This document shows, in pieces, positions 1 to 64,000 of a DNA stretch of 64,000 nucleotides. The stretch is from Defluviitaleaceae bacterium (GTDB lineage: Bacteria; Bacillota; Clostridia; Lachnospirales; WRBF01). Position 1 is the first letter of the stretch; each line of letters begins with the position of its first letter. The notes under the pieces were generated by a model. That model saw nothing but the letters and a program-made list of their open reading frames with translations, ran no database searches and was not told the origin of the DNA. A program made the position numbers and the translations under genes. The stretch lies in assembly GCA_009784685.1 (NCBI GenBank), contig WRBF01000001.1, positions 2,942-66,941 on the forward strand. The letters are read 5' to 3'.

Positions 1-650
1 TATTCGCTTAAAGAGTCATTTGCAGCTAAGCCGCCGGAAGGTCCAATGAATAACTCGCTATATGATAATCCGCTAATTCCCATTTCTTCAAGCATTGCAA
101 TATCAAGTTCACGTTCAAGTCCAAGACCGTTTGCGTTAGAAAACGCCATTAGATCATCAAAGAAATTAGAAGCACTGACAGAGATGTTTTCGCCTAAAAA
201 GCTTACAATAACATCTGAATCCGTCAAGAAAAGCCCAATATCCATCATTTCTTGAACATCTACGGTAAGAGCCAAAACTCTGTCTCTTAAACTGTTGCTT
301 AAGTTTGAAGTTATTAAAGGCATTCCGGCATCAAAGCCCATGAAGCTATTAACATTAAGTAAAAGTTCAATATCAAATTCACCCGTTGCAAATATTTCGC
401 CCATTTGTGCAAATACTCTGTTGTCACCAAGGCTCATAAGCTCTGATTCAAGATGACGCATAGTGTATGCCCAAGTAGCGTTAAAATATTCGGCAGGGTT
501 AGAACGGTCAACACTTCTGCGTTCAGCAGGTGCTGTGCCATTTGAGCCGCCTGTTTCTCCGGGTGTTGCACAAGCAGATAGCACTAAGATCATAACCATA
601 ACAAGTGCTATCATCATACTGATAAATTTCAAAGACCTTCTTCTAATCAT
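1..650 (-). CDS. Lipoprotein of unknown function, partial (runs off left edge)
   Basis: Read manually, absent from ORF track. ATG at 650 with AGGAGG upstream; MIRRRSLKFISMMIALVMVMILVLSA-CATPGETGG has a signal peptide and LSAC lipobox; open to position 1. Confidence 0.8.
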   Translation of the reverse strand, partial: MIRRRSLKFISMMIALVMVMILVLSACATPGETGGSNGTAPAERRSVDRSNPAEYFNATWAYTMRHLESELMSLGDNRVFAQMGEIFATGEFDIELLLNVNSFMGFDAGMPLITSNLSNSLRDRVLALTVDVQEMMDIGLFLTDSDVIVSFLGENISVSASNFFDDLMAFSNANGLGLERELDIAMLEEMGISGLSYSELFIGPSGGLAANDSLSE

Positions 651-688
651 TTTTTATTTCCTCCTAAGATGTTTTAATAAAGTTTTAT

Positions 689-1465
689 TTACGCTAATCC
701 AAAACCCATAAAATTTGCTAGCTTTTTAATATCTGAACAAAGAGTTTTAAATTCATGAGGATTAAGAGATTGATGCCCATCAGATAGTGCCTTTTCAGGA
801 TTTGGATGAACTTCAATCATTAAACCGTCGGCTCCTGCAGCTACTGCCGCTTTGGAAAGTGGAGCTACATATTCTCTGACCCCTGCCGCATGGCTTGGGT
901 CAACGATTATTGGCATATCTGACCTGCTTTTGATAACGGGCACAGCACTTATATCAAGCGTATTTCGAGTGCTAGTTTCGTAGGTTCGTATGCCTCTTTC
1001 GCATAGGATAACATTATAATTTCCTTCGCTTCTAATATATTCTGCGGCATTAAGCCATTCGTCAATCGTAGCAGCAATACCTCTTTTAAGAATTACAGGC
1101 TTACCTGATTTGCCTACAGCACGAAGCAAAGGAAAATTTTGCATATTCCTTGCACCAATTTGCAAAATATCTACATACTTTGCAGTTTTTTCTATAAGGT
1201 TAGCATCAAGAACTTCGCAAATAGTAGGCAAACCTGTTTCCATTTTTGCCTCGTATATGTATTTAAGCCCTTCTTCTTCAATACCTTGAAAAGAGTAGGG
1301 GGACGTTCTTGGCTTGTAAGCACTGCCACGCAAGATATTTGCGCCCGATTCTTTAACATAACGAGCAGCAGACAAAAATTGTTCCCTGTTTTCAACAGCG
1401 CAAGGTCCGCCGATTATAACGAAGCTTCCCCCGCCTATTATTATGTCATCGACAGTAATCGACAA
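689..1465 (-). CDS. aroF: DAHP synthase (type I-beta), catalytic barrel only
   Basis: GPCAVE, RGSAYKPRTSPYSFQG, QIGARNMQN, KRG, ERG, DPSH motifs; probable TTG start at 1465 after GGAGG. Confidence 0.93.
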   Translation of the reverse strand: MSITVDDIIIGGGSFVIIGGPCAVENREQFLSAARYVKESGANILRGSAYKPRTSPYSFQGIEEEGLKYIYEAKMETGLPTICEVLDANLIEKTAKYVDILQIGARNMQNFPLLRAVGKSGKPVILKRGIAATIDEWLNAAEYIRSEGNYNVILCERGIRTYETSTRNTLDISAVPVIKSRSDMPIIVDPSHAAGVREYVAPLSKAAVAAGADGLMIEVHPNPEKALSDGHQSLNPHEFKTLCSDIKKLANFMGFGLA

Positions 1466-1502
1466 ATAATTTGCCTCCCTCTTAAACCACCATCTTCTTA
1501 AT

Positions 1503-1531
1503 AGTATATCGTATTTTTTCATATATTTCAA
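1503..1531 (-). promoter_or_regulatory. sigma-A promoter for aroF
   Basis: TTGAAA-N17-TATACT on minus strand. Confidence 0.6.
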
Positions 1532-1653
1532 CCAGAAAACAATATGAATTTTATGGAGTATATAATATGTTCATGCCAACCGTCCCATAGCATCTATCAT
1601 TATACCATATGAGTATTTAAAAATCTATCAGGTTTTGCTTGTATCCACACGCT

Positions 1654-1923
1654 CTAAGGGCTTGGCGTAAATGCCGTCGAACCTAATCCAAGCGGCACAA
1701 CAAATACAAGTGTAGTCGTCGGGTTTATATGGATTGTTAGTTGAATTGAAGGGGCTTCTTTTCGTGTTCCTGCTGAAAACGATGTATCATAAGGGATTCC
1801 GGCAGATATAAGCAGGGATATTAATACGTTAAATCTACACATTGAAATAGGCTCGCCATTCATAACTTGCCGGAATATGTCTATAGAAAACAATGACATT
1901 ATTTGGTTATCGAATACAGACAT
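1654..1923 (-). CDS. Small hypothetical protein, possibly spore-associated
   Basis: ATG at 1923 with AGAGGGG RBS; 89 aa MSVFDNQIMSLF...; sigma-K-like promoter upstream. Confidence 0.7.
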   Translation of the reverse strand: MSVFDNQIMSLFSIDIFRQVMNGEPISMCRFNVLISLLISAGIPYDTSFSAGTRKEAPSIQLTIHINPTTTLVFVVPLGLGSTAFTPSP

Positions 1924-1944
1924 GATAAAAACCCCTCTCGTTAT

Positions 1945-1973
1945 CAGTTTATGTACAAGTTTGGGGTTTTGTG
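1945..1973 (-). promoter_or_regulatory. sigma-K-like sporulation promoter
   Basis: CACA-N16-CATAAACTG on minus strand, close to the AC(A)-N16-CATAnnnTA consensus. Confidence 0.5.
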
Positions 1974-1981
1974 CGGAATTG

Positions 1982-2992
1982 TTAAAATACTTCTTCAACA
2001 ACAATGTCATATGGTTTCCCATTGACTTTAACAAGAAAGTTATGCCTGTTTTTAGGGTGATGTTCAATAGCATTAACCAAGCTATTTGTATTTTGCACTA
2101 AAATAGCGTGTGCTTCTTCAATCGATATGCCTTCAAACCGAATAATGTCTCCGGTTTTAGATTGAGCAACTATATGCAAGTCTGATGAAATAACAGTAGC
2201 TATTTTTGCGTAACCTCCTGCTGTTTGCCCGTCTTCCATAACAATAATTGGGTTGCCGTCGCCTGGTATTTGTATGCTTCCTGTAACTATTCCCTCGGAA
2301 ATAATATCACTTCCGGATTTTGTTTCTATTTGAGGACCGTTCAATCTGTATCCCATTCTGTCAAACTGATTTGTTACTTGATAAGAGCTGTTAAGAAATG
2401 TCTCAATTCCGCTGTTAGTAAAAAAATCATCCTGCGGACCCAAAACTACTCTAACTGTATATTCTCCCGTATAGGAATAAACTTGTTTTATACGATTTCC
2501 AATCAGTTCCCTAAGGGTTTTTGATGGTGCGCTTGTTGTGATGATATCAGACACTTTTAAAGCTCTGCCTTCATATCCGCCTATTCCTGCTCGTAAAAAA
2601 GTTGTTTTTGAATTCATAACAACGGGTACATCAATTCCACCGGCAAACGAGAGATACCCTCTGCATCCGGATTTTAGCATCCCAAAACTCAAAACACTTC
2701 CCTTTTTTATAAAGATGCTCTCCCACATAGGTACAGGATTGCCATCTATTTCAGGCGAAAACTCTGCCCCTGTAATAGCGATTACTGAATCAGACAAAAA
2801 CCTCATGCTTGGGGCGGTTAGACTGAATTCCAACACAGCTGAATTTTCATCATTGCCAACTAATATATTAGCCGTTTTGTATGCAAGTGAGTCCATTGCG
2901 CCTGACGAAGGTATTCCAAGTTTTCTAAACCCTTTGCGCCCTGAATCAACAACAATTGTTAAAATACCGGGAGTTATAATTTCAGCAGTCAT
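1982..2992 (-). CDS. pxpC: 5-oxoprolinase subunit C (KipA/AHS2 family)
   Basis: PGILT..D.GR, GAMD, DRMGYRL, GSIQIPGDGNPI, QTAGGYAKIA motifs; operon with pxpA and pxpB. Confidence 0.9.
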   Translation of the reverse strand: MTAEIITPGILTIVVDSGRKGFRKLGIPSSGAMDSLAYKTANILVGNDENSAVLEFSLTAPSMRFLSDSVIAITGAEFSPEIDGNPVPMWESIFIKKGSVLSFGMLKSGCRGYLSFAGGIDVPVVMNSKTTFLRAGIGGYEGRALKVSDIITTSAPSKTLRELIGNRIKQVYSYTGEYTVRVVLGPQDDFFTNSGIETFLNSSYQVTNQFDRMGYRLNGPQIETKSGSDIISEGIVTGSIQIPGDGNPIIVMEDGQTAGGYAKIATVISSDLHIVAQSKTGDIIRFEGISIEEAHAILVQNTNSLVNAIEHHPKNRHNFLVKVNGKPYDIVVEEVF

Positions 2993-3007
2993 AATTTATC
3001 TAGTCTC

Positions 3008-3679
3008 CTATTCTAGCCGGATGTATTCTTCGGGTGTTATTGATATAAATTGTATTAAATCTCCCGCCTCATATAATATAGGCTTTTCACGATTAGGGTC
3101 AAACATTTTATATGGTGTCCTTCCGATCAACTGCCATCCGCCGGGGCTTTCTATTGCATAAATTCCTGTTTGAGCTCCTGCAATTCCTACGCTTCCAGGT
3201 ATAACTTTTGTTCTGGGAGATGTTAAGCGGGGAGCGTTTATTTTCTTATCAAGTTCACCTAAAAATGAAAATCCCGGCATAAAACCGAGCATGTAAATCA
3301 GATAAGGCTTTGAAGTATGAATTTTTACAACTTCCTGTGCTGTAATTCCATTAATTTCTGCAACAGACTCAATATCTGGACCAAATTCGCCGCCATAACA
3401 AACAGGAATTTCAATAATATTCGGATTTTTAATGTCTTTAGTGCACATATTTAGCTCAGACTCTTTAAGCTTAGATACAAGCTCTGAATAAGAAATAACT
3501 AGAGGGTCATAGGTTATAGTCAGTGCTTTATACGACGGAAACGTCTCCGTAATTCCTTCAATTTTGGAAGAAATAACTGCACTTTGAAATGCCGTCACTG
3601 CTTTATTAAGCTCTTCTGAAATAGATTGTCCGAATTCAACTACGATTGCTTTGTCACCTAATGTTAAATATTTCGCCAT
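3008..3679 (-). CDS. pxpB: 5-oxoprolinase subunit B (KipI/AHS1 family)
   Basis: IPVCYGGEFGPD, LGFMPGF, PR, GSVGIAG.QTGIY, SPGGWQLIGRTP. Confidence 0.92.
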   Translation of the reverse strand: MAKYLTLGDKAIVVEFGQSISEELNKAVTAFQSAVISSKIEGITETFPSYKALTITYDPLVISYSELVSKLKESELNMCTKDIKNPNIIEIPVCYGGEFGPDIESVAEINGITAQEVVKIHTSKPYLIYMLGFMPGFSFLGELDKKINAPRLTSPRTKVIPGSVGIAGAQTGIYAIESPGGWQLIGRTPYKMFDPNREKPILYEAGDLIQFISITPEEYIRLE

Positions 3680-4447
3680 TTAAACAATCTCCTTTAACGC
3701 CGTCGGATGTATCCCCTCAGCCGCTAGCGCAGATTTAATTGCCGTAACAAACTCTACGGCTTCCGGGTTGTCACCATGAACACAAATCGAATGCGGTTCA
3801 AGGTTAATTGCTTCGCCTGTTAAACAAATAACAGTTTTATCCTTAACCATTTTAACGACACGCTTTGCGCACTGTTCAACATCATGAATCATTGCCCCTT
3901 TTATCCCCCGTGCAACTAAAGTGCCGTCTTTGTTATAAGCTCTGTCAGCAAAAACCTCGTTTGCGGCTTTAAGCCCTATGTCATTTGCCGCTCTAGTCAT
4001 TTCGCTGTTTGCAAGGGCAAGGAATATGATAGTTTTATCTATTTCATAAATTGCATCAGCTATTGCTCGAGCAATATTATAATCAACCGCAGCCATATTA
4101 TAAAGTGCGCCATGTGGTTTTACATGTTGAATTTTTTGACCCTTAGCTTTAGCAAAGGCCCAAAATGCGCCTATTTGATATTTAACATAAGCCTTTACTT
4201 CTTCAGTAGAAACAGCCATAGCCCTTCTACCAAAACCCAGTAAATCGGGCAAACCAGGGTGCGCTCCGACCATAACCCCGTTTTTAACCGCCATCTCGAC
4301 AGTCTTTTCCATAACAACAGGGTCTCCCGCATGGTATCCGCAGGCAATATTTGCAGAGGTCACGTGTTTTAATATTTCATCATCATACCCTAACCTGTAA
4401 TTGCCAAAACTTTCGCCTAAGTCTGAATTTATGTCAATCTGATACAT
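3680..4447 (-). CDS. pxpA: 5-oxoprolinase subunit A (LamB/YcsF family)
   Basis: [50 protein letters not shown]; ATG at 4447 after GGAGG. Confidence 0.94.
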
Positions 4448-4551
4448 GTATAGTTCCTCCACAAAATTAATAAAAATAGTCTATCATACGGCTGTAATAG
4501 CTGTCAATGAAATGACGATATGACAAAATAGCAAATTCCATGTATCTACAA

Positions 4552-4590
4552 TCAACTATAGTTGAAATCAAAGATGATTTGTGATAGAAT
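4552..4590 (+). promoter_or_regulatory. sigma-A promoter with overlapping 14-bp palindrome
   Basis: TTGAAA(4562)-N17-TAGAAT(4585) with extended TG; TCAACTATAGTTGA (4552-4565) overlaps the -35. Confidence 0.55.
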
Positions 4591-4632
4591 GTGCCCTGTT
4601 GCAATTATTAATAAATACCTAGGAGGAACAAA

Positions 4633-4854
4633 ATGAACCAAGAATCTGCAAAATCGTTAGAAGAAATGATGAACGAAAAACCTAAAAAGAAAGTAAACTG
4701 GTCAGCTTTCGTTGAATCTGATGCGGTTAACTTTTTTAACGCACACGAACTTGAAAAAATGTCAATCGAAGATGGTAATGGAAATAAAGCAAAGCTTTCT
4801 CGCCAAAAAGATAACGCTATCAAAGTTGAATATTCATCAACTACGATTTTATAA
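4633..4854 (+). CDS. Small hypothetical protein (73 aa)
   Basis: AGGAGG RBS, promoter upstream, 6 nt before rarD. Confidence 0.75.
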   Translation: MNQESAKSLEEMMNEKPKKKVNWSAFVESDAVNFFNAHELEKMSIEDGNGNKAKLSRQKDNAIKVEYSSTTIL

Positions 4855-4860
4855 GTCATA

Positions 4861-5784
4861 ATGGAGCAAATACATAAATCACCAAAAAAAGGTTTCATCG
4901 CTGCTATAGCAGCACAGCTAACATGGGGAATGCTTGTATTTTATTGGAAATCTATAGAGTCAATATCAGCATATGAAATTCTTGCAATGAGAGTCATTAT
5001 GAGTGTTGTTACTGCGGTAATCATTCTCTCATTCAAAAGTGCTTTAAAGGATTCCCTAATAGCAATGAAAGACAAAAAATTTGCCGGCATGATACTTATT
5101 GCCGGCTTAATTATCGTATCTAATTGGGGAATGTTCATATATGCTGTTAATAACGGCTTTATTTTAGAAAGTGCGTTGGGATATTTCATTTCTCCAATAC
5201 TGACGGTGTTATGCGGTGTAATTTTCTTTAAAGAAAAACCGGACAAATATATAATTGTTTCAGTTATATTTGTAAGCCTGGCAGTAATTTATATGACGAT
5301 AAGCTATGGCAGACCGCCTTTTATTGCGCTATACCTAGCTATTACGTTCAGCGGCTATTTAACGGTCAAGAAAAAAATAAACGCTGAACCGGTTGCAGGT
5401 CTGTTTTTAGAATCGCTTGTAGTTACACCATTTGCGTTAATTTTCGTTATATTCCTTATGGTTACAGGGGCATCAAGTATACTTACTGCAACGATTCCTA
5501 TTAATTTACTGCTGCTGCTATCAGGGGCAGTAACTATGACCCCGCTTATGTTTGTAATGATAGCTCAAAAGCATATCAGCATGTTGATTTATGGCATACT
5601 TAGTTACATCGCCCCGACAATGCAAATGCTTATAGGCGTATTTGTTTACTCAGAGGAGTTTACAATGATTGAGGCTGTTTCATTAGTAGCTGTTATATGT
5701 GCGATATCATACTTTACTTTTGGTCAGTATAAGAAATCACAGATTTTAGCTTCTACCAACATCAGCAAGCCATCTCTTTCTTGA
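4861..5784 (+). CDS. rarD: EamA/DMT family transporter RarD
   Basis: About 10 TM segments; NWG.FIYAVNNG..LESALGYFISP and YIAPTMQ motifs. Confidence 0.85.
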   Translation: MEQIHKSPKKGFIAAIAAQLTWGMLVFYWKSIESISAYEILAMRVIMSVVTAVIILSFKSALKDSLIAMKDKKFAGMILIAGLIIVSNWGMFIYAVNNGFILESALGYFISPILTVLCGVIFFKEKPDKYIIVSVIFVSLAVIYMTISYGRPPFIALYLAITFSGYLTVKKKINAEPVAGLFLESLVVTPFALIFVIFLMVTGASSILTATIPINLLLLLSGAVTMTPLMFVMIAQKHISMLIYGILSYIAPTMQMLIGVFVYSEEFTMIEAVSLVAVICAISYFTFGQYKKSQILASTNISKPSLS

Positions 5785-6945
5785 AGTCCTAAGTAGCATT
5801 AATAGGATAACGCCTATGGAAGACAATATAGCAAGAACTAAAAACCTTACCGTTTCGCTTGGAATAAACCCTACAAGCATTGGGATAAACAGTGCGGATA
5901 TCGCTAAACCGATTAATATTGCACCTAAATTTCCTCCTATGTATTTGAGCCCGAAATAATCAGAGGCAAGAACAGGGTTTACACCTGCCGGACCTCCGTA
6001 ACAAAACGCCATTATGAACACAACAGGCAGCAAAAATACTCCGCTGATAAATATCAAAAGCAGAGAGCAAATTGCAGTAGCTGCTGTAATCGCAATAAGT
6101 GTGTTTTCTCTGCCCGCCTTTTCAGAAATTATCGGCGCAAGTAAACGCCCAAGAGCGTTACCCATACCGGCGACCATAACCAAAGACGTGCCGACAGCGG
6201 CACTTAGCCCTCGGTCAATGGCAAGGCTTTTGAGTGCCGGAAGAATGACCAAATACGCCGGAGTGCCAAACACAAGTGCTAAAGTCATATAATAAAACTG
6301 TTTTGTTTTGATAATTTCATTTGTTTCAAACTGTCTTCCGACAAATTCTACTTCTCTATTTGCCCCGGATGATTCCGGTAGCCTAATAAGCCTAAATAGA
6401 CACAAAACAGAAATTGCGATAATTATTGAAACTGTATAAAGCGTGTTAATAACCCCGATTTGAGATACCAAAACTTCTGTAACAGGCGCAAATACAACCG
6501 CTGAAAAACCAAATGATGAAACGCAGATTCCAATTGCAAATCCGCGTCGATTCGGAAACCATTGTTGTGCTGCCGTTAACACCGTGTTATAAATCATCCC
6601 GATACCCGTGCCTCCGATTACTCCATAGGTTAAATATACAAGCCAAGGGTGGCTTTGAGGCACAAGAGGCGTGGCAGCAATACCCGCAGCAAGCATCATC
6701 CCGCCGATAAACAAAATAGTTCTTGAATCAAGCTTTGTCAGCAGCTTTCCTCCTATAATTATGCCTATAACAAAAAAGCCAAGCATGTACGATGATGTTA
6801 ACATTACAGATTCAACTGCCCAATTAAGATGTTCGCTAATAGGGGCAACAAATATGCTCCAAACATATAAAATTCCTATGAAAAATTGTAGAACAGTTCC
6901 CGCTATTAAAATTTTAATTGCAGTCTTTCTTTTTGATGTGTCCAT
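5746..6945 (-). CDS. MFS transporter, oxalate/formate antiporter (OFA) family
   Basis: G.LYVWSIF, WFP.RRGFA.G, GN..GR, FCYGG, DYFGLK..G.N.G motifs; about 12 TM. Confidence 0.85.
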   Translation of the reverse strand: MDTSKRKTAIKILIAGTVLQFFIGILYVWSIFVAPISEHLNWAVESVMLTSSYMLGFFVIGIIIGGKLLTKLDSRTILFIGGMMLAAGIAATPLVPQSHPWLVYLTYGVIGGTGIGMIYNTVLTAAQQWFPNRRGFAIGICVSSFGFSAVVFAPVTEVLVSQIGVINTLYTVSIIIAISVLCLFRLIRLPESSGANREVEFVGRQFETNEIIKTKQFYYMTLALVFGTPAYLVILPALKSLAIDRGLSAAVGTSLVMVAGMGNALGRLLAPIISEKAGRENTLIAITAATAICSLLLIFISGVFLLPVVFIMAFCYGGPAGVNPVLASDYFGLKYIGGNLGAILIGLAISALFIPMLVGFIPSETVRFLVLAILSSIGVILLMLLRTSRKRWLADVGRS

Positions 6946-7083
6946 TTAGTGAATTCTCCTCTTGAAAGTGATGAATTTTATAATCACTCTACTTGTAATT
7001 GTTTGAATAATAGCGCATAATGAATAGTAGCGTGTCAGTATATCATAAAAATGTTAGATTGTATATTTTTGGAGGAAAAAATT

Positions 7084-7812
7084 ATGCGGGATTATAAAAG
7101 TGAAGCTAAAAACAGAGTTGAATGGATAAAAGAAATTCTAACAAAATCCGGAGCAAAAGGTATAATATTTGGCAACAGTGGTGGAAAAGACAGTGCTCTC
7201 GTTGGAATCCTTTGTAAAATGGCGACAGATAACGTGCTTGGCGTAATTATGCCTTGCGCTTCAAAACAAAACTATACATCTGATAAAGATGATGCTCTGA
7301 AACTGGCAGACAAATTTGAAATTAACACTAAAGTAGTTGACCTAACCGATACAAGGGAATCTCTTTTAGAACAGTTTGAGGCAAATATTTCTATATCAGA
7401 AATCGCAAAAAGCAATATAGCACCTCGTCTTAGAATGACTACACTGTATGCAATTGGTCAAACAAAGGGTTATCTCGTTGCAGGGACGAGTAATAAAAGT
7501 GAATATCATATGGGTTATTTTACAAAATGGGGTGATGCGGGCTGCGACTTTAACCCTATAGCAGACTTAACAGCCACGGAGATTTTTAAGTTTTTAGAAT
7601 ATCTAAATTGTCCGATTGAAATTATAAAAAAAGCACCGTCTGCCGGACTTTTTGATGGTCAGACAGATGAAATGGAAATGGGCGTTACTTATTGCGCTAT
7701 AGATAAATATATTGAAACAGGAAAAGGTCGAGAAGAGGACGTTGCAATAATTGAGAGAATGCATAAGACATCTGAACATAAAAGAAGCCTGCCGCTTAAG
7801 TTTGAAAATTAA
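7084..7812 (+). CDS. nadE: NH3-dependent NAD+ synthetase
   Basis: SGGKDS PP-loop, NI.PRLRM, GT.NKSE, GYFTKWGD, KAPSAGL; ATG at 7084 after GGAGG. Confidence 0.93.
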   Translation: MRDYKSEAKNRVEWIKEILTKSGAKGIIFGNSGGKDSALVGILCKMATDNVLGVIMPCASKQNYTSDKDDALKLADKFEINTKVVDLTDTRESLLEQFEANISISEIAKSNIAPRLRMTTLYAIGQTKGYLVAGTSNKSEYHMGYFTKWGDAGCDFNPIADLTATEIFKFLEYLNCPIEIIKKAPSAGLFDGQTDEMEMGVTYCAIDKYIETGKGREEDVAIIERMHKTSEHKRSLPLKFEN

Positions 7813-7873
7813 TATTAATCCACAATGAATTTTGTTAAGGGTTAATAAATCAAAACGAATGGACTGATTAAAA

Positions 7874-9631
7874 ATGGCACTTGATGGTGTAACGATAGCT
7901 GCTGTTGTAAAAGAGCTAAACTCAAAAATCGCAAACGGGCGTGTTGATAAAATATATCAGCCTGAAAAAGATGAAGTAATAGTAAATATAAGGGCGCAGG
8001 GAAGCAACCATAAACTACTTTTAACAGCAAACCCTTCTCATGCTCGCTTATGTCTAACTAACGAAGCAAAGTCAAACCCAATAGATGCACCTCTATTTTG
8101 TATGCTCATGCGCAAACATCTTTCCGGAGGCAAAGTGCTTGATATAGAACAAGAAGATTTTGATCGTATAATTAAAATCCGCATTGAGTCAATGAGCGAA
8201 ATGGGTGATTTGTCAGTTAAAACACTCATAATCGAAATAATGGGTAAGCACAGCAATATTATTTTGATTGACCACGCAGATATTATTCTTGGTAGCATCA
8301 AATATGTGTCGTTTGATACAAGTAGCGTTCGTGAAGTCTTGCCCGGAAAATCATATGTGTCTCCGCCCTCTAAAGGTAAACTTGACCCAACTAAGTTAGA
8401 TGAATTGCAGTTTATTCAACTTGCAAAAAGCTCGCCTGAAAAAGCGTTAGATTTTTTGTATAAAACATATAGCGGAATGAGCCCTTTCTTCGCAAGCGAA
8501 GTTTGTTTTCGTGCTGATTCGGATGACAATATGTCTCTTAACAGCAAATCTAACGATAAGATTCTAACGCTCTTTAACGCATTTAGCCAACTTATGAACA
8601 AAATTAAAGACGGCAAGTTTGATTTCAATATACTGCTTGACAAAAATAAAAAGCCGATGGAATTCTCTTGTATCAGTATGGAGTTGTTTGCTGCATATGA
8701 TAAAATAGAAGCCGAAAGCGCATCAGAACTTCTAGAGATGTATTACAAAAGCAGAGATTCACAGTTTAGAATGTCGCAAAAAACAGCCGACCTTCGTAAA
8801 ATGGTTAAACTAAATTTTGACCGTTGTGTCAAAAAGCAGGATGTTTATGAAAAAACACTGAAGGGCATTGAAAATAGAGACAGACTTAAAGTTTACGGTG
8901 AGCTTTTAACGGCAAACATCTACGCCATAGAAAAAGGAATGAACACCTTCACAACCGTTAATTTCTATTCGGAAGATGGTGAAGAAATAACGATACAGCT
9001 TGATCCTACAAAAACCCCGGCTGAAAATGCTCAAAAATATTTTAAACGATACACAAAAGAAAAGCGAACGTTTATCGCACTTAAAGACCAAATGAAACAG
9101 AATAAAGAAGAGCTTGCTTACCTTGATTCCGTCATGACAATGATTTCGTCATGTAACGATGAAGCAGATATTGAAGATATTAGAGAAGAATTGACAGATA
9201 ATGGATATTTGAAGAAAAAACCCAAGCGCAAAGGACAGAAGCAAAAAACTTCAAAGCCAATGCATTTCATTTCTTCCGACGGGTTTGACATTTACATAGG
9301 CAAAAACAACAAGCAAAACGATGAGCTTACGCTTAAATTCGCAGAAAGTCTTGATATTTGGTTTCACACAAAAGATATACCCGGTTCACATGTTATCGTA
9401 AGGACAGGAGGAGAAACTCCTCCCAATAAAACGCTGACAGAAGCAGCGACCCTTGCTGCATACTATAGCAAAGCAAAAGAATCCAGCCTTGTTCCGGTTG
9501 ATTATGTTATAAAAAAACATGTTAAAAAACCAAACGGAGCAAAACCCGGTATGGTTATTTATGATAATCATAGTACAGCTTATGTAACGCCGACCGAGGA
9601 AGCCGTGTCCGAGATTGTTAAGAAGGAGTAG
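7874..9631 (+). CDS. rqcH: Ribosome quality control protein RqcH (NFACT/FbpA family)
   Basis: MALDG, KIYQP, FCMLMRKHL, EIMGKHSNIIL, GKNN.QND, WFH.KDIPGSHV, VDY, KPGMVIY. Confidence 0.93.
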   Translation: MALDGVTIAAVVKELNSKIANGRVDKIYQPEKDEVIVNIRAQGSNHKLLLTANPSHARLCLTNEAKSNPIDAPLFCMLMRKHLSGGKVLDIEQEDFDRIIKIRIESMSEMGDLSVKTLIIEIMGKHSNIILIDHADIILGSIKYVSFDTSSVREVLPGKSYVSPPSKGKLDPTKLDELQFIQLAKSSPEKALDFLYKTYSGMSPFFASEVCFRADSDDNMSLNSKSNDKILTLFNAFSQLMNKIKDGKFDFNILLDKNKKPMEFSCISMELFAAYDKIEAESASELLEMYYKSRDSQFRMSQKTADLRKMVKLNFDRCVKKQDVYEKTLKGIENRDRLKVYGELLTANIYAIEKGMNTFTTVNFYSEDGEEITIQLDPTKTPAENAQKYFKRYTKEKRTFIALKDQMKQNKEELAYLDSVMTMISSCNDEADIEDIREELTDNGYLKKKPKRKGQKQKTSKPMHFISSDGFDIYIGKNNKQNDELTLKFAESLDIWFHTKDIPGSHVIVRTGGETPPNKTLTEAATLAAYYSKAKESSLVPVDYVIKKHVKKPNGAKPGMVIYDNHSTAYVTPTEEAVSEIVKKE

Positions 9632-9803
9632 GGGGAGGAGTGGAATTGAACAACAGGGAGATACATATAACAACAAAACAAGAGCGGTCAGCAATTTTCA
9701 AATCATTTCAGACCAAGTTAATGCCTTTTTCAAGGCATCAAATGTTGCATCTTGATGGCTGTCTTAGGATAATTAACAAGATCAAAAAATAGGAGGAACA
9801 AAA

Positions 9804-10010
9804 TTGTTAAGTTTATTAAAGTTACCGTTTCAAATAATATGGTTTTTAATTGGACTTGTCTTTAACCTAACAGGTCGTCTTTTGGGTATATTGTTAGGGC
9901 TAATTTTAATGGGGTTAGGGCTTCTTCTAACATTTACGATAATTGGTGCTTTTGTGGGCATTCCGTTTTTAATTTTAGGACTACTGCTTATTATTAAGTC
10001 GATATTTTGA
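9804..10010 (+). CDS. Small hydrophobic membrane protein
   Basis: TTG start after AGGAGG; 68 aa, almost entirely hydrophobic; terminator follows. Confidence 0.75.
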   Translation: MLSLLKLPFQIIWFLIGLVFNLTGRLLGILLGLILMGLGLLLTFTIIGAFVGIPFLILGLLLIIKSIF

Positions 10011-10012
10011 TG

Positions 10013-10049
10013 AAAAAAAGGCTGTCCGAGGCTAAATCGGAGAGCCTTT
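10013..10049. terminator. Probable bidirectional intrinsic terminator
   Basis: AAAGGCT-gtccga...tcgga-g-AGCCTTT imperfect stem with A and T tails, between convergent genes. Confidence 0.55.
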
Positions 10050-10094
10050 ATACTTCTACACCTCTATAGTTGAATATTTTCATCGGCAATATTT

Positions 10095-11885
10095 CTACAA
10101 CGCATTAACCGGCGGCAGACATCTATCTCCCTCACAAACATAAAATGTAGTTTTATCATCAAGAAGCTTATACTCTTCCGTTGGTTTATTCAAAACCTTT
10201 ACAACCCAATTATGCTTAACTTTAAGTTTATGCAGATCATCAGCATCCTTTAAAACGCAAACAATATCTTTGGTAGGAAGAGAAGAATACATATAAAAGC
10301 TATTATTCCCTGGGTGAGATGAAGCCTCTCCGTCCATAAAGCTATTTTGATTTTGGGAAAGTGTATACAGCCCTTTATCCTTTGTGAGCTTATAAAGCCT
10401 GTCAAGATTATAAGCCATAACAGAATTTCCTGAAGGGATTGCCCCGTCGTAGCTTTCCTTTGGTCTTGCAATAAGCTTCTCGCTATCCTTACCATAGAGA
10501 TAAAATCCGTTGTCCTCGTGATCAAGAAACTGTTCAACAATTTTCCCGTTTACTTCAAGCGCTCTTTCTAAATAGATCTCGTTAAAACAAGCTTCGTACA
10601 GAGAAATTAACGCCATTGTATAAAAGGCATAATCATCAAGATATCCTGTGCCGCTTAACTTGCCATCAGTTATCGCAACATGTATTACATCATCTTTAAT
10701 TAGATTATTTTCGATAAACGAAGCTGCATTCTCAGCTCTTTTCAAATATCGTTCATCTTTAAAAACTCTGTAAGCGTTTGCGTACGCCCAAATCATCAAG
10801 CTATTCCATGCAGTTAGTATTTTATTATCTTTGTGCAAACAAGTCCGGTTTTTGCGGTATTCGTAAATCTTTGGCATGAATTTTGACATATCAATAAAAG
10901 GCGGTTTCTGCCTTATAATATTAGGGATGCTCTCTCCTTCAAAGTTGCCTTTTTCTGTAATATCGTAATAATTGCAAAATTTTTTACCGTCTTCTTCGCC
11001 TAAAATTTTAATTATTTCATCCGGATTGAATACATAATACTTACCTTCAACGCCGTCACTATCAGCATCTTGGGCAGAGTAGAGTCCGCCTTTATGATCA
11101 GTCATTTCACGTTCTATATATTCAAATATCTTATCAGTTATCTCTTTGTACAGCACATTTTCGGTTATTTCATATGCCAAAATATAGGTTGTTGCAAGTA
11201 AAGCATTATCATAAAGCATTTTTTCAAAATGCGGGGCAAGCCACATCTTATCAGTTGAATAACGCGAAAACCCATAACCTATATGATCAAAAATTCCGCC
11301 TTTAAACATTTGAATAAGTGTCTTTTCTGACATGTCAAGTGCTTCAAGCGCTGTGACTTCTGACTGTTTATTAGTTTGTTCATGGTATCCAAGGAGGAAC
11401 ATAAGATTGTGCGGAGACGGGAATTTAGGTGCTCTTCCAAATCCTCCATATTCTGTGTCAAACATCCGCTTGAATGTCAAAAAAGCATTTTCTGTAAGAG
11501 TATCAAACTCAGGTATATGGTGCTTTGTGGTTTCAGCATTCAGGTATTTGATCATCTCATCGCTGCTTTTTGTAAGCTTTTGCCTGTCTTTTTTCCAGTG
11601 GCGCAATATTTGGTTAAGCAGATTTTCGAAGTTTTTTGGCGGAAAATAAGTGCCGGCAAAAAAAGGTTTTTGATCAGCTGACATAAAAATACTTGTAGGC
11701 CAACCTCCGCTGCCTGTATATGCTTGACACACTCTCATGTATACACTGTCAACATCAGGCCGTTCTTCTTTGTCCAATTTAATTGACACGAAATTTTCGT
11801 TTAAAATTCCTGCAATTTCTTTATTTTCAAAGCTCTCGTTCTCCATTACGTGACACCAGTGACAAGTTGATATATCATAATTCAT
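10095..11885 (-). CDS. yyaL: YyaL/DUF255 thioredoxin-domain protein, C-terminal part of split gene
   Basis: [48 protein letters not shown]; ATG overlaps the stop of the N-terminal part (ATGA). Confidence 0.85.
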
Positions 11886-12046
11886 GAGTACCCAATAGAA
11901 AGAAAGATAGGCTTATCCTCAGCCTTTGCTTTTTCAAACGCTTCGTCTCCCCATGGAAACCAATCTACCGGATTATATGCATGTTGCAGTAGATAGGGAG
12001 ATTTTTCGTTAATCAATCTATTGGGTGCTGATGTTGAATTAGTCAT
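11882..12046 (-). CDS. yyaL: YyaL/DUF255 N-terminal fragment (54 aa)
   Basis: Read manually: [54 protein letters not shown]; AGGAGGTG RBS; may be part of a pseudogene. Confidence 0.85.
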
Positions 12047-12116
12047 GGGCATCACCTCCTTTAGTTGATTTTTACGAATATAATTCCCCTTCTTTGTTTG
12101 AGATATGCAACAATAT

Positions 12117-12533
12117 TTATTCCGTTTCTAAATTTTCAGGTAAAAAGGGGTATGGCATTAAGTCTTTAAGCTTTACAATTTCATATTCTTCTTCGTTTAA
12201 TGCAAGGATTACATCAAAATCGCTATAATCACAAAACTCAAGCATTACTTGCCTGCATGAGCCGCATGGAGCGCATATTTCATCAGGTGTTTCGCCTGCC
12301 CCTCCTACAATTGCAATTGCTTTGAATTTTTTAACACCGCCGGAAACCGCTTTAAAAAAAGCAGTCTTTTCAGCACAGTTTGTGCATGAATAAGAAGCAT
12401 TTTCGATATTGCAGCCACCAAAAACAACTCCGCTTTCAGCAAGAAGTGCCGCACCGACTTTAAACCCGGAATACGGAGAATAAGAGTTTTTACGAGCATT
12501 GAATGCTGCTTGAATCAAATTTTTAATATCCAT
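12117..12533 (-). CDS. cdd: Cytidine deaminase
   Basis: YSPYS.F.VGAAL, NIENASY..T.CAE, PCG.CRQ. Confidence 0.95.
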
Positions 12534-12546
12534 GATAGTCCTCCGG

Positions 12547-13254
12547 TTATACTATCGCAAGCGCCAATTCCATCATTTGCGTAAAAGAGGTTTGACGCTC
12601 ATCCGATGTTGCTGCTTCGCCTGTAAACGGGCAGTCAGAAATCGTACAAATACAAAGGGCATTTTTACCTGCTCTTGCTGCGTTCATATATAGTGCGGCA
12701 GCCTCCATCTCAACTGCTAAAACATGCATCTTTTGCCAGGCAACAAGACTTAATGCATCATCATAAAATGTGTCAGATGTAAATACATTACCCACCTTAA
12801 CGTTTAGTTTCATTCCTCTTGCTTTAGCAACCGCTTTTTCAAGTAATTCATAGCTTGCTATAGGTGCATATGTGCCCGGCAAATTATATTGGTCAGCATA
12901 TGAAGAGTTTGTACAAGCTCCCATCCCAATAACTACGTCTTTAACATGTAAACTCTCATCAATTGCTCCGGCCGTGCCAATTCTTATTATGTTTTCAACA
13001 TCATAAAAATTGAACAGTTCGTATGAGTATATACCCATTGACGGCATTCCCATACCACTTGCCATTACACTTACCAGTTTGCCTTTATACTTACCTGTAT
13101 ATCCATGAATCCCGCGTACGTTATTGACTAGCTTTGCATCTTCAAGAAAAGTTTCTGCGATAAATTTTGCACGAAGAGGATCTCCGGGCATTAAGACAGT
13201 CGGTGCGAAATCGCCTTTATTGCATGAAATATGGGGAGTAGGGGTTTTAGACAT
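12547..13254 (-). CDS. deoD: Purine nucleoside phosphorylase (DeoD type)
   Basis: TPHI, VLMPGDPLRAK, GMGMPS, IIRIGTAG, VEMEAA. Confidence 0.95.
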   Translation of the reverse strand: MSKTPTPHISCNKGDFAPTVLMPGDPLRAKFIAETFLEDAKLVNNVRGIHGYTGKYKGKLVSVMASGMGMPSMGIYSYELFNFYDVENIIRIGTAGAIDESLHVKDVVIGMGACTNSSYADQYNLPGTYAPIASYELLEKAVAKARGMKLNVKVGNVFTSDTFYDDALSLVAWQKMHVLAVEMEAAALYMNAARAGKNALCICTISDCPFTGEAATSDERQTSFTQMMELALAIV

Positions 13255-13256
13255 AA

Positions 13257-13928
13257 TTAATATTCTCCTTTTTCGGTTTCGTTATTTTTTATAATATTGA
13301 TAAGGCGGCTTGTTCCAAGCCTTTGTGCTCCAAGTTTTATAAATTTTTCAGCATCCTCAAAATTGTTTATTCCTCCGGATGCCTTTATTTTTACATTTTT
13401 GCCGATATATTTGCTAAGTAGTTCAATATCTTCAAATGTTGCGCCTCCGCTGCTAAACCCTGTTGAAGTTTTAATATAATCTGCACCGGACTCTGTAACA
13501 ATTTCGCACATTTTGATCTTCTCATCATTTGTTAATAGGCATGCTTCAATTATAACTTTTAGCAGCTTGCCTTCACACTCAGACTTAATTTTCTTGATTT
13601 CAGAGAGCACATCGTTATATTTCCGCTCTTTAAGCCTGCCTATGTTTATTACCATATCAATTTCGTCTGCGCCGTCTTCTATCGCTGTAGATGCCTCAAA
13701 GATTTTGGATTTAGTAGTGCTGTAACCAGATGGAAAGCCAATTACAGTACATACAGCGATTTTCCCGAATACATATTTACTTGCAAGTTTAACAAAACTT
13801 GGTGGAATACAGACAGATGCCGTTTTAAAATTAATTCCATCATCGCATAAAGAAGTAATTTGTTCACTTGTCGAACTTGGTGAAAGAAGGGTATGGTCAA
13901 CCATTTTAAGAATTTCAGAAACTTCCAT
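13257..13928 (-). CDS. deoC: Deoxyribose-phosphate aldolase
   Basis: DHTLL, TVIGFP.G, GADEIDMV, KVIIE, KTSTGF, KASGGI, RLGTS. Confidence 0.95.
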   Translation of the reverse strand: MEVSEILKMVDHTLLSPSSTSEQITSLCDDGINFKTASVCIPPSFVKLASKYVFGKIAVCTVIGFPSGYSTTKSKIFEASTAIEDGADEIDMVINIGRLKERKYNDVLSEIKKIKSECEGKLLKVIIEACLLTNDEKIKMCEIVTESGADYIKTSTGFSSGGATFEDIELLSKYIGKNVKIKASGGINNFEDAEKFIKLGAQRLGTSRLINIIKNNETEKGEY

Positions 13929-13947
13929 GTTTTCACCTCATTAACTA

Positions 13948-15099
13948 TCAAATTTCACTCAAATTACAGGCAAATTGACATTTTTCCAGAAGCTGCTCGT
14001 TTCCGTCCGCTGACAAGCGAATAATTTCTTGTCCATTTGAATATACGATATCACCGTTCTCACATACGGTATAATCCATAACACCTTTTTTTAAGCAAGT
14101 TTGGACGCCACTTTTATCTGTACGCACAAGTTCCCAGGTGTATGGGATAATGCCGGGGAATTTTTCTCCTCTGCGTTGATTCGCCTTTAATTCTTGCTCA
14201 GCATTTATCATATTGCCTTCAAAGAACAGTTCTTTCTCGCTTTTTTGCTTTGCCTTTATGTTTGAACCTGACTTCCCGGAACGCAGTGATTCACCGCCGA
14301 ATGCAATAGAAAAATAGTTGAGCAATCCCCAGATAGCTCTAATAATTCTGATAGGGAACATCAATATGTCCAAGAATATATTGCCCTTATCACGTGTATT
14401 ACGGTAAGGTCGTTTTATAAAAAGCAAATTACCGTTCTTATCCTCTTTTGGGGCTATATAGTTAAATTGGTCTGATTCAAACAACTCTTCAACGCTGCCG
14501 ATTTTAGTGCAGTAAACGCATATTCCCGATGGTCCTACTCCCATAGCATATCCTTGTGGTGATTTTGCAAGACCTGCGGAAGAAAAAAATATTTTACTTC
14601 CATCGTTTGAGTAGCTTGGGTAATCTTCTATTGTATCACCCTCTGTAAGTTCTTGGTATCTTCCTGTTTTAAGGTCAAAAATGGCAATATGTCTTTCTGT
14701 AAAATCTCCGATACTTGCTGCACAACTACCCTCAAAGACATCTATCTTATGGATTTGCAATGTATTACTGGCTATAACATGTCCTTCAATATCGGCATCT
14801 TCAAGCCCCTTTTTGTAAAGCCCACCAAGTTCACCAAGCGACGCAGAGTAAACTAAGCCCCCACTATATGAAGAAGCTCCATTTATACTGATATTTCCGG
14901 CTTCTGTATCGTCGGATTCCGGAAAGTGTCCCGTACCCATAAACATTGCACCCGTTCCATTTGTTTTCCATTCGTTGCGGATTTTGATGTTTTTTAAATT
15001 TTCCAGGTACTTAGAAATTTTTTGAGAGTCATACTCTTTCATTCCGCTATCTGTTTTAACATAAAAACGATTTTTTGATGTATATAAAATACCACTCAT
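13948..15099 (-). CDS. Hypothetical protein, possible TolB-like beta-propeller
   Basis: 383-aa ORF with LTEGDTIEDYPSYSNDGSKIFF (PD40-like) and one amphipathic/hydrophobic segment. Confidence 0.65.
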   Translation of the reverse strand: MSGILYTSKNRFYVKTDSGMKEYDSQKISKYLENLKNIKIRNEWKTNGTGAMFMGTGHFPESDDTEAGNISINGASSYSGGLVYSASLGELGGLYKKGLEDADIEGHVIASNTLQIHKIDVFEGSCAASIGDFTERHIAIFDLKTGRYQELTEGDTIEDYPSYSNDGSKIFFSSAGLAKSPQGYAMGVGPSGICVYCTKIGSVEELFESDQFNYIAPKEDKNGNLLFIKRPYRNTRDKGNIFLDILMFPIRIIRAIWGLLNYFSIAFGGESLRSGKSGSNIKAKQKSEKELFFEGNMINAEQELKANQRRGEKFPGIIPYTWELVRTDKSGVQTCLKKGVMDYTVCENGDIVYSNGQEIIRLSADGNEQLLEKCQFACNLSEI

Positions 15100-15113
15100 T
15101 GTTTAACTTCTCC

Positions 15114-15887
15114 TTATAAAAGACTTTTAACCTCAAGCATATTTTCCCAGTATCGTTTAGGCATATGAGTCATGCGGCAACGAGGATTTTCTCTGCTTTC
15201 AATTGAAATCGTGTTATAAAATTGTTTCCATAACGATTGATACATTTCCTCTTTTTCTGATATAGGAGGCAGCTCTAAGTCATCTATTGATATAATTTCA
15301 CTCTTTCTATTCTGGTAAACAAGAGCTGCTTTATGTGTTTTATCAAATATCATGAAGTTTTCATTATCATAACGAAGAGTAAAATGATTTGCGAGAAAAG
15401 GCAGAACGTAATTTTTAGGAGTTATTGTTGAAACAAGAGCCTCTCCGATATCCGAAAAACGGATAAATCCTTTTAAGTTATGAGCCTCCCTAAGCAGATG
15501 TAATTCTGCTGCAAGCAACGGGGCAACTACAGGATCTCCAAGCTTGTTTAACAGTTTACTGCCTTCTTTGTACCCTCGAAAAAGAAAAGCAAGAATTTTA
15601 AGCTCTTTTTGAGGAAGACAGCTTAAAAACACTGTGCAAACAAGGTTTAAAGCTTTTTTAGAAATTTTATTTGGAATAGATTTATGTACCCTTGAAGCTT
15701 TATCATGGTCAGTAACTATTACCTTTGTATCCATAAGCGTTAAAGGCACATCACTTTCAGGTAAAATATCATAAGGAGTCTCTTTGGAGTACACGGATTC
15801 AAACACACAACACAAAAACCCTTCGAAGCTTCCATCGTAAGTGTAGATAATATCTGATATGTCGGCTGAAAGTTTAATATTAGACAT
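15114..15887 (-). CDS. TIGR03915/DUF4130 putative DNA repair/metabolism protein
   Basis: YDGSFEGFLC, REAH..KGFIRF, HF..RY, LW..FY..I.I..R.NP.C...MPKRYW. Confidence 0.88.
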   Translation of the reverse strand: MSNIKLSADISDIIYTYDGSFEGFLCCVFESVYSKETPYDILPESDVPLTLMDTKVIVTDHDKASRVHKSIPNKISKKALNLVCTVFLSCLPQKELKILAFLFRGYKEGSKLLNKLGDPVVAPLLAAELHLLREAHNLKGFIRFSDIGEALVSTITPKNYVLPFLANHFTLRYDNENFMIFDKTHKAALVYQNRKSEIISIDDLELPPISEKEEMYQSLWKQFYNTISIESRENPRCRMTHMPKRYWENMLEVKSLL

Positions 15888-15971
15888 GAATCTTATTCCT
15901 TATCAAAAGTCTGTCGTATTGCTAAAGAATGCCGACTAAAGACTTTTAAATTTCGAGGGTATATTCCCAAA

Positions 15972-16000
15972 ATTATATCATAAAAAATTTTTTCTCACAA
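15972..16000 (-). promoter_or_regulatory. sigma-A promoter for the TIGR03915-deo operon
   Basis: TTGTGA-N17-TATAAT with extended TG on minus strand. Confidence 0.5.
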
Positions 16001-16004
16001 GATA

Positions 16005-16033
16005 TTGACAAAAAAAAGCTTAGTTGATATTAT
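16005..16033 (+). promoter_or_regulatory. sigma-A promoter for the isc operon
   Basis: TTGACA-N17-TATTAT with extended TG. Confidence 0.7.
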
Positions 16034-16092
16034 GGAATAAATAAAACCAACTAACATGGTATGGATTGATATTTGGAAAGGTGGTGAACGCT

Positions 16093-16536
16093 TTGAAAGT
16101 TTCAACGCGCGGACGTTACGGATTGCGTGCCTTGGTCGATATAGCATCACAAGAACAGGGCAAAAGTGTAAAATTAAAATCAATAGCCGAAAGACAAAGT
16201 ATTTCAGAAAACTATTTGGAACAGCTTATCGCTGTTTTAAAGGGTGCAGGGTTGGTTAAAAGCATAAGAGGAGCTTTTGGCGGGTATTCTCTTAACTGCG
16301 ATCCGAAAGAAGTGTCAGTCCGCAGTATTTTAGAGCTACTTGAAGGTTCACTTTACCCTGTTGAATGTCTTTCAAACGAAGAAAAACTAGCCTGCGGTGT
16401 TGGAAGCTGCCAGAACTGCGTAACGAAGCCTGTTTGGGAGAAGATGTACAAAAGTGTTAATGATGTTTTAGACGGTATAACCTTGAATGATTTAGTTAAT
16501 GACTATGTCGAACAATATAATCGAGGCGAAACATAA
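16093..16536 (+). CDS. iscR: Rrf2 family regulator (IscR-like)
   Basis: K.STRGRYGLRA, YLEQL, S.RG..GGY, Cys cluster; heads iscS-iscU; probable TTG start at 16093. Confidence 0.85.
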   Translation: MKVSTRGRYGLRALVDIASQEQGKSVKLKSIAERQSISENYLEQLIAVLKGAGLVKSIRGAFGGYSLNCDPKEVSVRSILELLEGSLYPVECLSNEEKLACGVGSCQNCVTKPVWEKMYKSVNDVLDGITLNDLVNDYVEQYNRGET

Positions 16537-16563
16537 GATTTATAAGGGAGTGGTTAGTTAAAT

Positions 16564-17733
16564 ATGAAACAGAATATATATTTTGATAATGCAGCGACTA
16601 CTGCTGTGCGAAAAGAAGTGTTTGCGGCTATGAAACCTTTTTTTGAAAGAGAATTCGGAAATCCTTCAAGCGTTTATGAAATAGCAAGAAATGCAAAGAG
16701 GCATATCGAAGATGCACGATTGAAAGTCGCAAAAGCGATAGGTGCTGAACCCGAAGAAATCTATTTTACCGGCTCAGGAACAGAAGCTGATAATTGGGCA
16801 ATAAAAGGTGCAGCAGATGCAAATAAAAACAGAGGCAGACATATTATAACATCTGTTATTGAACATCATGCCGTGCTTCATACTTGCGAATATCTTGAAA
16901 AAAATGGTTTTGATGTTACTTATCTTCCTGTCAATGAACATGGCATAATAGAGCCTGAGGAACTTAAAAAAGCAATGAGACCTGAAACAATTGTTGTATC
17001 ATTGATGTTTGCGAATAATGAAATTGGTACTATTCAACCTATTAAAGAGCTTGCAGAAATTACAAAATCCGGCGGGGCAATATTTCATACTGATGCAGTA
17101 CAAGCCGTTGGGCATGTTGAAATAGATGTTAAAGAAATGAATATAGATATGCTTGCTTTGTCCGGTCATAAGCTTGGCGCACCAAAGGGAGTAGGGGCTT
17201 TATATATCAAAAAAGGAACAAAAATTGAACAATTTATACATGGCGGCGGACAAGAACGCAGAAAACGAGGCGGAACAGAAAATGTTGCGGGAATTGTTGG
17301 ACTTGCGGTTGCTGTCGAACTTGCGTCAGTTGAAATTGAAGACGAGCGTAAAAGGCTTGAGTTTTTAAGGGACAAGCTAATTAAGGGGATAGAAGAAAAA
17401 ATACCACATATTCGTGTTAACGGGCACAGAGAAAAACGTCTTCCCGGAAATGTTAATGTTTCATTTGAGTTTATCGAAGGTGAATCGTTGCTTTTACATC
17501 TTGATATGAGCGGGATATTTGCTTCAAGCGGATCTGCTTGTACATCCGGAGACTTAGACCCTTCTCATGTATTGCTTGCTATAGGGCTTCCGCATGAAAT
17601 TGCTCATGGCTCGCTAAGGCTTACGGTTGGAAGAGATAACACAGAGTCAGATGTTGACAAAGTGCTCGAAGTTCTTCCCGGAATTGTACAGCGATTGCGA
17701 GATATGTCTCCATTATATAACCCGGAAAATTAG
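16564..17733 (+). CDS. iscS: Cysteine desulfurase NifS/IscS
   Basis: [31 protein letters not shown]. Confidence 0.95.
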
Positions 17734-17755
17734 AATTGAAAGAGAGGGCAACATT

Positions 17756-18169
17756 ATGTATACTGCTAAAGTTATGGATCATTTTTCAAACCCGCGCAAC
17801 GTTGGGGAAATTTTAAATGCAGACGGTGTAGGAATGGTTGGAAATGCTAAATGCGGCGATATCATGAAAATGCATCTTAAAATAGAAAATGATATTGTTC
17901 TTGATGCAAAATTTAAAACTTTTGGATGTGGAGCTGCTGTTGCTACAAGTAGTGCAGCTACTGAAATGGTCATTGGTAAAACTGTAGAAGAGGCTATTAA
18001 AATAAGCAATAAAGCCGTTATGGATGCTCTCGGAGGTCTTCCTCCTGAAAAAGTTCATTGTTCTTGCCTTGCGGAAGAAGCTTTACATGCAGCGTTATGG
18101 GACTATGCTGTAAAAAATGGCAAATATTATGAAGGTTTAAAATCTCCGGAAGAACATTCTGAACATTAA
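17756..18169 (+). CDS. iscU: Fe-S cluster scaffold IscU/NifU
   Basis: MY..KVMDHF.NPRNVG, CGD, FKTFGC, LPPEKVHCS; ATG at 17756. Confidence 0.94.
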   Translation: MYTAKVMDHFSNPRNVGEILNADGVGMVGNAKCGDIMKMHLKIENDIVLDAKFKTFGCGAAVATSSAATEMVIGKTVEEAIKISNKAVMDALGGLPPEKVHCSCLAEEALHAALWDYAVKNGKYYEGLKSPEEHSEH

Positions 18170-18190
18170 AACTAAAGGATAAGTAAAAAC

Positions 18191-19240
18191 ATGAAAAAAC
18201 GTGTATTAGTAGGTATGTCGGGCGGTGTTGATAGTTCTGTTACGGCATATATTTTAAAGGAACAAGGGTATGAAGTAATCGGCGCAACATTTAATTTTTG
18301 GGATAACGGAAAAAACGGAGCTTCTGATGCAGCATGTGTTTGTGATAAGCTTGATATACCATTTTATACTTTTGATGTGCGGGATGAATTTAAAACGCAT
18401 GTCGTGGACTATTTCATAGACTCTTATGTTAAAGCAGAGACACCTAACCCTTGTGTTGTGTGTAACAGGCATATGAAATGGGCAAAAATGTTAAGCAAGG
18501 CGTTGGAACTTGGTGCTGATTATATAGCGACAGGTCATTATGCTAAAGTTGAATATGATGCAACAAATAATCGGTACTCTTTAAGAAATGCTATTTCGGG
18601 GGCAAAAGATCAAACTTATGCACTTTATAATCTAACACAAGAGCAGCTTAGTAGAGCTATTATGCCACTTGGAGATTATAATAAAACGCAAATCCGTGAA
18701 ATTGCCAAAACTCTTGACTTAAGCGTTGCCGATAAACCCGAAAGCCAGGATATTTGTTTTATTCCGGATGGTGATTACGTTGGATTTATCAAAAGTTATG
18801 CGAAGATTGACCCGGGAGAAGGAAATTTCATCGATTCATCCGGCAACATACTTGGAAAGCATAAGGGCATTATTAACTATACAATAGGGCAGAGAAAAGG
18901 ACTTGGAATTGCAGTTGGAAAGAAAATTTTTGTCAGTAATATTGATGCCGTTACAAATGAGGTTACTTTGTCTGATGAAGACAAGCTCTATTCTAAAGAA
19001 ATATTTGCAAAAAATGTTAATTTTGTTTCGATAAGTGAGATTAAAGATGGATTTAGATGCACTGCAAAAATAAGATATAATCAAAAACCTGCTAATTGTA
19101 CTGTTACATTAAAAAATGGAATATTAAAATGTGAATTTGATGAAGCTCAAAGAGCCTCAACACCGGGACAGGCTTTAGTTCTTTATGATGGCGGTAAGGT
19201 TTTATGCGGCGGAACTATATTAAAATGCCCCATTATTTAG
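18191..19240 (+). CDS. mnmA: tRNA 2-thiouridylase
   Basis: MSGGVDSS, TPNPC..CN, ATGHY, KDQTY, SQDICF, YTIGQRKG, TPGQ. Confidence 0.96.
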   Translation: MKKRVLVGMSGGVDSSVTAYILKEQGYEVIGATFNFWDNGKNGASDAACVCDKLDIPFYTFDVRDEFKTHVVDYFIDSYVKAETPNPCVVCNRHMKWAKMLSKALELGADYIATGHYAKVEYDATNNRYSLRNAISGAKDQTYALYNLTQEQLSRAIMPLGDYNKTQIREIAKTLDLSVADKPESQDICFIPDGDYVGFIKSYAKIDPGEGNFIDSSGNILGKHKGIINYTIGQRKGLGIAVGKKIFVSNIDAVTNEVTLSDEDKLYSKEIFAKNVNFVSISEIKDGFRCTAKIRYNQKPANCTVTLKNGILKCEFDEAQRASTPGQALVLYDGGKVLCGGTILKCPII

Positions 19241-19324
19241 GCATGAAACCAGGTAATGGAAATTAAAAACACTATATTTATCGCTTTTTGCATAAAAAGG
19301 AATACTCTTTTTTGCTTAATAATA

Positions 19325-19353
19325 TTGACATTAGAGATTAATACAAGTATATT
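19325..19353 (+). promoter_or_regulatory. sigma-A promoter for ftsQ-ftsZ
   Basis: TTGACA-N17-TATATT. Confidence 0.6.
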
Positions 19354-19388
19354 ATAAACATTACATAGAAATGATTTAAAGGTGATTT

Positions 19389-20111
19389 ATGAAAAGCCGA
19401 TTTTTTAAAATTGCGCTTGGCATAGTTTTTGTGATTTTTGTGTTATTTTTTATAGCTTCGTCTTCTATGTTTGAAATATCTAAAATTGAAATATTTGGAA
19501 ACAACCGAGTAAGCGAACAGGAAATCAGAACGGCTTCCGGAGTTGTAACCGGAATAAATATTTTAAGTTTTAATGCCAGAGGTGCGAGAAGAGAACTCTT
19601 ACAAAACCATTATATCGAAAGAGTAGTTATCGAAAGAGATCTCTTTAACGGAGTTTTAACAATAACCATTAGAGAACGAGTCCTAAGCGGATTTATAGAA
19701 CATTCAAGCGGTTCCTTTATATACATAGATAAAAACGGCAGAGTTCTTGATGTTAGATCTTATTATACTGAAAGAATGCCTATAGTTGTTGGTCTTCAAT
19801 TCACAGAATTCAGAATTGGGGAGATTTTGAGAGTAGCAAACCAAGCGGCGTTTGATCATTTAGTTGTTTTAACGCAACTTTTTAATAAATATGAAATAGA
19901 GGCGGATGTTCTTAGAGTTGATTTATCAGATGTTACTGATATTCAGATACTTTGGGGGAATGTTAGCGTATTTTTTGGTGATATAAGAGATGCGGATGAA
20001 AAGATCAGAACAGCAAAAGCTATAATCCAAAGACTTGATGACGATAACCTAAAAGGGTTTTTAGATATCCGTGACATAAACAGAGACCCTATTTTCAGGT
20101 TTTTAACTTAA
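19389..20111 (+). CDS. ftsQ: Cell division protein FtsQ/DivIB
   Basis: N-terminal TM, POTRA-like FEI.KI.I.GN, I.IRER, IDK.G.VL; directly upstream of ftsZ. Confidence 0.82.
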   Translation: MKSRFFKIALGIVFVIFVLFFIASSSMFEISKIEIFGNNRVSEQEIRTASGVVTGINILSFNARGARRELLQNHYIERVVIERDLFNGVLTITIRERVLSGFIEHSSGSFIYIDKNGRVLDVRSYYTERMPIVVGLQFTEFRIGEILRVANQAAFDHLVVLTQLFNKYEIEADVLRVDLSDVTDIQILWGNVSVFFGDIRDADEKIRTAKAIIQRLDDDNLKGFLDIRDINRDPIFRFLT

Positions 20112-20178
20112 GTTTTTTAGATTCTAAATTTAGATGTGATTAAGATGTAAAACATAGACTTCAGGGAGGTTTTCGATT

Positions 20179-21534
20179 TTGATTGATATAGCTAGTTCAA
20201 AATTGGGTGCAGCAAAAATAACTGTTATAGGTGTAGGCGGCGGCGGAAATAACGCCGTTGACAGAATGGTCGAAGATGGAGTTGAGGCAATTGAGTTCGT
20301 TTGTGCGAATACAGATCACCAAGCTTTAGAACGCTCTATTGCACCTACAAGAATTCAACTTGGGGACAAGCTTACAAAAGGGCTTGGTGCAGGAGGAAAC
20401 CCTGAAATAGGTCGTCAAGCGGCAGAAGAATCAAAAGAGGAAATTAAACAACTGCTTATTAATTCTGACATGTTGTTTATAACAGCAGGAATGGGGGGCG
20501 GCACAGGCACAGGTGCTGCGCCTGTTATTGCGTCTATTGCACGTGATTTAAATATTTTAACCGTTGCGGTTGTAACAAAGCCCTTCAGATTTGAAGGTAC
20601 TCATAGAATGAAAAGTGCGCTCTCAGGTGTTGCAGAGCTTAAAAAGTATGTTGATACGTTAGTTGTTATTCCTAATCAACGTTTACTTGAAATAATAGAT
20701 AGAAATACTTCAATGCTTCAAGCTTTTAAGAAAGCGGATGAAACTTTGCGCCAAGGTGTTCAAGGTATTGCTGACCTAATTTCAAAACCGGGACAAATTA
20801 ACCTTGACTTTGCGGACGTTCATACTATTATGTCCGGTAAAGGTCTTGCGCATATGGGCGTTGGACAAGCAAAAGGTAAAGATAAAGCTGAAGTTGCAGC
20901 AGAAATGGCGATAAAGAGTCCTCTGCTTGAAACATCAATTAAAGGAGCAAGAAGCGTTTTGATAAGTATTGCAGGAGATCCACATTTCTCGCTTTTGGAA
21001 ACAGATACTGCAATTACATATATTACTGAAACTATAGATCCTGATGCTGAAATTATATACGGCACGACTATTAATGATGATTTGGATGACGAAGTCATTA
21101 TAACTGTTATTGCGACAGGGCTTGATGATGAAAGTGCTCATGCAGAAAATCAAAACCGCCGTATGGCTAACGTATTGCCTCAGCAAGTTCAAAGACAACC
21201 TCAAATCAATTTAATGAGCGATCAACTGAACATGGAGCCGCAACAGATTCAGCCTCCTCACATTCCTCCTATGCAAGGTATGCCGGAAATGCAGCCTATG
21301 CCGCCGATGAATATGAATATGCAAGGTACTGAGCCTAAGCCTATGCTTCAGCCGGCGCAATCAAAACATTATATTCAGAATGACAAGCCTTACATGCAGC
21401 CGGCTGGCTCTCATACACAGCCGCAGATGCCGCCTAATCACTACCATGATTATAGGGATGACTTTGAAGCAAGAGACGAAAACGGTGACATAACTTTCGA
21501 TATTCCTGTATTTTTACAGAATAAGAGAAAGTAA
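20179..21534 (+). CDS. ftsZ: Cell division protein FtsZ
   Basis: GVGGGGNNAV, GMGGGTGTG tubulin signature, NLDFAD, C-terminal DIPVFL. Confidence 0.97.
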   Translation: MIDIASSKLGAAKITVIGVGGGGNNAVDRMVEDGVEAIEFVCANTDHQALERSIAPTRIQLGDKLTKGLGAGGNPEIGRQAAEESKEEIKQLLINSDMLFITAGMGGGTGTGAAPVIASIARDLNILTVAVVTKPFRFEGTHRMKSALSGVAELKKYVDTLVVIPNQRLLEIIDRNTSMLQAFKKADETLRQGVQGIADLISKPGQINLDFADVHTIMSGKGLAHMGVGQAKGKDKAEVAAEMAIKSPLLETSIKGARSVLISIAGDPHFSLLETDTAITYITETIDPDAEIIYGTTINDDLDDEVIITVIATGLDDESAHAENQNRRMANVLPQQVQRQPQINLMSDQLNMEPQQIQPPHIPPMQGMPEMQPMPPMNMNMQGTEPKPMLQPAQSKHYIQNDKPYMQPAGSHTQPQMPPNHYHDYRDDFEARDENGDITFDIPVFLQNKRK

Positions 21535-21565
21535 GTTAAGTTTTAAAAGTCCATGTTTTATATCT

Positions 21566-21606
21566 AAAAAGGCTTACGTTCTAAATATGTAGAACGTAAG
21601 CCTTTT
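21566..21606 (+). terminator. Intrinsic terminator after ftsZ
   Basis: 13-bp perfect stem GGCTTACGTTCTA/TAGAACGTAAGCC flanked by A and T runs. Confidence 0.85.
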
Positions 21607-21655
21607 ATATATTCCCAACATAGAGGTCGCCATAATTTCCGAAGGGATGATGATC

Positions 21656-22675
21656 ATGTTAAGCATACGTAATCTTGACAAAATTTACATCAATCGTAAC
21701 ACGAAGTTCCAAGCTTTAAAAAATGTTAGCGTTGATATAGAAGACGGAGAAATTTTTGGATTTATAGGGCTTAGCGGCGCAGGAAAGACATCACTTGCGA
21801 GATGTATTTCAATGCTTGAAAAGGTTGATGGCGGTAAAATAATATTAAATAGTGCAGATATTACTAAGATTAAAGGCAGTGAATTAAGAGATGTTAGAAA
21901 AAAAATCGGTTTAGTGTTCCAACAGTTTAATTTACTGATGAATTCAACGGTTTTTGATAATATAGCTTTCCCACTTAAAATTGCAAAAAAACCAAAAAAC
22001 TTTATTGAAAATAGAGTAGCTGAACTTTTAGAACTCGTAGGATTAACTGATAAAAAAGACTCTTACCCTTCAAAACTTTCGGGAGGACAAAAACAACGTG
22101 TTGGTATCGCAAGAGCGCTTGCTGCTGAGCCTGAAATGGTTATTTGTGATGAAGCAACCTCAGCTCTTGATCCGGAAACTACACGCTCAATACTAGAACT
22201 TATAAAAAGCATAAATAAGCAAACAGGCGTAACTTTTATCGTAATAACCCATGAAATGGATGTTATTAAAGAACTATGCCACTCCGTTGCAATTATGGAA
22301 GGCGGCGAAATAATAGAACAGGGCAAGGTTATTGATTTGATGGTTTCGCCAAAAAGCAGTGCCGCAAGGCAATTCTTCTCAAAAAGCCTAACATTTGATA
22401 TGACAAGCCATTTGACAGAGCTACCTAAAGACGGGAAAATTCTCAAAGCTACTTTTATGGGCGACAGTGCCTTAAAACCGTTTATAATGCAAGTAATACG
22501 CAATTTTGAGATAGAGCTTTCGATATTATCCGGCGGCATAGAATCTGTCGGTGGAACTATGGTAGGCGAATTGATTTTAAAAATTAGCGGCAATGCCGAA
22601 GCTTTAGCTTCTTCCATACAGTATCTTAAGGATTTAGGCGTTGGGATTGAGGTGATATATGATGCAAATCTTTGA
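21656..22675 (+). CDS. metN: Methionine ABC transporter ATP-binding protein
   Basis: GLSGAGKT, FQQFNLL, LSGGQKQRV, CDEATSALDPETT, C-terminal NIL-like domain. Confidence 0.93.
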   Translation: MLSIRNLDKIYINRNTKFQALKNVSVDIEDGEIFGFIGLSGAGKTSLARCISMLEKVDGGKIILNSADITKIKGSELRDVRKKIGLVFQQFNLLMNSTVFDNIAFPLKIAKKPKNFIENRVAELLELVGLTDKKDSYPSKLSGGQKQRVGIARALAAEPEMVICDEATSALDPETTRSILELIKSINKQTGVTFIVITHEMDVIKELCHSVAIMEGGEIIEQGKVIDLMVSPKSSAARQFFSKSLTFDMTSHLTELPKDGKILKATFMGDSALKPFIMQVIRNFEIELSILSGGIESVGGTMVGELILKISGNAEALASSIQYLKDLGVGIEVIYDANL

Positions 22676-23336
22676 TTATGGATATTTAAGTCAATTGATA
22701 AGCATATTAATGCCGGGAACGGCGGATACGATATTTATGGTTTCAATTTCTTCACTATTCGCTATTTCTATCGGGCTTGGACTTGGTGTAGTGCTTTACA
22801 TTACACAACCAGGCGGTGTTTGCGAAATAACCCTATTAAACAAGATTCTCGGAACTATAGTAAATATCGGTCGCAGCATACCTTTTGTAATCATCATCAT
22901 CGCTGTGTTCCCGTTATCAAGGTTCATAGTAGGTACATCAATCGGGCGGACTGCTGCAATTGTGCCTCTTACAATAGCGGCTATCCCTTTTGTTGCTAGG
23001 CTTGTTGAAGCAAACCTTAACGAACTTGGGCAAGGAATAGTAGAAGCTGCTGTTTCTGCGGGGGCAACGCCCATGCAAATAATATTCCGTGTGCTTTTGC
23101 CTGAGAGTGCATCAAGCCTTGTTTCGAGCTTTACACTAACAATTATAAGCTTAATAGGATACTCAGCAATGGCAGGCACAATTGGCGGCGGCGGTCTTGG
23201 AGATGTAGCTCTGCGCCATGGATATCAAAGGTTCAGGACAGATATATTGATATTAACTGTTCTAATACTTGTAATATTAGTTCAGTTTATTCAAATAGTA
23301 GGTCAAATAATATCAAAGCGACTTGATAAAAGGTAA
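22659..23336 (+). CDS. metI: Methionine ABC transporter permease
   Basis: VNIGRSIPF, VGTSIG..AA.VPL, GYSAMAG.IGGGGLG, GYQRF. Confidence 0.93.
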   Translation: MMQIFDYGYLSQLISILMPGTADTIFMVSISSLFAISIGLGLGVVLYITQPGGVCEITLLNKILGTIVNIGRSIPFVIIIIAVFPLSRFIVGTSIGRTAAIVPLTIAAIPFVARLVEANLNELGQGIVEAAVSAGATPMQIIFRVLLPESASSLVSSFTLTIISLIGYSAMAGTIGGGGLGDVALRHGYQRFRTDILILTVLILVILVQFIQIVGQIISKRLDKR

Positions 23337-23367
23337 TCTTTTGAAAATTGAGAGGAGTCAAAAAAAT

Positions 23368-24177
23368 ATGAAAAAATTAATATCGCTTATATGTATATGC
23401 TTACTGATTGCGACAATAGCTGTATTAACTGGTTGTGAATCAGCAGCAGATAATGAATTTGAAACGCTTGTAATAGGTGCAACTGCTGTGCCTCATGCGG
23501 AAATACTTGAGTTTATACGCACAGATATGTTAGAGCAGGGTATTAGTCTTGAAATTAGAGAGTTCAGCGATTTTTCCCTTGTTAACCCGGCTTTGCGTGA
23601 TGGTCAAATTGATGTTAATTATTTCCAACATGCTCCGTTTCTTAACAATTTTGTTGAAAACACCGGTGCGCCTTTAGTATCGGTATGTCAAATACATATT
23701 GAACCTATGGGTATTTATTCAAACAATCTTAATGATTTATCAGAAATACAACCAGGGTCTACTGTCGGGATACAAAATGATGCTACTAATCAAGCAAGGG
23801 CTCTTTTGCTTCTAGAAAATGTTGGGTTAATAACATTACGTGAAGGAGCAGGAGTTCTTGCTACAGTTCATGACATAGCAGAAAACCCGCTGGATCTTAA
23901 TATTTTAGAAATTGATGCAGCTATGCTTCCACGAACGTTAAACGAGACAGCTATTTCGACAATTAATACAAATTTTGCTCTTCAAGCAGGATTAAACCCA
24001 ATGAACGATGCTCTGGCTATAGAAAATTCTGACTCCCCTTATGCAAATTTAATAGTAGTTAGAGAAGAAGACCTTAACAGGGAAGCCGTTCAAATATTAT
24101 TAAGAACGCTTCAAACTGAAATGGTGAGGGAGTTTATTCTTGAAAATTACGAAGGTGCGGTTGTTCCTGTGTTTTAA
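23368..24177 (+). CDS. metQ: Methionine ABC transporter lipoprotein (MetQ/NlpA)
   Basis: LTGC lipobox, GAT.VPHAEIL, NYFQH.PFL, HIEP.G.YS, SPYAN; ATG at 23368. Confidence 0.92.
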   Translation: MKKLISLICICLLIATIAVLTGCESAADNEFETLVIGATAVPHAEILEFIRTDMLEQGISLEIREFSDFSLVNPALRDGQIDVNYFQHAPFLNNFVENTGAPLVSVCQIHIEPMGIYSNNLNDLSEIQPGSTVGIQNDATNQARALLLLENVGLITLREGAGVLATVHDIAENPLDLNILEIDAAMLPRTLNETAISTINTNFALQAGLNPMNDALAIENSDSPYANLIVVREEDLNREAVQILLRTLQTEMVREFILENYEGAVVPVF

Positions 24178-24311
24178 TTAGTAATTGTTTTCTTTGAACC
24201 ATTTTCAAGTTAAACGGCTATAAGTAAAATTCATGCATACTTTTGGGAAAAAAGTCCACTCTAAGCATTAAAGAAGTTTTAATAGTTTTAATGTTTAGAG
24301 GAGGACTTTTT

Positions 24312-25472
24312 ATGCGCTATAAAACATTTGTGATATTACTCATGACTACTATTTTGTTAAGCTGCAAAGCAGTGTTTGCAAACATCCCTGCTGCTGAAAT
24401 AACAGTTGATGCAAGGTCTGCAATTTTGATGGAAGCCTCAACAGGAAAAATACTTGTAGATCAAAACAAGCAGGAAAGACTGTCGATAGCTTCAATAACG
24501 AAAGTGATGACATTGCTGCTTGTTTACGAGGCGATAGACGAAGGAAGAATTAAATGGGATGATATTGTTACGGTTAGTGACTATGCCGCAGGCATGGGCG
24601 GGTCTCAAATATTTCTTGAGCCAACGGAAAGGCAAACAGTTAGAGATTTAACCAAATCAGTTATAATTGCATCCGCTAACGACTCTGCCGTTGCCCTTGC
24701 TGAGTATGTTTCAGGCAGTGAAGAGGCGTTTGTGCAGCTTATGAACAAGCGTGCTTTAAGTCTTGGGATGACAGAGACCTCTTTCCAAAATTCATGCGGA
24801 CTTGATGCTGACGGACATTACTCCTCGGCAGAGGATGTTGCAATTATGAGTCGTGAGCTTATTAATAATTTCCCCGAAGTGCTTGAAGTATCCTCTATTT
24901 GGATGGACTCAATAGTCCATAAAACAGCTAGAGGTGAAGAAGTATTTGGTCTTAATAATACAAATCGGTTAATTAAATCATATCAAGGCGCAGTAGGTCT
25001 TAAAACAGGGTCAACGGGTAATGCTTTGTTTTGCATATCGGCTGTGGCTGAAAGAGACGGTATGATGCTTATAGCCGTTATTTTAGGCGGACCTACATCT
25101 GAAATCAGATTCCATGAGGCGGCAAGGCTTTTTGATTATGGGTTTTCTAATTACTCGGTAATCGAAGGCGAATCTTCAGGAACGCCAAAAGGGATAATAA
25201 ATGTTAACAAAGGAGCACAAGAACAAGTAGGCGTGTCAATAAAAACACAGATAAATTGCGTTATCCCTAAAGGAAAAAGCGTTGAACTTGAAAGCAAATT
25301 AGAGCTCCCGGAAAAAGTTGATGCACCAGTATTTATGGGTCAGAAAGTAGGGGAGATAGTGTACTTTGCAAATGGCAGTGAAGTAGGTAGGTCTGATCTT
25401 ATTATAATGGAAGATGTGCCCAAAGCCGGGCTTACAGATAACTTACGAATGCTTTTTAGTAGATGGTTTTAA
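24312..25472 (+). CDS. dacF: D-alanyl-D-alanine carboxypeptidase (DacF-like)
   Basis: ASITKVMT (SxxK), GGSQIFLE, SAND, NTNRL, KTG motifs. Confidence 0.82.
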   Translation: MRYKTFVILLMTTILLSCKAVFANIPAAEITVDARSAILMEASTGKILVDQNKQERLSIASITKVMTLLLVYEAIDEGRIKWDDIVTVSDYAAGMGGSQIFLEPTERQTVRDLTKSVIIASANDSAVALAEYVSGSEEAFVQLMNKRALSLGMTETSFQNSCGLDADGHYSSAEDVAIMSRELINNFPEVLEVSSIWMDSIVHKTARGEEVFGLNNTNRLIKSYQGAVGLKTGSTGNALFCISAVAERDGMMLIAVILGGPTSEIRFHEAARLFDYGFSNYSVIEGESSGTPKGIINVNKGAQEQVGVSIKTQINCVIPKGKSVELESKLELPEKVDAPVFMGQKVGEIVYFANGSEVGRSDLIIMEDVPKAGLTDNLRMLFSRWF

Positions 25473-25498
25473 TATTAAATAGCAGATACTAAATCAGT

Positions 25499-25527
25499 AA
25501 CAAGTCCTAAGCCCCTTTCATACAATA
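25499..25527 (+). promoter_or_regulatory. sigma-K-like promoter
   Basis: AACA-N16-CATACAATA, an exact match to the consensus pattern. Confidence 0.6.
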
Positions 25528-25602
25528 CAGAAGAGGTGTACAACTCATACTATTGCTTTTAGAAAGAGATAGTATCCACTATGTATGAAAGGGGAAAATG
25601 AT

Positions 25603-25926
25603 ATGATGGATAGAAGTGCCAATGGTATTATTGAGTGCCTAATGCCGCATATAGGCAGGACTGTTACAGTGTTTACTGAAAGCGGAGGTATTTCCGGGTC
25701 TGGTTTTACGGGCGTTTTATTAACAGCAGACTTTGGTTGTATAAGACTTCTTGCAAGTATCGGCGCACCGCCTGCATGTCCAATCGGAAGCACTTGCCTT
25801 GATTCGTTTAGTCCGGGTCTTGGAAGAAGTGGTCCTGAAGGCGCACCGTTTTTCGGCAACCCAATGGGCGCAATTTGTGTAATTCCAACTGATGCTATTG
25901 TATGCTTTACGCATAATGCGATTTAG
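25603..25926 (+). CDS. Cys/Gly/Pro-rich hypothetical protein, probable spore coat component
   Basis: HIGRTVTVFTESGG.SG.GFTGVL...IP.DAIVCFTHNAI; AAAGGGG RBS; sigma-K-like promoter and own terminator. Confidence 0.65.
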   Translation: MMDRSANGIIECLMPHIGRTVTVFTESGGISGSGFTGVLLTADFGCIRLLASIGAPPACPIGSTCLDSFSPGLGRSGPEGAPFFGNPMGAICVIPTDAIVCFTHNAI

Positions 25927-25948
25927 TAAAATACAGTACGATTATATT

Positions 25949-25976
25949 GGGGCGATGTTCGCATCGCCCCTTTTTT
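25949..25976 (+). terminator. Intrinsic terminator
   Basis: GGGGCGATG-TTCG-CATCGCCCC-TTTTTT. Confidence 0.9.
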
Positions 25977-25989
25977 CGTATAGCATATA

Positions 25990-26018
25990 TCGACAAACTT
26001 TTAACTATATGGTATAAT
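25990..26018 (+). promoter_or_regulatory. sigma-A promoter for the glutaredoxin-like selenoprotein
   Basis: TCGACA-N17-TATAAT with extended TG. Confidence 0.7.
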
Positions 26019-26047
26019 TACACAAGAACCGACAGGAGGACAGTAGC

Positions 26048-26326
26048 ATGAAAAAAATAATAATTTATGGAAGCTCACATTGACCGGGCTGTGAGCCGGT
26101 GAAAGAGGTTCTTTCCCAAAGAAATATTAAGTATGCATATGTTGATATTACATCGGGTATGTTTGGGCTTAAAAACTTTTTAAAGATTAGGGATAATAAT
26201 GAGAGTCATGCAAAATTACGAGTAAATGGCTTGGTTGGTATTCCAACATTAGTCGTTGATGATAAAAGCTATTTAATATCAGGTCCAGAGGCTATGGAAC
26301 ATCTTGTTGAAGAGCTTGAGTTATAG
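26048..26326 (+). CDS. Glutaredoxin-like selenoprotein (UxxC), 92 aa
   Basis: AGGAGGA RBS, ATG 26048, MKKIIIYGSSH-TGA(26081)-PGC continuing in frame into the tracked ORF; VDIT and GIP.LVV glutaredoxin motifs. Confidence 0.85.
26098..26117 (+). promoter_or_regulatory. Candidate bacterial SECIS element
   Basis: GAAAGA-GGT-TCTTTC hairpin with a G-starting apical loop about 23 nt after the TGA. Confidence 0.55.
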
Positions 26327-26339
26327 ATAATGCTGCAAA

Positions 26340-26370
26340 AGAGTAGGTAGGGTAATCCTGCCTCTTTTTT
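26340..26370. terminator. Probable bidirectional terminator
   Basis: AGGTAGG-GTAAT-CCTGCCT stem followed by CTTTTTT, between convergent genes. Confidence 0.6.
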
Positions 26371-26376
26371 GTGGTA

Positions 26377-27015
26377 TTATCCGCTATCATTGTTTATCAA
26401 TGATATAATCTCATGTATCAAGAACATTCGATCATCTAACTCAGCGATTTTATCAGCACAGATTATAAGTTCATCGCTTAAATGCTTTGGTATTTGCTCC
26501 TTATATTTGTATTTGGCTTGATGTTCAAGTGTAGCCCAAAAATTCATAGCCTCTGTACGTATTTGGATTTCTATAGGTAAAGTTTCTGTTTTACCGGAGT
26601 GATATATCTCAATTTCCATAATGATATGGTAACTTCGATACCCGCTATGCTTAGGGTTAGTTACATAATCCTTTTCGCTTATGATATTTCCGTCCGGCAT
26701 TGATCTGATAAGCTCTGCCAAAAAATAAATATCCTTAGCATACGGACAAATAATCCGGATGCCGGCTATGTCGTTTAAATGATTTTTTGCATTTTTCGCA
26801 GTCAATTCAACGCCTTGCTTATGTAATTTGCTTGCAATACTTTCAGCAGATTTAATACGCCCAGTTATATACCCAATAGGGTTAGTGTTTTGGTAATACT
26901 TATGGGCTTCGTGGATAATGTTTAACTTTGTTAACATTGTTCTATGCACCCATTCATATGAAAGAAGAAGCTCTTTAAGCAGCTTAAATTCATTGTCGTT
27001 AAACCGTGCAGACAT
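26377..27015 (-). CDS. Small alarmone synthetase (RelA/SpoT SYNTH domain, RelP/YwaC-like)
   Basis: GRIKS..SI..K, DIAGIRIIC, KDYV.NPK.SGYRSYH, EIQIRT.AMNFWATLEH..KYK all intact. Confidence 0.92.
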   Translation of the reverse strand: MSARFNDNEFKLLKELLLSYEWVHRTMLTKLNIIHEAHKYYQNTNPIGYITGRIKSAESIASKLHKQGVELTAKNAKNHLNDIAGIRIICPYAKDIYFLAELIRSMPDGNIISEKDYVTNPKHSGYRSYHIIMEIEIYHSGKTETLPIEIQIRTEAMNFWATLEHQAKYKYKEQIPKHLSDELIICADKIAELDDRMFLIHEIISLINNDSG

Positions 27016-27032
27016 TTGTTATTACCTCCGAT

Positions 27033-28082
27033 TTATTTTAGGGGAAGTGTTAAGGTGAAAACTGCCCCAGTACCTGAGCAATTTTCCGCTGCTACATGAC
27101 CTTCATGTTGGTCAGCTATTGACTTTACAATGGCAAGTCCAATACCTGTATTACCGCCTTTACCCTTATAAAAGCGCTCGAAAACATGCGGCAAAGTTTC
27201 GGATTCTATGCCGTTGCCGTCATCTGTCACACTTATTTGTATTTGTTTATCTTTTTTACGGCACGATATCACAATTTCAGATATTGCGTAACGTATTGCG
27301 TTGGAAATAAGATTGTCAACTGCCCTTGATATAAGCTCGGTCACACATTCATATGAAATTTCACCTTTATCAAGGTCAAAAATAAACTTAACTTGCTTTT
27401 TGTCTGCTATTACTTGTTGACGTGCGGCACATTCTTTAATAATTTTAATCAAATCCGATTTTTCTGTGTTGTATGCCGTAGTAATATTGTCAATTTTTGC
27501 AATATACAGCAAATCAGTAACCAAATCCGATAACCTGTCTGTTTCCTTTAAAATTGTTTCGCCTGCTTTTTTAGGCTCCATAAGCCCATAAACTATACCT
27601 TCCGCATAAACTTTGATAGACATTAGGGGCGTTCGTAATTCATGTGATGCATTTTGGAAAAAATCCTTTTGCATTTTGTCATGAGCTCCTAACTGTCTTA
27701 CAGACTTATTAAAAGCAGCATTTAGGCTTTCTATTTCCATGTCTTGAAATTCAAAATCATTAGTTTCAAAATTACCTTTACCTATGCCAAGTGCAAATTT
27801 ACTTAATTTTTCAATAGGGCGTGTTATTGAGTTAGATAGAAAATAAGTAACAACCACTGAAACTACAAACATTATAGCAACAAGTGCAATAAGCGTGGCT
27901 CCTGCTCTGCCTGTTACTGCTTCTTCCGCAACATGGTAATCATAATCGCCGGAAGTAAATAACCTTATGATGATATTGAAGATAATCCCCGTGAGCAAGA
28001 AAGAAAAAAACAGCACAGAGGAAAAGGCGGCAAGAATTCTTTGACGCAATCTTGTTTTCTTTTTATCATTATTTGATCTCAT
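27033..28082 (-). CDS. HAMP-containing sensor histidine kinase
   Basis: Two TMs with about 22-aa loop, HAMP (ITRPI..L), SHELRTPL H-box, NL.SNA.RY, D.G.GI, FERFY, G.GL. Confidence 0.93.
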   Translation of the reverse strand: MRSNNDKKKTRLRQRILAAFSSVLFFSFLLTGIIFNIIIRLFTSGDYDYHVAEEAVTGRAGATLIALVAIMFVVSVVVTYFLSNSITRPIEKLSKFALGIGKGNFETNDFEFQDMEIESLNAAFNKSVRQLGAHDKMQKDFFQNASHELRTPLMSIKVYAEGIVYGLMEPKKAGETILKETDRLSDLVTDLLYIAKIDNITTAYNTEKSDLIKIIKECAARQQVIADKKQVKFIFDLDKGEISYECVTELISRAVDNLISNAIRYAISEIVISCRKKDKQIQISVTDDGNGIESETLPHVFERFYKGKGGNTGIGLAIVKSIADQHEGHVAAENCSGTGAVFTLTLPLK

Positions 28083-28087
28083 TATTT

Positions 28088-28504
28088 TTATCCATTTCGT
28101 CCAAAATGTAGTTCATCATACGCCTTTTTTTCAAACTCCATGCGCCTAAAAATAGCATTAATCCTCATAGTAAGTGCCATAGGGCTGAAAGGTTTTGTTA
28201 AATAATCATCGCTGCCTAAATCCAAACCGGTAGCATAATCTAAGTCGCTATCTCTTGCAGTAAGCATTATTATTGGTACGGTGCTAACCTTGCGTAATTC
28301 TTTGCATACTATGAAGCCATTAGAACCGGGCATCATTACATCTAAGACTACCAAATCTGCAGGCTTTTCTGAAAAAGCTTCAAGAAGCAAATCACCATTT
28401 TCAAAATCTTCAACAGTATATCCTGCACTCTCTAAAAATGCCTTAATACCAAGCCTTATCGTGGTTTCATCATCAGCAATATAGATTTTTTTTGCTTCGT
28501 TCAA
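28088..28504 (-). CDS. Response regulator, OmpR-type receiver domain with no DNA-binding domain
   Basis: IADDE, LDVMMPG, MLTA, DDYLTKPF; ends ELHFGRNG*; probable TTG start at 28504 (28513 possible). Confidence 0.88.
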   Translation of the reverse strand: MNEAKKIYIADDETTIRLGIKAFLESAGYTVEDFENGDLLLEAFSEKPADLVVLDVMMPGSNGFIVCKELRKVSTVPIIMLTARDSDLDYATGLDLGSDDYLTKPFSPMALTMRINAIFRRMEFEKKAYDELHFGRNG

Positions 28505-28521
28505 AAAAATCAACCCTTTAT

Positions 28522-29334
28522 TTATAAAATTGTTTTTGTTGCAATTTGAATTCTTTCTTTCTCAAGTTCTTGAAGAATATTTTTGCGTGCATCACTGCAA
28601 GCGATAAAATTGTTAGAAACACTTGCTGTCCACATACTTGAACGTAATTCTACACCATAAAGCCCAAGAGCACGCACAAAAACCGGCACTTTCGGATTAG
28701 TTTGTTGCTGTTCTAATGTACGTGTATCTACAAAATCCCTATGTTCCCCTATAACATTTGCCATAATTTCACAGGCTTTTGGAACATCAGAGCCATACGA
28801 AATAATAACATCTATAAAGGATGAAGCCTGTGCGCTGTTGAAATTTGCGTTCTCAATAAGTTCTTTATTTAGAACTGAATTTGGCACTATTATCCGGCTG
28901 TTCATAAAAGTACGTATAACTGTGTGTCTGATTGTGATGTCTTCAACAAAGCCTGTAATGTCAGAATTTACAAGATGCACACGGTCGCCGACCTCGAACG
29001 GTTTTGAAATTGATATAAATAACCCATTAAAAGCGTTTCCAAGAGATTCCTGTGCTGCAAGACCTATTGTTATTGCAACTATACCCGAACCGGCAATTAA
29101 AGCAGCAGCAGCATCTGCAAATTGAGGGAATCGACCTAATGCAAGAACAATGCCCACAACCCAAATGACTGCGCTAAGCACATTCTTAATAAATTTTTGG
29201 TAGATCGTATTCCTCCCAAAAATCCCCCAAATTATTCGAAAAATTTTTGTAACAAACAAAGTAGATAACAATGTTGCAATTACACGCGCTATAATCCAAC
29301 CAGAGTATTCGCTGTAAAGGAAGTTGTGTAACAT
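28522..29334 (-). CDS. MscS family mechanosensitive channel
   Basis: Three N-terminal TMs, GLAAQ.SL.N.F.G, KPFEVGD.V, G.VE.I.IR.T, VPNS. Confidence 0.92.
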   Translation of the reverse strand: MLHNFLYSEYSGWIIARVIATLLSTLFVTKIFRIIWGIFGRNTIYQKFIKNVLSAVIWVVGIVLALGRFPQFADAAAALIAGSGIVAITIGLAAQESLGNAFNGLFISISKPFEVGDRVHLVNSDITGFVEDITIRHTVIRTFMNSRIIVPNSVLNKELIENANFNSAQASSFIDVIISYGSDVPKACEIMANVIGEHRDFVDTRTLEQQQTNPKVPVFVRALGLYGVELRSSMWTASVSNNFIACSDARKNILQELEKERIQIATKTIL

Positions 29335-29505
29335 AGGTTATTAGTCTCCATTCATAAAAAACTAGAAGCTCTCATATCGAGGGTAGAGCAAAAGCAGTCG
29401 AACTGCGTCAGATATTTATTCGCTAAAGACAACTTTTCAGAATAATTATGGATAAATTTTGCAACGAAAACAGTTTTAAATGTATTCGGCTTCGATGCAT
29501 GTTAT

Positions 29506-29895
29506 TTATGATAACTTATCTAACTTTTTACTTTCTCTTAATTCATACAAATTTACGACAACGCATCCTAAAAAATACATTACTATGTCCCACCAGTCAA
29601 ACGTAACTCCTATAACCACTCTAGCGATCTGAGAATGCCCGAGCCCTATCATATATACTAATCCGAAATACTGCATAATCTCTACTAAAACAGCAAATGC
29701 GAAAATGTACAACCAAAGAAATTTAAGTCTGTTCCGAAGAAAAATGCGCATAAGACAATAGATGAAAAGAACAATCAAAATATCCCCGAAGTGATTTCTA
29801 ATAAATCCACTTTCCACAAAAAGAGCTATTAGCACTATAACAATAAGAAAGATCATAGATGCTGTAAAATACTTGAAACTAAAAGCAATTTTCAT
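29506..29895 (-). CDS. DUF2809 family membrane protein
   Basis: FIR..FGD.L, VE..QY, VIG.TF.W.DI..Y..G. Confidence 0.75.
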   Translation of the reverse strand: MKIAFSFKYFTASMIFLIVIVLIALFVESGFIRNHFGDILIVLFIYCLMRIFLRNRLKFLWLYIFAFAVLVEIMQYFGLVYMIGLGHSQIARVVIGVTFDWWDIVMYFLGCVVVNLYELRESKKLDKLS

Positions 29896-29926
29896 AAATA
29901 ATTATACCTTCACTTTAATTGAAATC

Positions 29927-31204
29927 CTATAGGTTTTCGGACTGTCTCATAGCCTCAGCCCCAAGCATAACACCAATTTTCATATGCTCCCATGTAAGCC
30001 CTCCTTGCAAATAAACTGCATAAGGCTCTTTCATAGGTGCGTCTGCGCTAAGTTCGATTGATGAACCTTGTACAAATGCCCCGGCAGCCATTATTACTTC
30101 GCAGTCATATCCCGGCATTGCCCAAGGCTCCGGAGATACAAAACTATCAACTGGTGCAGCATTTTGAATTGCTTTGCAAAATGCAACTACTTTTTCCGGT
30201 TTACCTAGCTTTATCGCTTGAACTATATCTGTCCTTTTTTCAAGTGGTCGAGGTAAAACATCATATCCCATACTGTCAAAAACTTTAGACGCAAAAACAG
30301 CACCTTTTAAAGAAGCTTCAACAACAGAAGGTGCCAAAAACAAACCTTGCATAAAAGAAGCCGTTAAACCAAGCGTCGGACCTACTTCCTTGCCTAGTCC
30401 CGGGGCTGTAAGCCTAATCGCTGCATTTTCAATATATTCATTCCTGCCTGCAATGTATCCGCCAACCGGAGCAAGCCCCCCTCCGGGGTTTTTAATCAAA
30501 GAACCAACGGTTAAATCCGCACAAACATCTCCCGGCTCTATATCTTCTGTAAATTCTCCATAACAATTATCGATCATACAAATTATATCTTTATTCATTG
30601 ACTTAACTAAGTTTACAATATTGCCAATTTCCTCAACACTTAAAGAACGCCTGTAACTATATCCTTTGGAACGCTGTATTGTCACAAGTTTTGTCCTGCT
30701 CGTTATCATGTTTTTAATTCCATCATAGTCAATTTGGTCGTTAGGCAAAAATTCTGCCTGTTTATATATTATGCCGTTTTCAATAAGTGAACCTTTTGTT
30801 TTTTTAATTCCGATAACGCTTTCAAGCGTATCATACGGCTTGCCAACCGCAGAAAGAAGCTCATCGCCGCTTTTTAAGTTACCAAAAAGAGCTATGGTAA
30901 GCGCATGAGTGCCTGAAATAATTTGCGGACGTACAAGCGCAGATTCACTGCTAAAAACATCAGCAAAAACCTTTTCTGTTACGTCTCTACCTGCATCATC
31001 ATATCCGTACCCTGTTGTTCCCGAAAAATGACTTTCAGAAAGCTTGTTGCGCTGCATTGCTGCAAGAACTTTCATTTGATTTTTTTCTGACGTTTCTTCA
31101 ATCTCCAAAAATTTATCTTTAATTTCAAACAAGGCTTTATCACAAAATTCAATAGTTTCCTGTGAAATATTAAATTCCTTCTTCAAGAATTCGTTTCTGT
31201 TCAT
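29927..31204 (-). CDS. YnbB-like PLP enzyme (methionine gamma-lyase/aluminium-resistance family)
   Basis: TTGYGYDD.GRD, SGTHA, QRSKGY, DNCYGEF, GSLIKNPGGG; ATG at 31204. Confidence 0.9.
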   Translation of the reverse strand: MNRNEFLKKEFNISQETIEFCDKALFEIKDKFLEIEETSEKNQMKVLAAMQRNKLSESHFSGTTGYGYDDAGRDVTEKVFADVFSSESALVRPQIISGTHALTIALFGNLKSGDELLSAVGKPYDTLESVIGIKKTKGSLIENGIIYKQAEFLPNDQIDYDGIKNMITSRTKLVTIQRSKGYSYRRSLSVEEIGNIVNLVKSMNKDIICMIDNCYGEFTEDIEPGDVCADLTVGSLIKNPGGGLAPVGGYIAGRNEYIENAAIRLTAPGLGKEVGPTLGLTASFMQGLFLAPSVVEASLKGAVFASKVFDSMGYDVLPRPLEKRTDIVQAIKLGKPEKVVAFCKAIQNAAPVDSFVSPEPWAMPGYDCEVIMAAGAFVQGSSIELSADAPMKEPYAVYLQGGLTWEHMKIGVMLGAEAMRQSENL

Positions 31205-32108
31205 TAACAATCTCCTCAATATTTCTTTCTCCGGTATCAAACCAAATTGCTTCGGTCTGGTTTCTAAACCATGTCAGCTGTCTTTTTGCATAATGACGAG
31301 TATTTTGCTTAAGCTTAGATGCAGCATCTTCCAGCGAAACTTCTCCATTTATATACGGAATCAACTCTTTGTACCCTATCCCTTGCATTGAAGTAAGGTT
31401 TGAAGTATAACCCATTGCAAGAAGTCCCCTAACCTCTTCTAAAAGCCCATCGCCTAACATTTGGTCTACTCGCTTATTGATCTTACTATAAAGTTTTTCA
31501 CGATTCATGTTAGCTATGAAAAACTTTACATCATATGCAAAGGAGCGGCTTCGTTCGACTGCGTTATGTTCAGATATTTTAATTCCTGTTGTGTTGAAAA
31601 ATTCAATAGCACGAACAACACGCTTTACGTTGTTAAAATGTACTTGTACCGCTGATTCAGGGTCAATTTTTGTAAGCATATCGTGCAAATACTCATTTCC
31701 TTTTTCCTTAGCACATTCATATAAACCATGTCTATAATCAAGATTTATAGTTTCTTCTGAGAATTCGTTATCGTATATAACAGAGTTAATGTAAAAGCCG
31801 GTGCCGCCGACCAAGATAGGTATTTTTCCGCTTTTAATAACACAACTTATACATTCTTTGCAAATTTTTTGATATACAGCGACGGAAAAATCTTCATCCG
31901 GGTCTACAACATCTACCATATGATGTTTAATTTCGTTCATTTCTTCTTTCGTGGGCTTAGCCGTTCCAATGTCCATATATCTGTAAACCTGTATAGAGTC
32001 AGCAGAAATTATCTCGCCATTAATTTGCTTGGCGAGTTCAATTGCAAGTTTGCTTTTGCCAACAGCTGTTGCACCACCTATAACAATTAGTGGCCGTGTA
32101 TTGCTCAT
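31170..32108 (-). CDS. miaA: tRNA dimethylallyltransferase
   Basis: G.TAVGKS, SADS.QVYR.MDIGTAKP, VGGTGFY, IGYKE, YAKRQLTWFR. Confidence 0.96.
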   Translation of the reverse strand: MSNTRPLIVIGGATAVGKSKLAIELAKQINGEIISADSIQVYRYMDIGTAKPTKEEMNEIKHHMVDVVDPDEDFSVAVYQKICKECISCVIKSGKIPILVGGTGFYINSVIYDNEFSEETINLDYRHGLYECAKEKGNEYLHDMLTKIDPESAVQVHFNNVKRVVRAIEFFNTTGIKISEHNAVERSRSFAYDVKFFIANMNREKLYSKINKRVDQMLGDGLLEEVRGLLAMGYTSNLTSMQGIGYKELIPYINGEVSLEDAASKLKQNTRHYAKRQLTWFRNQTEAIWFDTGERNIEEIVNEQKRILEEGI

Positions 32109-34045
32109 TACATAACCCTCTTAAATCTTTTTTCCAGTTCATATTTTGGTATTTCTATTATTGTTGGTCTTCCATGTGGACATGTAAAAGGATTTTCAAG
32201 TTTAGTCACTTGGCTAATAAGCTCTTTTGCCTCTGTATAGCTAAGTTTATCGTTGCCTTTAACTGCTGCCTTACATGCAATTGATGCGATAGCATCTGTT
32301 TTGACATCATAAATATTTGATACAGCTGTCTCAATTTTAGAAAGCTTATCTAGAATTTCTAAAAAGAAATTAACATCCTCAGTGTCTTTTAGCAAATATG
32401 GAACAGCACGGATTGCGATTTCCTTTTCGCCAAATTTATCTATATCAAATCCAAATTGCTCAAATAAATCCCGATTTTCATCAACTATTGACATTTCCTT
32501 AGGAGTTATAGTTAAAACATAAGGGTTAAGAATCGGCTGAGAAACGATATCGGGCTTTTCCTTTAGCTTTTTAGAAAGCTGATCGTACAAACAACGCTCA
32601 TGAGCAGCGTGTTGATCCATAATATACATTTTGCTACCCTGCTCTATTATCCAATATGTATTAAAGAGCTGCCCGACAATTTTATAGTCAATGAAAATTT
32701 GAGGTTTAGAATTCGTTTTTTCAGCTTGATAACTTGAATCAGCTTTTAAATTTTTAATGGTATCATCTTTTTCAACAGGAATATTATTGCATTCTATTGA
32801 ATTGACTTCATCTAAATTATCTTCGATTAATAATCCTGCTTGTTCTTCATAAATTTCGTTATATGGATTAGGAGTGAATGTTTGTTCAGAAACATCAGAA
32901 GAATCTTTTGGTATCGGCTTGTTGGCATACACACTGTTAATTATATCCGCATATTTTGATACACTAGATTTAGCCGACGAAGACTCAGTTGTTTCTGATA
33001 CTTGGATAGGCTTAGTAAGATAATCATCTTTTTGCCAACTTGCAGCGGGTATCAAATTTTGCCCGGAAAAAGCTTTTTTGACTGCTGCGCTCACAATCTC
33101 AAGTATTTTTTCATCATTCCAAAACCGAACTTCAAGCTTTGTAGGGTGAACGTTTATATCGATAAGCGACGGATGTATTTTTATGAACAGGAAAAACACA
33201 GGAAACTTCCCTATCGGCAGCATTGTTTTTAATGTCTGCTCTGTGGCTGACGAAACTATTTCGCTCTTTATATGCCGCCCGTTTATGAACATATGTTCAT
33301 AGGAACGATTGCTTCTATACATTTCAGGTTTACATATATAACCTGTTACATGTACATTTTCACCTAAATAGTCAATGGGCAAAAGACAGGAGGCTGTTTC
33401 TTTGCCGTAAATCTGATAAATTGTTGATTTAAGGTCTCCATCACCTTTTGTTCTAATCAATTTCGAGCCATTGTTTATATAGTTGAATGATATATGCGGG
33501 TTTCCTAAAGCGATTTTTGTTATAACATCTGAGATATATCCGCTTTCAGTTGCAGTTTTTTTCAAAAATTTTCGGCGTGCGGGTATGTTATAGAACAAAT
33601 TGCGAACAGATATTATAGTTCCGTTTGCCGCTGCAACATCTTGCTCTCTAACAAACTCTCCGCCGTTAACTTCAAGGCAAAATCCCATTTCTGATGTCTT
33701 TGTTTTAGTTAGCATCTCAACTTGTGCAACAGACGCTATGCTCGAAAGTGCCTCGCCTCTAAACCCAAGCGACATAACATTTTCCAAGTCATCAATATTT
33801 CGAATTTTACTCGTCGAATGCTTTAAAAATGCAGTTTTAGCTTCGTTTTTATCAATACCGATACCGTTATCAGTTATTTGAACAAGTGAAACGCCGCCGT
33901 CTTTTATTTCAATCGTAATAGCATTCGCCTTGGCATCAATAGAGTTCTCAACAAGCTCTTTTACAACAGAAACAGGCCGCTCGACAACTTCGCCTGCGGC
34001 TATTTTATTTATTAAATCAGTATCTAGAAGTTTAATATGTGACAT
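32108..34045 (-). CDS. mutL: DNA mismatch repair endonuclease MutL
   Basis: IAAGEVVERP, GFRGEAL, DQHAAHER, CKAA, CPHGRP. Confidence 0.97.
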   Translation of the reverse strand: MSHIKLLDTDLINKIAAGEVVERPVSVVKELVENSIDAKANAITIEIKDGGVSLVQITDNGIGIDKNEAKTAFLKHSTSKIRNIDDLENVMSLGFRGEALSSIASVAQVEMLTKTKTSEMGFCLEVNGGEFVREQDVAAANGTIISVRNLFYNIPARRKFLKKTATESGYISDVITKIALGNPHISFNYINNGSKLIRTKGDGDLKSTIYQIYGKETASCLLPIDYLGENVHVTGYICKPEMYRSNRSYEHMFINGRHIKSEIVSSATEQTLKTMLPIGKFPVFFLFIKIHPSLIDINVHPTKLEVRFWNDEKILEIVSAAVKKAFSGQNLIPAASWQKDDYLTKPIQVSETTESSSAKSSVSKYADIINSVYANKPIPKDSSDVSEQTFTPNPYNEIYEEQAGLLIEDNLDEVNSIECNNIPVEKDDTIKNLKADSSYQAEKTNSKPQIFIDYKIVGQLFNTYWIIEQGSKMYIMDQHAAHERCLYDQLSKKLKEKPDIVSQPILNPYVLTITPKEMSIVDENRDLFEQFGFDIDKFGEKEIAIRAVPYLLKDTEDVNFFLEILDKLSKIETAVSNIYDVKTDAIASIACKAAVKGNDKLSYTEAKELISQVTKLENPFTCPHGRPTIIEIPKYELEKRFKRVM

Positions 34046-36648
34046 TATGCTTTACCAAAGCCCTTGCTCATATTTTGATAATCAAAAAGCTTGCGAAGCG
34101 CATCACGAGGTGTTATTGCATCTATATCAAGCTCCATGATTTCTTTAATGATTACATATTCCTGGGATAGTTCCTTATCTTTATCCTGACCGTAAACTAC
34201 ATCTTTGCGGCTTTCTATTTTCTTTCTACTGCTTGCGATATCTGCATGATTTAAAGAACTTAATATTTCATCAGCACGAGATAATATGCTCTTAGGCAAT
34301 CCGGCAAGCTTTGCAACATGCAGTCCATAGCTGTTGTCAGCTCCGCCTCTGGCAATCTTTCGTAAAAATATTATATCTTCACCTTGTTCTCGTATTAGCA
34401 TCCGATAATTTTTAACACCGGAAATCTTACCTTCAAGTTCTGAAAGCTCGTGATAATGTGTTGAAAATAAAGTTCTTGCACCAATTTGGGAGCAAATATA
34501 TTCAAGAACCGACCAAGCAATGCTAAGCCCGTCAAACGTGCTTGTCCCCCGCCCTATTTCATCCAAAATAAGCAAGCTGTTTTTGGTTGAAGTATTTATG
34601 ATATTTGCAACTTCAGACATTTCAACCATAAATGTGCTCTGACCGATAGACAGATCATCAGAAGCCCCAACACGAGTAAATATTTTATCAACAACACCTA
34701 TAACGCCGCTTTCCGCAGGGATAAACGAACCAATTTGAGCCATAAGTATAATAAGTGCTGTCTGACGCATATACGTTGATTTTCCTGCCATATTAGGTCC
34801 GGTGATTATCAATAGTCTATCATCGGATTCATCTAAAAATACATCATTTGGCACGAATGAAATGCCGGATATAGTTTCAAGAACAGGATGCCTTCCATCT
34901 TTAATGTTAATCTCATCACCGTTTGTTATCTCAGGCTTTGCATAGTTATAGTTATCCGCCGACTCAGCCAACGACTGAAAAACATCAATAGTTGAAATTA
35001 TTTGTGCTGTAAGTTGTATTCTATGTACTTCATTCGCTATCTTTTCCAAAATCTCTAAATAGAGCATGTTTTCAAGTTCTAAGATTTTTTCTTCAGCTTC
35101 AAGTATCGCATCTTCGATTTCTTTAAGCTCAATAGTCGTATATCTTTCACCATTTGCCATAGTTTGACGGCGTATGTAATTTGAAGGCACGAGGTTAATG
35201 TTTGAATTAGTAACCTCAATAAAGTAGCCGAATATTTTGTTATATTTTATCTTTAGGCTTTTAATACCGGTCGCTTTACGTTCTTCAGCTTCTTTTTCAA
35301 GCAACCATACAGCACCTTTATTTCTCGCATTTTTGTATCTGTCAAGTTCTTGATTGTACCCTGACTTTATCATGTTGCCGTCTTTTAAATTAGCAGGGGC
35401 ATGTTCATCTATAGAGTTTTCGATTAATTCATAAATATCTTCAAGAGTATCAAGTGCCTCGTACATTTCTTTTGTAAGTTTAGAATTACACTCTGAAATA
35501 AATCTCTTTATTTCCGGGATTTGAAGCAGTGAAAGCTTTAAGCTAGTTAAATCCCGTCCGCTTGCGCTACGGTAGATTATTTTACCCATTAGCCTTTCAA
35601 TATCACCTATAATCGAAAGAGTATCTCTTATATCATTTCTTACATACATACTATCCTTCAGTTCAGATACAGTGTCAAGCCGTCTTTTAATATCATCACT
35701 ATCAATAAGCGGCTGCTCTATCCATTTTCGCAGCAGTCTCCCACCCATAGATGTTTTTGTTTTATCAAGAACCCATAAAAGCGTACCCTTTTTACTTCTG
35801 TCTCTAATAGATTCAGTCAGCTCAAGATGTCTTCGTGATGATGCATCAAGAGACATAAATTTGTTTTTTCCATAATATTTTATTAAGTTAATATGAGAAA
35901 GATCATTCCGTTGAGTCTCTTTCAAATATTGCAAAAGAGCCCCGGAAGCAGAAACTGCGACTCCCCTGCCCTCCAAGCCAAAGCTGTTTATATTATGGAT
36001 TTTAAAATGAGTACAAATATTTTTTGCAGCAGTTGAATACTCAAAATTCCAACTGTAATATTCAAATGGTTTTATGTTAAACAACTGTTCAATACTCTTT
36101 TGGTTATCGGGTACTTTGTTTACAATAAGTTCCTTCGGTTTAATTCTTGCAATTTCATCAATTACTTCGTTACTAAAGTCATTCTCAATTTGAGTAGTAA
36201 AAAACTCACCTGTTGTAACATCACAAAAAGCAAGACCTATGCCTTCAATTGAATAAAATAAGCTCATAATATAGTTGTTAGCAGTATCATCAAGTATCTT
36301 CCCGTCAGTTACAGTACCGGGAGTAATAATACGTACTACTTCCCGTTTAACTAACGATTTAGTCTTAGATGCTTCTTCAACTTGTTCGCAAATCGCAACT
36401 TTATGACCATTTTCAACAAGCTTTGCTATATATGTGTCCGCAGCATGAAAGGGAATTCCACACATAGGTACTCTTTCTTTTTGTCCGCACTCCCTTCCGG
36501 TTAAAACGAGACCAAGAATTTCTGATGCTTTCACTGCATCTTCAAAAAACATCTCATAAAAATCTCCAAGCCTAAAGAATAAAAAGGAATCACTGTTTAC
36601 CGCTTTAATTTGGAGATATTGTTCCATCATCGGTGAATATTTAGCCAT
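34045..36648 (-). CDS. mutS: DNA mismatch repair protein MutS
   Basis: FRLGDFYEMF, TGPNMAGKSTY, STFMVEM, DEIGRGTST, THYHEL. Confidence 0.97.
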   Translation of the reverse strand: MAKYSPMMEQYLQIKAVNSDSFLFFRLGDFYEMFFEDAVKASEILGLVLTGRECGQKERVPMCGIPFHAADTYIAKLVENGHKVAICEQVEEASKTKSLVKREVVRIITPGTVTDGKILDDTANNYIMSLFYSIEGIGLAFCDVTTGEFFTTQIENDFSNEVIDEIARIKPKELIVNKVPDNQKSIEQLFNIKPFEYYSWNFEYSTAAKNICTHFKIHNINSFGLEGRGVAVSASGALLQYLKETQRNDLSHINLIKYYGKNKFMSLDASSRRHLELTESIRDRSKKGTLLWVLDKTKTSMGGRLLRKWIEQPLIDSDDIKRRLDTVSELKDSMYVRNDIRDTLSIIGDIERLMGKIIYRSASGRDLTSLKLSLLQIPEIKRFISECNSKLTKEMYEALDTLEDIYELIENSIDEHAPANLKDGNMIKSGYNQELDRYKNARNKGAVWLLEKEAEERKATGIKSLKIKYNKIFGYFIEVTNSNINLVPSNYIRRQTMANGERYTTIELKEIEDAILEAEEKILELENMLYLEILEKIANEVHRIQLTAQIISTIDVFQSLAESADNYNYAKPEITNGDEINIKDGRHPVLETISGISFVPNDVFLDESDDRLLIITGPNMAGKSTYMRQTALIILMAQIGSFIPAESGVIGVVDKIFTRVGASDDLSIGQSTFMVEMSEVANIINTSTKNSLLILDEIGRGTSTFDGLSIAWSVLEYICSQIGARTLFSTHYHELSELEGKISGVKNYRMLIREQGEDIIFLRKIARGGADNSYGLHVAKLAGLPKSILSRADEILSSLNHADIASSRKKIESRKDVVYGQDKDKELSQEYVIIKEIMELDIDAITPRDALRKLFDYQNMSKGFGKA

Positions 36649-36768
36649 AAAATAAAATGCCTTCCTGTGATTAGGAGTTTAATAAATTTGAAAACTTAAA
36701 TACAATGCTAGTCTTGTATCAAAAATGCTGCAATTTTATACGTATTTTTAATTATGGGAAAGTGTTAG

Positions 36769-37170
36769 TTAACCGCAGCTGTTGCAGCTATCACCAGAAC
36801 ATCCATGACATCCGCATTCATCGGATGCATCAACACCTGTTATTGTAAACTTTAAAATATTCATAACGCCGTTTACAAACTCGTTAAATTCTGATTCAGC
36901 CATCATAAGATTTTCTATCGTTTCATTGTTTTTAAGCTCTTCTGCCATTTTCATAAGTTTTTCTGAATTTGCAGCAAATTCATCCGGGGCAATTTCGCCT
37001 CTGGCAGCTCTTGATCTTACATCTGTTTGAAATGCGCTGTATTCCTCAAGTCCTTTTTTGGCATCAAGGTTTTCATCAAATTTTTTCCTTGCATCATGAA
37101 GTTTTTTTGCTTCATTTGATTCCAAAATCAAATTGCCTAACTCTCTTGCCTTTTCATAATAAGTTGACAT
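36769..37170 (-). CDS. YlbF/YmcA (RicAF-like) family protein
   Basis: KARELG..I.ES.E N-terminus, helical body, Cys-rich tail; between miaB and mutS. Confidence 0.8.
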   Translation of the reverse strand: MSTYYEKARELGNLILESNEAKKLHDARKKFDENLDAKKGLEEYSAFQTDVRSRAARGEIAPDEFAANSEKLMKMAEELKNNETIENLMMAESEFNEFVNGVMNILKFTITGVDASDECGCHGCSGDSCNSCG

Positions 37171-37184
37171 TTAAATATCTCCTT

Positions 37185-38597
37185 TTAGGCTATAACGCCC
37201 ATCAAATAAAATGTTTTACAATCAGTTACTTTAATGTTTAAAATTTTCCCGATAAGCGACGAATCCCCTTTAAAATGCACAGTAGTGTTGTTGTATGCTC
37301 TGCCCGTAATTAAGGTTTCATCCTTTTCATTTACTTCTTCGGCAAATACTTCAATCGTTTCGCCGACCAATTGTTTATTTATTTCATAAATACCGTCATT
37401 CAACATCTTTAAAAGCCTGTTAAATCTTTCTTTTGCAACATCTTCCGGAACCTGCTCGTCCATATTTGCGGCGGGAGTGCCTGTCCGTTTTGAATACAGG
37501 AACGTATAGGCTGTTGAATACCCAACCCTTTTAACAACATCAAGTGTTTCAAGAAAATCCTCTTCCGTTTCTGACGGAAAACCTACTATAATGTCAGTAG
37601 TAATAGCTGCCCCGGGTATTTCCTTCTTAATTTTATCAGCAAGATATAAATAATCATCTTTGGAATATTTCCGGTTCATAAGTTCAAGAACACGGCTGCT
37701 TCCGGATTGTAAAGGAAGGTGAATATGGTTGCATATATTATCACAATCACGTATAGCATAAATAACTTCATCTGATAAATCCTTTGGATGCGATGTCATA
37801 AACCTTATACGCTTAACGCCTTGGATAGAATTTATTTCCCGCAAAAGACCGCCGAAAGTTTCACCATTTACTAAATCATTACCATAGCTGTTTACATTTT
37901 GCCCAAGCAGCATTATCTCAATAACACCATCAGCAGCAAGCTCTTTAACTTCATTTATTATGTCAGCTTTACGTCGGCTTCTTTCTCTGCCTCTTACATA
38001 TGGGACTATACAGTATGAGCAAAAGTTATTACAACCATACATTATGTTAACACTTGCTTTGTATTTATGTTGCCGCACAGCAACAGTCTCGGTTTCAAAT
38101 TCATCATGCGATTCCCAAACATCAATAATCATTCCGCCAGAGGTAAGGCAAGTATATAAAAGCTCAGGCAATACATGCATATTAAACGTACCGAATATTA
38201 AGTCAACATTTCGGTACGATTCTTTTATCTTTGATATAACAGTATCTTGCTGCATCATGCAGCCGCATAACACGATTTTAATATCCGGTCGTTCTTGCTT
38301 AAGCTTTTTAAGATAGCCTAAGTTACCGTATACTCTATTTTCTGCATTTTCCCTTACACAGCATGTATTGTAAATTATAATATCCGCTTCTTTTTCGTTT
38401 TCAGAAGCCGCATATCCCATTTCAAACAAAAGTCCTAAAAGAATTTCGGAATCATGCGCATTCATCTGACATCCGAAAGTAGATATATAAGCGGTTTTTT
38501 GCCTTCCTAAAACCTGTTTATTAGCTTGGTTGAGCTCTTTTACGGCGGTTATATATTTTTTTTGCTCTGCGAGTTTATTTTTGTCGATTTTGGACAT
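37185..38597 (-). CDS. miaB: tRNA-i6A37 methylthiotransferase
   Basis: TFGCQMN.HDSE, NTCCVRENAE, CNNFCSYC radical SAM motif, TRAM-like C-terminus. Confidence 0.96.
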   Translation of the reverse strand: MSKIDKNKLAEQKKYITAVKELNQANKQVLGRQKTAYISTFGCQMNAHDSEILLGLLFEMGYAASENEKEADIIIYNTCCVRENAENRVYGNLGYLKKLKQERPDIKIVLCGCMMQQDTVISKIKESYRNVDLIFGTFNMHVLPELLYTCLTSGGMIIDVWESHDEFETETVAVRQHKYKASVNIMYGCNNFCSYCIVPYVRGRERSRRKADIINEVKELAADGVIEIMLLGQNVNSYGNDLVNGETFGGLLREINSIQGVKRIRFMTSHPKDLSDEVIYAIRDCDNICNHIHLPLQSGSSRVLELMNRKYSKDDYLYLADKIKKEIPGAAITTDIIVGFPSETEEDFLETLDVVKRVGYSTAYTFLYSKRTGTPAANMDEQVPEDVAKERFNRLLKMLNDGIYEINKQLVGETIEVFAEEVNEKDETLITGRAYNNTTVHFKGDSSLIGKILNIKVTDCKTFYLMGVIA

Positions 38598-38615
38598 TAC
38601 CTGCTCCTTGGTGTT

Positions 38616-39137
38616 TTATTGTATCAAGTTAGAGAAGTATTCATTTTTCAACATTGAGTATACAATTTGATCTAAATATCCTCTGTCTGCTTTATAACTT
38701 TGCCTTAAGACCCCATCTTTCTTCATTTTAAGGCTTTCATAAAGCTTTATCCCGGCAACATTATCCGGATATACATCTAGCCAAAACCGGTTAATGTTTA
38801 ATTCTTCAAAAGCGTACTTTAAGTGAGCATTAATAGCTTCGCGCCCATAGCCTTTCCCCTTATCAGTTACAACAAAACGCCTAAGCTCGAAAACCTCAGA
38901 CTTAAAATCAACCTTTGAAAGCGAATAACCTATTGGGATATTGTCTTCAACATGATAAAAAACAAGCAAAAGATGTTGGCCGTCGTTAATCTCAGCCAAA
39001 TGTTCTTCATATGTCCCAATCCAAATGAAATCTTTATTATCCGGATGTTTTTCGGTCTCAATTATAAAATTTATATCTGATTCAACTGCGCTTATTATCC
39101 TAAGCCTTTCTGTAGTAACTTCTTTTTTTAGTCTCAT
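38616..39137 (-). CDS. GNAT acetyltransferase (RimJ/RimL-like)
   Basis: KGKGYG, AFEEL..NR.WLDV...N...IKLY, G.LR. Confidence 0.85.
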   Translation of the reverse strand: MRLKKEVTTERLRIISAVESDINFIIETEKHPDNKDFIWIGTYEEHLAEINDGQHLLLVFYHVEDNIPIGYSLSKVDFKSEVFELRRFVVTDKGKGYGREAINAHLKYAFEELNINRFWLDVYPDNVAGIKLYESLKMKKDGVLRQSYKADRGYLDQIVYSMLKNEYFSNLIQ

Positions 39138-39652
39138 GCTTTTTTCAAGACTTTCAAAATTTCTCCAACATATAACACATGAAAATCTTTTTCAGGGTAA
39201 TGTTGATCTATAATTCTTTTGTCAATAAAGCAAGCTTCTTTAAGCGGCTCTTCATATAGCTTTCTACATATTATTGTAAGTTCACCTTCAGAAAAATAAG
39301 GATCTTTGCCATCATACACAACTGTAAGTTCTGCTTTTTTAATCTTATCTTCATCACGCCCGGAAGTTACTCCTAAATAACGCAATTTTTCTTTATAGCA
39401 CTCGTTAAAGAATGTTAGAGAGAAATTTTCTGCCGAATCTATAAATTCTTTTGTAAACCTTTGTGGACGTATAACAATAAATGCCGCATCCCTATGCCAC
39501 ATATGCCCAAGCCCGCCCCATGATGCGGTCATAGTGTTTACTTTGCCGTCTTTTTCTGCTGTAACAAGCATCCATTTATTTGCTATAACATTAAATACGT
39601 TATCGTTAATATCCCTTGGTGATATTTCTATAAAATTTTGCATAAAATCCAT
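39134..39652 (-). CDS. Flavin reductase-like (flavoredoxin) protein
   Basis: WML.TA, NTMTASWGG.G..W, RPQR.T, SGRDEDK, H..Y.GEI. Confidence 0.85.
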   Translation of the reverse strand: MDFMQNFIEISPRDINDNVFNVIANKWMLVTAEKDGKVNTMTASWGGLGHMWHRDAAFIVIRPQRFTKEFIDSAENFSLTFFNECYKEKLRYLGVTSGRDEDKIKKAELTVVYDGKDPYFSEGELTIICRKLYEEPLKEACFIDKRIIDQHYPEKDFHVLYVGEILKVLKKA

Positions 39653-39653
39653 C

Positions 39654-41255
39654 CTATTCTTCTATATTTTTGAAAACCTGCCCTATTCTTAGAATATTCG
39701 GGTATGCCTTTTTGTGATTATATTTTTTTATAGCTTTGATTTCAATTTCAAATTTAAGAGGCGATTCCCCTTCAATAACAAGCAAAAACTTATGACCAAT
39801 AGGTAAGTTAAGGTCTGCGAGATTATCATCCGTTGTTTTACTTGAATTTTTCTTACGATCATACGGTGTATAACGTGAAAAAACATCTTCTTGCCCACTC
39901 ATGTAAAAGCAATAGTCATTAGTCCCTCTAACACCAAAGGCGGAACATATTTCTGCAAATAAAACTTTCAACGGGTTAATTGGTATGATTTCCATAGCTT
40001 TCCAGTATTTCCGGTCAGACATGATTGAAATTTTAATTTCATAAACATCGTCTATATCGGGCATGCCAAAAATATCCGAAACAATGCTTCTAACTTCAGC
40101 ATCATTTGCTTCTTCGTCTCCGTGAACTATTTGTATCATTTTAAGAGCTCGTTCAAATTTAAGGTTACCGTCAAAGGGACCTGGAACACCATCTCCTCTT
40201 GGGTTGACACCTTTACTGTTTGTAACAATTTTTCCAAGCTCAGTTAAATGAAAGTATGTACATGGAGAAAAAAGTGTGGTATCAATATCGCCGCCTTCAT
40301 TAATAACTTCTATAAAGAAATCTATATCTTCCTCTAGATCATATGGTATAAGAAACTCCGGTGTTATAATTTTCAAATAAAACCCAAATGGAGTGTGAAA
40401 GTATTTATCAATAATAATCCCTAAAAAGAATGTGCTTGACATAACCATATGATAGAATTCATCAAACCCATCTTCATCATCAAAATCAAGAAAATTACTC
40501 TCATCAAGGTCAAAAAACTCTGCAATATCTATACCAAGAGACGAATAAATTTTTTCAAACAAAGCATCTGTAGTAATTGGATTTTGAATCAATTCAAGAA
40601 TAGAATCTGCATCTATAACTCCTTTGTTAAGCGGGATAACTTGATTAATATGGGAAGCGGCTACTTCTGCGGTTGCCTCATATATCTTAAAGAATATTTC
40701 TTTATTAGGCAGACTGTACAATTTTTCATATTCTTCGCTTACCCTTGCATGGTGTGAATGAATCGAAGGTGCTTCAGTTAAAATACCAAGGTTTACAGCA
40801 ACAAGATTTAAATACTCAACGTAAAAAGGGTCTAAAAGGCTAACTTTATTTAATACCAGAGAAACATCCTTTTCTGTTATAAACAAATCTTCATCAACTT
40901 TAATATCAGGCATACAATGCTCAACAAAAGCTTTTAAATCTCCTACCACAGGATGATCCTCAACTAAGTAGGTCATCATTAAAACATTTTCAGTTATCTG
41001 ACTACTACCCTGCCTCTTACCAATAAACGGTTGAGGGAATATTTTCCTATTATGAATTTTATTAATTTCTGATACAAAATTCGCAGGGGATAAAAGCGTA
41101 TCCTCAATAAGCGCAGAGTAATACCATCTTCGAAAAAAAGAGAGAAAATATTTCTGAATTTTAAGCTTATTCCCTTTTTTATGTTTTTCAAGTGAATCGC
41201 TGTAAAATCTAAAATATAGTTCCATGAAATAACCTATGTTGTTATCGTAATCCAT
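39654..41255 (-). CDS. Hypothetical protein, possible C-terminal pRiA4b-ORF3-like domain
   Basis: 533-aa ORF; C-terminal Y.IK...W..EI...L..L...I..AF...Y.FY pattern. Confidence 0.6.
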   Translation of the reverse strand: MDYDNNIGYFMELYFRFYSDSLEKHKKGNKLKIQKYFLSFFRRWYYSALIEDTLLSPANFVSEINKIHNRKIFPQPFIGKRQGSSQITENVLMMTYLVEDHPVVGDLKAFVEHCMPDIKVDEDLFITEKDVSLVLNKVSLLDPFYVEYLNLVAVNLGILTEAPSIHSHHARVSEEYEKLYSLPNKEIFFKIYEATAEVAASHINQVIPLNKGVIDADSILELIQNPITTDALFEKIYSSLGIDIAEFFDLDESNFLDFDDEDGFDEFYHMVMSSTFFLGIIIDKYFHTPFGFYLKIITPEFLIPYDLEEDIDFFIEVINEGGDIDTTLFSPCTYFHLTELGKIVTNSKGVNPRGDGVPGPFDGNLKFERALKMIQIVHGDEEANDAEVRSIVSDIFGMPDIDDVYEIKISIMSDRKYWKAMEIIPINPLKVLFAEICSAFGVRGTNDYCFYMSGQEDVFSRYTPYDRKKNSSKTTDDNLADLNLPIGHKFLLVIEGESPLKFEIEIKAIKKYNHKKAYPNILRIGQVFKNIEE

Positions 41256-41392
41256 AAAGCCCCACCTATTGCCAATTTTTCGTTATATTTTTTAAAATCT
41301 TACATTACGCAATTATACAGTTAGATCACTTGCATGTCAAATTGACGCTTATATTTAATTTCCTTTGTTAATTGTAACATTTTCTCTTTTTC

Positions 41393-41464
41393 TGTAGTTA
41401 TACGACTACAATAATAACATAATTAAGGGGTACAATCAAGATTAAGCGTAGTCGGATAGCTACA
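41393..41464. promoter_or_regulatory. Pair of palindromic operator-like sites
   Basis: TGTAGTTATACGACTACA (41393-41410) and CGTAGTCGGATAGCTACA (41447-41464); 15/18 identical in inverted orientation. Confidence 0.65.
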
Positions 41465-41484
41465 AATATTTTTGAGGTATAAAT

Positions 41485-41733
41485 ATGAAAAAGATTTTGC
41501 GAGATTCACATATTGGAGAAAACATCAAACGAATCAGGCTGTTACAGGGATATACTCAAGATCAAGTTGTTGTAGGTTTGCATCTTTTAGGCAGCCCATT
41601 GCACCGAGTTTCTTATGCCCAGATAGAATCTGGTCGTAATAACATATTCGTTTCTGATCTGGTTGCTATGCAGCAGTTCTTTCAGGTTGAATATTCAGAA
41701 TTTTTCAAAGATATACCAACATCACGCCAATAA
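41485..41733 (+). CDS. XRE-family helix-turn-helix regulator
   Basis: IGENIKRIR...GYTQ.Q, Y.QIE.G..NI, F.V.Y..FF; GAGG RBS. Confidence 0.85.
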   Translation: MKKILRDSHIGENIKRIRLLQGYTQDQVVVGLHLLGSPLHRVSYAQIESGRNNIFVSDLVAMQQFFQVEYSEFFKDIPTSRQ

Positions 41734-42141
41734 ATATAGCTTAGAATATAGTTTTAACATATCCTCAAATTCTTTAGACGTAGGATCTTTTGAGTTCCAA
41801 TCTATGCTTACACTGTCATTTTCATATCTTGGGATGACGTGCATATGAAAATGATGTACTGTTTGGTTTGCCGCAGCCTCGTTATTTTGTAATATATTTA
41901 TACCTTCGCAGTTTAGTACCTTTTTTAACTTAATTGCTGTTTCAGCAGCAAGAGGATACAGCCTCTCCGCCACTGCTAAGTCAAGCTCATAAATATTTGA
42001 ATAGTGCTTTTTCGTAATTATAAGCATATGCCCCAAATTGGACGGAAACTTGTCAAGAATTACTTTAAAATAATCATCTTCATAAACGGTATATGAAGGT
42101 ATTTCATCTTTTATTATTTTGCAAAAAATACATTCTGACAT
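41722..42141 (-). CDS. HIT family nucleotide-binding protein
   Basis: CIFCKI, GH.LII, QNN...A.QTV.H.H.H.IPR. Confidence 0.92.
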   Translation of the reverse strand: MSECIFCKIIKDEIPSYTVYEDDYFKVILDKFPSNLGHMLIITKKHYSNIYELDLAVAERLYPLAAETAIKLKKVLNCEGINILQNNEAAANQTVHHFHMHVIPRYENDSVSIDWNSKDPTSKEFEDMLKLYSKLYLLA

Positions 42142-42203
42142 TTTGTTATCACCCTACCTTTTTCAAAATGCTATATCTTCCCATTCGTGTTTTAATTTAG
42201 AAT

Positions 42204-43157
42204 TTACACCATCCGAATAGCAAACTCCGGACATTCACCAACACAATACCCGCATCTTACACATTTATCAGATTCGATTATCGCATGTTTATCTCCTTGA
42301 TAAATAGCATCAGCCGCACATTGTTCTAAACAAAATCCACAGCTTTTACACAAAAAGTCAGCAACAAAGAACGATTTTGAATACGACTTGAGAGCATTAA
42401 TTTCGTCATCCACTGATTCCCCGGTAAAGTATTTAAGGTTCATATCAACTTCCTGTTTTGTTATCATTCCAACAGCATAGGATGCACGGCCTTTCGAGAG
42501 GTTTTTTCCATATTCTACAGCCGCTTTATAATCATTCAAATAAACCCCGCCGGCAAAAAGTTTCATAAAGAAAACGCCTTTGTTTTTTTTAAAACAAAGC
42601 TCGACAGCTTTTTCCATATCTTCACAGCTTCCATGCATAACGCCCATACCGCTTTTGTTTACAAGTGGGAACACGATGTCGCATTCTTCATTTTGCGCTG
42701 CTGCATTAACTGCCAAAACTGAATGAAAACTTCCGCCTATCGCTTTAATTATGCCTTTTGCTTTGTAGTCTTTAAGGCATTCCCACGCCCCTGCTCTTAC
42801 TTCAAAAACATCTGCACCAACCCTTGCAGCATGAAGAAGAAAAATGTCTATATAGTCGATATCCAGTTTCTCAAGGGCTTCCTTAATTGCCTTTTCCATA
42901 TCTTCATATGTGGCAGCGGTTGACTTCGTAGAAATTATAGGGCGTTTCCCTGTTTTTTTCATTGCGCCTTCAATCATTTCATATGTTTTATACATTTGTG
43001 CAGTATCAACAAAAGTTATGCCGCTTTCAAGTGCATGAGCAATTATATCTGCCCCTTCTTCAATAGGCACATTCTTTTGCAAAGGACCTATCGGCAATGC
43101 GCCAAAGCAAAGTTCGCTTACTTCTATGTTGGTTCTTCCTAATGTGATTTTGTTCAT
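42204..43157 (-). CDS. Aldo/keto reductase with C-terminal 2[4Fe-4S] domain
   Basis: LG.T...VS.LCFG, DTA..Y, STK, D.IDIFLLH; CxxCxxCxxxC twice; ATG at 43157. Confidence 0.9.
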   Translation of the reverse strand: MNKITLGRTNIEVSELCFGALPIGPLQKNVPIEEGADIIAHALESGITFVDTAQMYKTYEMIEGAMKKTGKRPIISTKSTAATYEDMEKAIKEALEKLDIDYIDIFLLHAARVGADVFEVRAGAWECLKDYKAKGIIKAIGGSFHSVLAVNAAAQNEECDIVFPLVNKSGMGVMHGSCEDMEKAVELCFKKNKGVFFMKLFAGGVYLNDYKAAVEYGKNLSKGRASYAVGMITKQEVDMNLKYFTGESVDDEINALKSYSKSFFVADFLCKSCGFCLEQCAADAIYQGDKHAIIESDKCVRCGYCVGECPEFAIRMV

Positions 43158-43239
43158 TTTTATATCCTCCTTGGTTGAATAGGCAAATATTTTAATATTC
43201 ATTCTCAGTGTAAATATTGAATAAGCGGTTTCAGTTGCT

Positions 43240-44052
43240 CTAAAAGCAAAATCTAATCAATCTCGTTTTACAATATCCACCGGCTTTCTCCAAGCTTTTC
43301 TTAGAATTGTGATTGTAATACCAACAGCCGGAAACCGCCCTTAAGCCTTTGTCATTCACTATTCTCTTCATTCCTTGTAATATATCAACAGCTAAACCTC
43401 GACGGCGATATTTTTCACAAACATACATACCAATACTTGCCATGCTTTTGATAGCTCGTCCATATTCAACGATACCAAATCCAATAATCTCGCTATTTTC
43501 CTCTACGATATAAACCTCTAAATAAGTTGCACCTTTTTCAAATTTAGCAATTTCTTCATCAAGGAAACCTTTAGCAAGCTTAAACGCTTCAAAATCATCT
43601 TTACTTTTAGCAAGTTTAAACTCAAGCGGCCGCATTGATTTTGGGGTTTCTTTGTCGGTATACTCAAAAAAATATGCCATCTTTTCAACCTTCATAAAAT
43701 TATCTAAACAGTGGCTCAAAAAAACTTCGTCACCTGTTGCAACCATTGCATTTGTAACTGTTTCATACTTTCTAACCCTTGAAAACAGCTCTTGGGACTG
43801 ACTCGCATATGGTTCAAATACGTTAAACAGCGTAAGCGTTGCATCCTTATGCGGATCGTCTCCTACTTTAAAAATAGCAAAATACCCAACCGGATCATCA
43901 CCGCATATCATTTTGTAATGGTTGCTGCTAACTACATGCTCTTCCCAATATCCTTCGACAATGATTTTATTTGAATTTATATGATCAACAACAGCTGACT
44001 GTATTTCCTCCCATTTACAAGGCATAAATCTGATTTCTTCCGTTTTGTTCAT
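43240..44052 (-). CDS. GNAT acetyltransferase
   Basis: SIGM.V...YRRRG, GCWYYNHNSKKSLEKAG; ATG at 44052. Confidence 0.8.
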   Translation of the reverse strand: MNKTEEIRFMPCKWEEIQSAVVDHINSNKIIVEGYWEEHVVSSNHYKMICGDDPVGYFAIFKVGDDPHKDATLTLFNVFEPYASQSQELFSRVRKYETVTNAMVATGDEVFLSHCLDNFMKVEKMAYFFEYTDKETPKSMRPLEFKLAKSKDDFEAFKLAKGFLDEEIAKFEKGATYLEVYIVEENSEIIGFGIVEYGRAIKSMASIGMYVCEKYRRRGLAVDILQGMKRIVNDKGLRAVSGCWYYNHNSKKSLEKAGGYCKTRLIRFCF

Positions 44053-44066
44053 ATTCAAAACCTCCA

Positions 44067-44600
44067 TTATTGCTCAACAAGCTTTTCGTATAGTCTAAAC
44101 AAATCAAGACCATAACACCCTAAACCAAGGTCAACAGTATCAATGTAAGAATATCCGCATTTTTCGTATGATTTTATAGCGGGCATATTATCCTTAAAAA
44201 CATCAAGCCTTAGAGCTTTTATGCCTCTTTTCTTTGCCAAATTATAAGAAAACTCTAATAATAATTTGCCAACTTTTTGACCCCAAAAATCCGGATGAAC
44301 AGCAAACCGACGAACATTAAATACTTCTTCATCTTTTGCATCTATCATCCAACTGCCATTATCCGGGCTTTGAGTAGGTTCATGGTTTAAAACTATTGCC
44401 CCGGAGATTTCACCATTTACAAAAGCAATATATATCGTTCCTTCAGAAATATCCTGTTCAATATCTTTCCTAGCCGGATAAATTCCTTTTTTCCATCCGC
44501 AGTAGTTTATATTATCATTAGCATAGTCAATAACTGCATTATAGAATTTTTCGATTTCAAAAATGTCATTAATTGCCGCTAATCTAATTATCATATTCAT
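44067..44600 (-). CDS. GNAT acetyltransferase
   Basis: W..GIYP, RFAVHP...GQ.VG, LRLDV...N.PA...YEK.G. Confidence 0.88.
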   Translation of the reverse strand: MNMIIRLAAINDIFEIEKFYNAVIDYANDNINYCGWKKGIYPARKDIEQDISEGTIYIAFVNGEISGAIVLNHEPTQSPDNGSWMIDAKDEEVFNVRRFAVHPDFWGQKVGKLLLEFSYNLAKKRGIKALRLDVFKDNMPAIKSYEKCGYSYIDTVDLGLGCYGLDLFRLYEKLVEQ

Positions 44601-44670
44601 GTTATCACCTTAAAACATTTTATACTCTTGTTACTGCTTTGAAGTAATATGAGTATACTACAAAACCATT

Positions 44671-44717
44671 AAAAAAACCAGTCAAAAGAGAAAATTGCTA
44701 ATCTCTGTTGACCGGTT
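44671..44717 (-). terminator. Intrinsic terminator after pduL
   Basis: AACCAGTCAAAAGAGA...TCTCTGTTGACCGGTT imperfect stem, T run on minus strand. Confidence 0.6.
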
Positions 44718-44740
44718 AGAGAATTTATCTATATCTAAAT

Positions 44741-45316
44741 TTATTTATTCACGATAACAGTTCCAAACCCACCGTTATAAACACCTGCTGCGTTGCCTTC
44801 ATCAGTATCAATGTGCATATCAGCAGAGAAATCCGGATTCGTACGAATAAGAACATGCTTAAGGATAAGACCTCTATCGTCTTCGCCTTCTATAAGCACG
44901 TCAACATGATCTTTATCTTTAATTCCGATTGATTCAGCTTCCGCAGGGCTCATATGAATATGTCTTTTGGCGATTATAACGCCTTCTTTAATTTCTATTT
45001 CGCCTTTAGGTCCTTTAAGAGTTGCGCCAGCAGAGCCTTTAATATCACCGGAGTCTCTTGCAAAGACATCAATGCCGATTTTGCGTGCATCTGTAACAGA
45101 CATTTCAACTTGTGTATCAGGGCGAAGCGGCGCAAGAATTGTCATAGTTAATGATCCTTTAGAACCAATAACTTCAACTCGTTCATTACAAGCATATTGC
45201 CCTGGTTGAGACAACTCTTTTTTATATGTGAGTTGATAACCCGCACCAAAAAGAATATCAAGATCCTTCTGGCTTAAATGTAAATGTCTTGCTGAAACTG
45301 CTACCGGTACTTTCAT
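44741..45316 (-). CDS. pduL: PduL-type phosphotransacylase
   Basis: VSARH.HL, LSQPGQYA, TQVE.S.TD, R.SGD..GS.G, RHIHM, MHIDTDE.NAA. Confidence 0.93.
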   Translation of the reverse strand: MKVPVAVSARHLHLSQKDLDILFGAGYQLTYKKELSQPGQYACNERVEVIGSKGSLTMTILAPLRPDTQVEMSVTDARKIGIDVFARDSGDIKGSAGATLKGPKGEIEIKEGVIIAKRHIHMSPAEAESIGIKDKDHVDVLIEGEDDRGLILKHVLIRTNPDFSADMHIDTDEGNAAGVYNGGFGTVIVNK

Positions 45317-45365
45317 TTTAAATTCCTCATTTCTATTTTATTTTATATAATAATGATTTTAAAAA

Positions 45366-46445
45366 CTATCCTTTGTATTCCTTAACTTGAGCTTCGCCTC
45401 TCATGACACGTAAAGCTCCTTCTGTAAGCGCAAGCATTTCTCCTTCTCCGGGATAAACACCGATTGATGCAAATTTGCCAACTTTCTTTGAAACTGCTTC
45501 AACAAGCATCTTGGAATAAGCAACGCCGCCTGTTAAAAGTATCGCATCTACTTCTCCGTCTAAAACAGCGCACATTGCACCTATATCTTTTGCTATTTGA
45601 TGTACCATAGCATCAAACACTAATTTTGCTTTTTTATCACCGTCATTTATCATCTGTTCGACTTCACGAAGATCGCTTGTACCAAGATATGCAACTAAGC
45701 CGCCTTTGCCAACTTGATATCCAAGAAGCTCTTTAGCTTCATGTTTTCCGGAAAAACACAGTTCTATTATGTTATAACATGGAACACTGCCGCAGCGTTC
45801 CGGCGAGAATGTGCCCTCGGCTACTGCATCAAATACGTCGATAACTCGCCCATATTTATGTGCGCCAACGCTTATTCCTCCGCCTAAATGTGCTACAACG
45901 AGCTTTAAATCTTCATAATTTTTGCCTTGTTCTTTTGAATAACGGCGAGCAGTCGCTTTTTGATTAAGAGCGTGGAATGCACTTCTTCTTTTGATTAGCG
46001 GGTTACCGGAAAGTCTTGAACATTCTTCAAATTCATCTACAACAACCGGATCTACTATAAAAGATGGAAGTCCGAGTTTATCACCAAGTTCTTTAGCAAT
46101 CAACCCACCAAGACATGATGCATGAATTATTGCGGAAGGACCTTGAAGGTCAGCAACCATTGCATCGTTTATTGCATATGTACCACTTTCAAGCGGCTTT
46201 ATAAGCCCGCCTCGCCCAACAACAACATCAATTTCTTCAAGTGAAACACCGGCTTCTTCAAGCGTTTTTGCGATATTTTCGCTTCTTAGCCCTTTTTGGT
46301 CGATAATGCTGTCATATTTTTCAATTTCTGCTGTTGAATGACGCACTGTGTTTTCGATAACAATTGTTTCATTTCTGTAAACTGCTATCTTTGTAGAAGT
46401 TGAACCCGGATTAATTGAAAGAATTGTATAAATTTTTTCAGTCAT
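45366..46445 (-). CDS. buk: Butyrate kinase
   Basis: INPGSTSTK, GRGG, DPVVVDE, HALNQKA, HLGGGISV, FSPER, YPGE.EM.AL. Confidence 0.94.
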   Translation of the reverse strand: MTEKIYTILSINPGSTSTKIAVYRNETIVIENTVRHSTAEIEKYDSIIDQKGLRSENIAKTLEEAGVSLEEIDVVVGRGGLIKPLESGTYAINDAMVADLQGPSAIIHASCLGGLIAKELGDKLGLPSFIVDPVVVDEFEECSRLSGNPLIKRRSAFHALNQKATARRYSKEQGKNYEDLKLVVAHLGGGISVGAHKYGRVIDVFDAVAEGTFSPERCGSVPCYNIIELCFSGKHEAKELLGYQVGKGGLVAYLGTSDLREVEQMINDGDKKAKLVFDAMVHQIAKDIGAMCAVLDGEVDAILLTGGVAYSKMLVEAVSKKVGKFASIGVYPGEGEMLALTEGALRVMRGEAQVKEYKG

Positions 46446-46501
46446 TTTTGCTTATTCTCCTTTATTTAAAAATGTGTCTTTAAATTTATCTTTGCAAATT
46501 T

Positions 46502-47719
46502 TCAACTGCATTCCAATTTATAAAAATGTTTTTTGCCTTTTTGAATCATCAAAAACCCATTAACAAAGTCCGCTTGTACTATTTCCGTATTTATGTCATC
46601 TATCTTATTTTCATTTATTCTAAGCCCACCTTGTTCAATAAGCCTGCGTCCTTCGCTTTTTGAAGGAACGATTTTTGCTGCGACAAGAAGTTCAATAATG
46701 TTAACATTTTCTTTAAAGTCTACTTTAATAATCGGTACAGAATCTCCTGATTTATCACCGGAAAAAAGAGACTTTGCTGCCGCTAAAGCTTTATCCGCAT
46801 CCTCTGAGTTATGAACGATTTTCGTAAGTTCATAAGCAAGAACTTCTTTAGCCTTATTCAGAGTGCTTCCACCTTCTTTGCAAAGCTCCGATATTTCTTC
46901 AATTGGCAAGAAAGTGAGCAGTTTGAGGCATTTTTCAACATCATCATCAGCTACGTTGCGCCAATATTGGAAAAATTCATAAGGCGGTGTTTTGTTTGGA
47001 TCAAGCCAAACAGCTCCCTTTTCACTTTTCCCCATCTTTTGTCCGTCACTTTTTGTCAGAAGCTTGAATGTCATACCATATGCACTGCCGTTGTCTACCC
47101 GGCGGATAAGTTCCGATCCGGCGATGATGTTCGACCATTGGTCATTTCCACCCATTTGAATTTTACAGTTGTATCTACGATAAAGTTCTAAAAAGTCATA
47201 AGCCTGCATTATCATATAGTTAAACTCGAAAAACGAAAGCCCTTTCTCCATACGGCTTTTATAACATTCAGCAGTAAGCATACGGTTAACGGAAAAATGC
47301 GTACCATATTCACGTAAAAAAGAAACATACTCAAGCTTTAACAGCCAGTCAGCATTATTAACCATAAGTGCTTTTTCGTCTTCAAAGTCAATGAATTTTT
47401 CAAGTTGCTTTCTCTGTGAATCCACATTATGTTGGATTTCATCCGGTGTCATAACCCGCCTAAGCTCATTTCTATGTGAAGGATCACCAACCATTCCGGT
47501 TCCGCCGCCGACGATTGCAATTGGTCTATGCCCTGCCCTTTGCATATGTGCCATAGCCATAACCGGAATAAAATGTCCAACTGTAAGGCTGTCCGCTGTT
47601 GGGTCAAACCCTACATAAAAAGTGACTTTTTCTTTTGCAAGAAGTTCCTTAACCTCTTCAATATGTGTTGTTTGTTCAATAAAGCCACGTTCGTTAAGAA
47701 CGTCGAATGCTGTTTTCAT
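46502..47719 (-). CDS. tyrS: Tyrosine--tRNA ligase
   Basis: GFDPTADSL.VGH, QAYDF, GG.DQW.NI, KMGKS, S4-like C-terminus; ATG at 47719. Confidence 0.96.
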   Translation of the reverse strand: MKTAFDVLNERGFIEQTTHIEEVKELLAKEKVTFYVGFDPTADSLTVGHFIPVMAMAHMQRAGHRPIAIVGGGTGMVGDPSHRNELRRVMTPDEIQHNVDSQRKQLEKFIDFEDEKALMVNNADWLLKLEYVSFLREYGTHFSVNRMLTAECYKSRMEKGLSFFEFNYMIMQAYDFLELYRRYNCKIQMGGNDQWSNIIAGSELIRRVDNGSAYGMTFKLLTKSDGQKMGKSEKGAVWLDPNKTPPYEFFQYWRNVADDDVEKCLKLLTFLPIEEISELCKEGGSTLNKAKEVLAYELTKIVHNSEDADKALAAAKSLFSGDKSGDSVPIIKVDFKENVNIIELLVAAKIVPSKSEGRRLIEQGGLRINENKIDDINTEIVQADFVNGFLMIQKGKKHFYKLECS

Positions 47720-48024
47720 TTGTAAAACACCCACCTGAGTGAAATTAACTGCAAGAACAAGTTTAACATAGTAAGATGGGAATTTCAAGGATAATATTTA
47801 ACGATATACTGAATTTCATTTCCAGTGATTCTCTCGCCTTCCATGCGAATAGTTGCATTACTACCTATTTTCAATACCACCGATAAAGTCATTATTTGTA
47901 ACGTTTTCATGACTTTACAAGAAATTGCACGATACATTATAATATTAAGATGTAGCAAATACATTATTGAGGTACTTTTGCAGTTATAAGCCAAAGGATT
48001 GGTATCTTAAGAGGGAGGGTAATC

Positions 48025-48885
48025 ATGCCAATATCAAACAACATAAGCGTCGGTTCTTTTTTTAGAACATCTACTCCAAGTATAAAAGCGGCTCAGTCAA
48101 ATGCTAACCAAAATGCAACAGATGTTCCGCTTAATTCTGATGAAATGGCTCTTGCACAGGCTCATAAGCTTAATCTTGCAGTAGGAGATGCGTTTCAGCG
48201 CAAAATGGAAGCTATGCAAGGCGAATGCGCTGATAAAATTTCAGAAGCTAAGCAAGATTATCGAGAAGCAAGAACACTTTGGAGAGAAAGTGGCAATTTG
48301 CTCCGTGAAAGCAATTACTTCTTTCATAAAAGCGGAATTGAAATGATTTGTACAGACTTAAATGCTTGGTCAAAGAGGCTTAACAACAGCTTTGGGCATG
48401 AACCGTTTAATTTACCTCATCAAAGGTTCAGCTTCAACTCCACACTTAATGCAATTACAATCGGCATAGGTTCTAAAGTTCCAATGGGAAATTACTCTTT
48501 ATGGGTGTTCGATTTCTTGGTCGGAGCAGTCAAAAACGGCACTCATCCCCCAACCGATCTTGGAGATGTTCCTTTTTTCGCAAATGTAGATTCGCCTTAT
48601 TCCCTTGCTTTGAATAGGCTTTTAGCTGCAACCAGTAGCGGCAATTCAAGTTTGGCAAATGACCCTGAAATGAATAGGCTTGCGTTGTCATTGTTGCACC
48701 AATTAGGCATTGACACAAGCCGTGATTTCATTATAAACGACACTGTATTTGAAATTCGGAATGGATTTATCCAAACAAAAGGCTTTGCTCCGGCGCAAAG
48801 ACAAGCACCAATAGGCATTGATGGATTAAATAGGCTCGTTGAAAGAGCTTATGCGCAAAATTTTCTGATGAAATATTTGACATAA
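48025..48885 (+). CDS. Hypothetical protein
   Basis: 286-aa ORF with GGGAGG RBS; no recognisable catalytic motif. Confidence 0.7.
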   Translation: MPISNNISVGSFFRTSTPSIKAAQSNANQNATDVPLNSDEMALAQAHKLNLAVGDAFQRKMEAMQGECADKISEAKQDYREARTLWRESGNLLRESNYFFHKSGIEMICTDLNAWSKRLNNSFGHEPFNLPHQRFSFNSTLNAITIGIGSKVPMGNYSLWVFDFLVGAVKNGTHPPTDLGDVPFFANVDSPYSLALNRLLAATSSGNSSLANDPEMNRLALSLLHQLGIDTSRDFIINDTVFEIRNGFIQTKGFAPAQRQAPIGIDGLNRLVERAYAQNFLMKYLT

Positions 48886-48905
48886 AAATAAAAGTAGGAT
48901 ATAAT
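48877..48905 (+). promoter_or_regulatory. Consensus sigma-A promoter for SRP RNA
   Basis: TTGACA-N17-TATAAT. Confidence 0.85.
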
Positions 48906-48911
48906 AGCAAA

Positions 48912-49045
48912 CAGTCCGTTTGACAGCGGCTAAGTCTTACGCAACAGTTTCTTACGAACCGTGTCAGGTCAGGAATGAAGCAGCACTAAGTAATGCAAAT
49001 TGTGTGCCGTAAGCAAGCTTAGCAGTGCCGTTAGGCGGACTTTTT
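48912..49045 (+). ncRNA. ffs: Signal recognition particle RNA (short form)
   Basis: Domain IV motif GTCAGGTCA-GGAA-TGAAGCAGC; closing helix AGTCCG/CGGACT followed by T run; own consensus promoter. Confidence 0.88.
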
Positions 49046-49069
49046 ATGTGCTTAATACACTCTAATTTA

Positions 49070-50227
49070 TTACAACACAGACTTTCCAAGTGTATATCCC
49101 GAAACGCCAAGATAGTCGCAAACTGTTGCCCCTATGTCAGCAAAGGTATCTCTAATCCCAATATTTTTAGGGTTAATGTTGCGACCGTAAATTAAACATG
49201 GAACATATTCTCTTGAATGGTCAGTTGTTTGAGTTGTTGGGTCACATCCATGATCTGCTGTCATTATTAGTATATCGCCGGGTTTCATTGCGTTTGTAAT
49301 TTCCGGAAGTCTTTTGTCGAAATATTCCAATGCTTCCGCATATCCTTTAACATCATTTCTGTGACCATAAAGCATATCAAAATCAACAAGATTCGCAAAA
49401 ATAAGCCCGCTACCAATTGTTTCAGCTGCCTTTAATATTGCATCTATCCCGGATTTGTTGTTTTTTGCGTAATCTTTGCTTGTGACTCCCCTACCCGCAA
49501 AAATATCTTCTATTTTCCCTATCGCATGGACATTTAAGCCTGCATCTTTAATTAAGTCTAGCATAGTTCCATCCGGCGGAGGGATAACAAAATCTTTTCG
49601 GTTTTCAGTTCGATGATAATTGCCGGTCTTCCCTAAAAACGGTCGGGCTATTACACGGGCAATGCCATATTTTTCGCATAACAAACCATACGCTTTTTCA
49701 CAAATTTCATAAAGCTCGCTTAATGGTATTATTTCTTCATGTGCGGCTATTTGGAAAACACTATCTGCTGATGTATAAACAATTGGGTATCCTGTTTTAA
49801 CATGCTCATCGCCAAGCCGTTGTATTATTTCAGTTCCTGATGCTGATTCATTTGCCAATGATTTCCTGTTTATGGCATTTTCAAACAGCTCGATACATTC
49901 ACGAGGAAATCCATTTTCGGTATAAGTTTGAAACGGTTTGCTAAGCATTTTGCCGGCTATTTCCCAATGTCCGCTTATAGTGTCCTTTGCTTTGGTTAGT
50001 TCTGCGATTTTCCCGTGCAGCGCAATCGGATTTTTAACCTTTGGAAGAACTGAACCGTCTATATTTCCTATTCCCATTTCATAAAGATTTGGTATGTCAA
50101 GCTTACCAATGCTCTTGTAAATGTTGCCTATAGTATTTGAATTTATATCGTCAACACCAAACTCATGAGCATCTGGCATTGCGCCTACTCCTACGCTGTC
50201 AAGAATTATCAGTATTACTCTTTTCAT
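49070..50227 (-). CDS. deoB: Phosphopentomutase
   Basis: LDSVG.G, KDT.SGHWE, YTSADSVFQIAAHE, RVIARPF, NLVDFDMLYGHR, TADHGCDP, DHSRE.VP. Confidence 0.96.
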   Translation of the reverse strand: MKRVILIILDSVGVGAMPDAHEFGVDDINSNTIGNIYKSIGKLDIPNLYEMGIGNIDGSVLPKVKNPIALHGKIAELTKAKDTISGHWEIAGKMLSKPFQTYTENGFPRECIELFENAINRKSLANESASGTEIIQRLGDEHVKTGYPIVYTSADSVFQIAAHEEIIPLSELYEICEKAYGLLCEKYGIARVIARPFLGKTGNYHRTENRKDFVIPPPDGTMLDLIKDAGLNVHAIGKIEDIFAGRGVTSKDYAKNNKSGIDAILKAAETIGSGLIFANLVDFDMLYGHRNDVKGYAEALEYFDKRLPEITNAMKPGDILIMTADHGCDPTTQTTDHSREYVPCLIYGRNINPKNIGIRDTFADIGATVCDYLGVSGYTLGKSVL

Positions 50228-50927
50228 GTATTAATCCTCCATACTGGCTTTGTGTATCAGCAAATAAATCATTTAAAAACTGTACAGGATCGACTATGTC
50301 ATTTCCTTCATAAACAGCTGTGACATATATTGTTTTATTATCACATTCATCGGGTAATTCTTGATATTCACGAGACTGTACAAAGCTGCGGTGTTCGTTA
50401 AATACGGCAGCCATGCGCATAAATATAAACTCCATCTCTTCAAACTTATCAGTTCTTGACATGTTTGACTTAATTACCGTTTTTGCTTCGGCAGCGAACT
50501 GCATAGCTTTGCGTTTATGTATTCTCGCAACATCCTCTTTGCTTCTTGCGTTTGCCAGCTCTCTTGCATATGCTTCACGTTCACGTTCAATTTTTTTCGC
50601 TTTTTCATATAATTCCGGATTATTTTCTCTTAAAAAATCAAGTTCTGCCTTTGAAAGTCTTCTTCCTGATCTAAGTGCAGCTTCAATTGTTGCAATAGTC
50701 AAAGCTGTGCGGTTATCCTCCTTAAGCCTTCTTAAATCTTCGAGCAAAGCTTCTCTTTGAGCGATTACTCTTTCAATCTCAGCAGATTTAGTACAATTAT
50801 CTTCTTCAGATATCGTCCGCCTTGTTAAGCTTCGATTATCAATTTCGCCTCTGCGTAACATGTTAAAATCTCTGTTCTTTACATGATTTGACATCTTAGG
50901 TGTTGCGATTAAATCCGTAAGGTTCAT
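50199..50927 (-). CDS. Hypothetical coiled-coil protein
   Basis: AAGGAGG RBS; charged helical core L.SG..LS..EL.FLR..NPELY.KA..IE.ER..Y. Confidence 0.7.
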   Translation of the reverse strand: MNLTDLIATPKMSNHVKNRDFNMLRRGEIDNRSLTRRTISEEDNCTKSAEIERVIAQREALLEDLRRLKEDNRTALTIATIEAALRSGRRLSKAELDFLRENNPELYEKAKKIEREREAYARELANARSKEDVARIHKRKAMQFAAEAKTVIKSNMSRTDKFEEMEFIFMRMAAVFNEHRSFVQSREYQELPDECDNKTIYVTAVYEGNDIVDPVQFLNDLFADTQSQYGGLIHEKSNTDNS

Positions 50928-51048
50928 ACTTTGTCCCTCCTTGGGTCAAGTTGCTCCATAAATATACAATACACCTTAACGGATTTATCGACAAAGACCC
51001 GGTAAAATATTATAGCGGTTTACCGAGTTTCTTCATTAAACCTGTCCG

Positions 51049-51555
51049 TTAACTTAAGTATTTCGCATATCCAATTTGCTCAAGCCTTTCTGATTTTTCT
51101 TCCACCATGTTTTTAAGACTTTCTCTATAGCCTTGAACCTTGGCTGCAATTTCATCGTCAAATGCGCCTATAATTTGCCCTGCAAGCAGTCCGGCGTTTT
51201 TTGCACCGTCTATAGCTACTGTTGCAACAGGGATACCGGGCGGCATTTGGACTATTGAATAAAGTGAATCTACGCCATTTAATGTCTTTGATTTAACAGG
51301 TACGCCGATAACCGGCAAATCAGTTATAGCTGCAACCATACCGGGAAGATGCGCAGATCCGCCTGCTCCGGCTATAATGATCTTTAGCCCTCGTGAACGC
51401 GCTGTTTTTGCATAGTCAAACATCTTTTCAGGCGTTCTATGCGCTGAAACTATAAGTATTTCGTAGTCTATACCAAGCTCTTCAAGTGATTTAGCCGCTT
51501 CACTCATAACAGGAAGGTCAGAATCACTTCCCATAATTATTCCAACTGTAGACAT
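51049..51555 (-). CDS. purE: N5-CAIR mutase
   Basis: MGSDSD, SAHRTP, AGAG.SAHLPG, SIVQMP.G.PVATV. Confidence 0.96.
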
Positions 51556-51569
51556 TTTAAATCTCCTTT

Positions 51570-52724
51570 TTAGTATATTTTAACCAGCGAATGAGCGAGT
51601 TTTGCACGCTCTGTCGCTAAATCAAGCGTTTCTGCCGTAACTGTTAAATGCCCCATCTTTCTTTGCGGCTTTGAAGTTTCTTTGCCATACACATGTACTT
51701 TAACACCTTGAACAGCCAATGATTCATTCATGCCATCAACAACGGCTTTACCATCGTTTTGAATATTTGAACCTAATATGTTCCACATAACAGTTGGACG
51801 TATTAAAGTAGTGTCGCCAAGCGGAAGACCGCATATTGCTCTGATATGGTTTTCAAATTGACTGGTAACAGAACCTTCAATAGAATAATGCCCGGAATTA
51901 TGCGGACGTGGAGCAACTTCGTTAATTAACACCCCTCCGTCTTTCAGTACGAACATTTCTGTGCAAAACATCCCTACTCCTTTAAAAATATCCATTACAA
52001 GCCCTGCCGCTTTCATGGCGGCTTCTTCATTTTCTTTGCTTATGCTTGCGGGGACTTTAGTTTCAAGCAATATATTATCTTCATGATGATTTTGTCCAAC
52101 AGGATATATAGCTGTTTCTCCATTTGCAGTCCGACATGCTAAAACTGATATTTCCATTAAAAAATCAATATATCTTTCAGCCATAAGCGGCAATTTTCCA
52201 CTTCCAAGCGATTCATAGGCAATTTGTATTTCATCATGGCTTTTAATAATATAATTGCCTTTGCCGTCGTACCCGCCGGTTCGCGCTTTTAATAAAAACG
52301 GATACCCAAAACTTTCCCCGCTTTTTATTATATCATCAATTGACTTAACTTCGATAAACTCACCGACAGGCGCACCACCTTCAACAAGAGCCTGTTTTTG
52401 GGTAAGCTTGTCTTGTATAACCTTAAGGCTTTTTGCTGTCGGATAAATTTTCTTGCCGTTATTTTCAAGATCAATAAGTGCTTTGTGATCGATATGTTCA
52501 AATTCATAAGTAACAACATCACTTTTTGCTGCCAGTTCATTTATTGCGTTAACATCATCAAAGCTTGCAATAATGTGTTCGTCTGAAATACTATGAGACG
52601 GACAGTTTTTAGTTGGATCCAGCACTGTAACATAAAACCCCATTTTTTTAGCTTCTAATGTCATCATTTTGCCAAGCTGTCCGCCGCCTATAATGCCTAT
52701 TTTTAATTTCTGCAATTTTAGCAC
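51570..52724 (-). CDS. purK: N5-CAIR synthetase
   Basis: [34 protein letters not shown]...RKMGH. Confidence 0.96.
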
Positions 52725-52743
52725 GCTCCTTATAATTCTTTAT

Positions 52744-54279
52744 CTATGTCCAATATTTTCTATCCAAACTCCGGTAAGAAATGGCTTCTGCCAGATGATT
52801 TGTTTTAATATCCTGCGATCCGTCAAGATCGGCTATAGTTCTTGCAACTTTAAGTATTTTATGATAAGCTCGTCCTGTCAACCCAAGGCTGTCAAACGCA
52901 CGCTTAAGTATTTCTCTTTCAGAATCGCCAAGGATACAAAACTTGTCTATCTGTGGAGCATTTAACTGCGAGTTTGTAAGAATGCCTTCGTCTTTATAGC
53001 GTTCCCTTTGTATGTTTTGGCAAGCTGTTACCCTTTTCTTTACTTCCTTTGATGTTTCACCATCTCTTTTCGTATTACCAAGCTCATCATATTTAACAGC
53101 AGGTGCTTCAACTTGAATATCAATTCTGTCAAGCAGCGGACCTGATATTTTACCTAAGTATTTAGCAACTTCATTATGCTTACACCTGCATTTGTTGCTG
53201 TCTCCATAATGGCCGCATGGGCAAGGGTTCATTGATGCAAGAAGCATACAGTCAGCAGGGTATGTAACAGTTCCGTTTACTCTTGAAACGGTTACTTCAC
53301 CATCTTCAAGCGGCTGTCTTAACACTTCTAGAACTGCTTTTGGAAATTCCGGCAGTTCGTCAAGAAAAAGCACGCCGTTATGCGCAAGGCTGATTTCTCC
53401 TGGCTTTGGAACACGTCCGCCGCCTGTCAGCGCAGAATATGAGATTGTATGATGCGGTGACCTAAATGGTCTTCTTGTTATTAGGCATGATTTATTACTT
53501 AAAAGCCCTGATATACTGTAAATCATCGTTACATCTAAGCTCTCATCAACGGTAAGGTCAGGTAGTACCCCCGGAAGCCTTTTTGCAAGCATCGTCTTAC
53601 CTGACCCCGGAGGTCCTATTATAAGAATATTATGTCTTCCTGCCGCTGCAACTTCAATAGCACGTTTAACACTTTTTTGCCCCTTTACATCAGCAAAATC
53701 AAGACCATAAAAATCGCTTTCATCTACCTCAAAAAACTTATCAATATCAACTGTTATCGGTGAAAGAGGCATAGAAGTAAAGTGAAGCACTGCCTCGCTT
53801 AAGTTGTTAACCCCTATAACTTCTATCCCCTCAACCAAAGCAGCTTCTTCGCTGTTTTCAAAAGGAACTACGCATTTTGTTAACCCTGCTTCCTTCGCAC
53901 TGTAGACCATAGGTAAGATACCATTAACTGAGCGCACTGTTCCATCTAGTGATAATTCACCGGAAATTAAAGTGCTTTCAACTCTTTCTTGGTCGATAAT
54001 GCCTATGCATACCAAAATTGCAACAGCTATCGGAAGGTCAAACGCTGCGCCTTCCTTTCTGGTACTTGCAGGGGCTAGGTTTATCGTAATTCGCCTTGAA
54101 TAAAAATCTTTTACGATAGATGAAAGAGCTGTTGTTACACGCTCTCTTGACTCTCGAATCGCAGAATCAGGCAGCCCAACTATGTCAAACGACGGCATAC
54201 CCCTGTTGATGTCAACTTCAACATCAACGATATATCCACTTATTCCGGTTAGACCGGCGGTGTTTATTTTTGATACCAT
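52744..54279 (-). CDS. comM: YifB/ComM Mg-chelatase-like AAA+ ATPase
   Basis: VGLPD.A.RES.ER, NLAPA..RKEG, GPPGSGKT, PFRSPHH, FLDELPEF, MNPCPCG; uninterrupted. Confidence 0.93.
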   Translation of the reverse strand: MVSKINTAGLTGISGYIVDVEVDINRGMPSFDIVGLPDSAIRESRERVTTALSSIVKDFYSRRITINLAPASTRKEGAAFDLPIAVAILVCIGIIDQERVESTLISGELSLDGTVRSVNGILPMVYSAKEAGLTKCVVPFENSEEAALVEGIEVIGVNNLSEAVLHFTSMPLSPITVDIDKFFEVDESDFYGLDFADVKGQKSVKRAIEVAAAGRHNILIIGPPGSGKTMLAKRLPGVLPDLTVDESLDVTMIYSISGLLSNKSCLITRRPFRSPHHTISYSALTGGGRVPKPGEISLAHNGVLFLDELPEFPKAVLEVLRQPLEDGEVTVSRVNGTVTYPADCMLLASMNPCPCGHYGDSNKCRCKHNEVAKYLGKISGPLLDRIDIQVEAPAVKYDELGNTKRDGETSKEVKKRVTACQNIQRERYKDEGILTNSQLNAPQIDKFCILGDSEREILKRAFDSLGLTGRAYHKILKVARTIADLDGSQDIKTNHLAEAISYRSLDRKYWT

Positions 54280-54337
54280 TATACTAAATTGCCTCCAGCT
54301 TAATAAGTCATTAAATCATTTACTTGCTCTTTTCTAA

Positions 54338-54384
54338 ATTTTACCCTTTTTCCTATTGCATTTCAATAGGAAATTATATATTAT
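54338..54384. promoter_or_regulatory. Back-to-back sigma-A promoters sharing a 10-bp inverted repeat
   Basis: TTTCCTATTG-CATTT-CAATAGGAAA; TTGCAT-N17-TATTAT on plus (dprA) and TTGAAA-N17-TAAAAT on minus (comM). Confidence 0.65.
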
Positions 54385-54431
54385 GTACACGGCGGTAATT
54401 TATTTTAGATATTGACCGTTGGGGGGAATAC

Positions 54432-55655
54432 ATGAACGATGACTTATATGCTTTATGGCTTTCTCAAATAAATGAGCTTTCCTTTAAAAAGCAGCTCTTA
54501 CTTATAAATGCCTTTCCGCTTGCAAAGGCAATATTTAATGCAACAAAATATCAGCTAGACTCTGTTAAAGGTCTTTCAGAATCAGACATTATCAATATAA
54601 TGGCTGCGCAAAATGAAAAACTTTTAAGAAAACATGAAAACTTACTTGCACAATGCGAGATAACTTTTGTCGGTATTCAAAACGAAAAATATCCCACTCT
54701 TTTAAAACAAATACCTGATCCACCTTTAGGTCTATATGTTTTAGGGGAGCTTCCGGACGACTACATCACCCGCATAAGTATAATAGGTTCTCGTAAAAGC
54801 AGTGACTATGGACTTGAAGTTGCCTATTCTCTTAGTAAGGATTTAGCCGCCAACGGAGTTATAGTTGTAAGCGGTATGGCAAGAGGCATAGACAGCATGG
54901 CACATAAAGGCGCATTGGACGGCGGAGGAAAGACTATAGCTGTTTTAGGATGTGGAGTTGATGTATGTTATCCTCCTGAAAACAAAGCCCTTATGGATAG
55001 AATAAGCAAAAACGGCTGTGTTATTTCTGAATACTATCCGGGAGTCTACCCTATTCCAATAAATTTTCCCAGAAGGAACAGAATAATCAGCGGACTTTGC
55101 GTTGGAACGGTTGTTGTTGAAGCATCAGATAAAAGTGGAACGCTTATAACAACAAATCATGCACTTGAACAAGGTCGGGAAGTAATGGCTGTACCCGGAA
55201 ATGTTACAAGCAAACTAAGCCGAGGCACAAACGAACTTATAAAAGATGGTGCGGCAGTAGTTTTAGACTATAAAGATGTGTTGAATACTATAGGTTTAGA
55301 AATTCAACCAACTAATATCATTGAAAGCGAAAACAGCGAAAATGCCAATAACAAGAATTCAAACAATGTTAGGAAAGACCTTGATAATAAAGCAAAATCA
55401 GATAAAACGAACAAAGTGAACAATAGTAAGCCAATAATCCCATCAGATTTATCAACTGATGAAAAATTTGTTTATTTAAAAATTTTGGAAACCCCGATGA
55501 ATATAGATGAACTTATTCAAAACTCAGAAGATGTTGATCCGAAAAATATGAGTTCTGCCCTTATGTTACTCGAAATAAAAGGGTATATTAGAAAAGCATC
55601 GGGATATAAATATACTGTCAGTAATCAGTCAGCAGCGACACCGCTTAATTCGTAG
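54432..55655 (+). CDS. dprA: DNA-processing protein DprA
   Basis: YP..L..I.DPP, IIGSR, VSGMARGID..AH.GAL, FP.RNRIISG, VEA...SG.LIT, AVPG. Confidence 0.95.
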   Translation: MNDDLYALWLSQINELSFKKQLLLINAFPLAKAIFNATKYQLDSVKGLSESDIINIMAAQNEKLLRKHENLLAQCEITFVGIQNEKYPTLLKQIPDPPLGLYVLGELPDDYITRISIIGSRKSSDYGLEVAYSLSKDLAANGVIVVSGMARGIDSMAHKGALDGGGKTIAVLGCGVDVCYPPENKALMDRISKNGCVISEYYPGVYPIPINFPRRNRIISGLCVGTVVVEASDKSGTLITTNHALEQGREVMAVPGNVTSKLSRGTNELIKDGAAVVLDYKDVLNTIGLEIQPTNIIESENSENANNKNSNNVRKDLDNKAKSDKTNKVNNSKPIIPSDLSTDEKFVYLKILETPMNIDELIQNSEDVDPKNMSSALMLLEIKGYIRKASGYKYTVSNQSAATPLNS

Positions 55656-55680
55656 CTGAATAATGGAGGACAAAAAGTAA

Positions 55681-57759
55681 ATGCCTAAAAATCTTGTAAT
55701 CGTAGAATCGCCCGCAAAGGCAAAAACCCTTAAAAAATTTCTTGGGAGCAGCTATAGAATAGAAGCTTCTATTGGTCATGTTCGCGACTTGCCTAAAAGC
55801 GAATTGGGAATTGACATTGAAAACGATTTTGAGCCCAAATATATAACAATTCGAGGCAAAGGCGAAGTTTTAGCGAAATTGCGTAAAGAAGTAAAAGCTT
55901 CTGACCGAGTATTCCTTGCAACTGACCCTGACCGTGAAGGCGAAGCAATCAGTTGGCATTTGATGCACGCATTAAAGTTAAGCCCGGATAATGCAAAGCG
56001 TATTACGTTTAACGAAATAACGAAAAGTGCTGTTACAAAGTCTATAAAGGAAGCACGTGAAATTGATATGAAGCTTGTTGATGCTCAACAGGCAAGGCGA
56101 GAGCTTGATAGAATAGTTGGCTATAAAATAGGTCCTCTTCTTTGGAAAAAAGTAAAGCGAGGTCTTAGTGCAGGGCGTGTTCAATCTGTTGCGCTTAAAG
56201 TAATTTGTGATCGTGAGGAAGAGATTGAGAACTTCCAAAAAGAAGAATACTGGACAATGGATGCCATTTTGAAAAAGGGCAAAGAATCTTTTTTAGCAAA
56301 GTTTTATGGAACAGAGACTGAAAAACTTGAAGTTAAAACAGAGGAAGAGGCTAATAGAATCCTCAAAGCAGTTGAAAAATCTGATTTTATAGTAAAAGAA
56401 TCTAAAAAAGGCAGTCGAAACCGTAAAGCCCCTGCACCATTTACTACAAGCACCTTGCAGCAAGAAGCATCTAAAGTGTTAGGCTTTGCAACTGCAAAAA
56501 CAATGATGCTTGCACAGCAGCTTTATGAAGGAATAGACATAAAAGGCGAAGGAACTGTTGGTTTTGTATCTTATATCCGTACGGATTCAATGCGCATTTC
56601 TGACGATGCTTTTGAAAGCGGTAAAAATTACTTATTGGAAAACTTAGGCGAAAAATATACTATAAGTGAAAAGCCTGTTCATAAATCAAAAGGCAGAGCG
56701 CAAGATGCGCATGAAGCCATACGACCGACAGATGTAAGCCGTACACCTGAAAAAATGAAAGAGTTAATTTCAAAAGACTTGTTTAAGTTATATAAGCTTA
56801 TTTGGGAACGCTTTATGGCTAGCATAATGCCGGCGGCTAATTATGATACATTGTCTGTTAAAATAATGGCAGGAGATTATCAGTTTAGAGCAACCGGATC
56901 GAAGCTTGTCTTTGATGGATATTTGGCAATTTATAAGAAAAATGAATCTGCCGATTCTGAAAATGTTGAGGCTTCAATGCCTGAGCTTGCTGTAGGCGAT
57001 AAGCTTAACCTTGTATCTGTTAAGCCGGAACAACATTTTACACAGCCACCACCGAGATTTTCCGAAGCGATGCTTGTTAAAACACTTGAAGAACTTGGCA
57101 TAGGGCGTCCGAGTACGTATGCATCAATTATAAGTACGATAATTGCCAGAAGATATGTAACAAAAGAAGCAAAAGTCTTTTATGCAACAGAGCTTGGCAA
57201 CATAGTTAACAATATAATGAAAGAATACTTTGAAAACATTGTAGATGTTGAATTTACAGCAAAAATGGAAGATGAGCTTGACCAAATTTCAGAAGGTGAT
57301 ATTCAGTGGAAGGAAGTTGTAAGACAGTTTTACAAACCGTTTTCTGTTGCGCTTGAAAAGGCTGAAGATGCAATAAGTAAGATAGAAATTGCTCCCGAAA
57401 TAAGCGACATTTTATGTGAAAAATGCGGCAAAAATATGGTTGTCAAAATGGGGAGATATGGTAGATTTTTAGCCTGTCCCGGATATCCTGACTGCAAAAA
57501 TGTTAAAGCACTACACGAAGAAGCCGGTGTAGATTGCCCATTATGCGACGGAAAAGTTTTGATTAAAAAATCTAAAAACGGCAGAATTTTTTACGGATGT
57601 GATAAAAGCCCTGAATGTCAATTTATTTCATGGAATAAACCAACTGGAGAAAAATGCCCTCAATGCGGCGAATTTTTAGTCGAAAAAGGGACAAAAAATA
57701 AGAAAGTCGTTTGCAGCAGTTCAAGTTGTAAATTTGATAAGCCGCTTGAGGAGAAGTAA
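55681..57759 (+). CDS. topA: DNA topoisomerase I
   Basis: LVIVESPAKA, ATDPDREGE, SAGRVQS, SYIRTDS, DAHEAIRPT, C-terminal Zn ribbons. Confidence 0.97.
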   Translation: MPKNLVIVESPAKAKTLKKFLGSSYRIEASIGHVRDLPKSELGIDIENDFEPKYITIRGKGEVLAKLRKEVKASDRVFLATDPDREGEAISWHLMHALKLSPDNAKRITFNEITKSAVTKSIKEAREIDMKLVDAQQARRELDRIVGYKIGPLLWKKVKRGLSAGRVQSVALKVICDREEEIENFQKEEYWTMDAILKKGKESFLAKFYGTETEKLEVKTEEEANRILKAVEKSDFIVKESKKGSRNRKAPAPFTTSTLQQEASKVLGFATAKTMMLAQQLYEGIDIKGEGTVGFVSYIRTDSMRISDDAFESGKNYLLENLGEKYTISEKPVHKSKGRAQDAHEAIRPTDVSRTPEKMKELISKDLFKLYKLIWERFMASIMPAANYDTLSVKIMAGDYQFRATGSKLVFDGYLAIYKKNESADSENVEASMPELAVGDKLNLVSVKPEQHFTQPPPRFSEAMLVKTLEELGIGRPSTYASIISTIIARRYVTKEAKVFYATELGNIVNNIMKEYFENIVDVEFTAKMEDELDQISEGDIQWKEVVRQFYKPFSVALEKAEDAISKIEIAPEISDILCEKCGKNMVVKMGRYGRFLACPGYPDCKNVKALHEEAGVDCPLCDGKVLIKKSKNGRIFYGCDKSPECQFISWNKPTGEKCPQCGEFLVEKGTKNKKVVCSSSSCKFDKPLEEK

Positions 57760-57765
57760 AGAGTT

Positions 57766-58392
57766 GTGGAAGCGCAAAGTAATATAATCAAGGATATGTT
57801 TGATCTAGTTAATAAAGTTTACGATGAAAGGCAAATATTAAACGAGATTTGCCTTGTTTTTTCTAGTGAATTTGATTGCTATGTTCTTGTGCTAGATAAA
57901 ACAGATAAACCCTTATTTGAAAGCAAATGTAACTCTGCTGATCTAACCTCAGCAGATGAGATTTTTGCAAAGTTAACATCTGGACTTGACAACATTGGGT
58001 CTATTATAATTAAGCGGCAAAATGCTTTATTTAATAGCTGCGATAAGCAAGCTTTTTATGCTCTTGCATCTTTAGTATCATTACTGATAAGATTCTCTAA
58101 TGAACAAAGTGAAAAAAATATCAGACGTGTAAAAGCTGCGGTTGGCTCTCTTTCATATTCAGAGCTGACTGCAGCTTTGCATGTATTCGATTTATTAGAA
58201 GGCAAAAGCGGTCATTTTATATCAAGTAACGTTTCAAAAGAAAAGGGAGTTGCAAAATCTGCAATAGTTAATTGTTTAAGAAAACTTGAGAGCGCAGGAC
58301 TTATTGAAGTGCGGTCGCTTGGTGTAAAAGGTACTCATGTTCAAGTGTTAAATGATGCTCTTGCAGATGAACTTGGGAAATTTAAAAGATGA
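57766..58392 (+). CDS. codY: CodY-like regulator (shortened, divergent)
   Basis: LSYSEL and IVN.LRKLESAG.IE.RSLG.KGT CodY C-terminal signatures; typical position after topA. Confidence 0.8.
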   Translation: MEAQSNIIKDMFDLVNKVYDERQILNEICLVFSSEFDCYVLVLDKTDKPLFESKCNSADLTSADEIFAKLTSGLDNIGSIIIKRQNALFNSCDKQAFYALASLVSLLIRFSNEQSEKNIRRVKAAVGSLSYSELTAALHVFDLLEGKSGHFISSNVSKEKGVAKSAIVNCLRKLESAGLIEVRSLGVKGTHVQVLNDALADELGKFKR

Positions 58393-58483
58393 GCGTTTCA
58401 GTATAGTGGGAACATACCCTAGATGCGCCAAAAGAAGCAATAATGATTTTCATATCAGCTTGATACACAATAACGACTTTTAT

Positions 58484-58512
58484 TTGATTTTACATCCCCT
58501 TAGTGATATAAT
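58484..58512 (+). promoter_or_regulatory. sigma-A promoter for rplI-dnaB
   Basis: TTGATT-N17-TATAAT with extended TG. Confidence 0.6.
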
Positions 58513-58545
58513 CGGATAGATTATTTATGAAAGGGGCTTTTTATT

Positions 58546-58992
58546 ATGCAAGTAATTCTTCTCCAAGATATTAAAAACGTAGGAAAAAAAGGACAACTTC
58601 TTGAGGCAGCAGATGGATATGCAAGAAATTATCTTATCCCAAGGAAAATGGCAGTAGAAGCTACAAAAGGAAATGTAAACGAGCTTGAAGCAAAAAACAA
58701 AGCTTTAGTTGCAAAAGCCGAAAAAGAGCTTGAAAACGCAAAAGAATTTGCGGCAAGCCTTAACGAAAAGAAAATCAATATCAAGGTTAAAATGGGTGAA
58801 AACGGTAAACTGTTCGGGTCGGTTACAAACAAAGAAATCGCACAGGCACTTTTGGATCAAATTGGGGTTTCGATTGATAAAAAGAAAATTGTCTTAAATG
58901 AACCTATTAAAACCGTAGGCGAAAAAGACGTAGAAATTAAAGTTATGCATGATGTTTCGGCTAAAATAATCGTTAATGTTATCGAGGCATAA
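58546..58992 (+). CDS. rplI: 50S ribosomal protein L9
   Basis: M.VILL.D.K.VGKKG, DGYARNYL.P, GKLFGSVT. Confidence 0.96.
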   Translation: MQVILLQDIKNVGKKGQLLEAADGYARNYLIPRKMAVEATKGNVNELEAKNKALVAKAEKELENAKEFAASLNEKKINIKVKMGENGKLFGSVTNKEIAQALLDQIGVSIDKKKIVLNEPIKTVGEKDVEIKVMHDVSAKIIVNVIEA

Positions 58993-58994
58993 TT

Positions 58995-60389
58995 ATGGAG
59001 TTTGATAATTCAGCGGCTTGGGATAATGACTTTAGTCATGGACATTCAGATCAGCAGCAGTTATATCAAGACATTAAGCATGTTCCGCCAAATGATCAAG
59101 AAGCGGAACAGGCTGTTTTAAGCTGCATGCTTTTCGATCGGGATTCGATTGCTGCCGCTTATGAGCTTATATCATCAGATGATTTTTACCGCCCTGACAA
59201 TGCGGCTGTTTATGATGCAATGATAGAATTGTTTATGAAAAACATCCCTGTAGATGCTATCACGCTTAAAAACAAACTGGCAGAAAACGGCGTTCTTGAT
59301 GTAGTTGGTGGAATTGAATATATATCCTATTTAGTCGGGAATTACTATAGCTCTTCAAATGTTGCACAATATATAAAAATTGTCGAAGAGCGGTCAACTC
59401 TTCGCAGACTTATAAAAGCAGGAAGCAACATTGCAAGCGCAGGTTATGAAGGGAAAGAATCTGTCGAGAACATACTGGCTGATGCTGAGAAAACAATATT
59501 TAACATCGCTCAAAAAAGAAACACGACGGATTTTTCACATATTGAAGCTGTGCTTCAAGGTTCTATAAGCCGGATTGAAGAAATCTATTCTTCAAAGGGT
59601 AAACTGACCGGAATTGCTACAGGCTTTCATGATTTTGACCATTACACAGCAGGACTTCAACGTTCTGATCTTGTTTTAGTTGCCGCACGCCCTTCAATGG
59701 GTAAAACAGCGTTTGCTCTTAATATGGCGCAGTATGCCGCTGTACGTCAAAATATGCCTGTTTGTATTTTCAGTCTGGAGATGTCAAAAGAACAGCTTGC
59801 AACAAGGCTTTTATGTGCTGAAGCTATGATTGACTCTCAAAAGCTTCGAAATGGTGATTTAGCAGATGATGATTGGGATAATATCTTTAAAGCAGTTGAA
59901 TCGTTATCAAGGGCACCGCTTTATATAGATGATACACCGGGTATTACCGTTAATGAGCTTCGTGCGAAGTGCCGTAAAATGAAGCTTGAAAAAGGTCTTG
60001 ACCTCGTAATGGTTGACTATTTACAGCTTATGTCAGGCGGAAGCAGATCAAACTCACGCCAAGAAGAAATTTCTGAAATTTCACGATCTTTAAAAGCTGT
60101 AGCAAGGGAAATAAACGCACCTCTTATAGCACTTTCACAGTTGAGCCGTGCTTGTGAATCACGTGCGGATCACCGCCCGATGCTTTCAGATTTAAGAGAG
60201 TCAGGGGCAATTGAGCAGGATGCTGATATTGTTACGTTTTTGTATAGAGATGAATATTATAACCCGGAAAATGATGACTCTCGTGGCAAGGCTGAATTAA
60301 TTATCGCTAAGCAGCGTAACGGCCCAACGGGAACTGTACATCTTACTTGGCTTCCGCATTATACAAAGTTTGGAAGTGCTGCAAAATGA
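58995..60389 (+). CDS. dnaB: Replicative DNA helicase
   Basis: AARPSMGKT, FSLEM, DYLQL, ALSQLSR, DLRESGAIEQDAD, KQRNGPTG. Confidence 0.97.
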   Translation: MEFDNSAAWDNDFSHGHSDQQQLYQDIKHVPPNDQEAEQAVLSCMLFDRDSIAAAYELISSDDFYRPDNAAVYDAMIELFMKNIPVDAITLKNKLAENGVLDVVGGIEYISYLVGNYYSSSNVAQYIKIVEERSTLRRLIKAGSNIASAGYEGKESVENILADAEKTIFNIAQKRNTTDFSHIEAVLQGSISRIEEIYSSKGKLTGIATGFHDFDHYTAGLQRSDLVLVAARPSMGKTAFALNMAQYAAVRQNMPVCIFSLEMSKEQLATRLLCAEAMIDSQKLRNGDLADDDWDNIFKAVESLSRAPLYIDDTPGITVNELRAKCRKMKLEKGLDLVMVDYLQLMSGGSRSNSRQEEISEISRSLKAVAREINAPLIALSQLSRACESRADHRPMLSDLRESGAIEQDADIVTFLYRDEYYNPENDDSRGKAELIIAKQRNGPTGTVHLTWLPHYTKFGSAAK

Positions 60390-61405
60390 TTACTATACGT
60401 AAACGAACCGAAAATTATGAGACAGAAAATTTATCCGAATATGCTGCTAAAAGTTCTGAAACTAAAGGACGTAAAAAACCATGTGATAAATGTGATGTTA
60501 GAACGGATTTTCAGCGTGACCGAGACCGTATAACACACTCTAAAGCGTTTCGCCGCCTTATGCATAAAACACAGGTTTTTATATTTCCTGACAGTGACCA
60601 CTGCCGCACAAGATTGACTCATACGATAGAAGTTTCACAAATATCACGTGCAATTTCACGTGCGCTTAGGTTAAATGATGATTTAACAGAAGCGATAGCA
60701 CTTGGACATGATTTAGGACATACCCCTTTTGGGCATATAGGCGAGAACGTTCTTGCTAAGTTAAATCCTTATGGCTTTGAGCATAATTCACAAAGCGTAA
60801 GGATATTAGAATATCTTGAAAACGGAGGTAAAGGGTTAAACCTTACTGCTGAAGTGCTTGACGGCATTTTTAACCATCGCTCTAAGCTTGAACCTAAAAC
60901 ACTTGAAGGTAAAGTTGTACAGCTTTCAGATAAAATTGCATATGTAAATCATGATATTGATGATGCTGTTCGCGCAGGTCTTATTAAAATGCCTGATTTG
61001 CCTAAAAGTTGTATTGATATACTGGGGGACACAGCAAGCGACCGCATAAATACGCTTATAAACAGCATAATTGAAAACAGCATGGATAAAAATTATGTAA
61101 CAATGGACACGATTGTTTCAGATGCGCTTAAAGGTCTTCGGAAATTTATGTTTGAAAATGTGTACCTTGATGGTGAGCATCTAAAAAACAGCTTTAAAGT
61201 TGAACATACGCTCAAAGGCTTATATGATTATTACATGGGATCGCCGCAAAATATGCCTGCGGAATATATTTCGATGTGGGAATCCGGGAAAGAACTTCCT
61301 GTTGTTGTTTGCGACTATGTTGCAGGTATGACAGACCGATATGTTCTTAAAATTTATTCCGATATGTTTATGCCGGCTGACAAGGTTTGGCAAAGAGGGT
61401 TTTGA
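60386..61405 (+). CDS. dgt: Deoxyguanosinetriphosphate triphosphohydrolase-like HD protein
   Basis: FQRDRDRI.HSKAFRRL.HKTQV, RTRLTH, GHDLGHTPFGH, D.IAY..HD, DY.AGMTD; ATGA overlap with dnaB. Confidence 0.92.
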   Translation: MITIRKRTENYETENLSEYAAKSSETKGRKKPCDKCDVRTDFQRDRDRITHSKAFRRLMHKTQVFIFPDSDHCRTRLTHTIEVSQISRAISRALRLNDDLTEAIALGHDLGHTPFGHIGENVLAKLNPYGFEHNSQSVRILEYLENGGKGLNLTAEVLDGIFNHRSKLEPKTLEGKVVQLSDKIAYVNHDIDDAVRAGLIKMPDLPKSCIDILGDTASDRINTLINSIIENSMDKNYVTMDTIVSDALKGLRKFMFENVYLDGEHLKNSFKVEHTLKGLYDYYMGSPQNMPAEYISMWESGKELPVVVCDYVAGMTDRYVLKIYSDMFMPADKVWQRGF

Positions 61406-61412
61406 TATGCTT

Positions 61413-61997
61413 CTATGACAATTCCCATAAGTACAAACTGGCAACTGATCCATAAGGCGAATATTTCTTGCGGTATTTTTCAAAATCTGCTTTTGTCACT
61501 TTCTCTATTCCATACAAATTCATTATTCCTCGCCGGATAGCTAAATCACTGTAGCTTAAAATATCGTAACGTTTAAGCGAAAAAAGAAGCAGCATTTCAG
61601 CAGTCCAAACTCCTATGCCGGGTAAGGCAGTCAATCGACTTATGACATCTTCATCGGAAAGCTGTGGCAGTATATCAAAATCAATATCTGCCTCTGCTGC
61701 AGATTTTATATAGCCGGCTTTTCTAAGTGACATACCGCATTTTTGTATGAGATTTATATCTAAGGATTGGATTGAATTTTGTGTTATGTTTCCTGCTAAA
61801 GTTGTAAGCCGATTAAAGATTGTAACAGCTGCTTTGCTTGATATTTGTTGACTTATAATGCTTGAAACAAGCGAAGTAAAAATATCATCGTTTACTTCAC
61901 GCTCAATAAAGCCTAGATCATCTATTGCTTTTCCGAGTTTTTTATCTCTCTTTTTTAAATGTTCTACCTCTTTTTGTCCATATTCAAATATCGGCAT
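61413..61997 (-). CDS. DNA-3-methyladenine glycosylase II (AlkA/HhH-GPD family)
   Basis: II.QQIS..AA, LPGIG.WTAEM HhH, DLAIRRG, PY.SVASLYLW. Confidence 0.9.
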   Translation of the reverse strand: MPIFEYGQKEVEHLKKRDKKLGKAIDDLGFIEREVNDDIFTSLVSSIISQQISSKAAVTIFNRLTTLAGNITQNSIQSLDINLIQKCGMSLRKAGYIKSAAEADIDFDILPQLSDEDVISRLTALPGIGVWTAEMLLLFSLKRYDILSYSDLAIRRGIMNLYGIEKVTKADFEKYRKKYSPYGSVASLYLWELS

Positions 61998-62586
61998 TTT
62001 CTTCCACTTCTTCCGTTAGTTCTTCAATAGGTTTTGCTATAAGCTCATCCAATATATTTTTATACTTCTGATTCACATTTTTTTTCCAATTTGCGCAAAT
62101 AAGTTTCGCTTGTTCCCTTGTCACTACGGTAATAGTGATATCCATAAGCGTTTTTTCATCTTCACAAAGACCACATTTCACTATAAACTCGTTATTTGTA
62201 TGCTCATAAAAATAATTTGCCGTTGTCTCGTAATCTTTTTTAATATCATTGCGGTTTTTTGCAACATATTGAACAATCTTTGTCCTAATTTCAATAGCAA
62301 GATGTTTTTCAAAATATTCAAGAATTGTGTTGCCCTCGGCGGTTATAAAATATCTTGTTTTATCTGTATCACGGAATTTTTCAAGATAGTTATCATCTAT
62401 CATGTCACTTATTGTGGACTGCAACACATAGTACGTCATAAAGTTATCTTCCAAGACAAACTGAGTTATTTCGCTGTTTGAAAGCGGAATATCCATTTTA
62501 TCAATTAGATATAAAATCAAAAGCTTATTTTGTACAACATCCACTGTATCTTGAAAAAGGCTTGATTGTTGATAAATTTCGTTCAT
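61984..62586 (-). CDS. DUF4364 family protein
   Basis: KLLILY, N..IT.F.L.....YY.LQ, Y.IT..G...L..F, A..IC.NW. Confidence 0.8.
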   Translation of the reverse strand: MNEIYQQSSLFQDTVDVVQNKLLILYLIDKMDIPLSNSEITQFVLEDNFMTYYVLQSTISDMIDDNYLEKFRDTDKTRYFITAEGNTILEYFEKHLAIEIRTKIVQYVAKNRNDIKKDYETTANYFYEHTNNEFIVKCGLCEDEKTLMDITITVVTREQAKLICANWKKNVNQKYKNILDELIAKPIEELTEEVEENADI

Positions 62587-62668
62587 TATTCACATTCTCC
62601 ACAAGTTTTAGAAGCTAGAAGGGTATTATAAGGTATAATTATAGTTGTTGCAATAGATGTTATCCACA
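62586..62668 (+). promoter_or_regulatory. Cluster of DnaA-box-like 9-mers
   Basis: TTATTCACA (62586), TTCTCCACA (62595), TTATCCACA (62660), same orientation. Confidence 0.4.
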
Positions 62669-62814
62669 GATTGCATCAGCATTTACGCGTAAAGCACGTC
62701 AATCTTACTGTTTTCTTTGGACTATAATAAATCTTAACAATGTTGCAAATGATATATCCAACTGCTATAATCATATACGAAATTGTATTATCTTGGCGAA
62801 AGGGGGAACATTAA

Positions 62815-64000
62815 TTGGATCGCAAAAGAAGCTCAGGGATGCTTTTAAAAACGATAATTGTTGTTCTTGTTCTTGCTATAATGGTTGCATCTGTTGCTTT
62901 TTTTTCTATATGGAGAGCATTTGAGGCATCAAATGCTCAACTTAGAACAAGACATATTCCTGTTAATGTTCGTGTTATAGAAGGCGAAGGTATTTATAGC
63001 AGCTTTGAGGCTAAATCACAGATAGTACGCTATGGCCGCTTAGTTAGTACATCCCCTATTCATCCATATAACGTTGTTGAACGATTCAGTGGTGTCTTGT
63101 TTCCTTTGCAAGACGTTCTTAGGGTTCATGTTTTGGAATTCGAATATGCTGCTCTTTCTGATATGAGAGCTTTTGGGTATGAAAATGTACAAATTCATCA
63201 AATATATGCAATTGATTTTAACGCAGATGCGACATTAAGTGTGATATCAGCAATGCTGTCTGTTACAGGAAGTGGCGGCGAAACAACTTTTATACCTTAT
63301 GTTAGGTTTGGCAATTATGCTGTTACACATACATTTGGTTTAGGCATGAAAACTATTGACGAAGTATTTGAAAAATACTTGTATGTATTTGGATTTTCAG
63401 GTGCGCCTCTTGTAAGCGGTTCCGGTGATATTAGACATAGAAGAATCCCTCCTCAAGCAGTTGACTTTGAAAACATATCCCCTGTAAACCGCTCAATTAT
63501 AAAAGGTGATTTCCTTTCGCCAAACTCATTTACAAACAATGGTGACATAAATATAACCGCAAGTTTTGACACTGTGATACCTTTTAACCTCCCCGGGCAA
63601 AATACTATAAGCATTAACCTGCAAAATGAAACCGCAGAGATCCGGACTATCGAAGCTATTCTAACCGTTTATGATGGAAAACGACACATCACACAAGAAG
63701 CTGATTCAAACGGAGAGTATATGAATCTAGGTCGCTTTTTTGCTCCGTCTACTGACTTGAGCAATATAAACTTTATAACTAATGAAATTGCTGATAATGA
63801 AATGGTTTTTGATTCTTCTGTTCCCGGGTTTTACTACAAGTCTGTTGAAATTGACGGAGATGTGAGTCATTTAACAATTTCGGTCATTGATACAACGCCG
63901 CCAATTGCGGAATCAAACATAGTTACGACAGCAATAGGTTTCCCTGTATCAGCAGAAGCCTTTGTGCAAAATATACACGATTATTCGTCTGTAAGCGTTA
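62815..64000 (+). CDS. Membrane-anchored extracellular protein with Ig-like repeat, partial (runs off right edge)
   Basis: Read manually: TTG at 62815 after AAGGGGG; N-terminal TM; in-frame VIDTTPP..AEAFVQNIHD near the window end; interior not checked codon by codon. Confidence 0.7.
   Translation, partial: MDRKRSSGMLLKTIIVVLVLAIMVASVAFFSIWRAFEASNAQLRTRHIPVNVRVIEGEGIYSSFEAKSQIVRYGRLVSTSPIHPYNVVERFSGVLFPLQDVLRVHVLEFEYAALSDMRAFGYENVQIHQIYAIDFNADATLSVISAMLSVTGSGGETTFIPYVRFGNYAVTHTFGLGMKTIDEVFEKYLYVFGFSGAPLVSGSGDIRHRRIPPQAVDFENISPVNRSIIKGDFLSPNSFTNNGDINITASFDTVIPFNLPGQNTISINLQNETAEIRTIEAILTVYDGKRHITQEADSNGEYMNLGRFFAPSTDLSNINFITNEIADNEMVFDSSVPGFYYKSVEIDGDVSHLTISVIDTTPPIAESNIVTTAIGFPVSAEAFVQNIHDYSSVSV

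Follow-up and report, generated by a model that had tools for sequence, protein, structure and literature searches.

A conserved receiver-kinase-synthetase cassette

We found that a stand-alone receiver (REC), a membrane histidine kinase (HK) and a RelP-like small alarmone synthetase (SAS), encoded in succession in the window (the whole stretch of 64,000 nt analysed here), form a conserved three-gene cassette that is inherited together in many anaerobes. We infer, with a probability of about one half, that this is a signalling cassette in which the phosphorylated receiver (REC~P) controls SAS by protein contact. In the proposed mechanism, the membrane HK would phosphorylate a single-domain receiver of OmpR-type descent without a DNA-binding domain, and the phosphorylated receiver would act on the co-encoded synthetase through direct contact, either activating or inhibiting it. 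The arrangement suggests an alarmone switched by phosphotransfer, in which a membrane or envelope signal would reach (p)ppGpp/pGpp synthesis with no transcriptional step.

Organization of the locus

The ORF list contains four co-oriented minus-strand ORFs at 29334..28522, 28513..28088, 28082..27033 and 27015..26377, and these limits match exactly those of the preliminary description. The features of the locus are:

28522..29334, minus strand: MscS-family channel, 270 aa, directly upstream of REC (Pfam MS_channel_2nd/3rd)
28088..28504, minus strand: stand-alone receiver, 138 aa, or 141 aa if translation starts at TTG 28513 (Pfam, alignment, dN/dS)
27033..28082, minus strand: sensor histidine kinase, 349 aa, with HisKA and HATPase_c, two membrane helices and a weak HAMP-like linker
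26377..27015, minus strand: RelP-like small alarmone synthetase, 212 aa, with a single RelA_SpoT domain and no hydrolase
26345..26363, no strand assigned: hairpin resembling a terminator, called on the plus strand and flanked by the synthetase gene and a convergent 75-aa gene
29394..29406, minus strand: short hairpin resembling a terminator, with the DUF2809 gene on one side and mscS on the other, a consensus match only

The region from 26300 to 29500 is unbroken and has zero differences in contigs of two public runs, which possibly derive from the same source DNA and hence do not count as independent support. Read from the sequence, the intervals are 8 nt between mscS and the receiver gene (17 nt with the start at 28504), 5 nt between the receiver and kinase genes and 17 nt between the kinase and synthetase genes, in line with the gaps of about 5-17 nt described before. 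Judging from this spacing, mscS is probably co-transcribed with the cassette here, and the terminator scan gave no terminator-like site between mscS and the receiver gene. The hairpin at 29394..29406 is likely the upstream limit of the transcription unit. At the other end, a terminator had been thought to close the operon. A hairpin is indeed present at 26345-26363, but its call on the plus strand means that it belongs to the convergent gene, and its stem is weaker when read on the minus strand, where one wobble pair turns into a mismatch. Further, the scan found 2 sites against 2.4 expected in shuffled sequence, that is, no excess.

The receiver lacks an output domain and is strongly constrained

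Starting at the second TTG (28504), the receiver has 138 aa, which is also the length of P0001, and this start agrees better with the AAAGGG ribosome site. Pfam identified Response_reg (PF00072) alone in REC, covering model positions 1-110 of 111, which corresponds to a complete receiver without an output domain, as the preliminary description had read it. There is no space for a further domain, because the kinase gene begins 5 nt downstream. REC ends 17 residues past helix 5, and the tails after this helix differ in both length and sequence among relatives. In the 138-aa numbering, D11, D12, D55 and K104 are invariant and T82 is nearly invariant in 22 sequences, so that the acidic pocket, the phospho-Asp, the Thr and the Lys are all intact.

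The best NCBIfam matches of REC are the receiver halves of RpaB, CreB, OmpR and others, all far under the full-protein cut-offs, and REC-clade members outside the order consist of REC plus Trans_reg_C. By these sequence comparisons, REC is assigned to an OmpR-family lineage minus its C-terminal winged helix (Trans_reg_C). Transcriptional control by this REC is excluded because it has no DNA-binding domain. The best 120 REC matches listed were all 127-167 aa in length with PF00072 only, and the short form accounts for 84 of the 108 aligned members of the REC clade. We found no full-length regulator in G000 that is a close paralogue of REC; the second-best receiver there is 44-46% identical. A REC protein scan of the genome contigs yielded, among the matches listed, mostly generic regulators at 35-51% identity.

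The short REC is under stronger purifying selection than HK or SAS: for the pairs where dS was computable, dN/dS was 0.018-0.081 among short-REC pairs (dS saturated), 0.036-0.074 for SAS and 0.066-0.175 for HK. When short and winged-helix RECs were compared residue by residue, only two clean differences appeared, A49 vs C and P108 vs A, in an alignment whose columns 87-101 are biased by the pattern used to fetch the sequences. Since just two positions are group-specific, they do not allow an interaction surface to be named. Residues conserved in the SAS-linked clade include P108 of REC and, in the N-terminal part of SAS, F5, E9, F10, K14 and Y20.

The synthetase and the kinase

Pfam detected RelA_SpoT (PF04607) in SAS at 7.9e-32. 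Its best solved relatives are the YwaC/RelP chains 6fgk, 6fgj and 6ewz (150-152 bits), which outscore YjbM/RelQ (118 bits); against GTPPhKinYjbM it scored 174 bits, under the curated cut-off of 320. The alignment to 6fgk places the synthetase motifs DxxG.R, YRS.H, E.Q.RT and H...Y in SAS, and D82, G85, R87, Y126, R127, S128, H130, E149, Q151, R153, T154, H165 and Y169 are invariant in its clade, in agreement with the earlier view of an intact RelP-like synthetase. On these grounds, SAS is predicted to make (p)ppGpp or pGpp. In the tree, it falls in a distinct clade (SH-aLRT 99) with a long stem, in which nearly all copies are kinase-linked, and the same two subclades occur in the REC tree and the SAS tree. 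Members of the clade also occur without a kinase pair (L005 and L006, in G034 and G029) or unlinked from it (G105, G139), which indicates that SAS can work alone.

HK has clear HisKA (1.8e-15) and HATPase_c (2e-24) domains, with the H-box SHELRTPL at residue 146. It had been called a HAMP kinase; the kinase domains bear this out, but the HAMP match is weak (E 0.0022, 18.7 bits, under the Pfam cut-off of 25). Hydropathy peaks at residues 16-34 and 64-82, and about 20 residues separate the two hydrophobic runs when read from the sequence, so the external loop of about 22 aa described earlier was roughly right; the cytoplasmic part begins at about residue 87. Two membrane helices whose connecting loop leaves no room for a sensor domain characterize intramembrane-sensing histidine kinases, and HK fits this layout in both respects. 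Twelve genomes of the same order have full-length orthologs of HK, 55-72% identical, and kinase relatives have an external domain of about 130 aa where HK has its short loop. HK here has lost the domain that its relatives kept, which makes sensing within the membrane or via a partner probable. The adjacency of the two genes (5-nt gap) and their co-inheritance lead us to infer phosphotransfer from HK to REC.

REC, HK and SAS recur together

We surveyed the best kinase-ortholog loci out of 400 genomes of the same order, which gave 29 loci other than the window's. A short REC (126-160 aa), HK and SAS were present together in 22 of these 29, with overlaps or small gaps between the genes; in one of the 22, SAS is cut by the contig end. 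Counted by the receiver, SAS is adjacent in 22 of the 23 short-REC genome loci judged. A second survey used 80 metagenome contigs fetched by a REC-clade motif, many of them from few sample series, and SAS accompanied 34 of the 35 short-REC loci with judgeable flanks, lying after the kinase in 30 and before the receiver in 4. Across the genome and metagenome loci judged, the short-REC loci without an adjacent SAS were L122 and L180. In L150, L151, L193 and L210 the gene order is SAS-REC-HK, and thus the linkage is kept despite the reorder. The upstream flanking genes vary between loci, and no gene other than the trio is constantly linked.

The preliminary description had expected a four-gene cluster to recur. 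Three of the four genes did so, as given above, but MscS did not. It had also regarded a full-length regulator in relatives as speaking against the system; we observed that the SAS-bearing relatives carry the short regulator, and that relatives with a full OmpR regulator are mostly without SAS.

Receiver outputs differ within one clade

Where REC-clade members carry Trans_reg_C, there was no adjacent SAS in 13 of the 14 loci judged (L130, L143, L144, L145, L148 and, from the metagenomes, 8 of 9 loci, of which one was checked downstream only). Three genomes with a winged-helix REC (G007, G741, G322) contain zero SAS of the clade anywhere in the genome. SAS is joined to a full OmpR regulator at L169 and likewise at the distant L016, and control at these two loci is presumably transcriptional.

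Other members of the clade carry GGDEF on the receiver (L118, L207, L226). This cyclase in cis shows that the receiver lineage demonstrably drives a nucleotide-messenger enzyme. In L192, L207 and L226, the REC-GGDEF has an intact GGDEF motif and SAS is still downstream, so a receiver with a different output does not keep SAS out of the operon. Among metagenome relatives, the closest, L195, has an out-of-frame GGDEF relic between REC and HK, and L200 has an in-frame fusion; together these indicate that the short form in the window probably arose by deletion. We also looked for fused REC-SAS proteins, and PF00072 occurred in 0 of the 13 longer SAS relatives found, which is a weak test.

We considered an independent second loss of the winged helix. 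In the 108-row REC tree, the short L151 and L172 group with the winged-helix L169 and L205 (SH-aLRT 98), and in the SAS tree all five copies with SAS upstream form one clade (SH-aLRT 100). However, in an AU test on a 48-row subset one origin of all winged-helix-less RECs was not rejected (p 0.58), and we did not adopt a second loss; the number of events is one or two. Because a single origin is not rejected, the locus counts are not independent, and one or two evolutionary events may account for the REC-SAS association.

We tentatively propose, at somewhat less than even odds, a direct His-Asp route in which the stand-alone REC~P would bind and gate the RelP-type SAS. One REC-HK module would then be swapped among three outputs, with the winged helix binding DNA, GGDEF making c-di-GMP in cis and SAS making (p)ppGpp in trans, and some organisms would run both messengers from one kinase. 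A complex prediction for SAS and REC scored 0.08 (mark 0.32), which speaks neither way.

Alternative explanations

The input proposed in the preliminary description, with MscS or membrane tension acting on the short-loop kinase and the receiver passing the signal on to the synthetase, now appears very improbable. The first gene is an MscS channel as described, the receiver gene follows mscS here after 8-17 nt with no terminator-like site between them, and the external loop of the kinase is just about 20 aa. However, none of the 29 other genome loci has MscS next to the cassette, and neither does any of the 53 metagenome loci that offer 900 nt or more of upstream sequence. Searches for this MscS at E <= 1e-10 in five genomes carrying the closest trios (completeness 68-93%) and at E <= 1e-15 in five genomes of the same family gave no match, and cassettes with long-loop kinases are equally conserved. 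MscS is thus a chance or lineage-specific operon neighbour outside the conserved cassette. We also wondered whether the three remaining genes are only co-expressed, with SAS constitutive or under its own allosteric control and the bare REC serving as a phosphate sink, a kinase modulator or a regulator of an unlinked target. Such an arrangement, which we consider unlikely, would fit the loci where SAS stays downstream of a receiver with its own GGDEF output (L192, L207, L226), and the clade members of SAS without the pair (G034, G029) or unlinked from it (G105, G139). Against it, a pair without a DNA-binding domain cannot regulate the operon, yet selection constrains REC more than either partner gene; REC accompanies SAS in 34/35 and 22/23 judged short-REC loci; and there is no other conserved neighbour as a possible target.

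We give little credence to the idea that the receiver-only gene is a decay product, that is, a recently truncated regulator, functionless and heading for loss. The relic in L195 and the in-frame fusion in L200 are what such decay might leave behind, but the best 120 REC matches listed are all short, as are 84 of 108 aligned clade members, and the short form shows dN/dS of 0.02-0.08 at saturated dS with active-site residues invariant or nearly so. Least probable of all is a toxin-antitoxin-like arrangement, with the synthetase arresting growth and the receiver neutralising it. Small partner genes are known to adjoin SAS toxins (toxSAS; bioRxiv 10.1101/575399), and SAS has a domain-level match to the PADLOC candidate model PDC-S33. 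Nevertheless, SAS is nearest to RelP, reported as non-toxic in the same preprint, the kinase gene separates REC and SAS in the commonest order, SAS stands alone in G034 and G029, and the other three proteins had no PADLOC match.

Comparison with known systems

Control of SAS by REC~P would have several partial parallels. In REC-GGDEF proteins of the PleD/WspR type, a phospho-receiver drives the synthesis of a nucleotide second messenger, and the GGDEF members L118, L207 and L226 belong to the same clade as our REC; in those proteins, however, the enzyme is fused in cis and makes c-di-GMP, whereas here the candidate enzyme is separate and the messenger would be (p)ppGpp. CheY, DivK and CpdR are single-domain response regulators that act via protein contact, and MrrA is described in the same terms. 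Like them, the window's REC has no output domain and keeps the phospho-acceptor residues; unlike them, it is of OmpR-family rather than CheY-type descent. To our knowledge, no action on an alarmone synthetase has been reported for any of the four. Phosphorylated EIIA-Ntr acts on SpoT/Rel and is a phosphorylation-dependent partner that sets the activity of a (p)ppGpp enzyme. Partners of this kind differ in that they target the regulatory domains of long Rel/SpoT proteins, and the 212-aa SAS has no such domains.

In a literature search that covered few subscription journals, we found no paper linking an alarmone synthetase to a receiver-only regulator. As far as the review PMC10117726 goes, two-component systems control small alarmone synthetases at the level of transcription: that of relP/relQ is governed by the envelope-sensing VraRS in S. 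aureus and WalKR in B. subtilis. These systems share with our cassette the pairing of an envelope-sensing two-component system with a small alarmone synthetase, but their regulators are DNA-binding proteins and the synthetase genes belong to the regulon without being linked, whereas here a single cassette encodes a non-DNA-binding regulator. If our reading is true, this would be the first two-component pathway with (p)ppGpp synthesis, not transcription, as its output. A regulator that does not bind DNA and is the most conserved of the three proteins points to a fast, transcription-free route from membrane signal to alarmone. The cassette is small (three proteins, one of them a soluble 138-aa protein), widespread among uncultured anaerobes and testable in vitro, and a single receiver clade that includes winged-helix, GGDEF and bare forms offers a natural series for the study of output swapping in response regulators.

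The nearest known system is relPRS of S. mutans, in which, according to PMC4963387 and PMC3353171, the RelP synthetase and the two-component pair RelRS (= LlrF/KinF) are encoded in one operon. As in the window, a RelP-type SAS, a histidine kinase and a regulator are thus combined in a single operon, and the order SAS-RR-HK is also seen in the relatives L150, L151 and L169. The regulator marks the difference: RelR/LlrF is listed as an OmpR-family regulator in PMC3353171, whereas that of the window has no DNA-binding domain. The gene order in the window, REC-HK-SAS, also differs.

Gene content of the block

The preliminary description of this region proposed a four-gene pathway from membrane tension or osmotic state to alarmone synthesis, built from an MscS channel, a receiver, a kinase and a synthetase. 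Our ORF listing placed four minus-strand ORFs within exactly the limits proposed there. The last three genes are called the cassette below (REC, HK and SAS, respectively).

Open reading frames of the block and its flanks (window coordinates)
29506-29895 (-): DUF2809/VanZ-like membrane protein gene, just upstream of mscS, with a short terminator-like hairpin between
29334..26377 (-): the four-gene block, in order:
MscS channel gene (-), 270 aa, Pfam MscS domains
receiver gene (-), 141 aa, Pfam Response_reg only (model positions 1-110 of 111)
kinase gene (-), 349 aa, Pfam HisKA and HATPase_c
synthetase gene (-), 212 aa, Pfam RelA_SpoT
26099-26326 (+): 75-aa ORF, convergent with the cassette, no Pfam match at E <= 0.01, terminating at a hairpin common to it and the cassette
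25585-25926 (+): 113-aa ORF, convergent with the cassette, no Pfam match at E <= 0.01

The near-complete Response_reg match, standing alone, agrees with a receiver lacking an output domain, and no room for any coding sequence is left between its stop and the kinase start. For the receiver, the second TTG (28504), giving 138 aa, is the most likely start: AAAGGG lies 11 nt before it and the gene callers' protein, P0001, has the same length. In order, the genes are spaced by 8 or 17 nt (depending on this start), 5 nt and 17 nt. Terminator-like hairpins flank the block on both sides, although the scan count was no higher than in shuffled sequence; the hairpin at the proposed operon end is present but fits the opposite strand better. 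The whole four-gene stretch is also covered, without differences, by contigs of two public runs, which may be its source. The assembly (G000) is 77% complete in 56 contigs and additionally encodes a long Rel and a second SAS of ~270 aa.

The kinase has two hydrophobic helices (hydropathy peaks at residues 16-34 and 64-82) separated by ~20 residues, in line with the external loop of about 22 aa described earlier. Its label as a HAMP kinase held for the HisKA and HATPase_c domains, but the HAMP-like stretch is weak (E 0.0022, under the Pfam cut-off). As ~130 residues separate the helices in winged-helix-linked kinases and in many SAS-linked ones, the short loop is, on this comparison, a derived state.

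The synthetase is RelP-like and intact, as described: its closest solved chains are RelP/YwaC (150-152 bits) versus 118 bits for RelQ/YjbM, and alignment to them showed the catalytic motifs to be kept. It scores under the NCBIfam YjbM cut-off (174 vs 320 bits). Four metagenome proteins (P0121-P0124, ~425 aa) have double the SAS length, with PF04607 as sole domain at 75-93% query cover, and may be tandem-duplicated synthetases.

Conservation of the cassette

Among 400 other genomes from the window's order, 60 had a match to the kinase at E <= 1e-40 (61 of 401 with G000). The best 30 loci were taken, the window locus included, leaving 29 foreign loci.

Arrangement at the 29 foreign kinase loci
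Short REC (126-160 aa) + HK + SAS, overlapping or closely spaced: 22 (SAS cut by the contig end in L116)
REC + degenerate GGDEF + HK + SAS: 1 (L120)
Short REC + HK, SAS not adjacent: 1 (L122)
REC-GGDEF + HK, SAS not adjacent: 3 (L118, L127, L128)
REC-Trans_reg_C + HK, without SAS: 2 (L130, L143)

A degenerate pattern for the REC-clade motif matched at least 107 metagenome stretches, of which 80 were sorted; since many of these stem from a small number of sample series, the loci are not independent.

Arrangement at the 80 sorted metagenome loci
Short REC, SAS after the kinase: 30
Short REC, SAS before the receiver: 4
Short REC, SAS on neither side: 1 (L180)
Short REC, flanks unjudgeable (contig ends): 28
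REC-GGDEF, SAS downstream: 3
REC-GGDEF, SAS side cut by the contig end: 2
REC-Trans_reg_C, no SAS: 8 (one judged downstream only)
REC-Trans_reg_C, SAS upstream: 1 (L169)
REC-Trans_reg_C, unjudgeable: 2
Other long REC form: 1

The trio recurs in 22 of 29 order loci and in 34 of the 35 short-REC metagenome loci that could be judged. The same survey contradicts a part for MscS, proposed as a member of the pathway: it was found at 0 of the 29 foreign loci and 0 of the 53 metagenome loci with 900 nt or more of DNA ahead of the receiver, and in the five genomes with the closest cassettes (completeness 68-93%) it had no match at E <= 1e-10. As an interpretation, the pathway first proposed holds for kinase, receiver and synthetase but fails for the channel.

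Upstream genes vary by locus (P-type ATPase, chromate transporter, VanW, homoserine succinyltransferase and others). At five loci spanning two families (L119, L131, L138, L139, L141), a PLD-like gene (PLDc_2, cardiolipin-synthase-like) lies directly upstream of the receiver on the same strand, which may reflect a membrane-lipid link or plain synteny.

Within the window's own family, the kinase was found in 0 of the 5 other genomes, and the nearest cassette belongs to a different family (G147; REC 88%, HK 72%, SAS 84%), so that the cassette looks to be moved or lost as a whole unit. The kinase clade is rare in the class sample (2 of 398 other genomes, E <= 1e-60) and the phylum sample (4 of 400, E <= 1e-55). 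Three loci in these samples carry a REC of the cassette clade (62-69% identity), all full OmpR-type and without SAS. Among the order loci, at L130:2515-3843, VTC-domain and DUF4956 genes follow the winged-helix pair, possibly a polyphosphate-related regulon of the ancestral system.

Origin of the bare receiver

The selection data contradict a reading of the bare receiver as a decaying regulator. Between short receivers dN/dS is 0.018-0.081, below that of the kinase (0.066-0.175) and comparable to or below that of the synthetase (0.036-0.074), over pairs with estimable synonymous divergence, most pairs being saturated at synonymous sites. The acidic pair, phospho-Asp and Lys show no variation among 22 cassette receivers, and the Thr hardly any; tail length and sequence vary freely beyond helix 5. 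In a protein search (7996 of 8000 scored candidates passing E 0.001), the best 120 matches were all 127-167 aa, PF00072 only and 76-100% identical. Within G000 the closest other receivers reach 44-46% identity, with no close full-length paralogue to be the kinase's "real" partner. By these measures the receiver-only form is real.

In L195, the closest metagenome relative (REC 87%, HK 81%), the ~190 nt from REC stop to HK start (oriented coordinates about 3640-3830) preserve a remnant of a GGDEF domain, its C-terminal third, out of frame; in L200 the REC-GGDEF fusion is still in frame. The window's receiver was therefore probably derived from a REC-GGDEF ancestor by GGDEF deletion.

With more distant regulators as the root, winged-helix forms make a basal grade in the REC tree, and short and GGDEF forms together one clade (SH-aLRT 90). 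Kinase-linked synthetases form one long-stemmed clade (25 rows, SH-aLRT 99); the second SAS of G000 and that of L016, beside a distant full OmpR pair, fall in other clades. Both trees contain the same two main subclades. With metagenome rows added, the short, SAS-upstream L151 and L172 join winged-helix L169 and L205 (SH-aLRT 98), and the five SAS-upstream synthetases form a single clade (SH-aLRT 100), hinting that beside SAS the winged helix was lost a second time, independently; one shared origin was not rejected by the AU test on a 48-row subset (p 0.58). L151:2243-4811 (SAS-REC(short)-HK, on a contig with G+C-rich-looking reading frames) and L169:3-2465 (SAS-(REC-winged helix)-HK, as in S. 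mutans relPRS) look like an intermediate series.

Proposed role of the receiver

We propose that the receiver, once phosphorylated by the kinase, would control the co-encoded synthetase, and put phosphorylation-dependent control at a probability of about 0.5. The receiver cannot bind DNA, keeps its phospho-acceptors and evolves more slowly than the kinase, and SAS is its sole other constant companion. Some relatives carry a nucleotide cyclase in cis on the same receiver, which shows that this lineage is used to drive messenger-making enzymes. At L192, L207 and L226 a REC with intact GGDEF motif, a kinase and SAS share one locus, where c-di-GMP and (p)ppGpp synthesis may both take their input from a single kinase.

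In the main rival reading, the synthetase would be a mere operon passenger, with the receiver serving some other purpose. The coexistence of GGDEF-bearing receivers with SAS at some loci speaks for this, as do SAS copies without the kinase-receiver pair, two of them (L005, L006) within the kinase-linked clade; we regard it as less likely. G034 and G029 have SAS and no kinase match at E <= 1e-40. Genomes whose kinase locus has no SAS next to it still encode a clade SAS: G105 and G139 on separate contigs, without a neighbouring kinase, and G232 and G343 within a further HK+SAS locus. The winged-helix genomes G007 and G741 have no clade SAS at E <= 1e-20, and in G322, also winged-helix, the search gave merely a 36%-identical copy. 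In G232 (C208, C231) and G343 (C224, C183) the paralogous REC-GGDEF+HK locus is fast-evolving, with a stem branch of 2.7-3.0 in REC trees. The comparisons show a clear pattern; receiver control of the synthetase, as the mechanism, is unproven.

Comparison with known systems

A title-level literature search for alarmone synthetases with a receiver, single-domain, CheY-like or phosphorelay regulator did not find this arrangement. Passages of a Firmicutes review place RelP/RelQ under two-component transcriptional control via VraRS and WalKR (PMC10117726), and in excerpts of a second review, on how (p)ppGpp enzymes are regulated, response regulators appear just for NtrC and relA transcription (PMC6606846). 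RelP operon structures are called variable in the toxSAS preprint (bioRxiv 10.1101/575399), from whose text "response regulator", "histidine kinase" and "two-component" are absent. Among described systems, relPRS of S. mutans, an operon set out in the introduction of PMC4963387, comes closest. Its regulator is listed as OmpR family (SMU.927, role "control of alarmone synthesis", in a table of PMC3353171), whereas that of the window cassette is a bare receiver. The cassette is relPRS-like, with the regulator turned into a bare receiver.
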